Of a DNA stretch of 64,000 nucleotides, positions 1 through 64,000 are shown one piece after another. Source of the DNA: an uncultured virus (IMG/VR IMGVR_UViG_3300044859_000256). Lineage: Duplodnaviria; Heunggongvirae; Uroviricota; Caudoviricetes. Location: the IMG/VR virus record IMGVR_UViG_3300044859_000256; one strand, given 5' to 3'. How positions within the stretch are numbered: position 1 is the first letter of the stretch; every line of letters begins with the position of its first letter. Below the pieces are notes generated by a model. It ran no database searches. It was given only the letters and a program-made list of their open reading frames with translations, and had not been told where the DNA came from. The translations under genes were made by a program, and so were the position numbers.

Positions 1-917
1 TAGCAGAGGCTGGGGTCTTCTGAGTGGCAACCGATACGGTGTCACCTGTAATCAGCAACGAGCCAAACAGTTTGGTGGATGTTGTTGCAGTTACGCCGAT
101 GACAGTTGTGTTAGTTCCAAGCCCAACAGCACCTTTGCCGATGACGATTGAGTTAGTGTCACCGACAGCGGCAACATCGGATTCAAATCCAATGACTACA
201 TTGTTGCTGCCTGTAGTAAGCAAGTCACAAGCGTAGCCACCCAATGCCGTATTACCCGCGCCTGTTGTTACTGCACCAAGCGAGTGTGCGCCCACAGCAG
301 TATTGTTGGTTGCTGTTGTGGCAGCATCCATAGCGTTACTACCGATTACAGTATTTCGGTGTCCTGAACAACTAGCACTTAGTGCCACATACCCGATTGC
401 CGTACTTCCGTATCCATTATTGCCATATCCTGCACTTGCTCCAATAGCAACTAAGAATTGACCGCTTACCTTATTTGCAGCACCTGCCGCAGAGCCGATA
501 GCCGTAAGACCAGCACCAAGATTGCTTGCACCGGCATTAAAACCAATCGCAATGCAGTTTGCGGCGTTGTTGGAAGTTCCTGCATTGCCACCTACAAAAA
601 CATTGTTTACGCCTGTGTTAGAAACTCCTGAACCGGGACCAATGGAAACTAGATTATTGGATTTATTTTGGTACGCCGCTTGATACCCAAACGCTAATAC
701 TGTGCTACCCGTGTTTACATCTGCCGCTTGAACACCAATAGCAGTAACAGATGTTCCCGTGTTGTTGTCAAGCGCAAGCCGACCGATTGCAATGTTGGTA
801 TCGAAGTCTCCCGCACCACGACCAATCTTGTGTCCGTTGATATAGGAGTCTTTAGCAACACCCACACCACCCGCAACAATGACTGCACCTGTGACAGACG
901 ATGTCGATGCGGTTGTG
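1..917. repeat. Copy 1 of ~0.9-kb direct repeat (copy 2 at 41117-42033)
   Basis: Constant offset 41116; first 127 nt identical, then scattered substitutions (about 40 in the first 840 nt by manual count). Confidence 0.95.
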
Positions 918-1156
918 CTTGTCCCCGTAAGGACTCCGCTGAAAGCCCCAGTAGTTGAAGAGATACCGGCGGAGAATGTGTTGAGTCCCGTAAAGGTGTT
1001 TGTGCTAAGAGTTGCACCAACAGCTGCTTCCCCAACTGAACTAACTTTTTCATTGGCCGCGATGACAACTGAAGTCTTCGCTAAAGAAGCCGACAAGCCC
1101 TGGAGTCTCCTATTCAACAACCTGGCTTGCTGCTGTAGCTGCCTATTTGATGCCAT
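1..1156 (-). CDS. YadA-like beta-roll repeat fibre/adhesin, copy 1 (runs off window; absent from ORF track)
   Basis: Manual translation from ATG 1156 (TAATG overlap): MASNRQLQQQARLLNRRL...NIAIGRLAL...VTAIGVQAA; near-identical to 41016-42356. Confidence 0.85.
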   Translation of the reverse strand, partial: MASNRQLQQQARLLNRRLQGLSASLAKTSVVIAANEKVSSVGEAAVGATLSTNTFTGLNTFSAGISSTTGAFSGVLTGTSTTASTSSVTGAVIVAGGVGVAKDSYINGHKIGRGAGDFDTNIAIGRLALDNNTGTSVTAIGVQAADVNTGSTVLAFGYQAAYQNKSNNLVSIGPGSGVSNTGVNNVFVGGNAGTSNNAANCIAIGFNAGASNLGAGLTAIGSAAGAANKVSGQFLVAIGASAGYGNNGYGSTAIGYVALSASCSGHRNTVIGSNAMDAATTATNNTAVGAHSLGAVTTGAGNTALGGYACDLLTTGSNNVVIGFESDVAAVGDTNSIVIGKGAVGLGTNTTVIGVTATTSTKLFGSLLITGDTVSVATQKTPASA

Positions 1157-1458
1157 TAGGCGAACACCCGGTATGGAATGGAGGGTTCAGGGGTAAAGGT
1201 AGGGAGCCCCTCGATCACCTCAGGGGTCAACTCAATCATGGCGCGGATGTTGGTGTGCCAACGGGTGTCACCGGGACTGAGGATGTTGCCATCGATGTCG
1301 GTCTTAGGTGGGATGGGGCCTATGTGGTCAATGGAGATCCCGGCAGTAGGAACCACCGTGACCTCACCTTCGTAATCTGTGGTCTCCTGGGCAAGGCCAG
1401 CAGCGATGAGGATGTCTTCCATAGCGGACTCTGTGGGGGTGCGGAGCATATAGTCCAT
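1156..1458 (-). CDS. Hypothetical protein, probable fibre/spike accessory
   Basis: 100 aa ORF tightly packed between two fibre-like genes. Confidence 0.7.
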   Translation of the reverse strand: MDYMLRTPTESAMEDILIAAGLAQETTDYEGEVTVVPTAGISIDHIGPIPPKTDIDGNILSPGDTRWHTNIRAMIELTPEVIEGLPTFTPEPSIPYRVFA

Positions 1459-1460
1459 GT

Positions 1461-3428
1461 TTAGGGAGCCGTTAAGGCGTTAAGTTGCGCTGCCGTCAAC
1501 GCTGTTGGGAAGAACTTTATTTTTCTAATAGTTGCATCAGCATAACTTTGACTAGGGACTGATCCACCAGAAACCCCTGTGCCGCCAATGCAGAATAGAT
1601 TGTTTGTCAAAGGCAGTGCGATAGTTGAAGCAGTGTTCAATGCTGAGTTAGTTCCGTTGATGGAAACCATGTTGTCTGCATCTGGCGCAGGAGTACCAGC
1701 AGACAAAGCCACGGCTGCTTTAATGAGAAACGGCGCAGACAGTGCGCTGTAGTTAGTTATGTTGTCCGAACCCCAGTTGAAAGAAAGCCAGTTAGTTCCG
1801 ATGGCTTGGTACAGCATAAAATCTTTGGTGGCTGTTCCTTCTGTACCAAATAACGCACCCGCAAAGTTAACTGCTGCGTTACCTGAGAACCGCTTAGTGG
1901 CTTCAACAAAGAAGGTTCCCTGCGTTGCATTCTTCAACCATGACAACGAACCAGTTAGCGTGGTGTCGTACATACTGCAATTGTCCGCATTCCGCGTGAC
2001 CTGACTCGCACCCGTAGGGATGTAGGAGGATGCGCCGGAGCCAGCCTCTAGTTGTGCGCCCCAAATGTAAATGCTCTTGCTTGCATCACCTGCAAACAAT
2101 GCTTGAGCGTACACATTGAAGGTAATAGCCCCATCATTCACAACCATGAAGTGGGGATACAAAGTGGTATCAGCAGTAGTCATTGTCACAGAACACCGAT
2201 ACCAACCATTTGTCCCTATTGCGGTAATTGCATAACTAGTTCCAGTAGGTGCTGGCGAGGCTGTGCTAGAAGCCTCCTGAAATGAGCCGCTACCTGTCAG
2301 ATTAAATACTGCCGTGTACCTTCCACCAGCAGCAATACAAACGCCTATGCGGTTGTACCCATTTGCCTTAGCGTAGATGCTAAGGGTGTACGAAGTCGCG
2401 TTTGCTACACCAACGGTGGAGTAGATCAGATGCGGTGATGTTCCTGCATCAGATGTCAACTTTATAGCGTTTGCAGTGTTTGATGGATCATTCGATGATC
2501 CTGTTCCTAACGTACTACCTTGAATCGTGTATGTCGATGACGAAAACGTAGATGAGTTAAGCGCAAGATTGATCGACTGCCCCTCAATCAGTAGTCCCCT
2601 AGGCTCCCCAATGTTCGTAGGGCTGTAGTCGAACCGAGGGGCGTGATAGGCGGTTGTAGTTGTTGGGTAGTAAGTTTGAGCAGTGGAGCCGGGGTTTATC
2701 TGCAAGCCCCAAATGGCAACGCCTTGGGCTACAACACCAGTAAAATTTAAGCCTGTGGGGTCTGTTGATGTTGAAGAAGTCATGAACACATATACACTTG
2801 CAATTGCGGTATAAGTTCCCGTAAGTGTGATTCGATACCAACCATCATCAGTTACCTTAGTAATTGTCGCTGCTCGGTTTGGCGCAGTTCCACCAACTGC
2901 CCCTATCACACTCCCAGCACCAACTAAACTAAAGATTACAGTAGCAGCCACATATCCAGTTGCGTTAATACCAACTCGGTAATCTGATCCAATTTGCTTT
3001 ACATAAACACTAATTGTTGTTGCGCCAACCATTGCAATTGGTGCGCCAAATTGCAGCCGATGATAATCCAAAACAGTTGTTGGATAGAACACAACAGCAG
3101 TGTTGCCTGTTGGTGATGTAGTGGTTGACCGCGATAGGATTGCATTATCGGTGTAGCCTAAGCCTGTAGTTAGTAATTCAGAATACGGAGCGGTGTTAGC
3201 CACTGCGTACTCCACATACCCACTTGAGTTCACAAAGGTCGCAGTACTTGCTCTGCTGAATGTCAGCCTTGAGTCCAACACACCCGTAGTGAAATCAAGG
3301 GACAGCGTGGAGCCATCCCCTGACCCTGGGAACAAGCTTGGGCGACCACCCTTTCGCATACCCATCCCGCTGAACGGGTTGAAGTTAGTGGGTGAACTCG
3401 GGGATGAGTAGGTATTGCTATATGTCAT
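1461..3428 (-). CDS. Spike/fibre protein with duplicated carbohydrate-binding-like module and LamG-like C-terminus
   Basis: LTFSRASTAT...PRFDY...GLLIEG motif; internal repeat GWYRITLT..IWGLQIN / GWYRCSVT..IWGAQLE; start at 3428 inferred from ATGA overlap with terminase stop. Confidence 0.7.
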   Translation of the reverse strand: MTYSNTYSSPSSPTNFNPFSGMGMRKGGRPSLFPGSGDGSTLSLDFTTGVLDSRLTFSRASTATFVNSSGYVEYAVANTAPYSELLTTGLGYTDNAILSRSTTTSPTGNTAVVFYPTTVLDYHRLQFGAPIAMVGATTISVYVKQIGSDYRVGINATGYVAATVIFSLVGAGSVIGAVGGTAPNRAATITKVTDDGWYRITLTGTYTAIASVYVFMTSSTSTDPTGLNFTGVVAQGVAIWGLQINPGSTAQTYYPTTTTAYHAPRFDYSPTNIGEPRGLLIEGQSINLALNSSTFSSSTYTIQGSTLGTGSSNDPSNTANAIKLTSDAGTSPHLIYSTVGVANATSYTLSIYAKANGYNRIGVCIAAGGRYTAVFNLTGSGSFQEASSTASPAPTGTSYAITAIGTNGWYRCSVTMTTADTTLYPHFMVVNDGAITFNVYAQALFAGDASKSIYIWGAQLEAGSGASSYIPTGASQVTRNADNCSMYDTTLTGSLSWLKNATQGTFFVEATKRFSGNAAVNFAGALFGTEGTATKDFMLYQAIGTNWLSFNWGSDNITNYSALSAPFLIKAAVALSAGTPAPDADNMVSINGTNSALNTASTIALPLTNNLFCIGGTGVSGGSVPSQSYADATIRKIKFFPTALTAAQLNALTAP

Positions 3429-5107
3429 TGATTCTTTCCAAGCCAATTGAGGCCTGAGGTTCCTTGGGTTCCGAAGGTTTTCGTATATGCCCGCTCGACC
3501 CGTTCGAGTTCGACATCAATATCTCTTTGTTTCCTAGCGATGATCATCTTGTCCACATCAACTGCTACTGCTTTCGCCCAATAGCCCACGGCCATGGAGA
3601 GCGCATCGAGTCTGTCATCATGCCTCAGGCTCCCACGATCCCTTGTGATCCTGGTGAGTTGATAGAAGAGCTGATAGGACAACTGCTTCTCCGGCGGTAG
3701 CCCCTTGGTGGACTCATAGTCAGCCTTGATGACTGCCGGTTGCACTACGAGTCGATGCTGGTTGAGGATGGGTTCAAGGGTATCGATGATCCGCCGTTCC
3801 TTCTGAATGGAATGGCGTACCTCTTCGATAGAGCATGGCCATGAGTCCCGTAGGTACGGGGTCAGGAGCTGCGTGAACATTCCATCCCCGAAGTTTGATT
3901 CGACGATGCACTTGTTGACCTTCTGATCCCTGGCAACCTTGGCGAGTGCTCTGAGGTTCTCAGGTGTATAGCCACCACGGAGACCACCGGCGGCGGTGAG
4001 GTGCATCCATCCATTGCTCATCTTCACGACGGCATACGCAGTTTCATCCTCACCACGCCCTGAGGGGTCAATGGCAAGCACGGATCCTGCGAAGGGTATG
4101 AACTTGTCTGAGATGGATATGGGGTTGTGGTAGCGGTCACCACGGAAGCCAACGGCAGGTAGGTCTTCCTCGATCTTCTCCTTGGATCCTGACCACACCA
4201 GACGCTCCGGTGCTTGCTCCCAATCGCCACCATAGGCAATGAGGTCATGGAGCTTGAGGGGATATCTGTCCTGATCAGCCAGACTCGTATTGAGCATGAA
4301 CTGAAGTTGGAACCCGCTTCGCCCATAGGACAACGCTCGTTCCTGTAGATCCTCTTTGGAGAACCGCTTGGGGTCTGTAGGAGTCCCAACGATCTCTTCA
4401 GTCCACTCCTCTTGGATCGTTGGTGCCAAGCGACCACCATAGGCGGTCATCTCGATCTCTGAGGGGTACAGGGCTGGCCATATGCGGCACTCATAGCCCC
4501 TCTCTTGGAGGATGTTGTAGATGGACTCTTCGCTCTGAGGAGTCCCTAGGAAGATGACGCGCCCCCCAGGCTTGATGATTGCATCAACTTCCTTGATGCG
4601 CTCCTGTAGTTGCTCCCTCATGGTGGAGGTGAGGCTGTTGTTGGCTACCTCCACATCGTCAAGGATCACTACATCAGCACGGGAGCCTGTTAACTGCCCG
4701 GTGATACCGAGGCTCTTGACACTTGGAGCATGGCTCGGTGGCGCAGGACCCACATCAAAGGCTATCGCTGAGTTCCTTTGGGTATCCCTGGGCATCAAGT
4801 GCTGGTACATGGGCACTACCTGCATCAACTTCCGGCAGAATGAGGCGAACTCATCAGCCCGGTTCTTGGATGCAGAGACAACGAGGAACTGCTTCGTAGG
4901 ATCCAACATCAATTCATGCATAACGAATGCTGAAGTGATCCAAGACTTCCCTACCCCACGGAAAGCAAGCGTTACAGATCGCCTTGGACCCCCTTGGAGC
5001 CATGAAGCCATCTCATATTGCACCTTGGTGGGCGCAGGGAGCCCAAGTTCAGCCCAGACAAGGTGGAGTCCATTACGGAAGTCCTTGAGCCGGGGATCTA
5101 TCTCCAT
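3425..5107 (-). CDS. terL: Terminase large subunit (T7 gp19-like)
   Basis: AFRGVGKSW Walker A, TGSRADVVILDDVE, LGTPQ, IDPSGRGEDET, HDDRLDAL. Confidence 0.97.
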   Translation of the reverse strand: MEIDPRLKDFRNGLHLVWAELGLPAPTKVQYEMASWLQGGPRRSVTLAFRGVGKSWITSAFVMHELMLDPTKQFLVVSASKNRADEFASFCRKLMQVVPMYQHLMPRDTQRNSAIAFDVGPAPPSHAPSVKSLGITGQLTGSRADVVILDDVEVANNSLTSTMREQLQERIKEVDAIIKPGGRVIFLGTPQSEESIYNILQERGYECRIWPALYPSEIEMTAYGGRLAPTIQEEWTEEIVGTPTDPKRFSKEDLQERALSYGRSGFQLQFMLNTSLADQDRYPLKLHDLIAYGGDWEQAPERLVWSGSKEKIEEDLPAVGFRGDRYHNPISISDKFIPFAGSVLAIDPSGRGEDETAYAVVKMSNGWMHLTAAGGLRGGYTPENLRALAKVARDQKVNKCIVESNFGDGMFTQLLTPYLRDSWPCSIEEVRHSIQKERRIIDTLEPILNQHRLVVQPAVIKADYESTKGLPPEKQLSYQLFYQLTRITRDRGSLRHDDRLDALSMAVGYWAKAVAVDVDKMIIARKQRDIDVELERVERAYTKTFGTQGTSGLNWLGKNQ

Positions 5108-5109
5108 AC

Positions 5110-5337
5110 TTAGGTGCCGGTACGCAGATCTTCCTGATTATCAAAGGGCAGAGTCTGTGCAAGACGGAGAATTGGGGTACCCGCGAGAGCCACTTGATCC
5201 ACCTGGTTGTCCTTGAGCATCTGACGGGCAACATTGAGGTCAGCGGGTGTCGCTTCCCCTGAGGCAACCCGGCGCAGCAGCTCATTGCAGAGACTCGCAT
5301 GGAGGCTCTTGAGGGTTTCCTTGGTGGGATCAGCCAT
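5110..5337 (-). CDS. Terminase small subunit (T7 gp18-like)
   Basis: LH..LCNELLRRVASGEATPADLNVARQMLKDN; directly upstream of terL; start trimmed to internal Met. Confidence 0.85.
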   Translation of the reverse strand: MADPTKETLKSLHASLCNELLRRVASGEATPADLNVARQMLKDNQVDQVALAGTPILRLAQTLPFDNQEDLRTGT

Positions 5338-5722
5338 TGAGGAGTACTGCTCGTAGGAAAGTGGTTGAACCACCGACAGTGCAGAGGGCACCTGAAGTAA
5401 CGATACGCATACGAGGCATCGTCTGAATGACCTGTGTGTAGTTCCTTGCTCCATTGACGGTGCCTACATCAAAGTGACCAACAGGCATCTTCAATGAGCC
5501 CACAGGGACGCTGAGAAGAGTGAACCACTCCACATCATCAACGGTTCCTTGAACCTCAATCGTCGCTGTACCAACCGTTGTCGCTGTGGTGGAGGAACTA
5601 ACGAGACTAAGTAGAAGCAATCCAACCGTTGATGAAATTGGGTTGTATGGATGCGTCGGACCGGTGATGCTGCCGTTAGTAGCAAAGTTACTTGTCTTAG
5701 GCAGGAGATACTTGACTTGCAT
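5330..5722 (-). CDS. Hypothetical beta-rich protein
   Basis: 130 aa ORF within the late operon. Confidence 0.65.
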   Translation of the reverse strand: MQVKYLLPKTSNFATNGSITGPTHPYNPISSTVGLLLLSLVSSSTTATTVGTATIEVQGTVDDVEWFTLLSVPVGSLKMPVGHFDVGTVNGARNYTQVIQTMPRMRIVTSGALCTVGGSTTFLRAVLLNG

Positions 5723-5724
5723 AT

Positions 5725-5946
5725 TTATTTACTCGCTAGGGTGTACTGAAAGAGGGCTGAAACGATTGCAGCAACGACTCCTGCTGCACCAATGATGTAA
5801 GAGCGTGATTGCTCTAGATGACGAACGCGATTATCTAACTCCTTTAGTTCCACTTGGGCAGCCTGACGCTGCTGTAGAAGCAGGTCGAGCTTTCCCTCAA
5901 GGCGGCCAATAGCAAGCATGACTTCATGGTCGAGTTGGGTATTCAT
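5725..5946 (-). CDS. Small coiled-coil protein with C-terminal membrane helix (holin/XhlA-like)
   Basis: IGRLEGKLD..RVRHLEQSR then hydrophobic YIIGAAGVVAAIVSALF; position after tail fibre. Confidence 0.6.
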   Translation of the reverse strand: MNTQLDHEVMLAIGRLEGKLDLLLQQRQAAQVELKELDNRVRHLEQSRSYIIGAAGVVAAIVSALFQYTLASK

Positions 5947-5954
5947 GGGATGCC

Positions 5955-8900
5955 TTAGGAGACTCGGACGAGCATCCACCGATTACTCGCTTCCAAAAGA
6001 CTTCTTTGCGGCCCAAGTGTGTCGGTCAATGTATATTGGGTAGTGCCGACCCCATCCATTTTTCTTGCTAACCAAGTGCCCATTCCTGCTGCAACACGAA
6101 TCTGAGGATTGCTTCCTCCGCCACTTGCATACTCAACGATGAGGCTAGGTGAAGGGAAACACCAAAGACCGCCTAGACTGCCATTGATAAAGGTTGACCA
6201 CCCTAACATTTGAACAGATCCGATTCCGGTCAACGATGGCGTATAGGGATTTGCCGCTGATTGTTCCCAAGTTGCATTACCGCTTCCATCACAGGTCAAC
6301 ACCTGTCCTGCCGCTGGGCTCCCCGAAGTAATCTTCAGTGGTCCATTGATAGTGATCTGATTGGGACTCGAAGTGGCACCCAAGGTCACCGGGGCAACCG
6401 TGGACATCGTTGCGTTTACCGTAAGAGCATCACCCGCTGCATCACCAACCGTTACATTCCCTTGGAATGTGTTGGCACCCGTAAAGGTGTTGGCTCCCGC
6501 AGCGGATACCGTGGGGATCGAAGTGTTCGCTAGTTGACCCGATACGAAACCAAGCCCGGCACCTAAGGAGATCTCAGTGACATTCGCAGCGGTAGCACCA
6601 ACTGCTGGGTTCCCTAGTAGCCGGAGTCCCGTGGATACCTGCTGCATCTTTCCATAGGTGACCTTGTTGGCACCAATGGTTGGGGCCGGGTAGGAGCTGC
6701 TGAGATCACCAGTAGCGGGACCCAATGGAGCCGCACCGAGCACCTTGAGGGGTGAAGCGGCAGTACCAAGTCCAGATAGGCAGGACACAGGCAGATTGTT
6801 GATATCTGTTGTGGTGATAGTGACTGAACTCAGTTTCGTGGCAGCTACACCAGCAGCAGCGTCAGCCGCGTTCTGTGCATTGGTAGCCAAAGTGGAAGCA
6901 GCGGTGACTTGGCCTGTAAGGGTTGTAAGGGCACCTGTAGTGGCTGCACCAATGTTGGTAGCAGTTATGAGTACAGCACCTGTTTGAGCAACGGGTGCCG
7001 CTGCACCAATCTGGGTACTCACAGATGTAATAAGCGATGGTGCCCAACCTGCTTTACCAGTTGCATCAGAAGTAAGAACCTTACCGGCGGCGGGGCTCGT
7101 AGGGATCCGTAGTGTCCCCTTGACTAGGAGGTCATCGGTAAGAACGAGACCGAGCGTCATCCCTGCTTGAAAGTCCTGTGCAACTGAGAATGTCTTGGTA
7201 CCCGTAATGGTCTGTGCCCCAGTCTTAGTGACAGCACCAAGGCCGTTTGCTGCTCCGTTGCCATCAGCGACAATATTGACTGCGCCTGTGAGGGCTGTTC
7301 CGCCGTTAACTGCAACAGAACTTACAGGAGCACTCGTTGGTGGTCCCCATGCCACAGTACCAACAGCACCATCTACTGCGGTGCAAGACATGACACTACC
7401 AACGCTAGGGGCTCCTGACCCACTGAACTTTAGGGTTCCTGTGATGGAGATTCCCGTACCAGCATTTTGTCCGATGGTCAGACCACCTGGACTGGAGAAA
7501 CCTAGACCTGTTGTCAAGAGTCCTGAGAAGTATGCGTCACCATCAGCCTCGATGAATGAAGTGACACCACCTCCAGGTGCAACACCTTCCCAAACATGAT
7601 CGTTGTTGTTGACCCGTTGTACCTTGACTAGACCCGCTGGCTCAATAGATACGCCGTTAGACCCGTTGGTTCCTACAGCAGTTCCCGATGATGTGACCGT
7701 AGGAGCTACTGTGAACTTCTTCGCAGCAGCTATTGTCTGCGTGGTATTGGTATCTACAGCATTTGTAACTTGGGCTGCTGTGTAATCATTCGTAGCAGGG
7801 GTGACATCACCAGCACGGCCATTGAAGAGGTTGACTCCAACAGCACCATTCAAGGTGGCTGACACTACACCAGTTGATGCGTTGATAGACAGACCACTGC
7901 CTATCTTGATAGCGCCGAGTACAGAGGCAGTCGCAATAGGCAGCGTTGCGTTCTGGTTGACGCTTACAACACCCGCAGTAACCGATAGACCGCTACCGAC
8001 CTGCATGATGCCCTGCTGATTCACCGTAGCAACAGGGATAGTGTTGGCTGTGTATGCACCGAGACCCGCAGCAGTAATTGTCACGGCACCCGTAGCACCG
8101 TTTACATTAGACACACCCGCTGCCGTTGCGTTCTGCCATATGGCTTGGGTTCCATCACCGGAGGCCATCAGCACCATACCGTTGGTTCCACCGGGGATCT
8201 TCAGAGTACCCCCAACATAGATGTTGTCGTTGGAGTCTGTACCTAGAGTGACGTTATTGCTGAATATCTTCGCACCAGTAATAGTCTGATCTTCGCTGAT
8301 ACTCACAGCACCTAACTGACCCGCTGATATGGTGACCGCCCCATTGGTTCCGCTCAATCCATTGACCGATGTAATCCCGGAAGACGCTGCGGGCTGCCAA
8401 GCAGAAGTCCCATCAACACCTGTGCAAGTGAGCACCTTGCCAATAGGTTCATCACCATCTTGAAGGTTGAGCTTCAATGTGCCTGTGACATTTAAGACGG
8501 ATGCAGACACATCACTACCAAGCCCTACGCTCCCTGTGAATGCCACGGGTCCCGCTACAGTCTGTGTTGCTCCCGTAGCACCCACGGCGATAGCACCAAT
8601 GGATGCCGGTGTAATGACTACTGTTCCCGTAGATGACGCAGCAGCCTCTGATCCAAGCTTGATGCCATTGACAATGGATGACCACGCCACCGATCCATCA
8701 TTCGTTGATGAAACAAGTGCTTTACCACTGACAGCAGATCCGGTGACCTTCAGCGGAGCGTTGATCTCCACAGCACCCGTAAATGTCTTCTGCCCATCAA
8801 TGGTCTGAATGCTATCGGTGAGGACTACTGTTGCAGGGAGAGAACCAGCGTTAATGGTTGTTTCTTCCCAGTGGACATCACCGGATGTACCGTTTGCACC

Positions 8901-9434
8901 AAGGACATACTGCTTACCTCCTGGAGTCTTGTCAGCAATGATGTCGAGACCCTGCGTGAACTTGAAGAATCCTTCAGGAGCAATAGTCGTAGTTCCCGTG
9001 AATGTCTTGGATCCCGTAATGGTCTCAGCGAAGTTAATGCTGACCCCTGCTCCACCCTGGTCGAGGAACTGATCCGAGGATTCCTGAGAGACATACAGGG
9101 AGTTCAGCTGCGACATATCCAGGTCTGATGCAGTCAGCACATCACCATCGGTAAAGTTGATCACACGGTCAGCCTCACGCGCCGGTGTGAATCGACGGAG
9201 CATTACATTGCCTGGTGTGGAACCATCTGGGGCAACATCGATGTGGACATAGGTTGCACCGTTGATGGTCACGAAAGACCAGCCACTCGATATCTCTGTC
9301 TGATTCACATACACCCGTACATGACTAGGGTCGAGCGGTGCTCCCCCATAGAAGGTCACCAAGAAATCATTGGTGCCACCGTTGCCTGAGTAGAAAGTAC
9401 GGGCGTAGTAGGTCAGTTCATAGAATGCTGGCAT
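5955..9434 (-). CDS. Tail fibre (T7 gp17-like N-terminal anchor with repetitive shaft)
   Basis: N-terminal RRFTP..RVINFTDGDVLTASDLDMSQLNSLYVSQE; repeated TIxGxKTF / GKVLT..G..W / VSSVNGxTGAV modules. Confidence 0.9.
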   Translation of the reverse strand: MPAFYELTYYARTFYSGNGGTNDFLVTFYGGAPLDPSHVRVYVNQTEISSGWSFVTINGATYVHIDVAPDGSTPGNVMLRRFTPAREADRVINFTDGDVLTASDLDMSQLNSLYVSQESSDQFLDQGGAGVSINFAETITGSKTFTGTTTIAPEGFFKFTQGLDIIADKTPGGKQYVLGANGTSGDVHWEETTINAGSLPATVVLTDSIQTIDGQKTFTGAVEINAPLKVTGSAVSGKALVSSTNDGSVAWSSIVNGIKLGSEAAASSTGTVVITPASIGAIAVGATGATQTVAGPVAFTGSVGLGSDVSASVLNVTGTLKLNLQDGDEPIGKVLTCTGVDGTSAWQPAASSGITSVNGLSGTNGAVTISAGQLGAVSISEDQTITGAKIFSNNVTLGTDSNDNIYVGGTLKIPGGTNGMVLMASGDGTQAIWQNATAAGVSNVNGATGAVTITAAGLGAYTANTIPVATVNQQGIMQVGSGLSVTAGVVSVNQNATLPIATASVLGAIKIGSGLSINASTGVVSATLNGAVGVNLFNGRAGDVTPATNDYTAAQVTNAVDTNTTQTIAAAKKFTVAPTVTSSGTAVGTNGSNGVSIEPAGLVKVQRVNNNDHVWEGVAPGGGVTSFIEADGDAYFSGLLTTGLGFSSPGGLTIGQNAGTGISITGTLKFSGSGAPSVGSVMSCTAVDGAVGTVAWGPPTSAPVSSVAVNGGTALTGAVNIVADGNGAANGLGAVTKTGAQTITGTKTFSVAQDFQAGMTLGLVLTDDLLVKGTLRIPTSPAAGKVLTSDATGKAGWAPSLITSVSTQIGAAAPVAQTGAVLITATNIGAATTGALTTLTGQVTAASTLATNAQNAADAAAGVAATKLSSVTITTTDINNLPVSCLSGLGTAASPLKVLGAAPLGPATGDLSSSYPAPTIGANKVTYGKMQQVSTGLRLLGNPAVGATAANVTEISLGAGLGFVSGQLANTSIPTVSAAGANTFTGANTFQGNVTVGDAAGDALTVNATMSTVAPVTLGATSSPNQITINGPLKITSGSPAAGQVLTCDGSGNATWEQSAANPYTPSLTGIGSVQMLGWSTFINGSLGGLWCFPSPSLIVEYASGGGSNPQIRVAAGMGTWLARKMDGVGTTQYTLTDTLGPQRSLLEASNRWMLVRVS

Positions 9435-12400
9435 CAGTTTCCTCGGTAAAGATTGGCTTTGACATCACGGGCATGAGCCATGGCTTGGGCTAGTTCAGGC
9501 GACTCTTTGATCAACTTCTCAAGGGCAACCCGACGGTAGTCAGATACCTGCCCTCGGATGAGCGATGTGCGGGGACTCGTGATCCCATCGGTACCCATTT
9601 CAGGGAGACCCTTGAAGAACGGTGATGAGATCACGGAGCGCAGTTGGTCACGCACAGTCTTCCCACCGATCTTCACTTGACCCGTGAGTTCCCCATAGCG
9701 GTCATAGGCAGACTGACCGTTCTTCAACTTGATCTGCTTGAGATCGATGTTGCCTGGGAGGGTTCGACGGGCTCCACCTACTGAGATCAAGGAATCCGAT
9801 AGAGCACGGTTCACAGGATCCTTGGTTGCCCGGGTGCCAGTAACGGGGAACAGAATAGACCATGGGCTCTCGGTGCCTTGCAGTGGTTCCCCAAGAGCAT
9901 TACGGGTCTTATCAACGGAGTTCCCCGTGAACGGTAGACGAGCCAAGATGGCATCGACTGCGTTACGGGTTTCATAGATGGTGCTGTCGGTAAAGGTTGC
10001 CTCAGTCTGTGCCAAGGCGTTCGGTACAACTGCTCCTGCAAACTGACGCATCATCTTGTTTGCAGCAGCCTCATCACCCATGGCCGCTGACATAGCCGTA
10101 GTCAATCCACGCAGGTATGACTTGGAAGTCACATTGTTAGCGATAGACATGATGGCAGCCTTAGAGACACCCATGATGATCCCGTTGTCCTCAGGGGTTG
10201 GGTCATAGGTGCTGCGGCTGATGTCCACAGTGTCCGCGACGATTCCAAGGAAGGTGGCTACTGGGTCATTGCGTCCAAAGGAGACATACACGCCTCCCAC
10301 CTTGATGGCATAGGGTTGCCAACCGGATGCAAGGAGTTGCTTTCGGATGTCGGGATCTACAGGACCCTTGCCGGTGATCATGCCACTAGCGGCTAGACCG
10401 ATGCCTGTGGTGTACAGGACAGTTCCGGTAGCCAATCGCCCTGCTGCCTGAGCTGCTGCCTTCTTATCACCAGCCTTGGCTGCTTGCACCCAAGCGAGAC
10501 TCTGCCCGATGGGGTTACGGTCTGTAACGAAGGCGAGTAGGTTCGTAGGGGTCTTGATGAACGGAACAATCAGTTGCAGTTCAGGTACATGACCGACTGC
10601 TGTTGAGAACGCCTTACCGATGTTGCCTACGAGTCGTGAGCCGAAGGGTGCTGCTTCATCAGCGATATCGGTGTAGTCACGCTTCCAAGTCTGTTCCTTG
10701 ACGCGACGCTCGATTTCCCCTGAGACACGCTGAAGGACTCGATAGTCCTCACCGGCGGCCTGTTGCATATTGCCACCAACGGGAGCCATGTCGCTATCGA
10801 TATAGGCATCCCAGTTCTGATCGACATACCGTTGGACTTCAGGGATGAACAGAGGATTTGCCTTTGCCTTGGCACCCGAGGCATCCAAGGCAGACATGAC
10901 GGACTTTCGTTCAGCCTCATTAGCGATTGCCTTGATGGCATCTCGATCAACCTTGCCAGCCTTGATGGATGCGTTGTAGAGGCGACTGACCTCGGTGACC
11001 ACTGCTGGGTCAGATACAGGTTTCCCTAGGCGATCAGCAACCACGGTACCGAGGGTTTCCCGGAAAGCACCAGGCAGGTACTTATCCCGAGCCTGACGGA
11101 ACCCACGCTCTTCTACAGTCTTACGGGTGTACAGCTGACCATCAATGAAGAGAAGATCACGGAGCCTCGATACCTCTGCTGATACCGCAGCATGAGTGAG
11201 GGGCTTGCCCATGCGCTTCGCTACTTCAGCACGGATAACCGTATCGGCTTCTGAGCGGGCGACAAGGGTCATGAAGAACTCATCGGAAAAACCGAGGGCT
11301 CTCATGGGAGCGTTGACGAATTGACCAAACCAATCCATTGCAGCACCGGCTGGTGTGCGTTGGACTGCGCCGGTGACCTTGTCCACCTCGTTAAGCCAAG
11401 TAACACCCTTGGAGCCAATACGCCTACCAGGTACAAACTCATCACCGTATTGTTGGTTTCCTCGACCGAGAACGAAGGAGTCACCTTCTTCTGACGCGGA
11501 GATCTTGAGAGCCTGAAAGGCATCCGTAGTCTGTGACCAGTACCGCGTGAATACCGATAGTTCATTCGCTGCGCCCGCTGCATCACCTGACAATGCTTTG
11601 CCAGCAGCCCGCTCAAGAGGCATTGCCAACATCTGCAAGCCGTTCCAGGCATTGACTGCAAGGGTCTTTGGTCCCGAAAGGATCGAGTTACGGAACATCT
11701 CAACCGTTACACGCATTCCACTTCGATAGGAACCTTCGGTAAGCAGCGTTGCAGCACGGCGGCCTGTTGATGGATCCCGAAGGAGCAATTCGAGGGCATC
11801 ACCAAACATCTCCATACGCACCCGCTGGTCAGCCGGTGAGAGTGCATTGAAGCCCTTGGAGATCGTGTCCATATCCCCGAATGCTTGAACCATTTGGAGG
11901 TTCTTACCGAGGTAAGACTTGATCGTACGGGTGGATCCGGAGACCACAGTGAATGCCTTGAGGAACGCCTCAGCATCTGCACCGGGAGAACGGATGGCTT
12001 GGAGGGCGTTATGTCGTGTTGCTGCTTCGAGACCAAGGATGAATGGCAACTGTCGGTAAAGCTCCTGTGCCGTTACGACACCACGCTTCATTAGTTGCAC
12101 CATCTCTTCACCGTTGATCTGACCAGTCTCAGCGGCAGCCTTGAGGAAACCCATGGCTTGCATACGGTGTGCTTCGTTGGAAGCAGATCCTGCCTTGCCA
12201 AAGAGTTCAGGGTTCTTATCGAATTGACGGAGGGCGACAATCACCTCTTCGTACATATTGGCAGTAGGTGGACCAGGCTTTACCCCGGGCTTCCCTGGGA
12301 TCTTCCCAAGGATTGGGTTTAGGTTGATGAGACCCTTCTTCTGTAGTTCATCGATACGGGCAGCAATCGCAGTAGTGTCTGCCCCACTTGCCACCAAGTC

Positions 12401-13390
12401 GTGGAGTTCCTTGACTGAAGGAGCATCAGTAACGACAGTCCGCATCTGAGCAACACTTGGTGCTTTACGAGCAGTATCTACACCCGCTACTGGCTTCAGT
12501 GGATCAGTAGGGTCAATGACTGCTGATGCTGTTGGATCAACAGTTGGTGCCACAGCGTCAGCCACAGGAGCAGCCTCAGGCTTTGCCGTCATGGCTTCAT
12601 CTTCAGCCCGGGCAGCAGCATCCACAGACTCCTTTAGATCCTTACCGGCCACCTTCATGGCACCTTCCACAGCCTCCTCTTCAGACTTGCCAGCAGCCCG
12701 CAGACGCTTCATCTCCTTGACAGCCTTCATGGATCCTTTGATTCCCGCGATGACTCCCTCAAAGGCACCACCAATGATGCCACCCTCAAGGGCGTTCTTT
12801 AGGCGACCTTCGAGTTCCGAATCATTCATGTCGGTAGCCATGAACTGCGTGAAGGCGTTATTCAGTGCAGGGTTGTCCGCTTGCACTAGGAGATCAGAGA
12901 GGCGACCTGCATTGCCCTCGAAGGCAGCGAAGTCCGTAACGGCACCCTTGACAAAGGTTCCTCGGATAGCAGCCGCAGTACCACCCCCTGCTCCACCCAA
13001 CCAACCGGCGGTGGCACCTACAGCACCAGGGATCTTTGAGGCTGCCCCAAGGACACCCCCGGCCGCGAGGAACCCGGTGGCTACCTGCGAGATACCTGAC
13101 ACAATGGAACCAGACCATGATGTGCTAGTGCCTAGTGGGTTCGTGTGCCAATCTGGGAGCAGATCCATGGTTGCCCAATCGGCAAGGTTGTAGACACCCT
13201 TGGCAGCATCGATGGCACCCCGGGGGACAGCCTTGATGGTGTCGTAGGTATCCCAAATGGGCTTCGATGGTTCCGCTGCTGGATCAGTAGGTTCCCCGAG
13301 ATCCGTGGGCATCTGAGGAGATACCTGACCGTTGACGATGGCACTGAGCTCATCCTCGTTGAAGTATCTACTATTTGGTGTTGTTGGCAT
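9434..13390 (-). CDS. Internal virion protein (gp16-like)
   Basis: 1318 aa; position; DEFF, PFIKTPTNL, GWQPYAIK motifs. Confidence 0.82.
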   Translation of the reverse strand: MPTTPNSRYFNEDELSAIVNGQVSPQMPTDLGEPTDPAAEPSKPIWDTYDTIKAVPRGAIDAAKGVYNLADWATMDLLPDWHTNPLGTSTSWSGSIVSGISQVATGFLAAGGVLGAASKIPGAVGATAGWLGGAGGGTAAAIRGTFVKGAVTDFAAFEGNAGRLSDLLVQADNPALNNAFTQFMATDMNDSELEGRLKNALEGGIIGGAFEGVIAGIKGSMKAVKEMKRLRAAGKSEEEAVEGAMKVAGKDLKESVDAAARAEDEAMTAKPEAAPVADAVAPTVDPTASAVIDPTDPLKPVAGVDTARKAPSVAQMRTVVTDAPSVKELHDLVASGADTTAIAARIDELQKKGLINLNPILGKIPGKPGVKPGPPTANMYEEVIVALRQFDKNPELFGKAGSASNEAHRMQAMGFLKAAAETGQINGEEMVQLMKRGVVTAQELYRQLPFILGLEAATRHNALQAIRSPGADAEAFLKAFTVVSGSTRTIKSYLGKNLQMVQAFGDMDTISKGFNALSPADQRVRMEMFGDALELLLRDPSTGRRAATLLTEGSYRSGMRVTVEMFRNSILSGPKTLAVNAWNGLQMLAMPLERAAGKALSGDAAGAANELSVFTRYWSQTTDAFQALKISASEEGDSFVLGRGNQQYGDEFVPGRRIGSKGVTWLNEVDKVTGAVQRTPAGAAMDWFGQFVNAPMRALGFSDEFFMTLVARSEADTVIRAEVAKRMGKPLTHAAVSAEVSRLRDLLFIDGQLYTRKTVEERGFRQARDKYLPGAFRETLGTVVADRLGKPVSDPAVVTEVSRLYNASIKAGKVDRDAIKAIANEAERKSVMSALDASGAKAKANPLFIPEVQRYVDQNWDAYIDSDMAPVGGNMQQAAGEDYRVLQRVSGEIERRVKEQTWKRDYTDIADEAAPFGSRLVGNIGKAFSTAVGHVPELQLIVPFIKTPTNLLAFVTDRNPIGQSLAWVQAAKAGDKKAAAQAAGRLATGTVLYTTGIGLAASGMITGKGPVDPDIRKQLLASGWQPYAIKVGGVYVSFGRNDPVATFLGIVADTVDISRSTYDPTPEDNGIIMGVSKAAIMSIANNVTSKSYLRGLTTAMSAAMGDEAAANKMMRQFAGAVVPNALAQTEATFTDSTIYETRNAVDAILARLPFTGNSVDKTRNALGEPLQGTESPWSILFPVTGTRATKDPVNRALSDSLISVGGARRTLPGNIDLKQIKLKNGQSAYDRYGELTGQVKIGGKTVRDQLRSVISSPFFKGLPEMGTDGITSPRTSLIRGQVSDYRRVALEKLIKESPELAQAMAHARDVKANLYRGN

Positions 13391-13393
13391 TGA

Positions 13394-15784
13394 TTATTTC
13401 AGATAGGGGTATGGAATGGACATTGCCCTTCGATAGCGGACAAGCTCTGCCTGACGGGCTACGAAGGGTGCGCGGAGTGCTTCTGTGAGCCCAAGCGAAT
13501 CCATAACCTTGTTGGTTAGTTCCGGATTACGAAGTTCATCTTCACTACGGAACATGGGAACAGCGAATGCGTAATCAACTGCTGCTTCTTTGTTGGGGAG
13601 AACAACACCGAAGACAGGGACACCGTCAGCGGTCTCGTTCGCAATGACCTCTTGGGCTGAGAGACCAATAGCAACTGAACGCTTTATTCGTCCATATTGC
13701 TGTAGGACAAGATCCGGTGTGTATTCCCTAGTGCTAGTGAATGGACCGAAAATTACACGGTTGACTCCCACTTTCCCTTCCGTTTTAGCGACACGCCACA
13801 TATCACCCAATGTTTGTAGGTTCTTCTTTGGATTAACCCGCATACCTAAGCCATTGGCAATATCAGAAAGTGAATCAATCTCACCCTGGACAACTTGCAG
13901 GAAAGCCTGATCTCGTTGTCCTAAGTCACTACCAGCAGCAGCAGCAGCAGCGAATGCATCAGTGACTGTCATCTTTTGGTTGACTGCCACTTCCTCAATG
14001 AAGGCCTCGCGTGGGTCTACGACTTTAGCCTTTCCAAGGGTCACCCCGGAATCAGTAGCAGCCTTCATGCCACGCATAGCCTGGTTCTGCTCCTTGACCC
14101 TACCGTCGTAGTAGCCATCAAGAATCCCCACGACTGCGCGGTTGGCAACCTCAACACCCGAGGCAGCCTTGAGATCCCGGTAGGTCATCCCTGAGGTTGC
14201 ATCGAGTACATCACCACGCACGAATGCTTTAACGCGTTCGTTAGCACCCGCTCTCCACTCAGTCTCAAGATCATTTGCTTCATCCATCTTGGACGGAGGC
14301 AGGATTGGTTGCCCACTGGCATTCCTGCCGGTAGCCATGTCAGCATCGACATAACTCTGAAGGATCTTTGCGGTGATTCCCTTGCCATTCTGTTGGACAT
14401 AGGCCGTAGTAGCACCACGCACCACACCAATATTCTCTTGCCAGTGCCTATCAAGCATCATCTGGCTTTGGATAGGTAGTTTGGTCATGCGGTCACGGAG
14501 TAGTCCGCGATCAGGGATTGATCCATCGTCAATTGCATCCATGATGTCCCGAGTTTCTGCATCAGAAGCAGCGTTTCTCTGCACACCAACGGCAGCAAAC
14601 AGCGGGCTCAACTTAAGTTGGATTGCTGAACGCAACCCATCACGGACATCAGGCTTCATATCCGGATTCTTAGTTACATATTCATCGAGGAGCTTCTCTG
14701 TGATCTGCTGCGCCTGTTCAGCATTGCCAGCCATAATGGCTGCACTGACCTTCTCATTCCAACCGAGGGCATAGATCCCACGGACACCCTGTTGGATGTT
14801 CTGGTCAAAGACCCGTTCATTCCGGGTTGCCTCAGCAGCAATCTCGTTGAGCCGCTGATCCTTGATGGTCAGTAGGTTTGAATAGAAGGCAGGGTTCTGA
14901 TTGATCTGAGCCTTACCGAAGGACAACTTGCCCATGGCTGACATCATGGTCTCCACTTCAGCCTCATCCTTGGTCTGCGAGATCGCGGTCTCAAAGCCAC
15001 CCAGGAGAACCTTACGAGCAATCAGCGGATCCGTAGTGGTCAAGTGGATACTGTCCACCATCTGCTGCATGGCTACACCCACGGAACCCTTAGAGTCCCA
15101 TTCATAGCCACTGGCACCGGCGGTACGAAGAGCCTCAGCGATACCGTTCTGAGTCTGCTCAACAGCAATGAACTCTTGACGCTTCAGCATCTCCGCTTGG
15201 AACTTACTGCTGAACTCAGCGTTGGCTTCTTGGGCAACCGAGGCAAACCCAGCAGCACCATAGATGTCTGATGTGAAGGCATCCATGCCTACCTTCTCGG
15301 CGGCCTGTTTGGCGATCTCAGAGAATGGGACAGGGTTCGCAGGGTCTGTGGCAGATGCTGAGAGTGACGCTAAGGCGTTCCTGTACTGGAGGCCACCGGA
15401 TCGCCCAAAGTTCTTACGGGCTTCCATGAGGAAGAAGGGGTTCGCTGAATCAGGAGCATTGTTCTTGACAACGGCTTCCTTGAAGGCGCGGTTGAGGGCG
15501 AACTGACGCTCCTGTGGGGTAGCGTTGGGATCTACATTGAGATCAACCTGGGAGAAGTCAACAGAGGCTCCTTGGATCGCAAGGTTCCGCTTGTCCTCCT
15601 CAGCAGCCCGCGCAAGCATTCCTTGGAGTGATGGGGAGAACCCTGAGAGAGCCTCACCCAATTGCTGTAGGGAGTTACCACGGAGTTGTTGCCCAGGTGC
15701 CGGGGTGACATTGAGGTTTACCGGCGAGGCTGAAGGTTGAATAGCGACCTGCGTGAGGTCACGGGGTGTAAGGGATGTTGCCAT
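13394..15784 (-). CDS. Internal virion protein (gp15-like)
   Basis: ~800 aa helical ORF with LQQLGEALSGFSPSL N-terminus; synteny. Confidence 0.75.
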   Translation of the reverse strand: MATSLTPRDLTQVAIQPSASPVNLNVTPAPGQQLRGNSLQQLGEALSGFSPSLQGMLARAAEEDKRNLAIQGASVDFSQVDLNVDPNATPQERQFALNRAFKEAVVKNNAPDSANPFFLMEARKNFGRSGGLQYRNALASLSASATDPANPVPFSEIAKQAAEKVGMDAFTSDIYGAAGFASVAQEANAEFSSKFQAEMLKRQEFIAVEQTQNGIAEALRTAGASGYEWDSKGSVGVAMQQMVDSIHLTTTDPLIARKVLLGGFETAISQTKDEAEVETMMSAMGKLSFGKAQINQNPAFYSNLLTIKDQRLNEIAAEATRNERVFDQNIQQGVRGIYALGWNEKVSAAIMAGNAEQAQQITEKLLDEYVTKNPDMKPDVRDGLRSAIQLKLSPLFAAVGVQRNAASDAETRDIMDAIDDGSIPDRGLLRDRMTKLPIQSQMMLDRHWQENIGVVRGATTAYVQQNGKGITAKILQSYVDADMATGRNASGQPILPPSKMDEANDLETEWRAGANERVKAFVRGDVLDATSGMTYRDLKAASGVEVANRAVVGILDGYYDGRVKEQNQAMRGMKAATDSGVTLGKAKVVDPREAFIEEVAVNQKMTVTDAFAAAAAAGSDLGQRDQAFLQVVQGEIDSLSDIANGLGMRVNPKKNLQTLGDMWRVAKTEGKVGVNRVIFGPFTSTREYTPDLVLQQYGRIKRSVAIGLSAQEVIANETADGVPVFGVVLPNKEAAVDYAFAVPMFRSEDELRNPELTNKVMDSLGLTEALRAPFVARQAELVRYRRAMSIPYPYLK

Positions 15785-15786
15785 AG

Positions 15787-16491
15787 TTAGTACCACCCTC
15801 GGCTAACCATGCGGACGGAGGTGGGCATGGAACCCATGAAAGCCTCGCGTCGAGCAAGCGTTGAGTAGTTGGCTGAAGGTGCACTACCTGTACCGAAGCC
15901 CATCCGATCTATATTGCCATAAGTATTCACAGCACCGAGGACACCTCCACCAACCTGAAGAGCAGGAACAAAGGGACTTGGTTCAGTAGTCGTTGGGTAG
16001 GAACGGATCATGGTTCCATCGGCTTGCCCCTGCATACCGAGTTGTTCAATCATCAGTTGGCGACTACGGAAGTCGTAGTTGAGGTTGACATTGGCGATGG
16101 ATTCATTCTGTTGACGGGTGAACTCGTTCATCAACATATTGACGGAGTTGCCCTGGATACCTGCTTCACCCGTAGTGGTACGAATGGAACCAAAGGCAGT
16201 CTCAGCTTCCTGACGGATCTGCTGTACCTGTTGAGCCTTACTGATCTGCTCCTCACGCTGACGGACACCGACCTGCTGATATTGGAGTTGCAGGTTCTCT
16301 TGGGCAAGACGCTGCCCTTCTTCGTACTGGTACTTCTGTGAGTCAGCCGCTTGCTTCTGACCGGCATAGGACACACCGGCACTCGCTGCTGTTGCTGCCA
16401 CCGATAGCACTGCCATGGTTCCAGCAGCAGCTGCCGCTGCCTCTGATGCTCCAAGAGCAATACCAATGGGTGCTAGGAATGGAATACACAT
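15787..16491 (-). CDS. Internal virion protein (gp14-like)
   Basis: MC start, Ala/Gln-rich, GEAGIQGNSV motif; synteny. Confidence 0.8.
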   Translation of the reverse strand: MCIPFLAPIGIALGASEAAAAAAGTMAVLSVAATAASAGVSYAGQKQAADSQKYQYEEGQRLAQENLQLQYQQVGVRQREEQISKAQQVQQIRQEAETAFGSIRTTTGEAGIQGNSVNMLMNEFTRQQNESIANVNLNYDFRSRQLMIEQLGMQGQADGTMIRSYPTTTEPSPFVPALQVGGGVLGAVNTYGNIDRMGFGTGSAPSANYSTLARREAFMGSMPTSVRMVSRGWY

Positions 16492-16494
16492 GAG

Positions 16495-16947
16495 TTAGAT
16501 AGCCTTTCGGTAGTAACCGATTCGTTGATTGTTGTGAGTAGCGATATTGGTGAGAGTGAATCCCACCCATACCAGCCAATCTGTATGTTTCGTGTTTCGC
16601 ATATCGACCCAGTTTCCTACTCCGGAAACACCGGGCAAACTGGAAACAGGCGCAATGATGTGGTTCACCCACAGCCGACTCTGCCGCAGGAATGCCATAG
16701 GAAATGTGAAGAGCTCTTCAGTCCCTAGAAGCCAGACGGTGCCGGTGGGCGTGATCCCGAACATGGCCGTAGGGTTCCCTGTTTCCCCGATGACGGTGAG
16801 GCACTGCAACGAATGCGCCAGACCCTCCCGCAGAGAACACAGCGGATCAACCCCCCACAAGTCGCACTCTTGTCTGTCAGCCTCACGCAGAGCTCCTGCG
16901 ATCCGAGCACAATCGGCTTCTTTCGAGGGACGCACATGGGGGGTCAT
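16495..16947 (-). CDS. gp13-like virion protein (GNAT-like)
   Basis: LREADRQEC, VWLLGT, NWVDMRN..WLVWVGF. Confidence 0.8.
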   Translation of the reverse strand: MTPHVRPSKEADCARIAGALREADRQECDLWGVDPLCSLREGLAHSLQCLTVIGETGNPTAMFGITPTGTVWLLGTEELFTFPMAFLRQSRLWVNHIIAPVSSLPGVSGVGNWVDMRNTKHTDWLVWVGFTLTNIATHNNQRIGYYRKAI

Positions 16948-19304
16948 ATAGTCCTGTTACGGGTTGAGTAGTTCGCCTCAAAGGAGGCACTTTGGATCCG
17001 ACATGGAAGATGAGATGTGCTGACTACAGATACCTTGGCATCAGCAGCGCGGCAGTGAACAGGGAACCTGAACGAGTCTGTGACTAGATTCGGAGTATTG
17101 GCAAGCAGACTGCCACCGAGTACTGACCCATCGAATGTGTAGGAGAATGGGGTTCGATACTTAGGGGTGACTTCAACCTTGAAGTTCCCTGTTTCCTCGA
17201 ACGATAGAACTCCATAGGTGAGTTGCAAGCGGCCATCAATGATGGGCTTATCCTGGTTCCGTGCATACTGCTTCGAGAATGTCCAACGCATTTCGTATGG
17301 AACACCCACCCAAGCAACGGTTCCAACGAGATTCGCAAGGACAACTACCTCAGTGCTAGTGACCTGAATAGGCTGATACTTGATCCCGTTGGCTACCACT
17401 ACGGGGCTATAGGCACTCAGGTTTAAGTTAGTTGAGTAGAGGAACTTAGTGGTTCCATAGACTGTTCCCGCAACTCCTGTGGCAACTGCGCGACGGTCGA
17501 GGTGGACACCCCAAGTTAACCCTGGGTCTGTGAAGCGTCCTTCAAACTCCACCTTCTCCAAGAAGGTTTCGGTACCACGGGTAACCACCATGTACAGGAT
17601 GTGGTCGTACCAGTGCATACCTGCGACTACTGCATCAGCACCGAGATCCCATTTGCTCCAGGCTGATTGGATCTTCTCGCTGCCGTTTACGAACCACTTA
17701 TGGTTGTAGAGGCCGGTAGATGTACGGAGGAATGCCGTACTGTCATGGGTGCTCACAGCGATCTGTTGAGGTACCCCTGCAATGTAAGCAGGGATGTTGG
17801 CAGTGATATCGAGTCCGTCATACTTCTCATCGACTGAGATACGCACATACTCACGGACACCCACATTCTGTCCCTTGCTCTGGATGAACAAGAGTGATCT
17901 GCCCGTAGGTTGTGGCTTACAGACTGAGGAGAAGTTCTCGAAGTCTGTGGTCTGAACGATCTCCACAGTCTCAGGGGTCAGGTTGGTATCCGCACCGGAA
18001 CCTAAGGAGAACTGAGTGGTATCCGTGAAGAGGATCAAGCGTTCATCCCAACCGACTGCTGCTCGTAACGAAGATACCTGAGAGTGTGCTACCGATACAT
18101 CAATGGGATCTGAATCAATGATCTGCGTTGATGTTGTACGCCAGAAGCCAAAATAGTTCCCCGCCTCACTCATGACCACCTTGTTGTCCGCGAGAAAACC
18201 AAGGCGATTCCTGTAGAGGAACATATCGTTGATCTTGCGTCCAACGAATGACGGAGGGGCTGCTGTTACAGCATCACCTACCAGGCGGAGATCCCATGTG
18301 GGTTTGTAGCATCCAAAGTTGCCATCTGACCTTCTTACAAGGACATAAGGCAGCGTGGCATCTGAGAGTGTCGTAGTAACACCGAAGCCAACAGACTCTT
18401 CCCAACGGCCTGAGCCGGTGATCCCATCGTTAGCGATGAAGATCCCGTAGTAGTCGCTCGTAGATGGATCTTCAATGTCAGCACCAATGGCTATCTTGAA
18501 GTCGTGAGGAGCCGCTAGGGGTAGATCGGATATACGGGCTACCTTGCCCTTGGCAACAGACATGATGGTTCCACCGGCAGAATCAGATGTCTTGACGGTG
18601 AATGTCCGAGCAAGACCAGTTTGATCCTGAGTAAGGACGATGGTGGATCCTGTGATAGTTGCTGTTACATAGTGAGTAGCAGTTCCTCCGTTAATCAGGG
18701 TCACCAAGGCAGCAGCAATAGTTTCCGTATCAGCGGTAGGGGCTGCGGCAGTTGTCGTATGGGTGTATGGATAATCAGTAGTCAAATACCGAATCGTTAC
18801 CGTGTACTTAGTTGAGTAGGAAGCCTGGATGATGGCTACAAGAGCCTTCTGTTCCGCCACCCCAGTTGTTGTACCTGCCATTGCCACAGTCGTAGTGGTG
18901 TTCAGTAAGAAGGTGTAGTCAGCAACAGTGAGTGCCCGTAGGTTCGCAGGGGTGCTGAGGTAACCAGAACCAGGGAGCGTGAAGGCGGTGAAGCCGGTGC
19001 TATCCGTATAGACAGGCTTCTCTACACCAGCAAGCGTAAATACCTTCAAAGTAGTTGAGGTTCCGCGCACCACATACCGCTCAACCGAGTCACGATTGAT
19101 GAAGTGGATGAACGGGGCTGTTGCTTGTGTATCCGACAACCGTGCAATGTGGTTCGTTGGTGGCCGCTTAGTTAGCCCCTCGGTCAACGAAGGGTAGGCA
19201 TTGGTCTGCTCCTCAAGCTGTGAGGGCAACCGCATCTGAGGGGGCTGCTGAGAGACCCCTTGAATCAGGTTGGGGATCTGGAGCGAGATTAAGCTCACGC
19301 CCAC
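16944..19304 (-). CDS. Tail tubular protein B (gp12-like)
   Basis: IPNLIQGVSQQP, GLTKRPP, FLYRNRLGFL, DSDPID, QSAWSKW. Confidence 0.95.
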   Translation of the reverse strand: MGVSLISLQIPNLIQGVSQQPPQMRLPSQLEEQTNAYPSLTEGLTKRPPTNHIARLSDTQATAPFIHFINRDSVERYVVRGTSTTLKVFTLAGVEKPVYTDSTGFTAFTLPGSGYLSTPANLRALTVADYTFLLNTTTTVAMAGTTTGVAEQKALVAIIQASYSTKYTVTIRYLTTDYPYTHTTTAAAPTADTETIAAALVTLINGGTATHYVTATITGSTIVLTQDQTGLARTFTVKTSDSAGGTIMSVAKGKVARISDLPLAAPHDFKIAIGADIEDPSTSDYYGIFIANDGITGSGRWEESVGFGVTTTLSDATLPYVLVRRSDGNFGCYKPTWDLRLVGDAVTAAPPSFVGRKINDMFLYRNRLGFLADNKVVMSEAGNYFGFWRTTSTQIIDSDPIDVSVAHSQVSSLRAAVGWDERLILFTDTTQFSLGSGADTNLTPETVEIVQTTDFENFSSVCKPQPTGRSLLFIQSKGQNVGVREYVRISVDEKYDGLDITANIPAYIAGVPQQIAVSTHDSTAFLRTSTGLYNHKWFVNGSEKIQSAWSKWDLGADAVVAGMHWYDHILYMVVTRGTETFLEKVEFEGRFTDPGLTWGVHLDRRAVATGVAGTVYGTTKFLYSTNLNLSAYSPVVVANGIKYQPIQVTSTEVVVLANLVGTVAWVGVPYEMRWTFSKQYARNQDKPIIDGRLQLTYGVLSFEETGNFKVEVTPKYRTPFSYTFDGSVLGGSLLANTPNLVTDSFRFPVHCRAADAKVSVVSTSHLPCRIQSASFEANYSTRNRTI

Positions 19305-19867
19305 CTCCGGAGGTTCGATGAGATATCTGCATTGTTGAAGATGTTGAGGTCTGCTTGCTCAGATTCAAACTCACGAAGAGTCATCCAAGCCTGAACCTCA
19401 TCACGCTCCGTAAAGGCAACACCCTTCTCACTCCCAACCAACCGGGCTACCAAGGTGCGCCCTGCTCTGATCATTGCGTACCTGCGGGCTGACTCAGGCA
19501 TATCGTCCCATTCCAGGAGGATGACTACTTCTAGTTCATCCATGTCAGTCGTGAAGACATCCGTGGAGTCCTCACGGTTGTAGAGGAAACTACCTTTCTT
19601 AGCCACATCCTTAGTCGCATGGTCAACACGAACCCAAGCAGCGGGTACCGCAATCTTGCCATTGACATTCTTAGTCAGAGTCTGCTTGGTTAACTTGTTC
19701 CAAGACCACTCGCGGCTGCAAAGGTCTCGGCAGACTTCATCGAGGATGTTGATGGACATACTCACATCAGCCGTAGCAGTTGCTTCAAGCGAAGACACCG
19801 GGGATTCCCCGATGCAGGACAGCATCGTGTTGATCGCAGAGATCTTCGTTGTTTCAGTGAGTGCCAT
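19295..19867 (-). CDS. Tail tubular protein A (gp11-like)
   Basis: AINTMLSCIGESPVSSL, WSWN, MPESARRY. Confidence 0.93.
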   Translation of the reverse strand: MALTETTKISAINTMLSCIGESPVSSLEATATADVSMSINILDEVCRDLCSREWSWNKLTKQTLTKNVNGKIAVPAAWVRVDHATKDVAKKGSFLYNREDSTDVFTTDMDELEVVILLEWDDMPESARRYAMIRAGRTLVARLVGSEKGVAFTERDEVQAWMTLREFESEQADLNIFNNADISSNLRRWA

Positions 19868-19896
19868 GGGGTTCTCGATGGTTTCTTAGGGGATCA

Positions 19897-19937
19897 AACA
19901 GAATCCCCCTGCACCTATTTCTAGATGCAGGGGGGAT
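19897..19937 (-). terminator. Hairpin after capsid gene (T-phi position)
   Basis: ATCCCCCTGCA...TGCAGGGGGGAT stem with weak T tail on the minus strand. Confidence 0.65.
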
Positions 19938-19954
19938 AAAGGGGTCAAACGGGA

Positions 19955-21031
19955 TTAGGACGCAGTAGCAAGACCAATGGCGCACTCAGGACGCAGAACT
20001 CCGAAGCCAGCCATCATCTTCGAGACAACCAAGGTGCCCTGGTACTCGATCTTGCGCTCCATCTCAGTCGTGACATCGAACTTCTTGACGCAACCAATGG
20101 CATCAGCGTGTCCACAGATACCCCAGGCCAATGCCATGGAGTAGGTACCACCAGCAGTACCGCCGTAGCCAGTGCCGTTAGCACCGTACACATCGGTAAC
20201 AGCATTTGCGTTTGCGAACAAGGTGGTGTTGGCAATCAGCGACTCGCGTGGGAACAGGTTCGACTTGTACACCTTGAAACCAGCCACCTCAACGGTAGCA
20301 GCGGTACCCTTGGTGACATCACCAACTCCACTACCAAAGTCCTTACTGAACCGGAAGTTTGAGGCAAGAGTTGTTGGTGAAGCCAGGATTGCCTGATACT
20401 GTTCAGGACGAACAATGCAGAAGCGGCCTTCCATCGGCACATCCTTGTTATCAAGGGCCAGTTGAGCCTTGAAGAGCGTATCAACGATTTCAGTTCCCGA
20501 TGGGTTCGTTGCAGTTGCGCTAGTGATGACTTCCCCAGCCAATGCCGTACCGTTAGCAGAAGTAGCACCCGTAATAGCAACGGGAGTGTTTGCTGCTGAC
20601 CAGAAGGTGGACATTGCAAAGCGGTCATAGGCATACGCAAGCGCACGACCAAGTTCCGTTGCAATCGGTGAACGAACATCCCAATGGTTGATCAGTTCAT
20701 CAACATCATTGATGAGCGTGTTCGCGGTCAACATATTGTCGAGCGTAAGGATGCGCTCGGCGTACTTGAAGTTCGTCAGGTAACCCGAAGCAGCTTCAAG
20801 AATGTTGTCGCCTGGGGTATGCCACTTCGCAGTAGCAGCACCGTACAGTGGGAAGGATGCAGACTTGCCGGTAGCAATGCTGCGGGTACGAACGAGATCC
20901 TTCATCACACACTTGGTCTCGTATTGGGAGATGATTTCTCCCGAAAACACTTTAAGGAAAAGTTCGCGCTTATCAGCACTTGAGTTGTTGGAACCAAGAC
21001 GGTTCCCTGTAAAGTTAAATTCGCCAGTCAT
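19955..21031 (-). CDS. Major capsid protein (gp10-like)
   Basis: LFLKVFSGEI, RSIATGKSASFP, ELGRALA, GFGVLRPECA. Confidence 0.96.
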   Translation of the reverse strand: MTGEFNFTGNRLGSNNSSADKRELFLKVFSGEIISQYETKCVMKDLVRTRSIATGKSASFPLYGAATAKWHTPGDNILEAASGYLTNFKYAERILTLDNMLTANTLINDVDELINHWDVRSPIATELGRALAYAYDRFAMSTFWSAANTPVAITGATSANGTALAGEVITSATATNPSGTEIVDTLFKAQLALDNKDVPMEGRFCIVRPEQYQAILASPTTLASNFRFSKDFGSGVGDVTKGTAATVEVAGFKVYKSNLFPRESLIANTTLFANANAVTDVYGANGTGYGGTAGGTYSMALAWGICGHADAIGCVKKFDVTTEMERKIEYQGTLVVSKMMAGFGVLRPECAIGLATAS

Positions 21032-21085
21032 AATAGTTTTTCTTTCTCAAAACATGACAAAGCAGGATTGTTGGTAGTCCTTTGA

Positions 21086-21373
21086 TTACGGTGCAACACC
21101 TGAGCTGGTACCCAACGCATTGGGCAGCCCCGTGTCTGCATCATCTTCTGGGAGTGTGGCCACCCAGGCTCCTGCTGGAAGCCTGACGCGACCATTTGAT
21201 TTCACCTTAGTTCCATCCTTCAGCACCACATACACACGGGCATCGACTGACTCTGCAAGTTGAACCGGGGTACCCTCAGGTACCAGGATCACGTTGCTTG
21301 AGCAGCCAAGCACGAATATGAGCCCGAAAGTGGCGACGTTTGTCACCAGCACCCGGGTCAGCGTCTTGGGCAT
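21086..21373 (-). CDS. Lipoprotein (possible o-spanin)
   Basis: Signal peptide with lipobox VLGC; start lies inside the upstream small ORF. Confidence 0.6.
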   Translation of the reverse strand: MPKTLTRVLVTNVATFGLIFVLGCSSNVILVPEGTPVQLAESVDARVYVVLKDGTKVKSNGRVRLPAGAWVATLPEDDADTGLPNALGTSSGVAP

Positions 21374-21446
21374 AGGTTGGTTCTTTGGCTAATTTGGTGA
21401 AGTAATTGAGTAGTGCCTCAAGGAGTGGTTTGAGCCACCCCCACAT
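21276..21446 (-). CDS. 56-aa protein MWGWLKPLLEALL... (not in ORF track)
   Basis: Manual translation; TAATG coupling to upstream holin-like gene. Confidence 0.55.
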   Translation of the reverse strand: MWGWLKPLLEALLNYFTKLAKEPTYAQDADPGAGDKRRHFRAHIRAWLLKQRDPGT

Positions 21447-21628
21447 TAGGCAACCTTCTTCGAGGCATCCTTTGCGAGGATCAGTCCAACACCGGCGGTG
21501 ATAGCGGCGATTGTTGCCCCGATATCCATGGCAGTCGTTGGGTCACCATCGAAGAATGAAGTGAGTGCGGATCCGATGGCAACAACGATTGCAGCGATGC
21601 CGCAAACAGTAGTGTTTCGATTTGACAT
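21446..21628 (-). CDS. Holin-like two-helix membrane protein
   Basis: 60 aa, two hydrophobic segments, basic tail AKDASKK. Confidence 0.6.
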   Translation of the reverse strand: MSNRNTTVCGIAAIVVAIGSALTSFFDGDPTTAMDIGATIAAITAGVGLILAKDASKKVA

Positions 21629-21630
21629 AT

Positions 21631-22434
21631 TTATCCTTGTTGGAAGTTGGAAGCACCCATACGCAAGGACACCTCGCGCCGGAATGCTGGATCAGTTTGA
21701 TAGCGGGGATCAGTCATAGCAGTAACCATCTCATGCTTCGAGCGGAACCCAATCTGAGTACCCGTTGCTTTCCCATCGACCCGCGCAGGGCTCCGGTTCT
21801 GAGCATCGAATTGTGCCTTGAGGGTCTTGATGGCAAACGAGGCAGACTTCATGTTGCCTGAGCCCATGATCACATTGAACGCCTCTTGGTCATCTGCTGA
21901 CAGGTTCTTCCCTGCCCAATCGATGACCTCGTTGAAGCCTTCACGGCCACCTACGACTGCATAGACACCTTCGGCTTGCTTATCAGCGACTGCCTTCTGA
22001 CCTTCGATATAGGCATCTACAACACCCTTACCGAGACCAAGGGACTGAAGCTTGGCATAGGAGTCCTCGGACAGGTTGCCCTGGTTACGGAACTCCGATA
22101 CGAAGCCATCGAGTGCCTCGGTACCAATGACCTTGGCAGCAGATGCTTCATCAGCAACTGGCTCAGTCTTTGGATCCTTGGCACCCAACTTCGCCTGTAG
22201 TTCAAGGTAAGCCTTCTCTAACTCAGCGGCATCTTTGAACTTCCCGGCAAGAGGGGCGGGTGCTTCAGCGGACGCAGGGGATCCCGAAGGAGACTCCGCT
22301 ACCTGCCCAAAGTCACCCGCTGGCACATTGGCCTCTGCCTCTGCACGGGCGGTCTCATCAAACCGTGCAGCGTAAGCCGCATCGTTGGGACCTTGTGATG
22401 GATTAATCTCGAATACTGGTGTCGCCTCAGCCAT
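21631..22434 (-). CDS. Capsid scaffolding protein (gp9-like)
   Basis: AGKFK..ELEKAYLELQ, LSEDSY, VGGREGF..WA, DPRYQTDPAFR. Confidence 0.92.
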   Translation of the reverse strand: MAEATPVFEINPSQGPNDAAYAARFDETARAEAEANVPAGDFGQVAESPSGSPASAEAPAPLAGKFKDAAELEKAYLELQAKLGAKDPKTEPVADEASAAKVIGTEALDGFVSEFRNQGNLSEDSYAKLQSLGLGKGVVDAYIEGQKAVADKQAEGVYAVVGGREGFNEVIDWAGKNLSADDQEAFNVIMGSGNMKSASFAIKTLKAQFDAQNRSPARVDGKATGTQIGFRSKHEMVTAMTDPRYQTDPAFRREVSLRMGASNFQQG

Positions 22435-23992
22435 TTTGTGTCATTGCTCCTGGTTGCATCTGTTGTCCCTGTTGCATCTGTGCTTGCATCAACTTCGCAC
22501 CACCTTGTACAACACTGGGACCGAGTTTCTCAATACTTGCTTGTTGCTGTGCCTGTTCGGTTTCCTGTTGGATCTGCTCTTGGCTCTTAACGAGTCCATT
22601 GAGGTCGAGTCCAAGTGCACTTGCTCTCTTCGTGAGATACCCCTGCACATTGAGGTATTGAGCGAGTGCCTGTGGTCCAAGGCTGTCCTTGACACCCACA
22701 ACAAACGCATCGAGTTTCTGTAGATCCTGTCCACGACCAAGGGCATCAAGGCCGGTGACGATGACGGGACGCACCATGCCCTTAGGCATCTTGCGGAGTT
22801 TCTTCTTACGCAGCATCTGACCCATGACAATGAGGACGAGGGGCTGCGACAGTTCTTCGCTGAGGGTTGCGAACACACCACCCAAGGATGACTCCAGCTC
22901 TGAGATCATTGCGCGGACTTCAGTAGCAGTCACACGCTCTCCCCCACGCTGTACCGCAGTGTTCAGTAGGAACGCATATCCGAGGCGATCCTTAATCCCA
23001 TCCATAGTGTCAAGGGCAACCCGGAAGTCCTGGTACTTCTCGACCTGAAGAACACTCACATCGTCTGCAATGCCCTCACGGATAGCACCGTTAGGAGCAT
23101 CCTGTAGGGTTCGAGCCTGTGTGAGACCATTGGGGTTCACAAGGAACAGCATTCGTGATGCTGCCATGGAAGCCTCAACGATGCTGCGGGTCAGACCTTC
23201 AAGGCTGATCAGGTCACCGAGGTACTCCTCAACGAGACCGCGACCATAGTCCTCGTCCGATACACGGTTCCACCTGAGGACAACATAGGGCAGATCTTCA
23301 GCAGCGTAGGTAGAGCGCGAGTCTGCTACCTCGATACCGGCTACCTCTTGCCAGACATCAAACTTGCCTGATTCATTACGGCAAGCAATGGTGTAGACAT
23401 CGACTTCACGGGCGACATCACCTGATTCCATGTAGACAGCAGCACGGATCTCAGGGGATAGTACGGAGAGATCAGACACTTCTTTCGTGACGATGTGGAT
23501 GATGTTGTCTGAGGGATCCCGTTCAACGACATAACTCTCAAGCCCACGGAACCGCCACTTACCCTTAGGGGTCAGTTCGATCAAACCGTTGCCTGAGATC
23601 AGGAGGTGGCGCATGGCCTCATACATGATGGGTCGAGTCTGCATTGACTCGATTTCATCCATGATCTCCTTCTCCATCTCGCTGAAGGCATAGTCAAGTT
23701 CACCCAGGAGATCAGCGGACTCAGCAGCCCGGAGGGTTTCCCGGTTGATGGTGAAGCGGAAGAAGGGGGTATTCGGGGGGAGCAGCGAGAGCAGCAGTTT
23801 GGCTGCTAGGTTGTTGACCCCTCGGGCTCCAAGGCTGTTGTAGGGGGTAGGGAGTGCCGAGGCAGATCCTGTACCGGCGGCTGGATACATATATGGCAGC
23901 GTCAGTTCAGAGCACTTACGCGCCCGAAGGACATAGGAGGAACGCTCCCCATCCAAACGGTTCCACTTCTCCTTAGCCGAGTAGTCCATCAT
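22427..23992 (-). CDS. Portal / head-tail connector (gp8-like)
   Basis: GARGVNNLAAKL, FFRF, YGRGLVEEYLGDL, ERVTATEVR, LDALGRGQD. Confidence 0.97.
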   Translation of the reverse strand: MMDYSAKEKWNRLDGERSSYVLRARKCSELTLPYMYPAAGTGSASALPTPYNSLGARGVNNLAAKLLLSLLPPNTPFFRFTINRETLRAAESADLLGELDYAFSEMEKEIMDEIESMQTRPIMYEAMRHLLISGNGLIELTPKGKWRFRGLESYVVERDPSDNIIHIVTKEVSDLSVLSPEIRAAVYMESGDVAREVDVYTIACRNESGKFDVWQEVAGIEVADSRSTYAAEDLPYVVLRWNRVSDEDYGRGLVEEYLGDLISLEGLTRSIVEASMAASRMLFLVNPNGLTQARTLQDAPNGAIREGIADDVSVLQVEKYQDFRVALDTMDGIKDRLGYAFLLNTAVQRGGERVTATEVRAMISELESSLGGVFATLSEELSQPLVLIVMGQMLRKKKLRKMPKGMVRPVIVTGLDALGRGQDLQKLDAFVVGVKDSLGPQALAQYLNVQGYLTKRASALGLDLNGLVKSQEQIQQETEQAQQQASIEKLGPSVVQGGAKLMQAQMQQGQQMQPGAMTQNG

Positions 23993-24193
23993 TTAGTAAG
24001 CCCCAGGGATGTTGGCACCGGATCCACTGTTCACCGACGGGCTCAAGGGGATCGTCAGGAGATCCAACCCGAAACCACCGGGCTTGCGCTTTGCCATGGT
24101 TGCTGCCGTAGCCTTGAAGGATTCAGCCATCTTGACGGGTGGCGGTGGCGGTGGTGGTGATGGTCTTGGCTTCGGGATCGAGGGCATACACAT
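23993..24193 (-). CDS. Small virion protein preceding portal
   Basis: MCMPS..Pro-rich..LTIPL; synteny with T7 gp6.7/7.3-like genes. Confidence 0.65.
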   Translation of the reverse strand: MCMPSIPKPRPSPPPPPPPVKMAESFKATAATMAKRKPGGFGLDLLTIPLSPSVNSGSGANIPGAY

Positions 24194-24195
24194 GG

Positions 24196-24372
24196 TTATT
24201 TTTCCTGTTGTTCTTTGAGCTTTAGTTCGAGGAATTGGATCACTGACCAACTCCCAAGGCGATGCCAGATAGCGCGGTCTTGATCATCCAACCGAGGGAT
24301 GGGTAGAGGGAACCGCGCCTTCAAGGCAACGATCAATTGGGGATTGATTAGCGGGATTTCAGTATCCTTCAT
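24196..24372 (-). CDS. gp6.5-like small protein
   Basis: P.I...LI..LKARFP...G..SVIQFL; homologue at 44603-44794. Confidence 0.6.
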   Translation of the reverse strand: MKDTEIPLINPQLIVALKARFPLPIPRLDDQDRAIWHRLGSWSVIQFLELKLKEQQEK

Positions 24373-24770
24373 TCCATAGGTACCAATCCAGGCAGGATGA
24401 CCTCGCCGGTGTCGTTCAATTCCATGGGCAAAGTGTTCTCCCGGATCCGGTTGAGAGTCCATTGGTAAGCCGCAAGGTTCCAACGGGCAGCCTGTAGATG
24501 GGGCTCATCCCGGTGACCAATCATGTACTTGGTCAGATGCCGTAGGCCTGAGTCGAGGTAGCGCGATAGGGGCTGCCCCTTCTCCCAGTTGCGATCCCCA
24601 TACTTCTTCGCACCCAACTCCATGTACCGGGCATCTGCTTCGATGATCTCCCAAGGAAGTAGATCGAACCTGCCCTTTCCCTCCCGTGTATCCCGGCGGC
24701 TACCTGTGTTCCACTCCTGCCGCTTACCACTGTCCTTCAGGCTGATCCCTGCGATTTGATGATCACTCAT
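24369..24770 (-). CDS. dATP/dGTP diphosphohydrolase-like (DUF5664-type)
   Basis: GKGRFDLLP, GAKKYGDRNWEKG, RHL, EPHL.AA.WN. Confidence 0.8.
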   Translation of the reverse strand: MSDHQIAGISLKDSGKRQEWNTGSRRDTREGKGRFDLLPWEIIEADARYMELGAKKYGDRNWEKGQPLSRYLDSGLRHLTKYMIGHRDEPHLQAARWNLAAYQWTLNRIRENTLPMELNDTGEVILPGLVPME

Positions 24771-25012
24771 TCGACCACCGAGTGCTTTCCGTAGTGGACA
24801 ATCTTGGGTGCCTTAGGCTCAACACGGATGTCATCACCACACCCAAGGTTCACCAAGCGAACCTCAAGCTCACGGATCCGAGCGAACTGCTTCTTCTCTT
24901 TCTCCATGTAGTAGTCGAGTTCAGCCAGGGTGTCGGACAGTAGGTTGTCTGAGATAATCCCGTACTTGCGGCTTGCCTCTAAACGCTCTATCAATGTTTG
25001 CTTCTTTGCCAT
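24767..25012 (-). CDS. Hypothetical protein
   Basis: 81 aa, overlap-coupled to neighbour. Confidence 0.6.
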   Translation of the reverse strand: MAKKQTLIERLEASRKYGIISDNLLSDTLAELDYYMEKEKKQFARIRELEVRLVNLGCGDDIRVEPKAPKIVHYGKHSVVE

Positions 25013-25114
25013 TGCAGATCCTTTTAGTAATCGGGTGAACCGTCGATGATGAAGAACAAGAGAGCACTACAGGCCGCTAAGATCACGGTGATGCATCCAA
25101 AGGCAAGGACAAAG

Positions 25115-25849
25115 TCAAGCATGGCTTGGCTCCCATAGGCGGACGCGACCCGTCTTCTTGACATAGTCACCCTTGCGAAGGATGTAAGCACACCGGGCTT
25201 GTGTGATGGCTACTGATGCTGAGAGCCCTGCTTTCGCATAGGTCTCCACGACACCTGCCCAGCCACCCTCATCAACGATCTTCTCTGCCCGCACTGGACC
25301 AATGCCTGGGCACCCTGGGTACCCATCGACTCTGTCGCCGGTGAGCGTTTGGATCAGATGGGTTCTGTTGGCATCAGCAGGGGTAACTGTGATCACACCG
25401 GCATCAGGGTTGTTGGGGTTGAACCAACGACCGGGGATGGTCTTCATGTCCTTATCAGCGGAGACAATGATGGACTTGGTCTTGCCTGTGGCGTAGATGC
25501 CCATGACATCATCAGCCTCAAGGTTCTTCCAGGTCTGGCACGGCCAACACTCATTGATGTAAGCGCGAAGCTCCACGAAGCAGATGGGCTTACGGGTTGC
25601 CTTACGATTTGATTTGTACTCCGGGTACACACCCTTTCGGAAGTTCATGGCATCCGTAAAGCACACGGTGTAGGAGTCGCCCCCAAGTTTCTCAACGAAC
25701 TCCACGATGTCTACATCAACCCGACTCTTAGCCTCAGCGAAGTCTGAGTGGAGCGTGAAGAAGTCATCACCCCAGTTGATCACCTTCTCTACCGAGGCGG
25801 CTGCTGTGTATGCGAGGATGTCACCATCGATAACAATATGTGTCTTCAT
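25115..25849 (-). CDS. 5'-3' exonuclease (gp6-like)
   Basis: IDGDILAY, YKSNRK, LEADDVMG, DKDM, GDRVDGYPGCPGIG. Confidence 0.95.
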   Translation of the reverse strand: MKTHIVIDGDILAYTAAASVEKVINWGDDFFTLHSDFAEAKSRVDVDIVEFVEKLGGDSYTVCFTDAMNFRKGVYPEYKSNRKATRKPICFVELRAYINECWPCQTWKNLEADDVMGIYATGKTKSIIVSADKDMKTIPGRWFNPNNPDAGVITVTPADANRTHLIQTLTGDRVDGYPGCPGIGPVRAEKIVDEGGWAGVVETYAKAGLSASVAITQARCAYILRKGDYVKKTGRVRLWEPSHA

Positions 25850-26076
25850 TGCTCGTCCCTACCATCTCGCTCTTCAGCATTCGTAATCATGTTCCGCACT
25901 CGCATTGAGAGCATCTCAGTCATCCCAAGCATCTCGGGAGCACTCCCGTTGGTTTCCATAACGATTGCATAGGTGGTCTTGGATCTGTTCTGGTACCCAA
26001 AGAACACGAAGCAATCCATGCGCTTATCGATCTCTTCGAGTAGTTCTGTGGTGCTTGCAAGTTCAAGGTCTTTCAT
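25846..26076 (-). CDS. Hypothetical protein
   Basis: 76 aa with ATGA overlaps on both sides. Confidence 0.65.
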   Translation of the reverse strand: MKDLELASTTELLEEIDKRMDCFVFFGYQNRSKTTYAIVMETNGSAPEMLGMTEMLSMRVRNMITNAEERDGRDEQ

Positions 26077-26458
26077 ACAGATTCCTTTCCGTAATCAATT
26101 CGCTTCAGTGACTTGATGCGCTGTATCAGTTGCTTCCGTTGCTCTGACCCTGGAGGCCAAGTGCGGATCTGTGTCATCAAGGATGCTTGTGTTCGCTTCT
26201 CGATGAGGTAAGGGGAGACCATCAGGGCAGCATTGATTGCGTTGTCTCCATCAACGACCCACTCCCAGGCTGTACGGGCGTTGGGGTTGGTGGTGGACTT
26301 GCGGCGGATGCTTCCGCCCCATTCCTTCTTGAGCGCAGCGAGTACCCCTGGAAATGTGTTCGAGACACATAAGCGCGCATTGCCCTTGCGGTAGAGCGCA
26401 AAGGATCCTTCACCATCGATATAGCCAGCCAGATAAGCAATCCAGTTGCTCCTTTCAA
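26073..26458 (-). CDS. Single-motif LAGLIDADG homing endonuclease (start uncertain)
   Basis: IAYLAGYIDGEGSF motif; later PYLIEKRTQA typical of the family. Confidence 0.8.
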
Positions 26459-28236
26459 TGAGTCTCGGCCCATGTAGCCCCGGTACGGAACTCACCATCA
26501 AGGGCACACCGGAAGCCAAGGGTTTCCCCTGCTGACTTGATGCAACCAACGGCATTGGTGCCAATGTGATCTTCGAGACCCCGACGGCATTCGATTTGGA
26601 ACTCATCATGGATCCATCCGATGACTGCATAGTCTTTCCCCCATTCGAGATTTGCCCAGGACATATTCTGAACGAAGTGCAAGAGTGCTTGCTTCATAAT
26701 GACTGCACCGGCAGACTGAAGCAGTGTGTTCAATGCTGCGTGTTCTGAGCGGATAGGTAGATGTCTGCCATCGAGACCAATCAGGTACCCACGCTTCGAT
26801 GCTGCTGATACGCAGTCTTTGAGAACCTTGTAGGCACCCACCTTCTTCTCGAAGGAACCCCGGAGCCGCTTGCCTTCCTTCACGCCACCACCAACAGTCA
26901 TACCTAACTTGAGATCACCGGCTCCGTAGATCATGGCATAGATCAGAGTCTTGGCGATGTTCCGCTTCTCTTCAAGATCTGCATTGTGCTTGTCCCGCTT
27001 CGTCCCTGGTGCAACGATGCCGAATGCAATCGCGTTTGTCCAATGGATGTCACCATTGAGTACAGCCTTGCAGTAGAGACCATCGTCATAGGCATGGAGG
27101 AAGTGGGATAGGCACCGTAGTTCAAGTCCCGAGGCATCAGCACCAACGAGCACCCAGTTAGGACGGGGACCAAAGAGGCTGCGGCACTCCTTGCCATAGG
27201 GTGACCTTGAGGCAGGAACCTGCGCCATGTTGGGCTTACTGTGGGTTGCTCTGCCGGTGACTGCACCATTGGTATTGATGCGGCCATGGATGACTCCATT
27301 GCGGGACAACTTCACCCATGCTTCCTCACCCTCACCGATCTGCCCAAGACGCTTCACGATCAGTAGGTACTCACATAGAAGTTTGGCTTCCGGATAAGGG
27401 AGCTTTGAGAGCACAGCCTCGTCGATCTTTGGTTGCCCTGAAGGAGTCACCTCCTCCGCTTGCCACCCGTAGAGTTCATTAAGACCTCTCGCAATGTCCA
27501 TACGAGACCCTGGGTTGAATACAGCGGTCTTCACCTTGGTCTTCATCTGAATCATCTTGGCAGGGAACACCTTCACCAACTGTTCCTTGAGATCCACCCG
27601 CTTGATCAGTAGTTGCGCGGTGAGCCTGTCAGCACCAGGGCGATCAAAGTGCCACCCTGCCCGCTCAATGCGTTGGCAGATCCGAGCCACCCCTAGTTCC
27701 AACTCAACGGCCTTCGGTGCAGGACCCTGTGCAATCAGGTGCTGATAGAGAGCAAGGGTGACCTTGGTATCTACTTCGCAGTAGTCCTGCATCTCCTGAG
27801 TCCATGCTGACCAATCAGCGTTCTCGCCGTAGGTGTCCTTGAGGAGCCCAAGACGCTGCCCCCATGCCTTGAGGCTGTGGCTACCAATCAGTTCCTTGTT
27901 GAATCCAACACGCTTCCAATCATCATTGCGGAGGTCTGGGTAGACCAAGCGAGAGAGTGTCAGGGTGTCAAGGATCTTCTTGGTTGGAATGAATCCAAGG
28001 AGTTGTTGAAGGATCGGTAGATCGAAAGCAATGATGTTCTGACCAATGATGCAAGAGGCTTCTTGGAGAACCTTGATGGAAGCACCATGACCTGAAGCAA
28101 GACTCGTAGATGTAAGGATGGCTCCGGTGTTCGCATCACGGGTGACGATGCACCAGATCCTTGTGGAGGCATCGAGTGAATCGGTCTCGATATCGAAGAC
28201 CACAGAAGTGTCCAAAGTATTTGGACTATTGCTCAT
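26455..28236 (-). CDS. Family A DNA polymerase with 3'-5' exonuclease (gp5-like)
   Basis: FDIETD, HSLKAWG, TGRATHSKPN, DASGLELR, AKTLIYAMIYG, IHDE. Confidence 0.97.
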   Translation of the reverse strand: MSNSPNTLDTSVVFDIETDSLDASTRIWCIVTRDANTGAILTSTSLASGHGASIKVLQEASCIIGQNIIAFDLPILQQLLGFIPTKKILDTLTLSRLVYPDLRNDDWKRVGFNKELIGSHSLKAWGQRLGLLKDTYGENADWSAWTQEMQDYCEVDTKVTLALYQHLIAQGPAPKAVELELGVARICQRIERAGWHFDRPGADRLTAQLLIKRVDLKEQLVKVFPAKMIQMKTKVKTAVFNPGSRMDIARGLNELYGWQAEEVTPSGQPKIDEAVLSKLPYPEAKLLCEYLLIVKRLGQIGEGEEAWVKLSRNGVIHGRINTNGAVTGRATHSKPNMAQVPASRSPYGKECRSLFGPRPNWVLVGADASGLELRCLSHFLHAYDDGLYCKAVLNGDIHWTNAIAFGIVAPGTKRDKHNADLEEKRNIAKTLIYAMIYGAGDLKLGMTVGGGVKEGKRLRGSFEKKVGAYKVLKDCVSAASKRGYLIGLDGRHLPIRSEHAALNTLLQSAGAVIMKQALLHFVQNMSWANLEWGKDYAVIGWIHDEFQIECRRGLEDHIGTNAVGCIKSAGETLGFRCALDGEFRTGATWAETH

Positions 28237-28529
28237 GGTTCTTGCTCACTCCCGATCCAGAGCCGAAGGTCTGCTGCTGTACCACGGTGGAGAATCCCTG
28301 GTGTCCCTGCTCCCATACCAGCACCTTCAATGTTGAAGCTGACCCACTCTGCTGCTTCCTCATCAGTCATGCCCTGCTTGACGAATACGCTGCACAACCT
28401 TGGGTAGCTGTAGATCACCACGGGTGGATAGCCACATCGATCAATGAAGCCGATGACGGCCTTGTCTGCTCCGTCAATCCACAAGGTCTCAGCACTTTCC
28501 TTCTTTGCGGATTTATCCATGTTGGTCAA
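28233..28529 (-). CDS. Hypothetical phage protein
   Basis: DGADKAVIG..GMTDEEAAEWVSFNIEGA; coupled to pol. Confidence 0.7.
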   Translation of the reverse strand: MTNMDKSAKKESAETLWIDGADKAVIGFIDRCGYPPVVIYSYPRLCSVFVKQGMTDEEAAEWVSFNIEGAGMGAGTPGILHRGTAADLRLWIGSEQEP

Positions 28530-28532
28530 CTA

Positions 28533-28560
28533 ATTATAAGTGACGCTTTCGCCAAGGCAA
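28533..28560 (-). promoter_or_regulatory. Sigma70-like promoter
   Basis: TTGCCT-16-TATAAT in intergenic gap. Confidence 0.55.
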
Positions 28561-28588
28561 TAGTGCATTGCCGTGGATTTCCACGGAA

Positions 28589-30190
28589 TTAGAAGGGAGC
28601 TTCTTCGACCTCTTGAGCAGGATCAAACATGACACATTCAGTTAAGCGACCAGTCTCCTTGTCGTACTCCAGTGCCATGCAGCACCCTGTCTCACCTGTG
28701 TAGCGACACTTCAGAACACGCACTCTCGTTTGGTTCTTATTCTCGCCCTGTTGGTTCCGCTCAAGGGCTATCACTGAATCACTCAGTTGAGCAATACTCT
28801 GAGATGACCTGAGGTGTGACAGACTTACTTCACCGCCCTCTTCATGGCTGCGCCCATCAATACGCTTCAGGTGGCACACAACAAACAGGGTGATCCCTGT
28901 CTCCTCCACCAGGGTGCGGAGCTTGGTCATCAGGTTGTCCAACATCCGCCGCTCATCACCTTGCCCATCATTGAGCCCGGATACTGCAATGGATATGTGG
29001 TCGAGGACTACAGCCTTGCACCCAAGACCCTTACCCATGTAGCGGATGCGGTCGAGGAGGTTCTGACCCTCGGTACTCCCGAAGTGGTCATAGAGGAACA
29101 CCTGTCCAGCAGCAAAGACCTTGTCGAAGGAGTCCCGTAGTTCCTTCGGGTCAGCCCCGAGGTGGAGCCGCTTGTTCGCTTCGAGACTCATCAGGCCAAT
29201 AGCGGTACGCGCTACAGATTCCTCAAGGGCGATGTAGCCCACGGGGATCCCTGCTTTGATCAGGCTGAAGGCGAGTTCACGGCAGAACTGGCTCTTACCT
29301 ACACCTGTACCGGCGGTAACTGTGACGAGTTCCCCTGGGCGGATCCCATGGAGCATGGCTGATAGAGGAGCCCATGGGTATGGGATGCCCTCGGTTGCAT
29401 CGAATGCTTGGATGCGCTCCCAGATGTCGTTGGCTGAAACGATGCCATCAGGGCGGAATGGTGGTGCTGTCCATATGGCATCAATCAGTTGCTTCGCCTT
29501 ACCACCCTTGAGGCACTCGTTGGCATCCTTCAGGGGCAAGCGGGCTATGAAGGCTTTCCCTGGACTCAATACCTTGGCACATTCCTTGGCGGCGAGTTGC
29601 CCTGGTTCATCCATGTCAAAGGCGAAGACCACCCGGTCAAACCCTTCCAACCAATCGAGGCTCTTCGCTACTGCCTTGGGTGCCGATTGGGCACCATTGG
29701 GTACCGATACCACCGGCCACTTGTGATCCTGCATCTGAGACAGGCTCATGGCATCGATCTCACCCTCGGTCACTACCACCATGCGCCCACTACCGGCGAA
29801 GCGGTGTTGCCCAAAGAGCACCATTTGAGTGGCATCACCCAAGATACGGAACTGCTTGTCAGCGGTACGGATCTTCTGAGCAATGATCTCCCCTGATGCG
29901 TTGCGGTACTGCGCTACCTGTACGGGTACACCAAGGTGCTCACCGATACCGTAGTTCCATGATCGGCAGGTTTCCTCGGAGAGACCTCTACGCTCAAGTG
30001 TCACATATTCGGTTTCAATCATTGCTGCGAAGTCCTTCCGCTGTGGGGTGGGTAGCGCGGTAGTTCCATCACCACGCTCATGGTGTTTGCATCCAAAGCA
30101 GAATCCGTGACCATCGGAGTAACGCGCTAGGTTGTTCTTGGAGCCACAGGCCGGACAAGGTTCATGGCGCAAGAAGGAAGCTTCAGTCAC
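28589..30190 (-). CDS. Primase-helicase (gp4-like)
   Basis: HEPCPACGS Zn finger, EGEID, FDMDEPG, AGTGVGKS, LDHIS, LERNQQ; GTG start inferred. Confidence 0.96.
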   Translation of the reverse strand: MTEASFLRHEPCPACGSKNNLARYSDGHGFCFGCKHHERGDGTTALPTPQRKDFAAMIETEYVTLERRGLSEETCRSWNYGIGEHLGVPVQVAQYRNASGEIIAQKIRTADKQFRILGDATQMVLFGQHRFAGSGRMVVVTEGEIDAMSLSQMQDHKWPVVSVPNGAQSAPKAVAKSLDWLEGFDRVVFAFDMDEPGQLAAKECAKVLSPGKAFIARLPLKDANECLKGGKAKQLIDAIWTAPPFRPDGIVSANDIWERIQAFDATEGIPYPWAPLSAMLHGIRPGELVTVTAGTGVGKSQFCRELAFSLIKAGIPVGYIALEESVARTAIGLMSLEANKRLHLGADPKELRDSFDKVFAAGQVFLYDHFGSTEGQNLLDRIRYMGKGLGCKAVVLDHISIAVSGLNDGQGDERRMLDNLMTKLRTLVEETGITLFVVCHLKRIDGRSHEEGGEVSLSHLRSSQSIAQLSDSVIALERNQQGENKNQTRVRVLKCRYTGETGCCMALEYDKETGRLTECVMFDPAQEVEEAPF

Positions 30191-30458
30191 GGAACTGATC
30201 TCCAGGGGTAACCACTGCCGTTCGATCTCCGTCAATCCAAGTGCAGGACACCGTTTCTCCAAGGTGCTTTACGAGTGCCAAGGCATCCTCGCGGTACACG
30301 GGTAACCACTTCTCCGCTGATGATGACCCTTTACCTGGTGCCCCTGCTAGGAGCCGACGAATTGTCACACCGGCACCGTAGGGGTAGTCACCTTCAAGTG
30401 CGTAGAACGACACTGTGATCAGGGATCCACCACCTCGGTACTTGATGATGTCTTTCAT
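30183..30458 (-). CDS. Hypothetical protein
   Basis: 91 aa, overlap-coupled. Confidence 0.6.
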   Translation of the reverse strand: MKDIIKYRGGGSLITVSFYALEGDYPYGAGVTIRRLLAGAPGKGSSSAEKWLPVYREDALALVKHLGETVSCTWIDGDRTAVVTPGDQFRD

Positions 30459-30715
30459 GCTTCCAGCGCGTAGTTGCTGCGTGATGGTGCAGGAGTTCGA
30501 TTAGGTGTGATGCGGTCATCAAGTAGAGGCATCTGTCCAACAAGTGTTGAGAGGAAGATGCGGAGTGAGCGGATCTCTAGGCGATCCAAGGTTGCAAAGG
30601 TGTCTGATCCAAACTCGATCTTGAGTTCACCACTCGTTTCCGATACTTGGCAGAAGGAAGGCTGACTCGGATCATCACTGACCAACCGTGGGTTGAACAC
30701 TTGCTTGTAAGCCAT
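30455..30715 (-). CDS. Hypothetical protein
   Basis: 86 aa, overlap-coupled. Confidence 0.6.
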   Translation of the reverse strand: MAYKQVFNPRLVSDDPSQPSFCQVSETSGELKIEFGSDTFATLDRLEIRSLRIFLSTLVGQMPLLDDRITPNRTPAPSRSNYALEA

Positions 30716-31082
30716 ATTGATTCGTTTCTGTTAGGTGCATCATGGAGCCATGTTGCTCCTGCTGCGCTGCTGCTAATGACTGAATGAATGAAGGGGTGTC
30801 AGATAAACGCATCATCAACAACCATTCGCCGCGATCTCTACGCATCACAACAGCGGGACACTTCTTGCCCTTACTGTCCTTGATGGCCTGTTCGATGAAG
30901 TCATAAACAGCCAATGACTTCCGTAACTTCACCTCGAAGTGCAAGCCTCCGGTTCCTCCTAGGTCTGCCGAGAGGCTCCCGCTTGATTGGGCTGCCCGGA
31001 AGCAACCAGGGAGACCTAAGTGCTCCCTGATTGCATCCCGTGCATCCCGTTCCCCACGCTTCCCTCGTTCCCGGTTGTTCAT
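30675..31082 (-). CDS. Holliday junction resolvase, Hjc-like PD-(D/E)xK
   Basis: RGKRGERD...ADL...HFEVK; occupies the T7 gp3 position. Confidence 0.8.
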   Translation of the reverse strand: MNNRERGKRGERDARDAIREHLGLPGCFRAAQSSGSLSADLGGTGGLHFEVKLRKSLAVYDFIEQAIKDSKGKKCPAVVMRRDRGEWLLMMRLSDTPSFIQSLAAAQQEQHGSMMHLTETNQYGLQASVQPTVGQ

Positions 31083-31741
31083 CAGAAGTCTTGCGCCTTG
31101 GGTGACTTCTTCTTAGGAAGTGACTCTTGCTTAGGTTCTTCCTTAGCAGCCGGTGCTTTCTTATCCTCCTCAAAGTCTGAGAAGGTCTCCGTAGTGAAGC
31201 CCGCATCAGTCGCGCCGAAACCGAAGTCCGATGCACTGGATGGCATACCTTCGCGGAGCTCAATGATCTGTACACCACGGAGACGGAGACTGAGACCTAC
31301 CCCACCGATGCCTGGTTGATTCCAAGAGGTGATCTCAACAGCAAGTCGAGCGCGACTGCCATTGCCTACTCGGATATCACCCTCAAGCTTGGTGCCGCGA
31401 GAGTCAAAGAGTGCCGGACGCTGAACCCAAGTCTTCCCTGACTTGGTCTCGACATTCGCCCGCAACTTTGCCTTGACTACCAACTTGCCCTCTTCGTTGC
31501 GGCTGTAAGGGAGCGAAGGGGATGTCTTGACCTTCTTGCCACCAGAACGCTTGGTCTCTTCTTCAATTGCGGAAGCCAGTGCCCGTGCGAGGGTTGCCTC
31601 AAGGGCATCTGCATCAGCACCATTTTCAAACATGATCCGGGTGCTGTAGGTACCCGCTGCATCAAACTTCATGTCCGGCTCAGTCAAGGAGGGCCAGATC
31701 AGGGTTCCTGTGGGTGTCGTTAACTGCGTATTTGCGCTCAT
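31082..31741 (-). CDS. Single-stranded DNA-binding protein (gp2.5-like)
   Basis: TTPTG..WPSLTEPD.KF, GNGS, GLSLRLRGVQIIEL, C-terminal DF. Confidence 0.92.
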   Translation of the reverse strand: MSANTQLTTPTGTLIWPSLTEPDMKFDAAGTYSTRIMFENGADADALEATLARALASAIEEETKRSGGKKVKTSPSLPYSRNEEGKLVVKAKLRANVETKSGKTWVQRPALFDSRGTKLEGDIRVGNGSRARLAVEITSWNQPGIGGVGLSLRLRGVQIIELREGMPSSASDFGFGATDAGFTTETFSDFEEDKKAPAAKEEPKQESLPKKKSPKAQDF

Positions 31742-31799
31742 TTGCCCTACTTTCTATATATGTTGTGCCCGATATGCATACCTAACGATCATTTCCACC

Positions 31800-31828
31800 A
31801 TTGTATGTACGAGAAGAGTGTCTCGCAA
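31800..31828 (-). promoter_or_regulatory. Sigma70-like promoter upstream of SSB
   Basis: TTGCGA-17-TACAAT. Confidence 0.65.
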
Positions 31829-31842
31829 TGGTCAACTATTAA

Positions 31843-34257
31843 CTACGAGAAGAAATACGGAGCATCCACCAACAACTTTGTATCAAGGGTTCCCTGGGGA
31901 GGAGCCTGTGGCAACACCATTCCCACGGGTAACTGAGCGTTGATCTGTCGGATCCAATCGCCCAAGGGATCACCGGCGAAGGTGTCCACCCACGCTGCCC
32001 GTAGTTCCCTGTTGAGTACCGGGGCATAAGCAGCGTGTGTCAAGTACGAGTCATGTACGAATGCCATGTCCGGTACCCCTGCTGCTACCAACCGTATCGC
32101 TGTCTTCCGAGCTGCACAGGCATCCAAGGAGTGAACAAGGTTTGGAACGATGCCATGGATGTGCTTGCGCCTGTTGATCCGCGCTGTCTTCTTGCGGATC
32201 TGCCAGATGTTTGCCTGAGGTCCCAGGACAGTTCTGACCCGTGATTTGTCATAGTTCATGTATGACTGCTGCACAGTAAAGCCATCAGGGGTAACCCATG
32301 TGGCGTGTATCCCACTTTGAACGAGAACCTTGGCTGCCCGCTGCGCCCAACTGAGGAACGCCATGCCACCTACGCAGATCTCGCTGATTGCTGGCCATAG
32401 GCTCTTGATCAGGACTCCGCAGGGGTAACTCGGATCCATCCAAGGTCCACCACGGTGCTGCTCGAAGTATGCCTCCCGTAGGTACATGACAGCAGACCGC
32501 TGCGAGATGCTGTAGGGAACAGTCATCACGACCCGCTTGATGAGGCTCCGTGTGATCCCTAGTTCTGCCCATTGAGCAGCATGGTCATCACCCCGCTTGG
32601 CAGCCTCAATGATCTTCTGCTGCGTCCGTGCAGCAACAATGCTGTAGATGTCTGCGGGGACATTGGAGGGCAGCAGGTTGACGGCTGCACCCCCTACTTC
32701 ATCCTTGAGGAGAAGCGAGAGAACCTGTAGGCCATTGCAGCTTCCATCGACGGCAACCATGAGGTGCGAGGGTTTACCGGCGCGGACATTGGGTACATCA
32801 AGGCACCAAGCAAGGAACGAGAAGGGATCTGCGGCATCCTTCCAGCGACCCACGGTGCCTAAGGGATCCTTGGCGATACTCTCGGCTTCCCCTGAGTTGA
32901 CCCATTGGCGGGCTGCTGCCTCACGCTCGGCATAGGTGCCCTTGACACCCCTACAGGCTGCCGCATGGCGCAACCAAGCTGCTGTCGCCTCCCCTGCATG
33001 AGGGATCACATGACCCTGCCCGAACTCAATGAGACCCTTCTGAAGGTCGTTGCCCTGGTGGGACAGACCCGTTGATTGACAGTAGAACCTGCCTCGGAAG
33101 TCCAAGCTTGAGGCATGGAAGAACCGAAGGTCACCCTCACTCGCAAACTTAGACGCAAGGCTGATGGTCTGAAGGATCCCGATGCGCCGTGACTTGATCC
33201 GCCGGTTGTTCTCAGCGACCCGGTTGGCCTCATGCCAGTACCTACGGATCTCCGCTCGTTGCTCAGGGGTCTTCTCGCAGACCAAGTCGAGGATCGGAGG
33301 ACGCGCAGGGAACACACCTTCGGCGTAGACATCCAAGTCGCCCACGGGTGAACGGGTTTCCATGAGCCTCTGCACCACATCGAGGACTACAGCATTGACA
33401 CGGTAAGGGGTGTGCTGCACAGCATTGATAGCTGCATACACCTCAGGCATGGTCTTGATGTCATGGCACTCGGTGGCTGACTTGGTAGCCCCACGAACCA
33501 AAGGGAACCCAAGACCCTCCTCATAGCCGCCATCGGTTGGTGAAGACCACTTACGGGGAGGGACAACCATGGGCATCTTGATGGGGTGCAGAGCCTCACC
33601 ATGCTTCATGTTCTTGTGGGCATACTCCCAGGCATCCTCGGAGAGCGACAGGAGCACCACCGTCTGCCGCATACCACGCTTATGGCTCCTACGCTCAAAG
33701 AGACCTGTTGACTCGATAGCAGCAATAGCCAGGATGTACCCCACCTTGAGGGCAGTCTCATCGTCCCAGGCAAACTCGTTGACGATGTCCGTGAAGGTAC
33801 GGGAGACAATCTTTCGGAGCTCCGAGGCTCTCCGTTGGGTAGTCCGGTGGGCAACCCATTGCTGATACCGGGCTAACCGCTTCTCCTTATCCTTGATCCT
33901 GATGGCAGTCAGGATGGCCTCAGTCTGGATGGTCTTGGCAGTAATGATGCAGACGCGGCTGAAGGTCATCGACTTAGCAGCACCATCCATGAACGACTGA
34001 AGGGCGATCAAGGCGACCCGGTCATACTTGAGCCCAAGGTTCCTTAGGGCAGTAGCACCTACCGAGGTTTCCCCGGGCAGCATCTCCTCAAGGTGCTCTG
34101 TCATGGGCTGAATGGCTGCTGAGGTGAGGAGGGTTCCCCAGCCTGTCTCGGAACTCCTACCGGCATCCATGGCTACCTTGATCCGCGCATAGAACCGGCG
34201 GCGACCACGCTCATAAGACTCCAGGTCAAGTTCACGCTGAGAAAGCTTCTTAGACAT
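31843..34257 (-). CDS. T7-type single-subunit RNA polymerase (phage A)
   Basis: DFRGRFY, DGSCNGLQ, RSLIKRVVMTVPY, PNLVHSLD, HDSY, YFFS end. Confidence 0.97.
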   Translation of the reverse strand: MSKKLSQRELDLESYERGRRRFYARIKVAMDAGRSSETGWGTLLTSAAIQPMTEHLEEMLPGETSVGATALRNLGLKYDRVALIALQSFMDGAAKSMTFSRVCIITAKTIQTEAILTAIRIKDKEKRLARYQQWVAHRTTQRRASELRKIVSRTFTDIVNEFAWDDETALKVGYILAIAAIESTGLFERRSHKRGMRQTVVLLSLSEDAWEYAHKNMKHGEALHPIKMPMVVPPRKWSSPTDGGYEEGLGFPLVRGATKSATECHDIKTMPEVYAAINAVQHTPYRVNAVVLDVVQRLMETRSPVGDLDVYAEGVFPARPPILDLVCEKTPEQRAEIRRYWHEANRVAENNRRIKSRRIGILQTISLASKFASEGDLRFFHASSLDFRGRFYCQSTGLSHQGNDLQKGLIEFGQGHVIPHAGEATAAWLRHAAACRGVKGTYAEREAAARQWVNSGEAESIAKDPLGTVGRWKDAADPFSFLAWCLDVPNVRAGKPSHLMVAVDGSCNGLQVLSLLLKDEVGGAAVNLLPSNVPADIYSIVAARTQQKIIEAAKRGDDHAAQWAELGITRSLIKRVVMTVPYSISQRSAVMYLREAYFEQHRGGPWMDPSYPCGVLIKSLWPAISEICVGGMAFLSWAQRAAKVLVQSGIHATWVTPDGFTVQQSYMNYDKSRVRTVLGPQANIWQIRKKTARINRRKHIHGIVPNLVHSLDACAARKTAIRLVAAGVPDMAFVHDSYLTHAAYAPVLNRELRAAWVDTFAGDPLGDWIRQINAQLPVGMVLPQAPPQGTLDTKLLVDAPYFFS

Positions 34258-34601
34258 CCTTGTCTCCTTAGGGTTCTTAATGATTCATAATGGTTGAATA
34301 AGGCTTATCTTCAATCAGTATCAAGAGAAATTGTTAAAGCCTTTTTCCTGATCCTTAGATGATATTTTAAGCAAGGATATTCTCTCCCCAAGAGGGAAGA
34401 TTTCAAGATTGATAGAAAGAAATATGCAGTTGTATTTCTTACGTCTAACCCTGGAGCACCCTTAGGTTTCATTATGTTTTCTTAAGGGCAACTAGTGCCC
34501 AGCTCTTACATAATGTCGGTATGTATGGTGAAACTTGGACGGTTTGGGGCACATCCGTATATGACCATACCGAGACATTGACTGTGGCACAGTATTGGAA
34601 A

Positions 34602-34804
34602 GTGTGTCAAACCGCAGGGGACAGGGGTAATCTTAGGGTTCCCCTGCGATCATTGACCAAAGCGATAGTCTCGCGAAGGGATTTTGAGTCCGCTGCGTCT
34701 GCCAGTTCCGCCACACCGGCTTCTCAATGCACTTTTTATTGGTGCCTCTGTGCCAATCGTGTGCCCGAAGGACACCTTTTTGACACACATTTGACACAGT
34801 GTCA
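34602..34804. repeat. Putative integrase arm-type sites TTTGACACA
   Basis: Two direct copies at ~34779-34798 and an inverted copy at ~34603-34611 flank the core. Confidence 0.6.
34679..34720 (-). other. attP core: 5' half of tRNA-Leu(CAA)
   Basis: GCCGGTGTGGCGGAACTGGCAGACGCAGCGGACTCAAAATCC then loss of tRNA structure; lies between integrase and RNAP. Confidence 0.82.
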
Positions 34805-34937
34805 CCGCAGCTACACGCCGGATAGTCCATCCGCTTGTAGATGCCACTGTTGTCACACTCGTAAAGCTCCAAGGGGTGCATCGAACCGCCAAGGATACAC
34901 ACCCAGGCGAAAGACAACAACCCCTCCGCTTGGCAGA

Positions 34938-35933
34938 TTATCCCGCCCGTGAACGCTCAAGCATCGTGACCACATCGTCCATACTTGAAGGTGCCAAGTG
35001 GGCGTACACCAGGGTCGATTGAATGCACTGGTGACCCATCCACATTTGGACCCGACGGACATCCACCCCGGCCATCACCAGGCGACTCGCACAGGTGTGC
35101 CGGAGGCTGTGAAAGACCACCCCACTATCCGTGATCCCCACCGCCGTCGCAGCCCGCTTGAACCGCCGACTCGACTCCGTGGGACTCAAGTCCACGAAGG
35201 GTCCGGCAGACTGCCTCGGGAGCCGCTCCATCACCTGCCGCGCCCGGTGAGTTAAAGGCACCCCACGGCACTTGCCGTTCTTCGTGAGGGTCAAGGAGAT
35301 CCGGTCAACCCCCACATCCCGCCAACGAAGATTCAACAATTCGCTGATGCGGCACCCGGTCTCCACCGCGACCACCACCAGGTCAGCCGTCAGGGTCGAA
35401 CCCAAGTGTGAGAGAATCTTGTCCTCCTCCTCATGGGTCAGCCAACGCCGCTCCTTCTTATGTTCCTTGCCAAAGGGGATCTTGGGCTTCGCAGCAATCC
35501 AATCCATATCAGCAGCCAAGTTCATCATCGTTGACAAAGCAGCCAGCCGCCGGTTGATGGTGGCCTGAGAGAGCCCTTGGAATTGCAGATCCATGACCAT
35601 CTTCACGACCACGGCATGGGTGATCTCGGAGACAAGTTTCCCTGGGGAAAGAAGGGCAACCACCCTGCCCCCCACATCAGTCATCGAGTCCGTCCTGAGT
35701 CTTGACCAACGGGTCTTGTGTGTAATAAGAAAAAGATCCTGTAGCGTGTGAGTCTCTTTTTGGTCAACTGTTGGTGCCGAAAGAAGAACACTGGTGTCTT
35801 CACCACTGTCAACAGCCAACTCAAGCCGCCGCCGCCACAGGTTTGCTTCCTTCTCAGTCTTGAAGCTTTGCCGGTGCCTCTTACCGGAAACAGTGAAGGA
35901 GGCCTGATAGGAGTTACCGCGTTTCGTAAGCAT
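34938..35933 (-). CDS. int: Tyrosine integrase
   Basis: TGCRISE, TKNG, HSLRHT, MGH, catalytic Y in VYAH. Confidence 0.96.
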   Translation of the reverse strand: MLTKRGNSYQASFTVSGKRHRQSFKTEKEANLWRRRLELAVDSGEDTSVLLSAPTVDQKETHTLQDLFLITHKTRWSRLRTDSMTDVGGRVVALLSPGKLVSEITHAVVVKMVMDLQFQGLSQATINRRLAALSTMMNLAADMDWIAAKPKIPFGKEHKKERRWLTHEEEDKILSHLGSTLTADLVVVAVETGCRISELLNLRWRDVGVDRISLTLTKNGKCRGVPLTHRARQVMERLPRQSAGPFVDLSPTESSRRFKRAATAVGITDSGVVFHSLRHTCASRLVMAGVDVRRVQMWMGHQCIQSTLVYAHLAPSSMDDVVTMLERSRAG

Positions 35934-36341
35934 TTAAGAACCTTCCGATTGATTGATTTGCAGGGCAATGGTCTTGCCCTTGGTAGTTAGGAATAGCAAT
36001 ACTTGTCGCCGGTCAGCGGGATCTTCTTCAGGACGAATGAGGTCGAGACCCCAACGCCCTGCTCTCCCTGGGCGAACTAAGTTCTTCCCGAGGAGCGAGA
36101 CATTGCGTGAGACCGTAGATGTTGAAACACCCATGGCCTCTCCGATGTCAGCCATGCACAGCGGCTTCCCCCTGAGGTTCGACTCGGCAATGAGGCAGAA
36201 GATCGCGGTTGCCAGCACCGGGATATCTTCGTTCTGCGTCCTCATCAACGCACAATTGCTCAGGAACTTCTTGATCGCTTGGGTATTGTTGACTTTCGTT
36301 GACATGGTCACCATTATCCTGTGCGCGGGAACTGCCGTCAA
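35934..36341 (-). CDS. MarR-like winged-helix regulator
   Basis: MADIGEAMGVSTSTVSRNV..EDPADRRQVLLFLTTKG. Confidence 0.85.
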   Translation of the reverse strand: MTAVPAHRIMVTMSTKVNNTQAIKKFLSNCALMRTQNEDIPVLATAIFCLIAESNLRGKPLCMADIGEAMGVSTSTVSRNVSLLGKNLVRPGRAGRWGLDLIRPEEDPADRRQVLLFLTTKGKTIALQINQSEGS

Positions 36342-36446
36342 GCCACTTATCCCATCGATGGCACAGATTTATATAAAGAGTCCAACGGTGGATTTCAAGC
36401 TCGAAGTGGAGCCAGGAGATACTTTGATGAGTTATCAGCACTTGCA

Positions 36447-36803
36447 TTAGTACACCCTCAGAAGAAGTTCGCAACGGAAATAGTTCACACTCATACGCAG
36501 CCCCCCCGCCTCTACGAGTGCACCCACTCGTCGCAAACCCAAACCCTGGATAGCAGCCATACGGTGCTCCCAGCGAGGCCCCAAGATCCTTTCTAAGCGT
36601 TCGGCACCAATGCGAAACTCGTTTACATCCCAAGATCGAAGCATTTCCTTGCGGATAGCACGATGGAGGATTCGTTCGGTGGAGTTGTAGGATAATGGAT
36701 CCCCTTTAGATAGGGGTACACGACCACTATTAAAGGATTTTTCCCACTTTTCTGCATGATCTGAGGGAATCGAGGCGACTGCCCGGGAAGTTCGGGGAAC
36801 CAT
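36447..36803 (-). CDS. Hypothetical early protein
   Basis: 118 aa, TAATG-coupled. Confidence 0.55.
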   Translation of the reverse strand: MVPRTSRAVASIPSDHAEKWEKSFNSGRVPLSKGDPLSYNSTERILHRAIRKEMLRSWDVNEFRIGAERLERILGPRWEHRMAAIQGLGLRRVGALVEAGGLRMSVNYFRCELLLRVY

Positions 36804-37024
36804 TACCAGTGTCCTCCCCGAGACTCCATCTCAAGGAGCTTTTTTTGGATAGTCAACAGGCTCTCCTTGGCCGCATCAATGCGACCCGCCTGTTCAATAA
36901 TAAGGTCTGCTGCACGGGCGAACATCAGGGAATCAGGGGACACTCCTAGCTCGCCCCCGTCAGCCTTTGCCCTTGCGCGTAGGTAGTTCGCCGTCACTTC
37001 TACAATCGGATCTAGTGCCTTCAT
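36803..37024 (-). CDS. Hypothetical early protein
   Basis: 73 aa with RBS AAAGGA. Confidence 0.6.
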   Translation of the reverse strand: MKALDPIVEVTANYLRARAKADGGELGVSPDSLMFARAADLIIEQAGRIDAAKESLLTIQKKLLEMESRGGHW

Positions 37025-37163
37025 GCTTCGAGTCCTTTCGATGCAGTGCCTGAGTCAGTGCCATCAGAGCCAGTTTGTGAGCGTCCAATGCTCTTTCCAG
37101 CTCCACGATTCTCCGCCGTAAATGCACCTGGGTAACCACGGTGCCATCTGGATTTAGTTCCAT
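36960..37163 (-). CDS. Hypothetical early protein
   Basis: 67 aa directly downstream of a promoter. Confidence 0.5.
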   Translation of the reverse strand: MELNPDGTVVTQVHLRRRIVELERALDAHKLALMALTQALHRKDSKHEGTRSDCRSDGELPTRKGKG

Positions 37164-37171
37164 TGCAGGGA

Positions 37172-37200
37172 ATTGTCCTTGGTGGTCAATGATTCGTCAA
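37172..37200 (-). promoter_or_regulatory. Sigma70-like promoter for the regulator/integrase unit
   Basis: TTGACG-17-GACAAT just downstream of a terminator. Confidence 0.65.
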
Positions 37201-37234
37201 CGGGAATGTAAGGGGAATAGCAGATTATTTTGCG

Positions 37235-37275
37235 AAAAACAAAAACCCTCCCAAGGGGCGTAATCCCTGGGAGGG
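37235..37275 (-). terminator. Intrinsic terminator
   Basis: CCCTCCCA/TGGGAGGG stem followed by TTTTTGTTTTT on the minus strand. Confidence 0.8.
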
Positions 37276-37336
37276 CCTATCGCATCTACCCTGCTATAAC
37301 AGGGGATGCTTGGACGGGAATGGGTTCAGCGGGGAA

Positions 37337-37540
37337 TCATAGTGGCTGCTTCTTTGCCGTAAAGTAGTCCTTCTCTTCACCCACCAGAATCCCGCTTCGA
37401 TTAGTCAGACCAACACAATAGCCTCCATCGTGAACCACAAGAAAGCCTCCGAGTTTATCTTTAATGACTTGGTAGGAATCGTTTGCCCAGAACACTTTCT
37501 CTCCAGACTCTACTGCCGCTTTAATCTGCTCCAAGTTCAT
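37337..37540 (-). CDS. Hypothetical early protein
   Basis: 67 aa with RBS GAGGA. Confidence 0.7.
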   Translation of the reverse strand: MNLEQIKAAVESGEKVFWANDSYQVIKDKLGGFLVVHDGGYCVGLTNRSGILVGEEKDYFTAKKQPL

Positions 37541-37645
37541 GGTTCAATCCTCGGGAATAGATGGGTAGTGCTGCCCTCATCAGTACCCACTATTACGCAG
37601 TGGGTATACGGATCTTAAACGATCCGTTTCGGGCTACGAAGGGAA

Positions 37646-37888
37646 TCACTCCAGCATGGCAGCATCATCGATGGATTCGCATACCCATACGGTTACCCCC
37701 GTAAGCCAGATTCGTTCCTCTTCGGTCAGTAGTTCCGGGGAATCGAGTAGGCCTAGGGCGGCCACTAGGCAACGATGGGCTTCCCAGTGGTCTCCTACCC
37801 ATTCCCCCTTATCCACGCGGCGAAGGAGGGAATTGATGCGATCGGATACGGTAGTACTAGTGGCGGAGTGTGGCATAGGGATAGTCAT
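37646..37888 (-). CDS. Hypothetical early protein
   Basis: 80 aa ORF. Confidence 0.55.
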   Translation of the reverse strand: MTIPMPHSATSTTVSDRINSLLRRVDKGEWVGDHWEAHRCLVAALGLLDSPELLTEEERIWLTGVTVWVCESIDDAAMLE

Positions 37889-37920
37889 GGTATCGGTTTA
37901 TTCCTGTTTGGTCAATCAAT

Positions 37921-38706
37921 TTAATGAGCAATGATGGCAATACCGGAACATAGACCACGGCGGCCACTATTCCCGGAGCACAAACGGCATCGGTCGCACT
38001 GGGTACGGTTTCCCCCCTCGACACTCGCGGGACAAACCACTTCCCCGGGAATCATTGCATCCGCAGCTGAACTACGGACGCGGAAGGTGCGCCACCCTTG
38101 CGCCTGAGCTTCCAAGTGTTCCGCAGGGGAATCCACACTAGCCATGCATAGGTGCCGATGACTAGATGCCGTACGCCATTGATGCGTATACCCCGTATAC
38201 CCCGATGCGCGGGACACTAGGGAATCCCACACACTCGCCGGGACCATTGCCGGATCCCCGTAGGCTCCCAGACGAACGGCGCGGCCTCTGATCATTGCCG
38301 ATGCGTCACCAGGGGAGACCGTAGGGTAGTTACCCGCAGCGTAACAACGATGCACGGCATTGACGGATTTCCCTACTTCGACATAACAGGTGCGCGGATT
38401 CAATTCATCGCCCCGATGTTTACAGTTGAAACATATGGAATAGTCTGCCCCGCTCAATACGGCATCCGTTGGCCGCATATCGGCGCGGAGTATGAATGTC
38501 TGCCCCATATCGCCTGTTTTTGCATTGCGGGAATGCCATGTAACTATGGCGACGATGGGCGCACCGTCGATAGGGGAGGATCCTTCCCATATGACTGCCC
38601 CGGATGAACGAGGAATCTGATGCAAAGTGATAGCGCGCGCCGTGGGGCGTTCAAGTAGTGACATGGTGCAGACTCCATCTAGATCGCCCGCATTACGCGC
38701 GGGCAT
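37921..38706 (-). CDS. Cys-rich phage protein (possible Fe-S/radical-SAM-like); start uncertain
   Basis: ICFNCKH..CYV, VRLGAYGDP, GYTHQW, MASVDS, CPA..CDRCRLC. Confidence 0.7.
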   Translation of the reverse strand: MPARNAGDLDGVCTMSLLERPTARAITLHQIPRSSGAVIWEGSSPIDGAPIVAIVTWHSRNAKTGDMGQTFILRADMRPTDAVLSGADYSICFNCKHRGDELNPRTCYVEVGKSVNAVHRCYAAGNYPTVSPGDASAMIRGRAVRLGAYGDPAMVPASVWDSLVSRASGYTGYTHQWRTASSHRHLCMASVDSPAEHLEAQAQGWRTFRVRSSAADAMIPGEVVCPASVEGGNRTQCDRCRLCSGNSGRRGLCSGIAIIAH

Positions 38707-38776
38707 CGGTGGGTATCAAAGTGATGCCCATAAGGACCCCTACGGATTACCGCAGGGATCCGAATGGATGCCACTA

Positions 38777-39082
38777 TTAGAAGTCTTGTACCACCACTAC
38801 TTTGGAGGAATCACGCTTGGGATCATGCTCGAGCACCGTAGTGGCATCCCGCAATTGCTTCGGGGTGACCCCGTAGGCGTGTGCTGCATCCTTGAGGGTT
38901 TCATACTCGGACCATTCGCACCGAATGGCGACACGGTCGAATGTAATGGGGTCGCCCGTGTCCTCTGATAGCGCGTCAAGGTGTTCCATGATTAAACGGG
39001 CACCAAACCCGGTCCATCGGGCGCATTCATCGCGTAGAAGGATGTCCATACCATCCTCAACGGATAGGTGTAGCACTACCAT
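38777..39082 (-). CDS. Acidic hypothetical early protein
   Basis: 101 aa, TAATG-coupled to upstream 42-aa ORF. Confidence 0.65.
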   Translation of the reverse strand: MVVLHLSVEDGMDILLRDECARWTGFGARLIMEHLDALSEDTGDPITFDRVAIRCEWSEYETLKDAAHAYGVTPKQLRDATTVLEHDPKRDSSKVVVVQDF

Positions 39083-39210
39083 TATGCGCCTACTTTCATG
39101 GCAAGCATGGCCGCATAGGTTCCATGGGCTACGATGCGATACCCGTTGCGCACGGTGTCACCCTTGCATACGATTCGGTTTCCGTGTGAGTCAGTTTGAA
39201 GCGTGTACAT
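39082..39210 (-). CDS. 42-aa first early gene MYTLQTDSHG... (not in track)
   Basis: Manual translation; RBS TAAGGG; downstream of promoter. Confidence 0.5.
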   Translation of the reverse strand: MYTLQTDSHGNRIVCKGDTVRNGYRIVAHGTYAAMLAMKVGA

Positions 39211-39274
39211 TCGTGAATCCCTTATAGAGGAGTTGAGTATCGAATCCGAATTACGCTCGGCTCCGATGCATTCA

Positions 39275-39302
39275 AGTATAACGAGTACTTCGGATCGGTC
39301 AA
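39275..39302 (-). promoter_or_regulatory. Early sigma70-like promoter
   Basis: TTGACC-16-TATACT. Confidence 0.65.
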
Positions 39303-39663
39303 CGATCTAGCTGGATGAAAAATGATAAATGGGCAACTATTTATAGTCGCCCATATTCCCGCCGGTGCTACCAACGATGCCTGGGGAGGTGTGCTACCAA
39401 CGATGCCCCGCCATGCGTCCCGATGCCCTACGCGGGATCCATTATCCGATGCGGAGCGTGGATGCCTAGCGGATTCGCTTAGGTGTGCCCCGATGCCCTG
39501 CCCTTTACCCTTCCATAGTCGCGCGTGATGGCGTGCGTGCGCGTATTCGGGCGGGCGGGCGCGTGCGCGGGCGCGAGGCCACCGGCACGGGGGGGAACGC
39601 CCCGGGCTCCTTGCGATACACCTCTTCAGACTTTTTCGCCAAACATTTGGGTTCCCCTTGGTT

Positions 39664-39718
39664 CCCCTAAGAGCCCCTAAGAGCCCCTAAGAGCCCCTAA
39701 AGAGCCCCTAAGAGCCCC
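39664..39718. repeat. Tandem 10-mer (CCCCTAAGAG) x~5 near probable genome terminus
   Basis: Directly visible; analogous to short CCTAAAG repeats near T7 ends. Confidence 0.85.
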
Positions 39719-40004
39719 TTCGATACCCCAACCTCCAAAGTGCCTCGGAGACCCCTAAGGACCCCTCAGCAATCGCTGACTCCACAAGATCTGGATAGGC
39801 AGCATGGAGGAGCTCGTGGACGAGGGTGTCTAGTTCATCCTGAGGCTTCTGCCCCAGGGCTATCCTAATGACTCCTTGGGTGTAGTCACACTGCCCTGCG
39901 GAGTCCCCAAGGTTCGGTACGAACCTAAGAGCCCATTTCTTCCCCCTGACCCGAAGAGTCTTAACGGTCCTCCTCGGACTCCGAGCAGGGTCTCCGCTAG
40001 TCAT
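39708..40004 (-). CDS. Small HExxH metallopeptidase-like protein
   Basis: GQCDY..IRI..DTLVHELLHA. Confidence 0.7.
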   Translation of the reverse strand: MTSGDPARSPRRTVKTLRVRGKKWALRFVPNLGDSAGQCDYTQGVIRIALGQKPQDELDTLVHELLHAAYPDLVESAIAEGSLGVSEALWRLGYRRGS

Positions 40005-40726
40005 CCTTTAGTCCTCTTAGGTTGCCTCAGGTTCCTCGGATCATCATCATCAGCATTCTGATGTGACTTCCATAGGTTCCCTGACAGGAGCTTCTTTAGG
40101 TACCCTGGTTCAGCATCATCAGCATTCTGATTTGAGCACCTTAGGTACCCTTAGGAACCTTAGGTCAGCATCATCAGTTTCCTGACAGTACCCCCTCTAG
40201 GAGCCTCAGAACGCCATATTTCTTTCCCTAAGGAAAGCGTGTGACCCGGCCCCCAAGTTGCCTTAGAGTCTCCTTATCCCTCCCTAGTGGTCTTCATCCT
40301 ACGGATGTATGCACTAGTACCTGTTTACCTATCTACTTCCCAGTCCTAGCTTCTTTGGAGGATGATGATGTCATACCTACAGGATCTAGACTATCTGACC
40401 TTAGGGTGGTTGCAGAGGAACAGACACCACTGTCTGGCTCTACTCACCCCGGGTGGTTGCAGTATGGTTCTAACCTGACCATACGCAGGGGCAGAAACGA
40501 AAGTCAGTATCTCCATAGGTCACCGAGGGGGATTCCCACTACCCCCATGGCCGCTGAACGGCATCTTAAGGAACTTAGATCATCGGTAGCGTATGGACGC
40601 TGTGTAGACACAGTATTGACAGCAAGGCTCCTAGGTTCCCCCAGGATCGATTCTTCCCCTTTGGGCGACCTCTGACCCACCCGAAGGGTTAAAAGGGCAC
40701 CTGGGGCAACCTAGGAGGTTTAGTCC

Positions 40727-41011
40727 TTAGTTAGCAGTTCTGAAGTTCTCACCAAGCGTTGCTGCTTCAGCGAAGGATGTCTTGTCCTCACCCGTGGCGT
40801 TTCCCACAATGTGGGGCAGCGTGAGGCACTCACGAAGATGACGAACATTTCGGTCAATGGTGTCGTGGAGCTCATTACTGTGTTGACCAGCAGCAACGAT
40901 CTGATTGATAAGGCCTACAGAATCATGCGAAGCGGAGATGTCCTGGGCGATCTGCTCGGGAGACCTGGGGATGGCATCAAGTGTTATGGGGATAACTGGT
41001 TCTGTGGTCAT
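40727..41011 (-). CDS. Small partner of the YadA-like fibre (possible assembly chaperone)
   Basis: 94 aa, starts 4 nt after the fibre stop. Confidence 0.7.
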   Translation of the reverse strand: MTTEPVIPITLDAIPRSPEQIAQDISASHDSVGLINQIVAAGQHSNELHDTIDRNVRHLRECLTLPHIVGNATGEDKTSFAEAATLGENFRTAN

Positions 41012-41015
41012 AGCG

Positions 41016-42356
41016 TTACCAAGTTGAAATCGCTACACGCTTCCAAGTGTTGGTAGCTGTGCAGACATAGATGTAGTCGGTGTCGTGAACGATGTCCCCC
41101 TTGGTGCCTGTCGCTGTAGCAGAGGCTGGGGTCTTCTGAGTGGCAACCGATACGGTGTCACCTGTAATCAGCAACGAGCCAAACAGTTTGGTGGATGTTG
41201 TTGCAGTTACGCCGATGACAGTTGTGTTAGTTCCAAGCCCAACTGCGCCCTTGCCGATGACGATTGAGTTAGTGTCACCGACAGCGGCAACATCGGATTC
41301 AAATCCAATGACTACATTGTTGCTGCCTGTAGTAAGCAAGTCACAAGCGTAGCCACCCAATGCCGTATTGCTTGCGCCTGTTGTTACTGCACCAAGCGAG
41401 TGTGCGCCCAGAGCAGTATTGTTGGTTGCTGTTGTGGCAGCATCCATAGCATTACTACCGATTACAGTATTTCGATTTCCTGAACAACTAGCACTTAGTG
41501 CCACATATCCGATTGCCGTACTTCCGTATCCAGCATTGCCATATCCTGCACTTGCTCCAATAGCAACTAAGAATTGACCGCCTACCTTGTTTGCAGCACC
41601 TGCCGCAGAGCCAATAGCCGTAAGACCAGCACCAAGATTGCTTGCACCGGCATTAAAACCAATCGCAATGCAGTTTGCGGCGTTGTTGGCAGTTCCTGCA
41701 TTGCCACCTACAAAAACATTGTTTACGCCTGTGTTAGAAACTCCTGAACCGGGACCAATAGCAACTAGATCATTGGATTTATTTTGGTACGCCGCTTGAT
41801 ACCCAAACGCCAACACAGTATTCCCCGTGTTTACATCTGCCGCCTGAACACCAATAGCCGTAACACTTGTGCCAGAATTTGTGCCAAGCGCAAGCCGACC
41901 GATTGCAATGTTGGTATCGAAGTCTCCCGCACCACGACCAATCTTGTGTCCGTTGATGTAGGAATCTTTAGCAATACCAACACCACCCGAAACAAGCAAA
42001 GCACCCGTAGCAGACGATGTTGATGCGGTTGTAGTAGAGAAGGTGTTAAGAGCAGTCCAAACATTTGTACCACCTAATCCAACACCGCCCCCACCCGCTA
42101 CGGTTGCCGCCGCCCATGCGCTTCCATTCCATTGGGGTACTTGATTTAAAGTAGCTCCACTTTGCGTTAAATTGGATAATGTGTGTGTATGTGTTACCTC
42201 TGCTTTTTCTGCTAACATTCCTTCAAACTTTGTGGTTTGAACTTTAGTTTCTAAAGCAACTGTAAGCTCAGCTGTTTTTTTTAAAGAAGAAGATAACAGA
42301 GTTTGTAATTTCTTATTTAATAATTGCTGCTGTTGTAATGCTTTACTGGTACTCAT
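41016..42356 (-). CDS. YadA-like beta-roll repeat fibre/adhesin, copy 2 (phage B N-terminus)
   Basis: ~14-aa NxAIGxxA repeats; C-terminal TPASATATGTKGDI..YIYVCTATNTWKR. Confidence 0.88.
   Translation of the reverse strand: MSTSKALQQQQLLNKKLQTLLSSSLKKTAELTVALETKVQTTKFEGMLAEKAEVTHTHTLSNLTQSGATLNQVPQWNGSAWAAATVAGGGGVGLGGTNVWTALNTFSTTTASTSSATGALLVSGGVGIAKDSYINGHKIGRGAGDFDTNIAIGRLALGTNSGTSVTAIGVQAADVNTGNTVLAFGYQAAYQNKSNDLVAIGPGSGVSNTGVNNVFVGGNAGTANNAANCIAIGFNAGASNLGAGLTAIGSAAGAANKVGGQFLVAIGASAGYGNAGYGSTAIGYVALSASCSGNRNTVIGSNAMDAATTATNNTALGAHSLGAVTTGASNTALGGYACDLLTTGSNNVVIGFESDVAAVGDTNSIVIGKGAVGLGTNTTVIGVTATTSTKLFGSLLITGDTVSVATQKTPASATATGTKGDIVHDTDYIYVCTATNTWKRVAISTW
41117..42033. repeat. Copy 2 of ~0.9-kb direct repeat
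   Basis: Aligns to 1-917. Confidence 0.95.
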
Positions 42357-42652
42357 TACTTACATTTTCTATTTTTAGGACATGATGTCTTAGACTTACC
42401 GGGTCCACCCCATAGGTCTTTGCATGCCCAGTATTTAGCAGTGAGTTTATTACTTGCGGAATCACACTTATGTCTAGCCTTGAAAGACTTACGAGCTTCA
42501 GGACTATAGTTGTTACCATATCCTGCTGCTCCATAATGAATGATCTTCTCTTGCCCATTAGCACAAGCCTTTACTACCCGCTTCTTATTGGGGTTAGGAG
42601 ACTTAGTGGGTTTGTTACAAGACATGCTAGCTTTATTAACTTTCTTAGCCAT
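42356..42652 (-). CDS. Basic Cys-containing phage protein
   Basis: RBS AGGAGG; RKSFKARHKC..TAKYWAC..LW motif. Confidence 0.75.
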   Translation of the reverse strand: MAKKVNKASMSCNKPTKSPNPNKKRVVKACANGQEKIIHYGAAGYGNNYSPEARKSFKARHKCDSASNKLTAKYWACKDLWGGPGKSKTSCPKNRKCK

Positions 42653-44258
42653 TAGGTTGTCCTCCTGTAAATGCAGACATGTCAGCACCAGAGTTCTGAA
42701 GAACATTCATGATACCTTGTCCACCATTCTGTGCGAGATCTTGTTGTCCTGCCTGTGCCATGATGTTACCCATTGCTCCAGCAGTTGCCTGTGTGGAAGC
42801 CTGAGCCATCTGCTGCTGAGCCTGTTGTTGTTGCATCATCATTTGCTCTTGCTGAATATCTTCAGCTGATCGTACCCAATTACGGGCATCAAAGCCAAGA
42901 GAAGTAATCAACGCTCTAGCATACTCTTCCCATTTAAACGCAGCGGCTGCTTGCTCAGGTAGATTGCGAACCATCTCGCCCATCTGCATAAGCTTTTGCA
43001 AATCAGTGTCACGACTTAGGGCTTGAAGACCAGTAATTACTTCAATAGATAATACACCTTCATCATCAAAGAACTGTTCATACATTCTTGTATCAAGTTC
43101 TTCGTTTTCAATCATTAAAAATACAGATCGCTTGACAATTGGTTCCATGAGATCTCTAGCGATAGCACTGAATGCTCCACCTAAGACTGTCTCAAGTTCA
43201 GAACCAATCATACGAACAGCGGTAGCAGTCACGCGGTCACCACTTGGTAGTGAGGAGGCAGACATTAAGAATGCCTGACCAATTTCTCTACGCATAGTTT
43301 CAACAGCGGTCTGAGCAGCTGAAATCTGTGGGTTCATTGTCTGTGATGGTGACAGTACAAACACATCTGCTTGTCTCACGGGAATCCATGAGCCATTGGG
43401 TGCATCAGCAACATCGTCTACCTCAGTAATACCGGATGGATCAATGCCCATCCAGAAGGCTGAGGCTGCTGCCATGCCATCAAGCAATGCCTTAGTATAA
43501 CCATCAAGACTTGATAGGTCGCCTAGGATATCTTCGCAGTGCGATCTCCCGTAGTTTTCTCCGGGTATGCCGTACCACCGTAGTACCGTCACAGGACATA
43601 CTTCGTAGACACCGCTTGTCAGTAGGTTCCCATCGCCGTCTTCCTTTGTGTACTTCCATAGGTTGTCCTCCTTGAGATATTGACAATATGTTTTTTTGTA
43701 ACCTCTCTTAGCGGATTCGGGTAAAGAGAAGTGAGGACTAATTGCTTCTGGGTCTACAAGATCATATTCAATATGAATAATTTCATTGACATCTCCAGCA
43801 ACGGTACGCTGTACAGCATAGTTATCTAGACGAGTAACTCTAAACTTAAAGTCATCCATCTCATGTACTAAACAATCTCCAACTACAATTAAATTTTGTA
43901 TTGTTTGAAAGATTGTTTCTCTTAGGTTAGTACCAATAAGTTTGCGATAGACTTGATAACTCATAGTCTCAAGATACTGTCCAATTTCTGCGGTTGGTTC
44001 TACACCAGACCGAAGACCAAATTTAAAAAAGGGTGTGTCATTCAAAGGCATCATTGCTGACAGCATTCGACTAGCTAATGAAGTCACACCTCTCGCACCA
44101 ACAGAGGATGTTGGCTGTGGTAGTTCCATCTCTTCCGTCCAACCCGAAGGTGGGAGAAGACTTGGAACAGTTAGTGCGGCACATAGCCGAGCACGGTATA
44201 GTTTAGATGTTCGCATTGCATCTAACATTCGGAAGCGTTCAACAAGATTGTTTTTCAT
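42645..44258 (-). CDS. Portal protein (phage B)
   Basis: GARGVTSLASRML, ENYGRSHCE, DRVTATAVR, LGGAFS, GLQALSR. Confidence 0.95.
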   Translation of the reverse strand: MKNNLVERFRMLDAMRTSKLYRARLCAALTVPSLLPPSGWTEEMELPQPTSSVGARGVTSLASRMLSAMMPLNDTPFFKFGLRSGVEPTAEIGQYLETMSYQVYRKLIGTNLRETIFQTIQNLIVVGDCLVHEMDDFKFRVTRLDNYAVQRTVAGDVNEIIHIEYDLVDPEAISPHFSLPESAKRGYKKTYCQYLKEDNLWKYTKEDGDGNLLTSGVYEVCPVTVLRWYGIPGENYGRSHCEDILGDLSSLDGYTKALLDGMAAASAFWMGIDPSGITEVDDVADAPNGSWIPVRQADVFVLSPSQTMNPQISAAQTAVETMRREIGQAFLMSASSLPSGDRVTATAVRMIGSELETVLGGAFSAIARDLMEPIVKRSVFLMIENEELDTRMYEQFFDDEGVLSIEVITGLQALSRDTDLQKLMQMGEMVRNLPEQAAAAFKWEEYARALITSLGFDARNWVRSAEDIQQEQMMMQQQQAQQQMAQASTQATAGAMGNIMAQAGQQDLAQNGGQGIMNVLQNSGADMSAFTGGQPNG

Positions 44259-44268
44259 TTACACTCCT

Positions 44269-44601
44269 TTATGTAGATACACCATTATATAATGCGGAAT
44301 AAAAATCTAATGCCTTAGCGTTACCACCTTGAATACCTCTAGTACTCTGTGCTTCAGACTGTGACTGAGCTTCCATGATTGCTTCTTGTTCTGCAGCCGT
44401 AGATGTCTGGACTGCTGCTTGCTCATCTGCCTTGGTTCTAGCCATAGCAATAGCTTCTCTAGCAACACGGCGAGTCTCGGAATCTTCTGCTGCTTTTCTA
44501 CGCTCTTCTTCTTGTTCCTTTTGGAAGGCGCGTTCGTCATCCATCAGTTTCTTTTGTTCATTATATGTCATACCACCACTAATACTAGGGCTTCCACCCA
44601 T
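44269..44601 (-). CDS. Small coiled-coil virion protein
   Basis: MGG start, RBS, precedes portal. Confidence 0.65.
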   Translation of the reverse strand: MGGSPSISGGMTYNEQKKLMDDERAFQKEQEEERRKAAEDSETRRVAREAIAMARTKADEQAAVQTSTAAEQEAIMEAQSQSEAQSTRGIQGGNAKALDFYSALYNGVST

Positions 44602-44602
44602 G

Positions 44603-44794
44603 TTACTTGCCTCCTTGCTGTTGCTTTAGCACAGCTTTTAATTTGTTTACGACTTCTATTTGCCCTGCCCTAAATGCAGATCGTCTTGCAAACTTGCTTT
44701 CTTCACAGTCAGCATCGTATTCAAGGGGCTTGTATAGTTCTTCCAGAATTTTTATCAGGTCTGGGTCTATTCTCGGATACTTTTCTGATTTCAT
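44603..44794 (-). CDS. gp6.5-like small protein
   Basis: P.I..LI..LE..Y...AGQ..VV..LK. Confidence 0.65.
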   Translation of the reverse strand: MKSEKYPRIDPDLIKILEELYKPLEYDADCEESKFARRSAFRAGQIEVVNKLKAVLKQQQGGK

Positions 44795-44905
44795 TTTTTA
44801 ACTCTTCTATCTGAACATAGAGATCTTTAATCAACTGTTTAACTTCAGGTAAATCTATTGGGGTAGATAAAGCTAAGCGAGTCTTCGATTGTTGAATATT
44901 AGTAA

Positions 44906-45736
44906 TCATGTGTTCTTACTGGCTTTCTTTGCAGCCTTAGCTGCTTGCTTTGCTTGCTTATTTGCAGCTTTAGTTTGCTGCTTGGTTTGTTTAGCAATTG
45001 ATTTATTCAACTGAGCTAATTGTTTTTCAAGTACTGTTTCGTATTTTTCTGTTTGGGTATTCTGTAAAGTAGGATCAGATCTAAAGCGTAGCGTTTCTAC
45101 ATCTCTAAGAGTCTGTAGTTTAGCAGCGGCTACTTCTTCGGGTAGCTTATAGCTATAGATTTTATTTCTATTAGCATCGTAGCTAAAGCTTTTATCTTTA
45201 TTCCTAGCTGCCTTGTATGCATCCATATCAAAGCCAGCATCTGTGCTTCTACTATACCCTGTTTGTGCATTCTTTGTTACTGATGAAAGATATTGTTCTA
45301 GAACACCAACCTTTTGTGCTTCACCTTTTTGTTTTAGAAACTCAGTGATGCGTTGCTGCTGTAGATCAAATTCTTCATTCTGTTTGGTAATTGCACCCAT
45401 CTGCTCATCAGTTTGTCGCTTTGCTTCAGTCTCTGGATTAAACACATAGAAGGCAGCATCATTATTTGCTGTGGTTATATCCTCACCCACAGTAAAACGA
45501 ACATCCTTCATCTTTTCATAGAGAGGATTGTAGACATCAGCAAAATTAAGCTGGTCTTTCTTAGTCAGGGCAGTCTCTTTAGTGGCAGAGAAATAAGACG
45601 CTTGTCCTACATCTGTCATGTTTAAAAGACCACCTTGAACACCAGCAATATCTTCTTTGAGTTCAGTCTGTTGTGCAGTGAGAGCAGCAATAGAAGCTGT
45701 TCTTTCTTCCATTGTTGGTTTCTTTTTTCTTGCCAT
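44906..45736 (-). CDS. Hypothetical helical protein with Lys/Ala-rich tail
   Basis: 276 aa ORF. Confidence 0.7.
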   Translation of the reverse strand: MARKKKPTMEERTASIAALTAQQTELKEDIAGVQGGLLNMTDVGQASYFSATKETALTKKDQLNFADVYNPLYEKMKDVRFTVGEDITTANNDAAFYVFNPETEAKRQTDEQMGAITKQNEEFDLQQQRITEFLKQKGEAQKVGVLEQYLSSVTKNAQTGYSRSTDAGFDMDAYKAARNKDKSFSYDANRNKIYSYKLPEEVAAAKLQTLRDVETLRFRSDPTLQNTQTEKYETVLEKQLAQLNKSIAKQTKQQTKAANKQAKQAAKAAKKASKNT

Positions 45737-45739
45737 TGT

Positions 45740-47629
45740 TTATCCTGTTAAATCTATTATCTCACAAGCTCCTGCAGTACAGGCTAAAGTGTGAGATGAT
45801 GTTGTTGTGTCTGTCTTCTCATATAAAGAGAGATGATTAAAGTCTACATCTATAACAGGAAACGAATTGTAAGTTTCTAGTGATATAGATTCAAAGGGAG
45901 CTTGTGCATAGATATGATCTGACTTTGGTAAGAAAGATATACCAGAGATCTTATCAAAGTTTTCCCATACCCATTGTCCAACAGGTAGGAATTCATTGTC
46001 AGCATAGTTAACAGTAATGCTTGGCTTGTGCTGACAGTAATGCTCTTGATAGGTTAACCATAAGTTAAGATGATCAATAGCTGATAGTTCATTCTGAGTT
46101 AGTGATCCCGATGGAGCAGCCTGAACAAAGGTAAAGACTGCAGTTGAATCCGCATTCATTACACAGTCTTCTACTGGTACTTGGGCATCTCGCATCATAA
46201 AGTAGAGTGGATCCTTCTTGTCGATACGGACTCTTCTAAAGTAATGCTCAGCATACCGGGGATGTAATCCGCTGGCTGACGAAGCAAGACATGAAGTTGT
46301 ACCTTCTGGTTTAATACAAGTAATTGATTTACTTGGGTTGATACCCAGCTTCTTAGACCAGTCAAGGTTAGTCTTGATGGCTGTCTCTCGTAGATCCTCA
46401 AGGACATACTTAAGTCTGCCATGTCCTAGTAGACCGGACATCAACTTGTTATCAAAGATACCTGTCATGGATACACCAAGCAGTCTCTCTTCTTCACAGT
46501 TATCTTGCCATGTCTTATCTTTGGCTAGGTAAGGAAAATAAGTGAACATGCTTTGGATAGTGCCAATGATGGTAGCCATTTCAATTTTCTTTTCTAACGA
46601 CTCTTGTGTATCAGTTGCATTGACAACAACAGTAGATAGATTACAAAATTGATTAGGGCGTAGGATGATCTCACTACATGGATTCGTTCCATAGTAATGA
46701 TCCTCACCACGCTCTGCCTTGACAGCAATGTTCTTCATTGCATCACGATTACAAAGACCACGCTCTCCACTATGGGAGTTGTATAAGTCTGTCCACTCTT
46801 CAAGGAACTGACCCATTGATGGTCTGCCATTGTAGATGGCTGAGTTGTTTGCTAAGGCACGATGACTTGAGGCTTGCCACCACGCACCACTCTTGCAAGT
46901 AGCCATCTCACGGTCTGCTAGGTCGCTTAGAGAGATCATAGCGGAGCGGCGTACACCACCCACGATGACTGACTGAGCAATCTTGCAGCAGATATCATGG
47001 CACTCAAGGGGCGTAAGTCTACGACCTTGGGCAGAATAGAATGTCTGTACTACAAATCTAAAGACTTCTTCTAGTGGGGCAGGACCGCTTGCTCTACCAC
47101 CAAAGGTCTTTAGTCTTTCACCTGACTTACGAATCTTACTTGTGTCCCACTTAATGTGGATACCCTTGTAAAGATTGTCAAGTAGATTGTTAAGTGCATC
47201 ACACCAACCCTCGCGGCTATCCTCAACAAACATAACTGTATCAAACATCTTATGTATTGTTGGGATAGTCCCAAATTTGTCGGTGCATCTACGCTCAACC
47301 GTATAGCCTACTCCAGTACCGCACATAAGAATGTACATGAGATTGGAGAAGGAAGTTGTTTTATTAATCTCAATGTATGAGCAATTGTATAGGGCAGTAT
47401 GATCACGATCCAATGCTGGACCTGCGGTCATCAACCCCCGCATACTTGGCAGTACTTCAAGATTAAGAATAGCATCTCTGATATCTGTCCGTGTCAAAAG
47501 GACAGGGGCTTTACCAGTAAAGTAATTCCACCATCTATCGACAGTCTCATCCCAAGTCTCTCTACGATTTTCTTTATCAAGCCAACGACTGTAGCGACTG
47601 ATAGCAATAAACTTTTGAAATGTATCCAT
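45740..47629 (-). CDS. nrdJ: Class II (B12-dependent, monomeric RTPR-type) ribonucleotide reductase
   Basis: LPSMR, YNCS, GGRASGP, VGGVRRSA, TNPCSEI, KPEGT, C-terminal CTAGAC. Confidence 0.93.
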   Translation of the reverse strand: MDTFQKFIAISRYSRWLDKENRRETWDETVDRWWNYFTGKAPVLLTRTDIRDAILNLEVLPSMRGLMTAGPALDRDHTALYNCSYIEINKTTSFSNLMYILMCGTGVGYTVERRCTDKFGTIPTIHKMFDTVMFVEDSREGWCDALNNLLDNLYKGIHIKWDTSKIRKSGERLKTFGGRASGPAPLEEVFRFVVQTFYSAQGRRLTPLECHDICCKIAQSVIVGGVRRSAMISLSDLADREMATCKSGAWWQASSHRALANNSAIYNGRPSMGQFLEEWTDLYNSHSGERGLCNRDAMKNIAVKAERGEDHYYGTNPCSEIILRPNQFCNLSTVVVNATDTQESLEKKIEMATIIGTIQSMFTYFPYLAKDKTWQDNCEEERLLGVSMTGIFDNKLMSGLLGHGRLKYVLEDLRETAIKTNLDWSKKLGINPSKSITCIKPEGTTSCLASSASGLHPRYAEHYFRRVRIDKKDPLYFMMRDAQVPVEDCVMNADSTAVFTFVQAAPSGSLTQNELSAIDHLNLWLTYQEHYCQHKPSITVNYADNEFLPVGQWVWENFDKISGISFLPKSDHIYAQAPFESISLETYNSFPVIDVDFNHLSLYEKTDTTTSSHTLACTAGACEIIDLTG

Positions 47630-48141
47630 TAGACTCCTGTACTCCCAAACTTACCTTCGCCCCGCACAGTATTAGGAAGTTTATCTACAGAGACAAACGA
47701 GAACTGTGTAACGGGCATGAAGGCAATCTGTGCAACACGATCACCCCGTTTAAGAGTGTGTGTTATTGTTGAATTGTTAATAAGTGGTAACCAAATCTCA
47801 CCACGATAATCAGAATCAATGACACCAACTGAGTTGGCTAAGTTGATTCCCTTGTTAGAAAGACCTGATCTCATAAAGAGTAAACCTACATAGCCCTCAG
47901 GGATAGCTAAGCTAACCCCTGTGGGTACTCTAGTTACTACTCCGGGGAGTAGCGTAGTGTCCGTAGTGATCTTAAGATCAGCCCCGGCTGCACCCTTGGT
48001 ATGGTAGGCTGGAGCACAGTCTCTATCATGGAGTACCATAGGGATCTTAGAATCGGTATGGGTATAAGTAGAAGTATTGTAATTGTTTGGATTAACAATA
48101 GTTATAGACTCAGTGTTGTATTGGTTTACATCAGTGTTCAT
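47629..48141 (-). CDS. dut: dUTPase (trimeric)
   Basis: AGADL, RSGL, GVIDSDYRGEI, GDRVAQI, RGEGKFGSTG. Confidence 0.95.
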   Translation of the reverse strand: MNTDVNQYNTESITIVNPNNYNTSTYTHTDSKIPMVLHDRDCAPAYHTKGAAGADLKITTDTTLLPGVVTRVPTGVSLAIPEGYVGLLFMRSGLSNKGINLANSVGVIDSDYRGEIWLPLINNSTITHTLKRGDRVAQIAFMPVTQFSFVSVDKLPNTVRGEGKFGSTGV

Positions 48142-48910
48142 TAGTGTTCCCTTGAGTATCACTCTTAGTAGCCCCAACTATTGGGTCAAACAATAGTACG
48201 GACTTAGTTTTCTTGTTATATTCACCATGTCTAAGGATGCGTACACACCTAGCCATAGCGAGACAGTAATCATATCCATATCTATCCATTTCCTGAGGCT
48301 TAGCTTGGTCATAAGCTGCCAATACGGCGGCTGTCCAGTTCCTTGGATGGACATACTTAAGCCACTTCTCTGCCTTGGCAGGTCCCCACTTCCAGATACC
48401 GGGGATATTATCAGTCGTATCACCCATGATCCACTGCTTGTGGAAGTTAAAGTCAGCGGTATAAGTATCAAGTTCCAGAGGTTTAACTTCTTTGTCTGGG
48501 TTCCAATGCCACCCCGGTACAGACCGGAGATCCTTGTCAATGGTTACGGCAATAGCCTTATTGCCTGAAGCCATAAGTCCCATAATATCATCAGCCTCTA
48601 GGGTAGGAACAAAGAGTATGTCGTTCTGTTTAATTAAATCAACAGCATATGATAAACAATCTGGTGCTTGTTTCTTCACATCCCGATGGGCTTTATATGG
48701 TTCCCACACCTGTCTACGGAAGTTATCCTTACGATCACAGGAGATAGCCACATATACTTTCGTTACTCCTACTGGAGTCCATGCCTTGACATCATGTTCG
48801 ATGCGCTCCGCAAGGTACTCAATGCCTTCTTGGTCTGCCCAAAAGGCAGCACGATAGGCAATGATGTCTCCGTCAAGCACAGCAGTATCAGGTCTTGGTT
48901 GGCTTATCAT
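48131..48910 (-). CDS. 5'-3' exonuclease (phage B)
   Basis: LDGDIIAY, YKAHR, LEADDIMG, DKDL, GDTTDNIPG. Confidence 0.93.
   Translation of the reverse strand: MISQPRPDTAVLDGDIIAYRAAFWADQEGIEYLAERIEHDVKAWTPVGVTKVYVAISCDRKDNFRRQVWEPYKAHRDVKKQAPDCLSYAVDLIKQNDILFVPTLEADDIMGLMASGNKAIAVTIDKDLRSVPGWHWNPDKEVKPLELDTYTADFNFHKQWIMGDTTDNIPGIWKWGPAKAEKWLKYVHPRNWTAAVLAAYDQAKPQEMDRYGYDYCLAMARCVRILRHGEYNKKTKSVLLFDPIVGATKSDTQGNTNEH
48169..48185 (-). promoter_or_regulatory. Putative phage B RNAP promoter, copy 2
   Basis: CCCAATAGTTGGGGCTA, 16/17 match to 56631-56647; upstream of dut. Confidence 0.6.
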
Positions 48911-49628
48911 CGTCTTCCTTATCTATAAAAATTTCCATGATCTCTTTGAACACAGTATCTCCATCAGGTAGTCTGTCTTCTCTTGAGGATAGGCACAGCT
49001 CACAGTTACACAAATCATCTAACATTGATTCGGAGAGTAGGTGAAACCATTCATCAAACTTTGTATTGCATTTAGTTTTGAATGCTGCCTCACTCTCATC
49101 ATTCTTTAGAGTGTAGTGAAACATATCTTCATATTGTTTGTTGCCTGTCTCAATAGCAATTGCTAGTGCTTCAGACTCATGTGTTCTCCACTCTGCAAAC
49201 TCCTCAGGGAGTTCACGCTCACCTGCTGATACAAAGACTGTAAGAGCACGGATGTCACGAGCAGCAGCAATCTCATTGGTATAGCGACAGTCATCTACAA
49301 TGACAACCTTCTCATGCCAGATAGATGGGTCAGCCTTTAGGGCTGCTTGTTCTTCCTCATAGAGTTTCTTAATCTTAATACGGAATTGTTTAACCCAGTA
49401 GTCTGGATCTTGTTCTCTCATAGTAGAGCCAAGGGTCTGACAGAACTCACGATACTCTTCTTGATTGGTATCCTTAGTGTATCCCTTCTTAGCCGCCTCT
49501 TCCTTAAGGGCAGCAGCAAAGGGAACAATCACTGGTGTATACTTATTGTTATAAGCGTACTCACTGATCCACTTTGCTAGTGTTGTCTTCCCGACTCTTG
49601 CTTGTCCACCGATCATTATCGTTATCAT
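48888..49628 (-). CDS. Deoxynucleoside monophosphate kinase-like P-loop protein
   Basis: GGQARVGKT, FAAALK, R...Q..G, DPDYWV, DCRY.NE, HESE. Confidence 0.8.
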   Translation of the reverse strand: MITIMIGGQARVGKTTLAKWISEYAYNNKYTPVIVPFAAALKEEAAKKGYTKDTNQEEYREFCQTLGSTMREQDPDYWVKQFRIKIKKLYEEEQAALKADPSIWHEKVVIVDDCRYTNEIAAARDIRALTVFVSAGERELPEEFAEWRTHESEALAIAIETGNKQYEDMFHYTLKNDESEAAFKTKCNTKFDEWFHLLSESMLDDLCNCELCLSSREDRLPDGDTVFKEIMEIFIDKEDDDKPTKT

Positions 49629-50064
49629 GTAAGCTTTCCCATAGTTGTTTAGGGTTGAACAGATTGGGTGTATCCCAACCTTTGAATTTTAAATAGTCAC
49701 ATATAAAAGTAATACAATTGGTTGGTTGTTTCATACCAATGTGTTTACCTATGAGTGTATACACTAGCATCTTATAACTATTGAGTGGTTTATATTTGTA
49801 AGCAAAGATAATATCTTCTTCACTCATGTCCATAGATCCTAGATCAAACTCATAGTACTTGCTTATTTTTAGTTGTTTAAGATTGGCAAGTCTCATTACC
49901 TTTACTGGCTTACGATCTACCACTACAAAAGCAAATGGTATACTTAGATCAAACTCAATGTGAGCATGAGTATGACGGCTCCAAGATAGTAAACGAATGG
50001 CATAGTATCGCCACCCTTGTACCTTCTTGAAGTTGTAGAATACAATTCTTCCATTAACTTTCAT
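49561..50064 (-). CDS. Possible permuted papain-like (NlpC/P60) protein
   Basis: SRHTHAHI ... NCITFI ... NPKQL, His before Cys. Confidence 0.45.
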   Translation of the reverse strand: MKVNGRIVFYNFKKVQGWRYYAIRLLSWSRHTHAHIEFDLSIPFAFVVVDRKPVKVMRLANLKQLKISKYYEFDLGSMDMSEEDIIFAYKYKPLNSYKMLVYTLIGKHIGMKQPTNCITFICDYLKFKGWDTPNLFNPKQLWESLHDNDNDRWTSKSREDNTSKVDQ

Positions 50065-50386
50065 AGAAGATCGGCATTCCTAGATATGTAGCTAGTGAAT
50101 GTTCAACCCTCGCACCTTCCGAATGCTCCCAACCACAGAGCATTACCATCCCAGTACATTGAAGGATAGCATCAATGTCACGCTTCATGCAAGCACGAAG
50201 ATGATCTAATGAATCCTCAACAGTAGAGGGATCAAACCCCTCATCCTCATCCATCTTAGCGGGATTGTGGATCTTACCAACCACAGGATTCTTAGTCCAC
50301 TTCTTCTCAGCCTTATAGAAAGCCTCAAAGTTATGGTTAGGATACCCTCTCATAGGACCAGCAATATATAATTCTAACTTAGACAT
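50054..50386 (-). CDS. DUF4406 / nucleoside 2-deoxyribosyltransferase-like
   Basis: YIAGPMRG, NPA, D..AILQC, GWEHSEGARVE. Confidence 0.82.
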   Translation of the reverse strand: MSKLELYIAGPMRGYPNHNFEAFYKAEKKWTKNPVVGKIHNPAKMDEDEGFDPSTVEDSLDHLRACMKRDIDAILQCTGMVMLCGWEHSEGARVEHSLATYLGMPIFYES

Positions 50387-50394
50387 GTGTCTCC

Positions 50395-52086
50395 TTAATG
50401 TGTATCAGCCCAGCACTTACCAATGCAGTACTCTGCATCAATACGAATATTCATCTTTAACATCTCACCTGCTGCCGTAGCAGCGGCAGTAACAGCCTTA
50501 CCAAATACATCGGCAGTATCTGCCGGACATGAGTACTGTAGTTCGTCATGCACATAAGCCAGCTGCTTGGCTCCTGCGGGCTTGATAGCCTTGAACGCCT
50601 CGACCATCCAGTACTTGCTTACGATAGCTCCTGAACCCTGCAGCAGGGTGTTGAGGGCAGCGTGTTCGCTACGCACGGGTACACGCCTACCATCAGGCAG
50701 GAGCACACCCTTGTGCTTGAGTGCCTCATACTTTACCATGTCCTGTACCTTAGTAAGGGCAGGGATTTCTTTCTGAAAGCGTTCTCGTAATCCTCTAGCC
50801 TCACCAATACTACAACTACAAACTAAAGCAATCTTCTTGTCACCCGCACCATAGAGGTACGCATAGATAAAAGACTTTGCTAATGCTCGTGAGCTGAGTC
50901 CAGCTGCCTTCTGATTGTGTGTATGAATGTCTCCTGTTAGGAGTACTTTACCATATTCACCGTTGTCATACTTAGCCATGAAGTGGGCAAGCATACGAAG
51001 CTCTAGCCCCGACAAGTCAGCACCAACTAACACCTGCTTGGGATCACATAGCCAGAGTTCTCTTGCTCTGTGGTCACCACTTACCTGTGCTATGTTGGGC
51101 TGACTATGGGTACAACGACCTGTCGCTGCACCCTGTGGATTGATGTTGCCATGTATACGCTTGTCTCGACTATTGATTGATCGACTGTTCCAGTCCTCAA
51201 CCATACCCATTAACTTGATTGCATTGAAATACTTTACGAGTGTCTTTGCTTCTGGATAGTCTAACACAGCCAACACGGATTCATCTACCTTTGGGTTTCC
51301 CTTCTCAGTTTCTTGTGGTTTCCATCCATACCTTTCGGTAAGACGGTTAGCTATTTGTTGTCGAGAACCGGGATTAAAGGTATCTACTTTGTCTTTGAGT
51401 CTCTTGCCTGTCTTGGGCGAATGTCTAATGATAACCCGGTCAGGGAAGACTTGACGCATTTCATCTTCGATACCAAGTTTTTCCAGCATAAGGTTTTTAT
51501 ACAACTCTTCTCCGGCATCAAGGTCATAATTAAATCCATTGCACACTTGCTCCATTAATATTGTAGATACTGTATGCTCGAAAGATACAATAGCTTTGTT
51601 GTCTGATATAAAACTCTTTTGTTTATTGAAGATAGCTTCGCCAAGTCGAGTGTCCTGCTGACAGTACTTGCCCATCTCTAGGTTGTAACTAGTCCAGCCT
51701 AAGGTATACTCTGACTTAGGAAAGTTAAGATGTATACCCCATGACTTAAGTGAGTTGTCTTTGAATGGGTGGGTGTTGATGTCTGGATGCATTAGCTTGC
51801 TGATGATAAGTGTATCAACAATACGCTTAGGCATAGTCATGTTGTACAGTCTACGCATGACCGGGTAGTCATACCCCAAGATGTTGTGACCGATAATAAC
51901 ATCAAATTGTTTGAGGTAATTTACAAGCTCAGGCATCTGATGTTCTAACCAAAGTACTGGTTCTTGATTAGGAATCTTGGTGGCTGCACATAATACACGA
52001 GTAACTTCCTTGTGAGGATTACCTTTAGAATCTAATATCAACTCAGCTAAACCATTTCCTTCAATATCAAGTACACATACTTTCAT
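50395..52086 (-). CDS. Family A DNA polymerase (phage B)
   Basis: LDIEG, TGRCTHSQPN, DLSGLELR, AKSFIYAYLYG, VHDE. Confidence 0.96.
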   Translation of the reverse strand: MKVCVLDIEGNGLAELILDSKGNPHKEVTRVLCAATKIPNQEPVLWLEHQMPELVNYLKQFDVIIGHNILGYDYPVMRRLYNMTMPKRIVDTLIISKLMHPDINTHPFKDNSLKSWGIHLNFPKSEYTLGWTSYNLEMGKYCQQDTRLGEAIFNKQKSFISDNKAIVSFEHTVSTILMEQVCNGFNYDLDAGEELYKNLMLEKLGIEDEMRQVFPDRVIIRHSPKTGKRLKDKVDTFNPGSRQQIANRLTERYGWKPQETEKGNPKVDESVLAVLDYPEAKTLVKYFNAIKLMGMVEDWNSRSINSRDKRIHGNINPQGAATGRCTHSQPNIAQVSGDHRARELWLCDPKQVLVGADLSGLELRMLAHFMAKYDNGEYGKVLLTGDIHTHNQKAAGLSSRALAKSFIYAYLYGAGDKKIALVCSCSIGEARGLRERFQKEIPALTKVQDMVKYEALKHKGVLLPDGRRVPVRSEHAALNTLLQGSGAIVSKYWMVEAFKAIKPAGAKQLAYVHDELQYSCPADTADVFGKAVTAAATAAGEMLKMNIRIDAEYCIGKCWADTH

Positions 52087-53816
52087 TAGAACTCCTGTTG
52101 TTGTTCGGGTTCAAACACTACTGAGCCATCCTCAGCAATAGCGAATCCAATTTCTTCTAGTCTGCCTGACACATGGTCATAATATAATGTACTTGCAATA
52201 CCTGCTCGACCAGTCAGACGGTTCTTGAGTACACGCACTAGTGTAGTGTTAGCAATCTTCTCGTCTGTGTTCTGTCGATCTCTCTCCAAGGCAATGACTG
52301 TGTTGGGTACAGATGCCAATGCACCTGAGCCACGCAGATCTTGCAGGGTAATGCGATCACCCTCTTCGTATGCCTTGTCACTCTTCTTGAGTTGTGATAC
52401 GATGTCTACATGCACACCTGTACGCACAGCAATAGCACGGAGTTCCTTCATGAGTGTATCAATAATGATACGCTCTGAGTTACCACCCTCGACATCCTTA
52501 GTCTGCATACTCATAAGTCCTGCAGCAGCAGCGGTAATATGGTCAAGCACAATAACATCCACCTTGAGGGAGGTTGCCATGAACTCCATACGAGCCAGCA
52601 GATTAGCCATTGCACTGTTACCTAAGTGGTCATACACATAGAAGTTTGTGCCACACAGTTGTGCCTTAGCTGCTGCGTATTCCTCATCAGTAAGATCATC
52701 AACCATAGCCATGTTGATTTGTTTCTTGCCAAGCATGGTACGCAATTCATTCATCATTCGTCCTGCTCTAATAGCACGGACTGGTTTGTTAAGTATCAAG
52801 CTGATCATATCATCCATAGTTTCCTGTGGAGATTCCTCAAGCATGATACACCCAACACTACGACCCTCTACTAAGTGATGCATCATAAGCTCACGAAGTA
52901 TAGTAGACTTACCAGACCCAGTACCGGATGCCCATAGTGTAATCTCTCCACTACGCTGACCAATCAGGAACTCTGATAGACCATCGTAAGGGAAGGGATA
53001 GACACGAGCATGGTTCATAGACTGTGAGTCTGTGATAACTTTAGAGATGTGCATGATCTCATCAGGAGAATACTGCTGTGCTTCCCATAGTGCTGATACC
53101 AATTGCTTGGTCTGAGCATTCATGTAGCACTCACTAGCATCCTTGTACGGAAGCTTAGCAATCTTGCACTTACCCGGAGGAAGTAGATCAGCAACTTCCA
53201 TAGTAGCTTTCTGTCCTGCCTCATCCATATCAAAGCATAGGACAACTTCAGCGTATGAGTTAATGAACTCAAGATTCTCTTTGATAGACTTGGCTGCAGA
53301 GGTAGCACCATTGGGGATAGACACGACAGCCCATGTACCACCGAGTACTTGGTTGACTGTCATACAATCAATCTCACCCTCAGTAATGATAAGCCGCTTG
53401 CCTCCTGCCTTCCATAGGTTCTGACCAAAGAGTTCTAAACCTTTGGCACTACCACGCCAAGCAAACTGTTTGTTAGGACCACGAAGGTGTTGTCCTAATA
53501 GCTCACCACTTTGATAGTAGTTAGCAATGTGTACTTCCTTACCATTGATCTTGGCTACCTGATAGCCATACATGCGGCAAGTCTTTTCCGTAACGCCGCG
53601 ATCCTCAAGATCAATGTAAGAACCAGTGAGCACTTTAAATTCTTTAGGGGTTGTTGTAGTAAGTTCATCTGTCATCTCTGTTCCTTTAGAAGAGCGGTAA
53701 TACTTGCATTTAAAACAATACACATGATCATCATAGACTGCAAGGTTGTCACCACTACGATCTGCACCATTCTGTACACAGCGTGGACACTCAGTCTTGC
53801 TTTGGAATAGACTCAT
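52086..53816 (-). CDS. Primase-helicase (phage B)
   Basis: CPRC..CFKC, EGEID, FDMDEAG, SGTGSGKS, LDHI, DLRGSG. Confidence 0.96.
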   Translation of the reverse strand: MSLFQSKTECPRCVQNGADRSGDNLAVYDDHVYCFKCKYYRSSKGTEMTDELTTTTPKEFKVLTGSYIDLEDRGVTEKTCRMYGYQVAKINGKEVHIANYYQSGELLGQHLRGPNKQFAWRGSAKGLELFGQNLWKAGGKRLIITEGEIDCMTVNQVLGGTWAVVSIPNGATSAAKSIKENLEFINSYAEVVLCFDMDEAGQKATMEVADLLPPGKCKIAKLPYKDASECYMNAQTKQLVSALWEAQQYSPDEIMHISKVITDSQSMNHARVYPFPYDGLSEFLIGQRSGEITLWASGTGSGKSTILRELMMHHLVEGRSVGCIMLEESPQETMDDMISLILNKPVRAIRAGRMMNELRTMLGKKQINMAMVDDLTDEEYAAAKAQLCGTNFYVYDHLGNSAMANLLARMEFMATSLKVDVIVLDHITAAAAGLMSMQTKDVEGGNSERIIIDTLMKELRAIAVRTGVHVDIVSQLKKSDKAYEEGDRITLQDLRGSGALASVPNTVIALERDRQNTDEKIANTTLVRVLKNRLTGRAGIASTLYYDHVSGRLEEIGFAIAEDGSVVFEPEQQQEF

Positions 53817-54072
53817 TTAAATCAATTGATCCGATCTTTGCTAGCTTAATAAGAAACTCTGGGCTAAAACAAAAGCTTGCTATAGCCTGATCTTCATCTG
53901 TTCGATATCCATTAGGATCCTCAGATTCGTAAACAATAAAGTTAACATTCTTATTAGACATCTGTATGCGGAGGTATAATCTATCATCACCACCAATACC
54001 TGCAGCATCAGAGTGTACTATGAAAGAGCCAACAGGAAAATTCATTTGCAACCATCCATCTAGTTCACTCAT
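53791..54072 (-). CDS. Hypothetical protein
   Basis: 93 aa, overlapping neighbours. Confidence 0.6.
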   Translation of the reverse strand: MSELDGWLQMNFPVGSFIVHSDAAGIGGDDRLYLRIQMSNKNVNFIVYESEDPNGYRTDEDQAIASFCFSPEFLIKLAKIGSIDLNESIPKQD

Positions 54073-54274
54073 CTTTACCCTTGCCCCACCCTAAGGTGGT
54101 GTTGTCTGACATTTGATTAAAGCCAGATTTAATTAATGCCTTGATATCGTTACGCTCGTCAACCAATTTATCATACTTGTTTTGACTTGTCGTACCATCC
54201 GTTTCAATACGACCAAGCTTGTGACTAAGTGCTGCCAGATCATATACCAGTTCTTCCAGTTCATTTAGATTCAT
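54065..54274 (-). CDS. Hypothetical protein
   Basis: 69 aa. Confidence 0.6.
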   Translation of the reverse strand: MNLNELEELVYDLAALSHKLGRIETDGTTSQNKYDKLVDERNDIKALIKSGFNQMSDNTTLGWGKGKDE

Positions 54275-54419
54275 CTTTATTTATTTCTTTTGGTTTACCA
54301 AAGATAGCTTCATAATTTTTTTCATAAGTTTCACGATCAACGGGGCGATACTTATCACCCTTACCTGACTGTGACTTGTCACGCTTCTTAGCTTTGAGCC
54401 AAGGTTTATCTTTTGCCAA
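54261..54419 (-). CDS. 52-aa basic protein (GKGDKYRP..YEKNYEAIF), not in track
   Basis: TTG start after AAGGAGG; fills the gap between neighbours. Confidence 0.6.
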   Translation of the reverse strand: MAKDKPWLKAKKRDKSQSGKGDKYRPVDRETYEKNYEAIFGKPKEINKDESK

Positions 54420-54657
54420 TTGAATCCTCCTTTATTAGGTATCCCCATTGTCTTAGTTTAGCTGCTTGCTTTAGTGTTATCCTGCCATGCAAGGAATCAT
54501 ACGCAAGCAGTTCAGTACGAGCAGCATCGCGTTCCTCTTGTAGGAGTGTGATTAAATCTTGTTGAGAAGTTCCTTCCATATGGGAAGTACCCTGTAATTT
54601 TAAATCATTTAGTTTATCCATTAAATATACTTTACACTTTTTGGGTATGTCTGCCAA
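54406..54657 (-). CDS. Hypothetical protein
   Basis: 83 aa; start uncertain. Confidence 0.5.
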   Translation of the reverse strand: MADIPKKCKVYLMDKLNDLKLQGTSHMEGTSQQDLITLLQEERDAARTELLAYDSLHGRITLKQAAKLRQWGYLIKEDSIGKR

Positions 54658-54680
54658 TTATTACTACCTATAGCCAACAA

Positions 54681-55340
54681 TTAACCCAGTGATCCATTCA
54701 ATGCCATCCATGATATAGGAAAGGCTTTGGCACAGCAGTCTGAGATTGCTAGTGCTACTTGTCGGCACTCATCCTGTGCGTGTGGGTCAAGACGGAGCTG
54801 ACATACCCTGTTGAAACCATAGAGGGAGCCAGTCCAATACCACTCAGTCATCATAGACTGTGGTAGTACTGTCCTTGCTTGCTCAGGACAGACACCCTCA
54901 TACAGCATGAGCCTGTATGTACTGAGAGAAGATTTGATTGATTCATTATAACACTGTTGTACTAATGCGCTATCCTTCACATACTCAGAGGAGGAGCCTT
55001 GCTTCTTGTTCTCTGCTGCTGCCCTCCAGTTGCTCTGTGGTGACCAGAAGGTAGGCTCATAGTCTACATACCGTCTACTAACTTCGTTCCATGCAAAGCC
55101 AACCTGATGCTTGGCTAGCTGCCTTGCAACAAAGATCGGAGCCTTAATATGGAACTGCAGGGTACAATGGGCAAACGGACTCCAATGCTTATGCTTAGCG
55201 AGATAAGTAATAAGCTTTATATTCTGTAGCTCAGTGTAGTTGGCTGCTTCCTTAGCGAAAGAAACACGAGCAGCATCTACTACGGTATTATCACTACCCA
55301 TTTTGAGTAAGTGTTTTACGGACATCTCTTCGTATATCAT
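54681..55340 (-). CDS. thyX: FAD-dependent thymidylate synthase
   Basis: AARVS, HWSPF, APIFVARQLAKH..NEVSRRY, EQAR.VLP, R...HAQ.E. Confidence 0.95.
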   Translation of the reverse strand: MIYEEMSVKHLLKMGSDNTVVDAARVSFAKEAANYTELQNIKLITYLAKHKHWSPFAHCTLQFHIKAPIFVARQLAKHQVGFAWNEVSRRYVDYEPTFWSPQSNWRAAAENKKQGSSSEYVKDSALVQQCYNESIKSSLSTYRLMLYEGVCPEQARTVLPQSMMTEWYWTGSLYGFNRVCQLRLDPHAQDECRQVALAISDCCAKAFPISWMALNGSLG

Positions 55341-55371
55341 ACTTTTGTTTCTCCGATAAGTGTTTTACTTA

Positions 55372-55404
55372 GAAAAAAGGAAGGGGGATTTCTCCCCCTT
55401 CCTT
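55372..55404 (-). terminator. Intrinsic terminator
   Basis: AAGGAAGGGGGA/TCCCCCTTCCTT stem then T run. Confidence 0.85.
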
Positions 55405-55489
55405 CCTATGGTGGTGACAATAAAGTCAACGGATCTATCTCAGTCAACAAGTGCCGGACTGCTTGGACTAAGACCGATCAATACACCAG

Positions 55490-55882
55490 TTATAGGTTGC
55501 TTACTGACAGAGTGAAGTAACCATCTTCACCTGTTGCTGCCCATTGCTTTGTTACATTTAGGGAAATGATTTGAGAGTCATCTTCCCAAACCTTCTTGTT
55601 CATTGTATCAAGTATAGCTTTAGCAAAGTTATCAATATCAGGGCGAGGAGCATCTAACTCAGTAGACTTAGGCTTCTTAACATAGAGTTCAATGTCAACA
55701 GCAAGAGAACCAGTAAGGGGTACTAGGTCTGTGCCTAGTATATCCCATACTACCTCTGCTGCTTTCTCTCTGAACTCTTTATAAGTACCTGTGTAATACG
55801 CTCCCCATTTACCGACCCTAGGTCTTGATGCGGCAACTGGATTCAGATTAAATCTCCATTGATTAGAATGGGAGATCTTCAT
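55490..55882 (-). CDS. rusA: RusA-like Holliday junction resolvase
   Basis: RPR, RPDIDNFAKAILD, WEDDSQI. Confidence 0.9.
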   Translation of the reverse strand: MKISHSNQWRFNLNPVAASRPRVGKWGAYYTGTYKEFREKAAEVVWDILGTDLVPLTGSLAVDIELYVKKPKSTELDAPRPDIDNFAKAILDTMNKKVWEDDSQIISLNVTKQWAATGEDGYFTLSVSNL

Positions 55883-56405
55883 CCTCTGTTTCCTCAACAT
55901 TAACAAGTGCTGGTGCAGACTTAGTTGGAGCAGCGGTTGACACGAAGCCCCCATCTACTGCATCAAAACCTGAACCACCTGTAATGTTGTTGGCATTCTT
56001 CTCAATGATCTGAATGCCATTTAAGTACACACTAAGACTATTGTCTCGTGTGATAACACATGGTGAAAGCTTAAGTCTTACCTTATCTCCACCAAACGGT
56101 ACGGTATCGGTTGGGGTAGCCTGTGAATCAACACAAGGGAACTTACCTTCCTCAACATGTACTCGGCTCTTAGCCTTGAAGGTACGCAATCCATCCTTCT
56201 CCATGATACCATTGATCTTAGTAGCACCTGACTTCTTAAGGATATCCTTGAGAACTTTATCAAGTGTCTTGTCTAAGACAACAGTAATGTTATGGTTGGC
56301 AGATGCCTCACCGAAAGCAATGTCTGGCTTAAGTAGATTGCTCCACTTAACTTCGACTACTTCAGTTACAAACTGTGGCATCTTCTTTAACTTGCTCTTG
56401 TTCAT
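55863..56405 (-). CDS. Single-stranded DNA-binding protein (phage B)
   Basis: W..L.KPD..F, LSVYLNGIQIIE, acidic tail DEDLPF. Confidence 0.85.
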   Translation of the reverse strand: MNKSKLKKMPQFVTEVVEVKWSNLLKPDIAFGEASANHNITVVLDKTLDKVLKDILKKSGATKINGIMEKDGLRTFKAKSRVHVEEGKFPCVDSQATPTDTVPFGGDKVRLKLSPCVITRDNSLSVYLNGIQIIEKNANNITGGSGFDAVDGGFVSTAAPTKSAPALVNVEETEDEDLPF

Positions 56406-56598
56406 TCGTAGTTTCCTTCTTTAATGATGCGTTGATATTGTCAACTTGCATATTCAAATCCATTACAATAGTATTCATGCCAGATGCGAGCTGACTTAAG
56501 CCAGCCGAAAGCTGACTAAGATACGCAACAACACTATCGGTACGGATAGCAGGAACTTGTTCCTTTGTTTCAGTCTCGGTATTAGTTTCAGTATTCAT
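56362..56598 (-). CDS. Hypothetical protein
   Basis: Strong RBS AAAGGAGG. Confidence 0.7.
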   Translation of the reverse strand: MNTETNTETETKEQVPAIRTDSVVAYLSQLSAGLSQLASGMNTIVMDLNMQVDNINASLKKETTNEQEQVKEDATVCN

Positions 56599-56627
56599 AT
56601 TTCCTCCTTTCTAAAAAATAATATCTT

Positions 56628-56647
56628 CTATAGCCCCAACTATAGGG
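56628..56647 (-). promoter_or_regulatory. Putative phage B RNAP promoter, copy 1
   Basis: CCCTATAGTTGGGGCTATAG, ends CTATAG like T7 promoters; intergenic before SSB operon. Confidence 0.65.
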
Positions 56648-56653
56648 CTAATG

Positions 56654-57223
56654 TTAAGTCTTTTGATTTACCACCATGTCTGTCCATGTAGGGATCCGGG
56701 CAAGGATGAACAGAGAAATCTCTGTGCCTTCCTTAAATCCTAGGATCTCACATAAGACTGCACTATACATAGCAGCGTTGGGGTAAATGTTTTTCTGAGT
56801 TTGCTGACCAATAATACTCTTGATCTCTTGTATTCTAAAGTGATACCACGGATGGTACGCTTCGATATAGTTTGCTACATCTTGCCAAGCTGGGTCAATG
56901 CCATCCTTATAGAATGAATTACCAAAGCCAGCAATAGGAATCTTCCTATTGAGGATGTCTACTATATCTCTAGTAGATGTGATCAACATCAGACGAGCCT
57001 CAGAGATAGGTGCATGATAGACACCAAGAGTTAAGATAGCCGAAGCTAATGCATTCTCTAAGCGTCCTGTTGTACCACTCGCGTTAAGACATGCCATTGA
57101 ACTAGCGTTAGGATTATTCCTTGCTGAGTTAGCATGTGCTTCTATCACCATGTTTAATAAGACTTGGTGATTAATAGAACCATGCGGTTCAACTACATAG
57201 GGTAGGTCAATTGTTATTTTCAT
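56654..57223 (-). CDS. Citrate synthase-fold protein with degenerate active site
   Basis: Collinear NAS, LGVYHAP, GFGNSFYK..DP, IYPNAAMYSA..LG, LFILAR..W motifs. Confidence 0.75.
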   Translation of the reverse strand: MKITIDLPYVVEPHGSINHQVLLNMVIEAHANSARNNPNASSMACLNASGTTGRLENALASAILTLGVYHAPISEARLMLITSTRDIVDILNRKIPIAGFGNSFYKDGIDPAWQDVANYIEAYHPWYHFRIQEIKSIIGQQTQKNIYPNAAMYSAVLCEILGFKEGTEISLFILARIPTWTDMVVNQKT

Positions 57224-57876
57224 AATGGCATCAGTTCTAAATATGGTGCGCCATTAATGACAACACCACAACTAATCACGGGCTTCTTGATATTGTTCTC
57301 ACCGTACTTCATACCGATGTGCTTGCGATCTACACCACAGCCTACATTCATACCGAAGATAGCATTGAGAGGGCTGACCTGCCAGTTGATACCTGCACAT
57401 GAGTGATGGTGTCCTGCTACAACGGACATACCAAGTGCCTTGGCTGTGTTGAACGAGGGGTACATACTAGAGCCACCAGTACCATGATGATAGAAGACTC
57501 TATCAACGGTGTGGTTCTTTACCCATGACCACTTAGTATTGTAGACCTCATTATAAGTCTTCAAGTAAAAGTCAGGGATACCTGCATCACCTGCAAGGCG
57601 AAGCACACGCTCATCATGGTTACCAATGGTAACTACCATGTTCTTAAAGGTAGACTTCCATTCCTTAATCTGTTCCATTGCATTGCGGTACTCACTCACC
57701 GCACCCGGATGATCCGGATGCTTAGCATGGAAGCTAATGCAATGATGGTCAACAATGTCACCAATATGTACGATGGTATCACACTTATACTCTGCCTTGA
57801 TATCCTTCACGAACTGAAGGTAACCATCAAGCACAGCAGGGAAGTGAGTGTCTCCAATTACTAGTACTCTACTCAC
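57220..57876 (-). CDS. Calcineurin-like metallophosphoesterase
   Basis: GDTH, GDIVD, GNHD, HG, GHHH. Confidence 0.9.
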   Translation of the reverse strand: MSRVLVIGDTHFPAVLDGYLQFVKDIKAEYKCDTIVHIGDIVDHHCISFHAKHPDHPGAVSEYRNAMEQIKEWKSTFKNMVVTIGNHDERVLRLAGDAGIPDFYLKTYNEVYNTKWSWVKNHTVDRVFYHHGTGGSSMYPSFNTAKALGMSVVAGHHHSCAGINWQVSPLNAIFGMNVGCGVDRKHIGMKYGENNIKKPVISCGVVINGAPYLELMPL

Positions 57877-58115
57877 TTATGGTTTCTCCACTTGTATGCA
57901 TCTTTCCATTGCTGTGCAACAGATGGCATAGGCTCACGACCCTCTTCAACAATAGGTGCATAGAGATCAATGAGTCCATCAAAGTGATCCTTCTGCAGTT
58001 GATTCCAACTATCGTAGAGATCACCATCTCTCCACTTCTGTCCTGTCAATCGCCTATGTGGCTTCAAGTTCTGTAACACAGTCATCTTAATCGCTGTCAT
58101 CAGGTTCTCCTTCAA
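57873..58115 (-). CDS. Hypothetical protein
   Basis: ~80 aa. Confidence 0.55.
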   Translation of the reverse strand: MKENLMTAIKMTVLQNLKPHRRLTGQKWRDGDLYDSWNQLQKDHFDGLIDLYAPIVEEGREPMPSVAQQWKDAYKWRNHK

Positions 58116-58326
58116 TAAAAATTTCTACATTCATGTTCGGTTGCGGCTCTATGTTACGCATAGAGAAGTCTAGGTACGCAGCTTGTAAGAAGATATCACT
58201 AAGGGCTTCCGTTGGAAACCAAAAGGATATTTTCTTTTTCTTCTTAACAGATGCAGCCAACGCAGTGAACAATCTTACTGCCTCTTCTAGTTCACCCTCA
58301 CTAGTAACTTTAAATACTTTAGTCAT
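58087..58326 (-). CDS. Hypothetical protein
   Basis: ATGA overlap with RNAP stop. Confidence 0.65.
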   Translation of the reverse strand: MTKVFKVTSEGELEEAVRLFTALAASVKKKKKISFWFPTEALSDIFLQAAYLDFSMRNIEPQPNMNVEIFIEGEPDDSD

Positions 58327-60794
58327 TGGAAGAAATACTCCGCATCTAAAACATCCTTAATGTTTAATGAACCAGTAGGTGGTGCATCAGGTACTGTAAT
58401 CTTCAATGCTTTTGATACTTCGATCCGCATGTCATCTAATAGATTGGTCGTATGCATAGCACAGAACTCTTCATTAGTAAACATACGCATTAGATTAACA
58501 TCAGGTGCAGGACAACCATATGAATCATGGATCATACTGAACTGTTCAATACCAGCACCAACCATTCTATATATGGTACACCACATATGACTTGCATCAA
58601 GTGAGTGAATATAGTTAGGGGAGATGGCTAGATTAACTGAGCCACCATCAATTGTTTCCTTATCGGGTGAGCCAAAGTGTAACTCTTTCATATCGAATAG
58701 CTTAGCGACTGATCGTCTAGTTAGTATCTCATAGTATTGATGTACTACTTTAAACCCACACGGGGTAGTCCACTCAACATTCTTACCTAGTTCACTAGCC
58801 ATATCAGCCACCACCTTGAGCCATGCCTTGCCCTTGTTAGCCTCGACCAATGTACCCTTGAGGGCAGCATCAATGAAGGTAGCTAACTCGACAACAGCAC
58901 CAGCAATCTCATCCTTACCAACCCAATCAAGGTGACCCTCAGTCTTACAGTACCTGCGAATACCATAGAAGGTAACACCATAGGGATCAGTCATTACTGC
59001 TCTCTTACAAACAGAGCGGTCAATGTCACCCTCCCAATACTCTATAAATTTTTTCGCCCATTTTCCATTGTTAGTATCTGCATCCTGTACTGACACCATA
59101 TTAGATGTCATCACATCAGCAACATACTGATACAGATCTTCGGGCTTGTTAGTGTGTATGAGGTTAACCTTCTTGGCAAGATAAGGGTCACGCATAAGTG
59201 CAGCCCAATGCTGAACACCGTTACATGAACCATCCATTTGCACAGGCACTTGAGTTAACCCATCAGTACGACACAGATCAAAGACAGCAGCGATACGCTG
59301 GAAGCTTGGATTCTTTTTCTTCTTATGTGATACCCACTCAGAGCGGGTAGCATAGGGATCATCATTGATTCTCTTAAGCATGTCCATGTTATCATCGACC
59401 CACTTAACTCGTTGATCAAAGGTTGTCTTGTCCTGATCGAATAGATTAGCGACATGAATCTTTAACCAATACAAACCAATGGATGTTTGTTTCCTTGGCT
59501 GAGCAAACTGAATAAGACCACGATCAAAGTCACTTGACTGTGGACTAAGTAGATCACATGCTGCATTAGCACGACCACGGAAGTCACAGGTATAAATATG
59601 GTAGAAGAACTTCAGAGGGATTAATGATTGCGCCAGTTTAATCCGGACAAGCATACGACCTCGTGATCGTTCTTCCTTATACCAATTGCTATATGTTTCT
59701 TCCTTGAGCTGACACCACTTAGCCTTCTCTTCTTTAGTCCCATCCTTAGGATAGGGATCAGCAAAGTCAAAGGCTGAGAAGTCATACACGGGAAGGTTAG
59801 CATCTCGTGTGTTGTTCTTAAAGAGTGCAGTCATTATCTCTAGCACCCGCTCATTGATAGACCATTCGGTATGCATCATAGCATTAAGACCAGTGACTAC
59901 TATCTCTGATGGAAGGCTACCATTCTGGTGTACCTTCTCATCCCACATCACATCCTTAAACTTCTGTACTACAGGCTTACGGATATGGGGTAGTAGATTC
60001 CCACCACTACTACTTAGAGTATGTTTAATTGGTGGGATAATCATTGGTCGATACAGCAGGGCAGCGGTAGCAATCACATCCTGATGACGCTTATTAAGTT
60101 CACTCAATATGTCATCAGTAAAGGTAACTACTACACGCTCACTCCATCGCTTGCCTGTATGCTTACGAATGTTCTTTAAGTTAATGACCTCAGACATCTC
60201 CGCTATGCGTAGCATGTGATGACCAAAGTCTTCGCGTTGTTTCCTTGAGAAGGTTTTCTTATTAAGAGTACCCATCTTATAGGCAAACGCCTTGCATCGC
60301 TTAGTAGTCCACTTCTTCTGGTAGTGGGATTGCTTGAGCCAATCCTCACGGAATTGTTTCTTAGCCTGTTGATAGGCTACAATCTCCACTACCATCTCAG
60401 ATATAACATGTGCTATGTGTTGAGCAGTAGGCAATGGGAACAGATCGTTCTCATACTTACGCTCCCAGAAAGCAGAGTTAAACCATTCGAGAATCAGTGA
60501 TCTAATAGTAATGTCTGCCATCTTAGCAGCACCAACAGCAAACAAAGGGAATGCCCATTCAGGTGTCTTCCTATTCTGTGATACCGTATCTATCCATTGC
60601 TGGTAGAAGGGTGTAAGATGGATGACACATGCGTCAATCAATGTTTGCTCAGGGATACCCTCATCAGGGTTAGCATTGTATGCATCCCAGTATTTATGTT
60701 CCGACAGACAAAGCATATCTTCCTCAGAGATAACTTGTAGTGCAGTTCTTTTATCTTGTTCTTCTTTAGATAATGAATCCCACAGTTTAGACAT
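58323..60794 (-). CDS. T7-type single-subunit RNA polymerase (phage B)
   Basis: DFRGR, DGSCNGVQH, RSVCKRAVMTDPYG, PNYIHSLD, IHDSY, YFFQ. Confidence 0.97.
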   Translation of the reverse strand: MSKLWDSLSKEEQDKRTALQVISEEDMLCLSEHKYWDAYNANPDEGIPEQTLIDACVIHLTPFYQQWIDTVSQNRKTPEWAFPLFAVGAAKMADITIRSLILEWFNSAFWERKYENDLFPLPTAQHIAHVISEMVVEIVAYQQAKKQFREDWLKQSHYQKKWTTKRCKAFAYKMGTLNKKTFSRKQREDFGHHMLRIAEMSEVINLKNIRKHTGKRWSERVVVTFTDDILSELNKRHQDVIATAALLYRPMIIPPIKHTLSSSGGNLLPHIRKPVVQKFKDVMWDEKVHQNGSLPSEIVVTGLNAMMHTEWSINERVLEIMTALFKNNTRDANLPVYDFSAFDFADPYPKDGTKEEKAKWCQLKEETYSNWYKEERSRGRMLVRIKLAQSLIPLKFFYHIYTCDFRGRANAACDLLSPQSSDFDRGLIQFAQPRKQTSIGLYWLKIHVANLFDQDKTTFDQRVKWVDDNMDMLKRINDDPYATRSEWVSHKKKKNPSFQRIAAVFDLCRTDGLTQVPVQMDGSCNGVQHWAALMRDPYLAKKVNLIHTNKPEDLYQYVADVMTSNMVSVQDADTNNGKWAKKFIEYWEGDIDRSVCKRAVMTDPYGVTFYGIRRYCKTEGHLDWVGKDEIAGAVVELATFIDAALKGTLVEANKGKAWLKVVADMASELGKNVEWTTPCGFKVVHQYYEILTRRSVAKLFDMKELHFGSPDKETIDGGSVNLAISPNYIHSLDASHMWCTIYRMVGAGIEQFSMIHDSYGCPAPDVNLMRMFTNEEFCAMHTTNLLDDMRIEVSKALKITVPDAPPTGSLNIKDVLDAEYFFQ

Positions 60795-60817
60795 GTATCT
60801 CCTTGGTTATTAGATTC

Positions 60818-61798
60818 TTATACGAGGGTAAGTGCAAACTTCATTACATCCATAGTAGTCTCTTGATTCTTACCAAGAAGATTACTAAAGGCAGACGATT
60901 CAAACGATGGCTTACGACCACGAGCAGGGATACGGTGCTGAAGTTCCTTGGTTACTGCATTAGCAGCAAGCCAAAGGTTAGCACTACATCCATTTAACTC
61001 AGCCCGTTCAGCATCAAAGGTATCAGCCCACTTGCGGATGGTTACAGTAGCGCGGAGATAGTTCTCATAGTCATCGGGTAATGTTGGATTAGCCACAACT
61101 GGCTCTTCAACCATACCCCATACATCCAACCAGAACTTCTGGATCTCTGACTTAGTAAGTTCCTTACGAACAAGAGTTTGTACCTTATCTTCAAAGAGTT
61201 TACCGGACATAGCGTAGAACTTAAGGGCTGATGCCATAGCCTCACGCTTCTTCTTCATGTCACCTGAGTGTACAATACGGAAGGACTTCTTACCACCTGC
61301 CATAGCCATGCTCAATGTATTCTGACATACGATACGAACAGTAGTAGGTAGTGCTTGCTCAGCAAGAGTACCATCATGACTGTTAATGAGTGCCATATAC
61401 TGTGCGATAGGATCATGTCCATTGACACCATCAATCTCACCTGTCTTACACAAGACAACCAAACGCTTACCACCACCCATACTTAGAGCAGACTCAATCT
61501 TAATGTCAGCACCAAGATTGTATGCCATCTCAAAGACTTCACTATTCTGTACGATCTGATAGTCAGGTGATTGAATAGACAAGATAGCATTGTTGTCACT
61601 ACGAACAATAGCATTGTAGTCATCAGAGGTAGCATCACCTGCGGTTACTGGACCGACCTTACTAACAGTCCAATCAAGACCAGCAATCTTCATTGCCTCA
61701 GTAGGTGACATATCTTCCTGAATAACCAAGCCAAGTCCATGCCATGCGGCAGTCTTACTATAGACTGCACCATCAGTATCTGTAATGTTATGTGCCAT
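60818..61798 (-). CDS. DUF932 (LGT_TIGR03299-like) protein
   Basis: MAH..AWHGLG, AGLDWTV, Y.IVQN, NSHDG, VRIVCQNTL, LW.A.NAVT. Confidence 0.88.
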   Translation of the reverse strand: MAHNITDTDGAVYSKTAAWHGLGLVIQEDMSPTEAMKIAGLDWTVSKVGPVTAGDATSDDYNAIVRSDNNAILSIQSPDYQIVQNSEVFEMAYNLGADIKIESALSMGGGKRLVVLCKTGEIDGVNGHDPIAQYMALINSHDGTLAEQALPTTVRIVCQNTLSMAMAGGKKSFRIVHSGDMKKKREAMASALKFYAMSGKLFEDKVQTLVRKELTKSEIQKFWLDVWGMVEEPVVANPTLPDDYENYLRATVTIRKWADTFDAERAELNGCSANLWLAANAVTKELQHRIPARGRKPSFESSAFSNLLGKNQETTMDVMKFALTLV

Positions 61799-61852
61799 TA
61801 GTTTCCTTTAGTGTTATCATCATCACGGTCTTGTGTATCAAGATGCCGTATC

Positions 61853-62200
61853 TTAGTCCGCTTGTACGGAGGTAACTTCTTCTTTGGCTTGAGTTCTTTC
61901 TTCAGCCATTTGCTTTTGTCTTGCTTCATAAGTACGCTTGCAATCCCATTGCATAGTCCATAGTGATTCAATATCCTTAATATTAATACGCTGGTTCATT
62001 GAAGCAACTTCGCCGTTTCTCACATTGAGAATGGAGAATACCACATCATACACCGCTTCAGGCTCACTGAAACGAGATGGTTCAATAAGCATAAACTGTA
62101 GCACAGTATAATTATCTTGGTCAATTGTTAATGTCTTAGTGAATGTCTCATTCATATCTTTACCTTCTTGATAGATTTTATACAGCCAATCGGTATGCAA
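61853..62200 (-). CDS. Hypothetical protein
   Basis: ORF; likely start at internal MNETF. Confidence 0.55.
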   Translation of the reverse strand: MHTDWLYKIYQEGKDMNETFTKTLTIDQDNYTVLQFMLIEPSRFSEPEAVYDVVFSILNVRNGEVASMNQRINIKDIESLWTMQWDCKRTYEARQKQMAEERTQAKEEVTSVQAD

Positions 62201-62421
62201 TTAACATCCGATACAATAGAACCAACATCATCCCAAGTAGCAGCAACAGTAATGTACTCTTGATTACACTCATAGAGTTTAGCAATACTTATACATTGAT
62301 GAGGGTGCATATCATAGATGTCTTTCTTATCCATCCATGAGTCAGCATACCCAGAGATATCTTCCCATTCGATAATAACAATTGCGTTAATCAGTTTCTC
62401 TAACTCAGTATCAAACACCAT
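62152..62421 (-). CDS. Hypothetical phage protein (IEWED..IP.G.I type)
   Basis: 89 aa with RBS AAAGGA. Confidence 0.7.
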   Translation of the reverse strand: MVFDTELEKLINAIVIIEWEDISGYADSWMDKKDIYDMHPHQCISIAKLYECNQEYITVAATWDDVGSIVSDVNCIPIGCIKSIKKVKI

Positions 62422-62439
62422 GATAGTATCCTTTCTTAG

Positions 62440-62511
62440 TGGGACAGAAGAGACTTGAACTCTTAACCAATCGGTTAAAAGCCGACTGCTCTACCATTGA
62501 GCTACAATCCC
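62440..62511 (-). tRNA. tRNA-Lys(TTT)
   Basis: Cloverleaf; GTCGG-CTTTTAA-CCGAT; GTTCAAGT T-loop; no encoded CCA. Confidence 0.9.
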
Positions 62512-62516
62512 TATAG

Positions 62517-62589
62517 TAGCACGGGTGGGAGTCGAACCCACACTACACAGATTTTAAGTCTGTAGACTCTGCCATTGGTCTACCGTGCC
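62517..62589 (-). tRNA. tRNA-Leu(TAA), short variable loop
   Basis: ACAGA-CTTAAAA-TCTGT; GTGGGTTCGACTCCCAC T-arm. Confidence 0.88.
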
Positions 62590-62590
62590 A

Positions 62591-62644
62591 TAGGTAGGAT
62601 ACATAGCATGATAGGGTCAAAGCCTATTGTATATGCACCTACCA
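62591..62644 (-). ncRNA. Armless tRNA-Gln(TTG)-like RNA (putative)
   Basis: GGTAGG/CCTACC acceptor-like stem plus ATAGG-CTTTGAC-CCTAT arm; no D or T arm. Confidence 0.5.
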
Positions 62645-62647
62645 AAG

Positions 62648-62721
62648 CGTCCCTGACTGGACTCGAACCAGTAACCTATCGGGTAGAAACCGATGCCTCT
62701 ATCCAATTGAGATACAAGGAC
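62648..62721 (-). tRNA. tRNA-Arg(TCT)
   Basis: ATCGG-TTTCTAC-CCGAT; ACTGGTTCGAGTCCAGT T-arm; G73. Confidence 0.9.
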
Positions 62722-62727
62722 AGTGGT

Positions 62728-63159
62728 TTAAAGTTCAGCAACATGCACATCAATAACATCAGCAAGTTTAGCGAATGACATACCATGATCATTCAGTTCT
62801 GCCAAAGAGTCTTGTGCATGTGATGCATTAGTGAATCGTCCAAGTGCATCGTGCATACCTGCCCATTCACGAACACGCAATGGTAACACAAGACTATCAT
62901 TATCATAGACAGTGATAGAGTCATCACCTATACTCAACATCTGAGTGTGTTGAAGGTTCACATCTGACTTACGAGTAACAACCTTAACATCTAATTCATC
63001 AGGGTTCTGTTGCATATACAGATCACACAGTACACCAAGGCAGCAGTACATACATGTCCCATTAATATCTGTGGCATGTAGTTTACCTTGCCCTTGCTGA
63101 TAAGTACCAGACTTAAGAGCATCAACCCATTGCTTAGCAATATCAATCTTCATTGTCAT
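62728..63159 (-). CDS. Hypothetical phage protein (WV.AL.SG.Y.QG..CCLGVLCD)
   Basis: Motif-bearing ORF; start trimmed to MTMKID. Confidence 0.75.
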   Translation of the reverse strand: MTMKIDIAKQWVDALKSGTYQQGQGKLHATDINGTCMYCCLGVLCDLYMQQNPDELDVKVVTRKSDVNLQHTQMLSIGDDSITVYDNDSLVLPLRVREWAGMHDALGRFTNASHAQDSLAELNDHGMSFAKLADVIDVHVAEL

Positions 63160-63421
63160 CTTCCTTATAGTTAGGATCAATAGAGAGAACACGCTTCATC
63201 TCAGTAATATATTCATAACCCGCAGTAATCATTGCACTTTCAAGATGGTCTTCCCTAAAGGTAACATACCCATCAGTCTCCTTGTAATGCTTAGGGTCTA
63301 GTGTCATCTCTTCAGGTGTCCACATAGCAACGGCATACCCTTGCTTACGAATCCAAGAGTATGCTTGGTATACATTCTCTTCAATACTTTCATCCTTATT
63401 ATACACAAAGACATCAGCCAT
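63143..63421 (-). CDS. Hypothetical protein, paralogue of 63414-63638
   Basis: ESIEENV..AYSWIRKQGYAV..TPEE. Confidence 0.65.
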   Translation of the reverse strand: MADVFVYNKDESIEENVYQAYSWIRKQGYAVAMWTPEEMTLDPKHYKETDGYVTFREDHLESAMITAGYEYITEMKRVLSIDPNYKEDDNED

Positions 63422-63638
63422 TGTAGTATCCTTCCTTAAGCCATTCAATGTAGTTAGTAGCAGCCGCTTGCATCTCAAGTTCTACTGTCTCTCTATTAAT
63501 CTTATCCTGTTTAGGTTCAACTTCTAAATCATCAGGCGTAAGTATAGTAACAGCAAACCCATGAAGACGGAGCCAATCATACATACGATCAGCAGTCTCA
63601 TAGATAGTTTCATTAGCATCTAAGTCGGGTAAGATCAT
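63414..63638 (-). CDS. Hypothetical protein
   Basis: ETIYETA..MYDWLRLHGFAV..TPDD; RBS AAGGA. Confidence 0.65.
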   Translation of the reverse strand: MILPDLDANETIYETADRMYDWLRLHGFAVTILTPDDLEVEPKQDKINRETVELEMQAAATNYIEWLKEGYYNG

Positions 63639-63651
63639 AAGGTTCCTTTAA

Positions 63652-63727
63652 TAGAAGGGGCGGGAGTTGCACCCACATACTCACACTTATAAGGTGTGCG
63701 CTATAACTGCGTTTCAGCCACCCTTCT
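63652..63727 (-). tRNA. tRNA-Ile(TAT) with non-canonical loops
   Basis: AGAAGGG/CCCTTCT acceptor; CACAC-CTTATAA-GTGTG; T-loop TGCAACT. Confidence 0.78.
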
Positions 63728-63731
63728 CTGT

Positions 63732-63950
63732 TTACTTCTTCTTCTTCTTGAGAGGGACAGTTCTGTTATCCATACGCATACCACTAAGTTGGTTGTCTAA
63801 TAGTTGACACCACTTAATCAAACCATCACAGCGTTCATTCACTTCATGTAGTCGAGTATCATAATGCCTACGACTTAAGATGTCACTAACAATATTTATA
63901 ACAACATGTGCAATAAATCCAAACATTAGAATCAGTAGCGGGATATCCAT
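63732..63950 (-). CDS. Small membrane-anchored protein
   Basis: Hydrophobic N-terminus; RBS GGAG. Confidence 0.6.
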   Translation of the reverse strand: MDIPLLILMFGFIAHVVINIVSDILSRRHYDTRLHEVNERCDGLIKWCQLLDNQLSGMRMDNRTVPLKKKKK

Positions 63951-64000
63951 TAGTCTTCTTCTCCATTAATATCAGGTAGTTCTTCAGTCCATTCATAAGT

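Follow-up and report, generated by a model that had tools for sequence, protein, structure and literature searches.

Between the tRNA-Arg(UCU) and tRNA-Leu(UAA) genes of this uncultured lake phage, on the minus strand at positions 62591-62646, lies a hairpin of about 55 nt that is under selection, probably as a mimic of a tRNA and not as a functional one. From the comparison of sequences, it constitutes a small, covariation-supported RNA family absent from Rfam. Its above-chance status rests on the single variable column among its 57 in close relatives and on the covariation of its fold in diverged ones. Throughout, the window denotes the whole stretch of 64,000 nucleotides that was analysed.

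Results

Position and fold of the hairpin

The sequence singled out by the original prediction was found letter for letter on the minus strand (62644-62591), and the fold proposed for it is real, the outer helix, the 5-bp arm and the 7-nt loop all being recovered as the MFE structure (Table 1). An outer helix of 12-13 bp is followed by a small internal loop and then by a fully paired 5-bp stem that closes the 7-nt loop CUUUGAC, with MFE pairing of GGUAGG with CCUACC, of UGCAUA with UAUGUA (U62599 being bulged), two more pairs, and AUAGG with CCUAU; D and T arms are absent. The MFE was -18.8 kcal/mol (z = -3.2), and none of 200 shuffles was equally stable; extending the hairpin by one base gave z = -3.07, with one equally stable shuffle in 200. 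Stability alone is unremarkable, since a sliding fold (60 nt) over the minus strand of the whole window yielded 343 clusters at or below -17 kcal/mol.

In the window the hairpin fills the gap between its two neighbours, as had been proposed: by the ARAGORN and Rfam bounds of the tRNAs (the 3' end of tRNA-Arg is 62648 by Rfam vs 62647 by ARAGORN), it begins 2-3 nt past tRNA-Arg and stops 1 nt short of tRNA-Leu. The U34 theme attributed to the cluster is likewise present in all four tRNAs (Arg, Leu, Lys, and Ile). The true start of the Cys-rich ORF that precedes tRNA-Arg is probably the ATG at residue 14, since its relatives are 141 aa long.

Table 1. Features of the hairpin and of its surroundings in the window.
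Feature	Positions	Strand	Basis and remarks
Whole hairpin element	62591..62646	minus	UUU leader, helix, UA tail; MFE fold, covariance model
Outer helix, 5' strand GGUAGGUGCAUA	62632..62643	minus	MFE partner of 62593-62605; in the original prediction, the 5' half of the "acceptor" and the linker
Outer helix, 3' strand UAUGUA-U-CCUACC	62593..62605	minus	U62599 bulged; MFE fold
Internal loop, 5' side UACA	62628..62631	minus	Same in 5/6 lineages; ACA in L231
Internal loop, 3' side CAUGC	62606..62610	minus	CAAGG in L219, L223, L232, L256; differs in L231
Anticodon-arm look-alike, stem AUAGG/CCUAU, loop CUUUGAC	62611..62627	minus	MFE; "anticodon" UUG = 62618-62620
tRNA-Arg(UCU), upstream neighbour of the hairpin	62647..62721	minus	ARAGORN; Rfam 57.7 bits
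tRNA-Leu(UAA), downstream neighbour, 1 nt past the hairpin	62516..62589	minus	ARAGORN; Rfam 57.0 bits
tRNA-Lys(UUU), last gene of the array	62439..62511	minus	ARAGORN; Rfam 70.8 bits
tRNA-Ile(UAU), first tRNA of the set, three small ORFs before the remainder	63652..63727	minus	ARAGORN; Rfam 53.2 bits
Cys-rich ORF, function unassigned, directly upstream of tRNA-Arg	62728..63192	minus	phrog_18067; database relatives with PF26948

Because no promoter- or terminator-like site sets the array apart, its tRNAs must be cut from a longer transcript. One assembled RNA contig (X19) spans 62508-62796 at a depth of 3.4, contigs being unable to show RNA ends; another, from a relative (X20), stops at 62648, which is the 3' end of tRNA-Arg. 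Processing or a small RNA is visible in neither contig. We rejected two further readings: a T7-type promoter that would terminate on the initial base of tRNA-Leu, because the region meant to confer its specificity is not conserved but covaries with the opposite strand, and a nine-codon ORF within the hairpin, which is not conserved either.

Conservation among close relatives

The window and ten relatives from IMG/VR, with flanks 90.8-100% identical, formed a close set of 11 sequences across which one of the 57 columns of the hairpin was variable, an invariance on par with that of the tRNAs. Control windows of 57 nt located outside RNA genes had a median of eight variable columns, and 53 out of 1523 had at most one. 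Judging from these alignments, the hairpin is under purifying selection among close relatives. The sole change, C62598 to T in L007 and L008, converts the pair with G62638 from G:C to G:U, so that pairing is retained. The zone of low diversity reaches somewhat into the downstream gene.

Diverged lineages and covariation

The architecture is retained in five diverged lineages (L219, L223, L231, L232, and L256), whose RNA polymerases are 80-82% identical to that of the window. When these were aligned with the window lineage (A4, six rows), 89.7% of the cells were paired, vs 28-48% in slid registers. The covariation score of this alignment was 0.575 vs 0.227 in shuffles, a value matched by none of 500, with few independent lineages behind it. 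The inner stem covaries, AUAGG, GUAGG, GAUGG, and GCGGG each being accompanied by the matching partner, and in both segments of the outer helix it is the pairing and not the sequence that is conserved across lineages: elsewhere in the clade this helix has an unrelated sequence and 5-12 bp (8-13 bp in most lineages overall), and it is followed by 3' tails reading UAU, AUAU, UAUAU or UUUAU depending on the lineage. Total pairing is about 13-19 bp, broken by the internal loop, and the lower helix comprises just 8-9 bp in L223 and L256. The covariation of the stems also led us to reject a phage attachment site that includes a fragment of a host tRNA.

The original prediction had suggested a search for homologues with compensatory changes, and these were found in the five diverged lineages, both sides having changed in nine of the 16 pairs. 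What it had named as counter-evidence, a full tRNA-Gln or an unstructured spacer in relatives, bears on the case by half: the relatives have neither, and carry the same hairpin instead. Its null model, a decayed and neutrally drifting tRNA, is disfavoured by the invariance in close relatives and the compensatory changes in distant ones.

The spacing of the hairpin was much less constant than its fold. Depending on the lineage, it lies 3, 10, 29, ~33 or ~320 nt from tRNA-Arg, an ORF intervening between the two in L223/L225, and 27 to ~55 nt from tRNA-Leu in two lineages; in four of the six lineages the helix ends 3-5 nt upstream of tRNA-Leu, with UAU conserved directly before the first base of the tRNA. 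A second hairpin is inserted between the element and tRNA-Leu in L231 and L256, and in L231 tRNA-Arg is degenerate (31 bits, not called by ARAGORN) and tRNA-Lys absent. In its placement relative to tRNA-Arg, the hairpin behaves as an autonomous module. The proposal that it is released through the processing of its neighbours fits the spacing in the window but not that in the lineages with the larger distances to either tRNA.

The apical loop and genuine tRNA-Gln anticodon arms

The apical loop reads C32 U33 U34 U35 G36 A37 C38, as in the anticodon arm of tRNA-Gln(UUG), and with its 5-bp stem and 7-nt loop in the MFE fold the arm is of the canonical type for this tRNA, in agreement with the original prediction. 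CUUU was invariant in all six lineages, G36 and A37 were each present in five, and position 38 was C or A; the upper three pairs of the inner stem were all substituted between lineages while CUUU stayed fixed. Among 330 tRNAs from 260 loci, four of the five genuine tRNA-Gln(ttg) genes have the loop CUUUGAC or CUUUGAA. The 17-nt arm of the window is even identical to the anticodon arm of the genuine tRNA-Gln(ttg) in L027, and the end of its helix equals the acceptor stem TGGTAGG/CCTACCA of the real tRNA-Gln(ttg) in L120; we did not retain these identities as evidence of ancestry, as phage tRNA-Gln genes are numerous and chance would be expected to produce such matches. With the covariance model of the family (R1), the hairpin scored 66 bits and the real anticodon arm in L027 24.4 bits. 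A duplicated arm of the adjacent tRNA-Arg was also rejected, 12 of 17 bases matching in the window (by eye) but L219 offering no match.

The combination of a 5-bp stem, a 7-nt loop, U33 and a purine at position 37 was found in the window, L219 and L223, and in L232 except for an A.C closing mismatch. It was not found in L231, which has U at position 37, a base not seen there in genuine tRNAs, or in L256, whose "anticodon" is UUC because of a 1-nt insertion and the change of G36 to C. The apical part is thus damaged in L232 and L256, the outer helix and internal loop being intact in both; given this damage in two of the six lineages and U37 in L231, the decisive part may be the lower one.

Tests of tRNA status

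In its bacterial mode, ARAGORN called four tRNAs in the window, all of them outside 62591-62646, and it called none of five hairpin variants at the default or at a lowered threshold; the Rfam tRNA model (RF00005) gave no match at the hairpin with E up to 10. In mitochondrial mode, two of the five variants were called as Gln(ttg), and a different two at the lowered threshold, the calls overlapping the adjacent tRNAs. A canonical acceptor end (7-bp stem, conserved end, discriminator, and encoded CCA) is absent, the helix having 5-13 bp of unrelated sequences; an encoded CCA is missing from the hairpin and from the real tRNAs of the phage alike. The "acceptor stem" of the original prediction does not hold as a conserved tRNA feature, and since the outer helices of the relatives are unrelated and 5-12 bp long, its "minimal tRNA" reading is unsupported. 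The geometry of an armless tRNA is nevertheless satisfied, with a 6-bp helix and connectors of 10 and 12 nt as first read (3-4 and 4-5 nt by the MFE fold), the ranges given for mitochondrial armless tRNAs being 3-11 nt for connector L1, 5-14 nt for L2 and 5-9 bp for the anticodon stem (PMC4394434).

Distribution of the family

The family comprises 19 IMG/VR contigs and the window, and is confined to one small clade. In five near-complete genomes, R1 detected one copy in each of four and none in the fifth, and a full tRNA-Gln was absent from all five; in the window its sole other match, of 12.4 bits, was on the opposite strand. A pattern scan of 185,579 prokaryote genomes produced 51 matches, none with five inner pairs and three with four, the latter having an outer helix of at most 2 bp, so that no cellular member was recovered. 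The same pattern in IMG/VR gave 30 matches, corresponding to 16 known members and 14 chance matches (1-2 inner pairs), and no new lineage. Two earlier pattern scans recovered the family from ten close contigs only, one of them together with seven non-family matches; non-tRNA chance matches accounted for six of those seven, and for nine of ten in a further scan. When metagenomes were scanned with an alignment of the protein encoded next to the hairpin, 80 loci were returned, all at 40% identity or less and none of them a close relative. Relatives of this protein with 78-89% identity are present in Logan and ENA assemblies. Our survey of articles on armless phage tRNAs, and on phage tRNA clusters with decoys or mimics of an anticodon arm, found no such element described.

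Discussion

Our preferred reading, which we put forward tentatively and at somewhat less than an even chance, is that of a non-decoding RNA module freed together with the tRNAs, whose anticodon arm of the tRNA-Gln type is presented to some factor that recognises tRNAs; a role in cis, as an element for processing or stability, is almost equally likely. Under the former, the hairpin would be transcribed with the flanking genes and tRNAs on the long early transcript of the phage, and the host enzymes that trim tRNA-Arg and tRNA-Leu would free it as a small RNA, or at least expose it. Once exposed, it would offer an arm of the tRNA-Gln type or, more loosely, of the C-U-U-U type common to tRNA-Lys and tRNA-Glu, which might be read in trans by an anticodon nuclease, a tRNA-sensing defence, a synthetase or a modification enzyme. 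Its role would be that of a mimic or competitor and not that of a translation adaptor. We count against the mimic reading that the sequence of the internal loop is also conserved, which a pure loop mimic would not require, and that we know of no anticodon nuclease specific for bacterial tRNA-Gln.

A narrower version, which we regard as rather unlikely, would make the hairpin an anticodon-arm decoy: a mini-RNA carrying the C32-U33-U34-U35 loop on a stable rod might absorb a host anticodon nuclease or tRNA sensor, or block its activation, while the neighbouring full tRNAs sustain translation. It would be the first example of its kind. Such a decoy is biochemically plausible because the anticodon nuclease PrrC accepts isolated anticodon stem-loops: it is described as recognising mainly the anticodon stem-loop and as cleaving isolated stem-loop analogues (PMC1950546).

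The closest competitor is the cis-acting element, for which the hairpin would be a punctuation in the polycistronic transcript that guides or blocks host RNases, its anticodon-like top being a remnant of tRNA-Gln. RNase P acting on the hairpin, RNase E at the U/A-rich tails, or 3' exonucleases would then ensure the correct maturation of the tRNA-Arg and tRNA-Leu ends and of the adjoining mRNA pieces. This would agree with the outer helix and the UACA/CAAGG internal loop being the best-kept parts, intact even where the apex is damaged, with the short distance from the helix to tRNA-Leu and the conserved UAU in most lineages, and with an array that needs excision from a longer transcript. A Gln gene in such arrays is also plausible, since Leu and Lys are accompanied by a genuine tRNA-Gln(ttg) in L074, a more distant phage array. 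A spacer hairpin would have no need, however, to keep CUUU(G) fixed despite the complete turnover of the stem, and the distances to both tRNAs vary widely, with the extra hairpin of L231 and L256 lying before tRNA-Leu. Moreover, the tRNAs do not need the hairpin, since P-SSM7 and L246 pack Ile-Arg-Leu 3 nt apart without one. We keep the anticodon-arm mimic slightly ahead of this element.

That the hairpin is a neutral relic, i.e., a tRNA-Gln pseudogene or a chance hairpin conserved merely by its conserved tRNA surroundings, appears improbable to us. The apical decay in L231, L232 and L256, the degenerate tRNA-Arg and missing tRNA-Lys of L231, and the extension of low diversity into the downstream gene would all be expected of a relic. 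They have to be set against pair-preserving double substitutions in more than half of the pairs, with a covariation that no shuffle reached, against a hairpin that is invariant where the flanks of relatives differ by up to 9%, and against an architecture that persists across lineages with diverged RNA polymerases.

We consider it quite improbable that the hairpin is an RNase III site as in T7-type early transcripts, a rod with an asymmetric internal loop cut by host RNase III. The setting would suit such a site, as the phage encodes a T7-type single-subunit RNA polymerase, every gene lies on one strand, and the hairpin sits in the early region, upstream of the RNA polymerase gene; its internal loop is asymmetric (4 vs 5 nt), and so is that of the R1.1 site of T7. 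The motif shared by the T7 hairpins is absent here, however, the upper stem has just 5 bp and carries a conserved 7-nt loop, the lower helix shrinks to 8-9 bp in two lineages, and there is one copy per genome in four genomes, with nothing but the weak match on the other strand besides in the window.

Finally, a true armless tRNA-Gln, CCA-tailed, aminoacylated and decoding CAA, is very hard to credit: its secondary structure is within the mitochondrial ranges, a real tRNA-Gln with the same acceptor exists in L120, CAA accounts for 53% of Gln codons in the low-GC portion of the genome, and the helix of the window begins with UGG and ends with CC-U-A, resembling the bacterial tRNA-Gln identity set, but this tRNA-like end is peculiar to the window lineage (the others have UAU, AUAU or UUUAU tails), the mitochondrial-mode calls are overlapping and restricted to two variants per threshold, chance would be expected to yield the matches in L120 and L027 from the collection, and bacterial EF-Tu, ribosome and GlnRS require an elbow and a D arm.

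Two roles are now seen for the tRNA genes of phages, the supply of codons and the fight against tRNA-cleaving defences, and a selected RNA that keeps the anticodon arm alone cannot supply codons. If the hairpin acts in trans, it would show that incomplete tRNA shapes, too, serve phages as mimics, and the search for the host factor recognising the loop would gain a starting point; if it acts in cis, it would be a defined signal for the excision of tRNAs from phage messages. Either way, it is a small and clean RNA family whose loop, internal loop and helix are testable parts.

Comparison with known systems

In its plan, the hairpin resembles the D-/T-armless mitochondrial tRNAs of Enoplea nematodes and acariform mites (group 5), for which a terminal helix, two short connectors, a 5-bp anticodon stem, a 7-nt loop and a total of ~42-57 nt are described (PMC4394434). 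Those are organellar adaptors with demonstrated processing and co-evolved partners, whereas the phage hairpin would face a standard bacterial translation apparatus. In most lineages its terminal helix, of 5-13 bp, is unconserved and bears no tRNA identity marks.

Like the RNase III hairpins of T7, it has an internal loop and belongs to an early transcript, in a phage whose RNA polymerase is of the T7 type. The T7 intergenic hairpins, when folded here, displayed the motif CAAGGUC...GGCCUUUAUGAU, upper stems of 9-13 bp and loops of 3-5 nt at five places in 6 kb; these sites recur with a shared motif, whereas the phage hairpin is single-copy, with a 5-bp upper stem and an anticodon-type loop.

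The RNAC and RNAD of T4, located in its tRNA region, are much longer than the hairpin (~120-140 nt), and to our knowledge neither carries a copy of an anticodon arm. Compared by description, they are like the hairpin in being non-tRNA RNAs encoded with phage tRNA genes and presumably excised by the same enzymes. They are referred to as "RNAs of yet unknown functions" (PMC9697503).

The tRNA-Lys of T5 is reported as a phage tRNA that defeats the tRNA-cleaving defence PARIS (PMC11464382) and offers another parallel, that of a tRNA-type phage RNA with a U34 loop whose selective value may lie in the conflict with host nucleases. Phage tRNAs of this sort are full-length and functional, and they replace the cleaved host tRNA, unlike the phage hairpin. 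Being unable to decode, the latter could act solely as a mimic or competitor.

Anticodon-arm mimics also exist in mRNA operators, such as that of E. coli thrS, which is bound by ThrRS. The settings differ, since the thrS operator lies in a 5' UTR and controls the translation of the adjacent gene, whereas the phage hairpin is in a tRNA array with no adjoining synthetase gene. The likeness is in the device itself, a hairpin copying just the anticodon arm, which in thrS is read by a tRNA-binding protein.

Results

A hairpin between two tRNA genes

On the minus strand of the window, the tRNA array runs tRNA-Arg(UCU), a 57-nt spacer, tRNA-Leu(UAA) and tRNA-Lys(UUU). The original prediction had described an armless tRNA-Gln(UUG) mimic between the first two genes, and the sequence that it quoted was confirmed to be identical to the spacer on the minus strand. 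The minimum-energy fold of the spacer is a single rod-like hairpin (-18.8 kcal/mol, z = -3.2, 0 of 200 shuffles equally stable). This stability alone says little, since 343 hairpin clusters reached -17 kcal/mol or lower when the whole minus strand was folded in sliding windows. ARAGORN made no call at the site, and neither did the Rfam models with E values of up to 10 allowed.

Table. Features of the window and composition of the element in relatives (L numbers are fetched loci)
Feature	Position	Strand	Details
tRNA-Lys(UUU)	62439-62511	minus	ARAGORN, Rfam
tRNA-Leu(UAA)	62516-62589	minus	ARAGORN, Rfam
tRNA-Arg(UCU)	62647-62721	minus	ARAGORN, Rfam
tRNA-Ile(UAU), further upstream	63652-63727	minus	ARAGORN, Rfam
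Cys-rich protein adjoining tRNA-Arg	62728-63192	minus	phrog_18067; database relatives with PF26948
T7-type single-subunit RNA polymerase	58323-60794	minus	at most 28% identity to any cultured phage's enzyme
Terminator-like hairpin, very strong	55367-55426	minus	16-bp G+C-rich stem then UUUUUU, -25.3 kcal/mol
ThyX gene	54681-55340
Outer helix, window		minus	GGUAGG/CCUACC, then UGCAUA/UAUGUA with U62599 bulged; minimum-energy fold
Internal loop, window		minus	5' side UACA, 3' side CAUGC; small, partly paired; minimum-energy fold
Inner stem, window		minus	AUAGG/CCUAU, perfect 5 bp, loop CUUUGAC on top; minimum-energy fold
Element, L219, L220, L226			outer helix 12 bp, GGAUUCUAUGUA / UACAUAGAAUCU; UACA; GAUGG/CCAUC; loop CUUUGAC; CAAGG
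Element, L223, L225			outer helix 8-9 bp, UCCAAGUA / UACUUGGA; UACA; GCGGG/CCCGC; loop CUUUGAC; CAAGG
Element, L232			outer helix 12 bp; UACA; GCGGA/CCCGC (A.C mismatch); loop CUUUGAA; CAAGG
Element, L256			outer helix 8-9 bp; UACA; inner stem with 1-nt insertion; loop CUUUCAA; CAAGG
Element, L231/L054 (L051 same score)			outer helix 5 bp; ACA; GUAGG/CCUAC; loop CUUUGUC; 3' side is a 3-bp mini-hairpin

Conservation among close and diverged relatives

Ten IMG/VR contigs have the same array; their neighbouring protein shares 87-99% identity with that of the window. Only two of the 301 columns of the array alignment vary, one in the leader and the other at C62598, replaced by T in two loci (L007 and L008), where the G62638:C pair becomes G:U. 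Outside the RNA genes, the ten close loci share 90.8-100% identity with the window. Variable columns number 1 of 57 in the element and 0-1 in the tRNAs, against a median of 8 for 1523 flanking 57-nt windows, of which 53 have at most one.

A search with the RNA polymerase yielded 42 loci of graded identity (99-100%, 80-83%, 74%, 67-68% and 45-52%). The diverged set consisted of those covering the array, plus one contig reached via its tRNA-Lys, and the element was recovered in five further lineages of this set, with fold z-scores of -5.6 (L219), -4.6 (L223), -4.7 (L232), -2.5 (L256) and -0.6 (L231). In the lineage alignment A4, whose six rows are few and mutually related and leave out L256, 89.7% of cells are paired, both sides have changed in 9 of 16 pairs and the covariation score is 0.575 versus 0.227 in shuffles (0 of 500 as high). 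Slid registers gave only 28-48% pairing. Owing to its bulge, the window has its outermost five pairs out of register with the other rows of A4.

A covariance model of the element core (R1) scored 42-72 bits in the five aligned lineages and 26 bits in L256. It also matched the anticodon arm of the genuine tRNA-Gln gene of the locus L027 (24 bits), and no other credible match was found over 306 kb. By this model, four near-complete genomes carry exactly one copy each and the fifth, G006 of the 67% clade, has none; the five genomes have three or four tRNAs each, none being a tRNA-Gln. Relatives with RNA polymerase identity of at most 68% were without the element. Scanning 185,579 prokaryote genomes with a degenerate pattern gave zero members, the pattern added no lineage from IMG/VR, and a metagenome scan found no close relative. 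In total, the family was seen in the window and 19 contigs, which represent six lineages of a single clade.

Conserved and variable parts

Pairing is conserved in the outer helix and sequence is not, and the top three pairs of the inner stem are completely replaced and still paired in four lineages. In the loop, numbered as in tRNAs from C32 to C38, CUUU does not vary in any of the six lineages, five retain G36 and five retain A37, and position 38 is C or A. The internal loop is likewise conserved (UACA with CAAGG or CAUGC). The element is a structured RNA selected for its two helices, its loop sequence and its internal loop, and it is single-copy inside a tRNA operon.

Its position in the array is not conserved: depending on the lineage, it lies 3, 10, 29, ~33 or ~320 nt after tRNA-Arg, and the distance to tRNA-Leu is 3-5 nt in four lineages, 27 nt in L231 and ~55 nt in L256. 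Another hairpin sits between the element and tRNA-Leu in the latter two. Both detached lineages are among the three whose loop is damaged, a coincidence that is only anecdotal because the cases are so few.

Several other features were observed in these arrays. In L223 (1166-1458) and L225, tRNA-Arg and the element are separated by an ORF of ~97 codons that has a Shine-Dalgarno-like AGAAAGG; the 3' end of this ORF forms a hairpin, GUAAGAAAAA...UUUUUCUUAC, kept without the ORF in L219 and L232. L231 (1259-1411) has a degenerate tRNA-Arg(tct) (Rfam 31 bits, missed by ARAGORN), no tRNA-Lys, and a 10-nt tandem duplication of the tRNA-Leu 5' end that forms an extra hairpin ahead of tRNA-Leu. The tRNA-Leu anticodon is CAA in the L219, L223 and L232 lineages and UAA in the window, L231 and L256, an anticodon switch inside one orthologous gene. 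In the 67% clade, a weak tRNA called Ile(aat) (G006, L250 445-517, Rfam 34 bits) comes directly after the DUF932 gene, and tRNA-Leu is preceded by coding sequence with no hairpin.

Genome setting and transcription

All long ORFs of the window are on the minus strand; besides the RNA polymerase and ThyX, it encodes a T7-like primase-helicase, a family A DNA polymerase, an exonuclease, a ribonucleotide reductase and a portal protein. Completeness is rated at 93-100% for related IMG/VR records of 62-67 kb, and the public runs containing the window sequence come from lake-water metagenomes. The G+C content drops from ~53% (1-40 kb) to ~42% (40-64 kb), with a step near 40000; large ORFs and the portal suggest virion genes on the first side, with early and replication genes on the second. 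Codon use shifts along with G+C, the codons of all four phage tRNAs being commoner in the low-GC part (AGA 26% vs 5%, UUA 18% vs 4%, AUA 15% vs 7%, AAA 31% vs 13%), and CAA rises only mildly (53% vs 40%).

No promoter- or terminator-like signal delimiting the tRNA array exceeded shuffled expectation, so that the tRNAs are presumably excised from a long transcript. In transcriptional order, the strong terminator-like hairpin listed in the table precedes the ThyX gene. In the RNA run X20, one metatranscriptome contig, from a related phage, terminates exactly at 62648, the 3' end of tRNA-Arg; being a single contig, it is not evidence of processing.

Matches to tRNA-Gln genes and neighbouring arrays

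The genuine tRNA-Gln of L027 shares with the element the 17-nt arm together with 2 and 3 flanking bases, and that of L120 has the same acceptor stem. Because a collection of this size is expected to yield such matches by chance, they do not prove descent. Judged from them, the element is compatible with a tRNA-Gln. CUUUGAC or CUUUGAA occurs in four of the five genuine phage tRNA-Gln(ttg) genes among 330 tRNAs of 260 fetched loci. A distant phage array (L074 960-4280) contains Ile(tat), the neighbouring-protein family, Arg(tct), Leu(taa), a genuine Gln(ttg) and Lys(ttt), thus the tRNA set of the window plus a real tRNA-Gln, with Leu, Gln and Lys packed together; a Gln(UUG) gene is therefore plausible in such arrays. 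In P-SSM7, on the contrary, Ile, Arg and Leu are packed with 3-nt spacers, and the element may equally be an insertion.

The phrog_18067 protein is common across phages, IMG/VR having 579 confirmed stretches, and is often encoded beside tRNA genes. Among the loci L048-L117 and L128-L207, the fetched flanks include a tRNA in 13 of the 70 viral and 15 of the 80 metagenome loci; in several of these, Arg(tct), Leu(taa) or Ile(tat) is directly adjacent.

Discussion

We tentatively propose, as a possible rather than a probable role, that tRNA processing releases or exposes the element, which would then present a tRNA-Gln-type anticodon arm, not for decoding, to a factor reading anticodon loops. Taken more loosely, the loop is of the C-U-U-U type that tRNA-Lys and tRNA-Glu also have. 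Such mimicry is suggested mainly because the loop bases are fixed while the stem beneath them is rewritten and the module keeps its form while shifting relative to its neighbours. The anticodon nuclease PrrC can recognise and cut an isolated anticodon stem-loop (PMC1950546), so a mimic of this size is biochemically reasonable. Against mimicry stand the imperfect loops of three lineages and the conserved internal loop, which it leaves unexplained.

A cis-acting processing or stability mark, which we consider nearly as likely, would explain why the lower helix and internal loop are so well kept and why UAU is conserved ahead of tRNA-Leu, but it leaves the loop constraint and the variable spacing unexplained. 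That the element is a neutral relic is improbable, being contradicted by the compensatory pair changes in A4 and the low variation among close relatives; the covariation and the 1/57 variable columns also speak against the decayed tRNA that had served as null model. A T7-type RNase III site is quite improbable, since folded T7 sites recur with a shared motif and upper stems of 9-13 bp and the element is single-copy with an upper stem of 5 bp. A working armless tRNA is very improbable: the tRNA-like end is not conserved among lineages (the window's UGG...CC-U-A, read by the original prediction as acceptor-like, does resemble a tRNA-Gln acceptor but is peculiar to its lineage), the mitochondrial mode of ARAGORN gave only overlapping Gln calls differing between thresholds, and bacterial translation factors require the elbow.

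The element represents a genuine RNA family under selection, absent from Rfam and from the literature searched; the observation of the original prediction is confirmed and its interpretation is supported in part, the function being putative. Literature searches on armless phage tRNAs and anticodon-arm decoys or mimics brought up no description of an element of this kind.

Among known systems, RNAC and RNAD of T4, which map to the tRNA region of that phage, resemble the element in setting. The thrS operator is a mimic of an anticodon arm, and mimics of this type are among the closest to the element in idea. So are the phage tRNAs reported to counter PARIS (PMC11464382). The function of RNAC and RNAD is still given as unknown (PMC9697503). 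Armless mitochondrial tRNAs, as described in PMC4394434, have a secondary structure that the element matches, but it fails our tests for a tRNA. We place the element, as a new variant with a putative function, among tRNA-derived or tRNA-mimicking RNAs.
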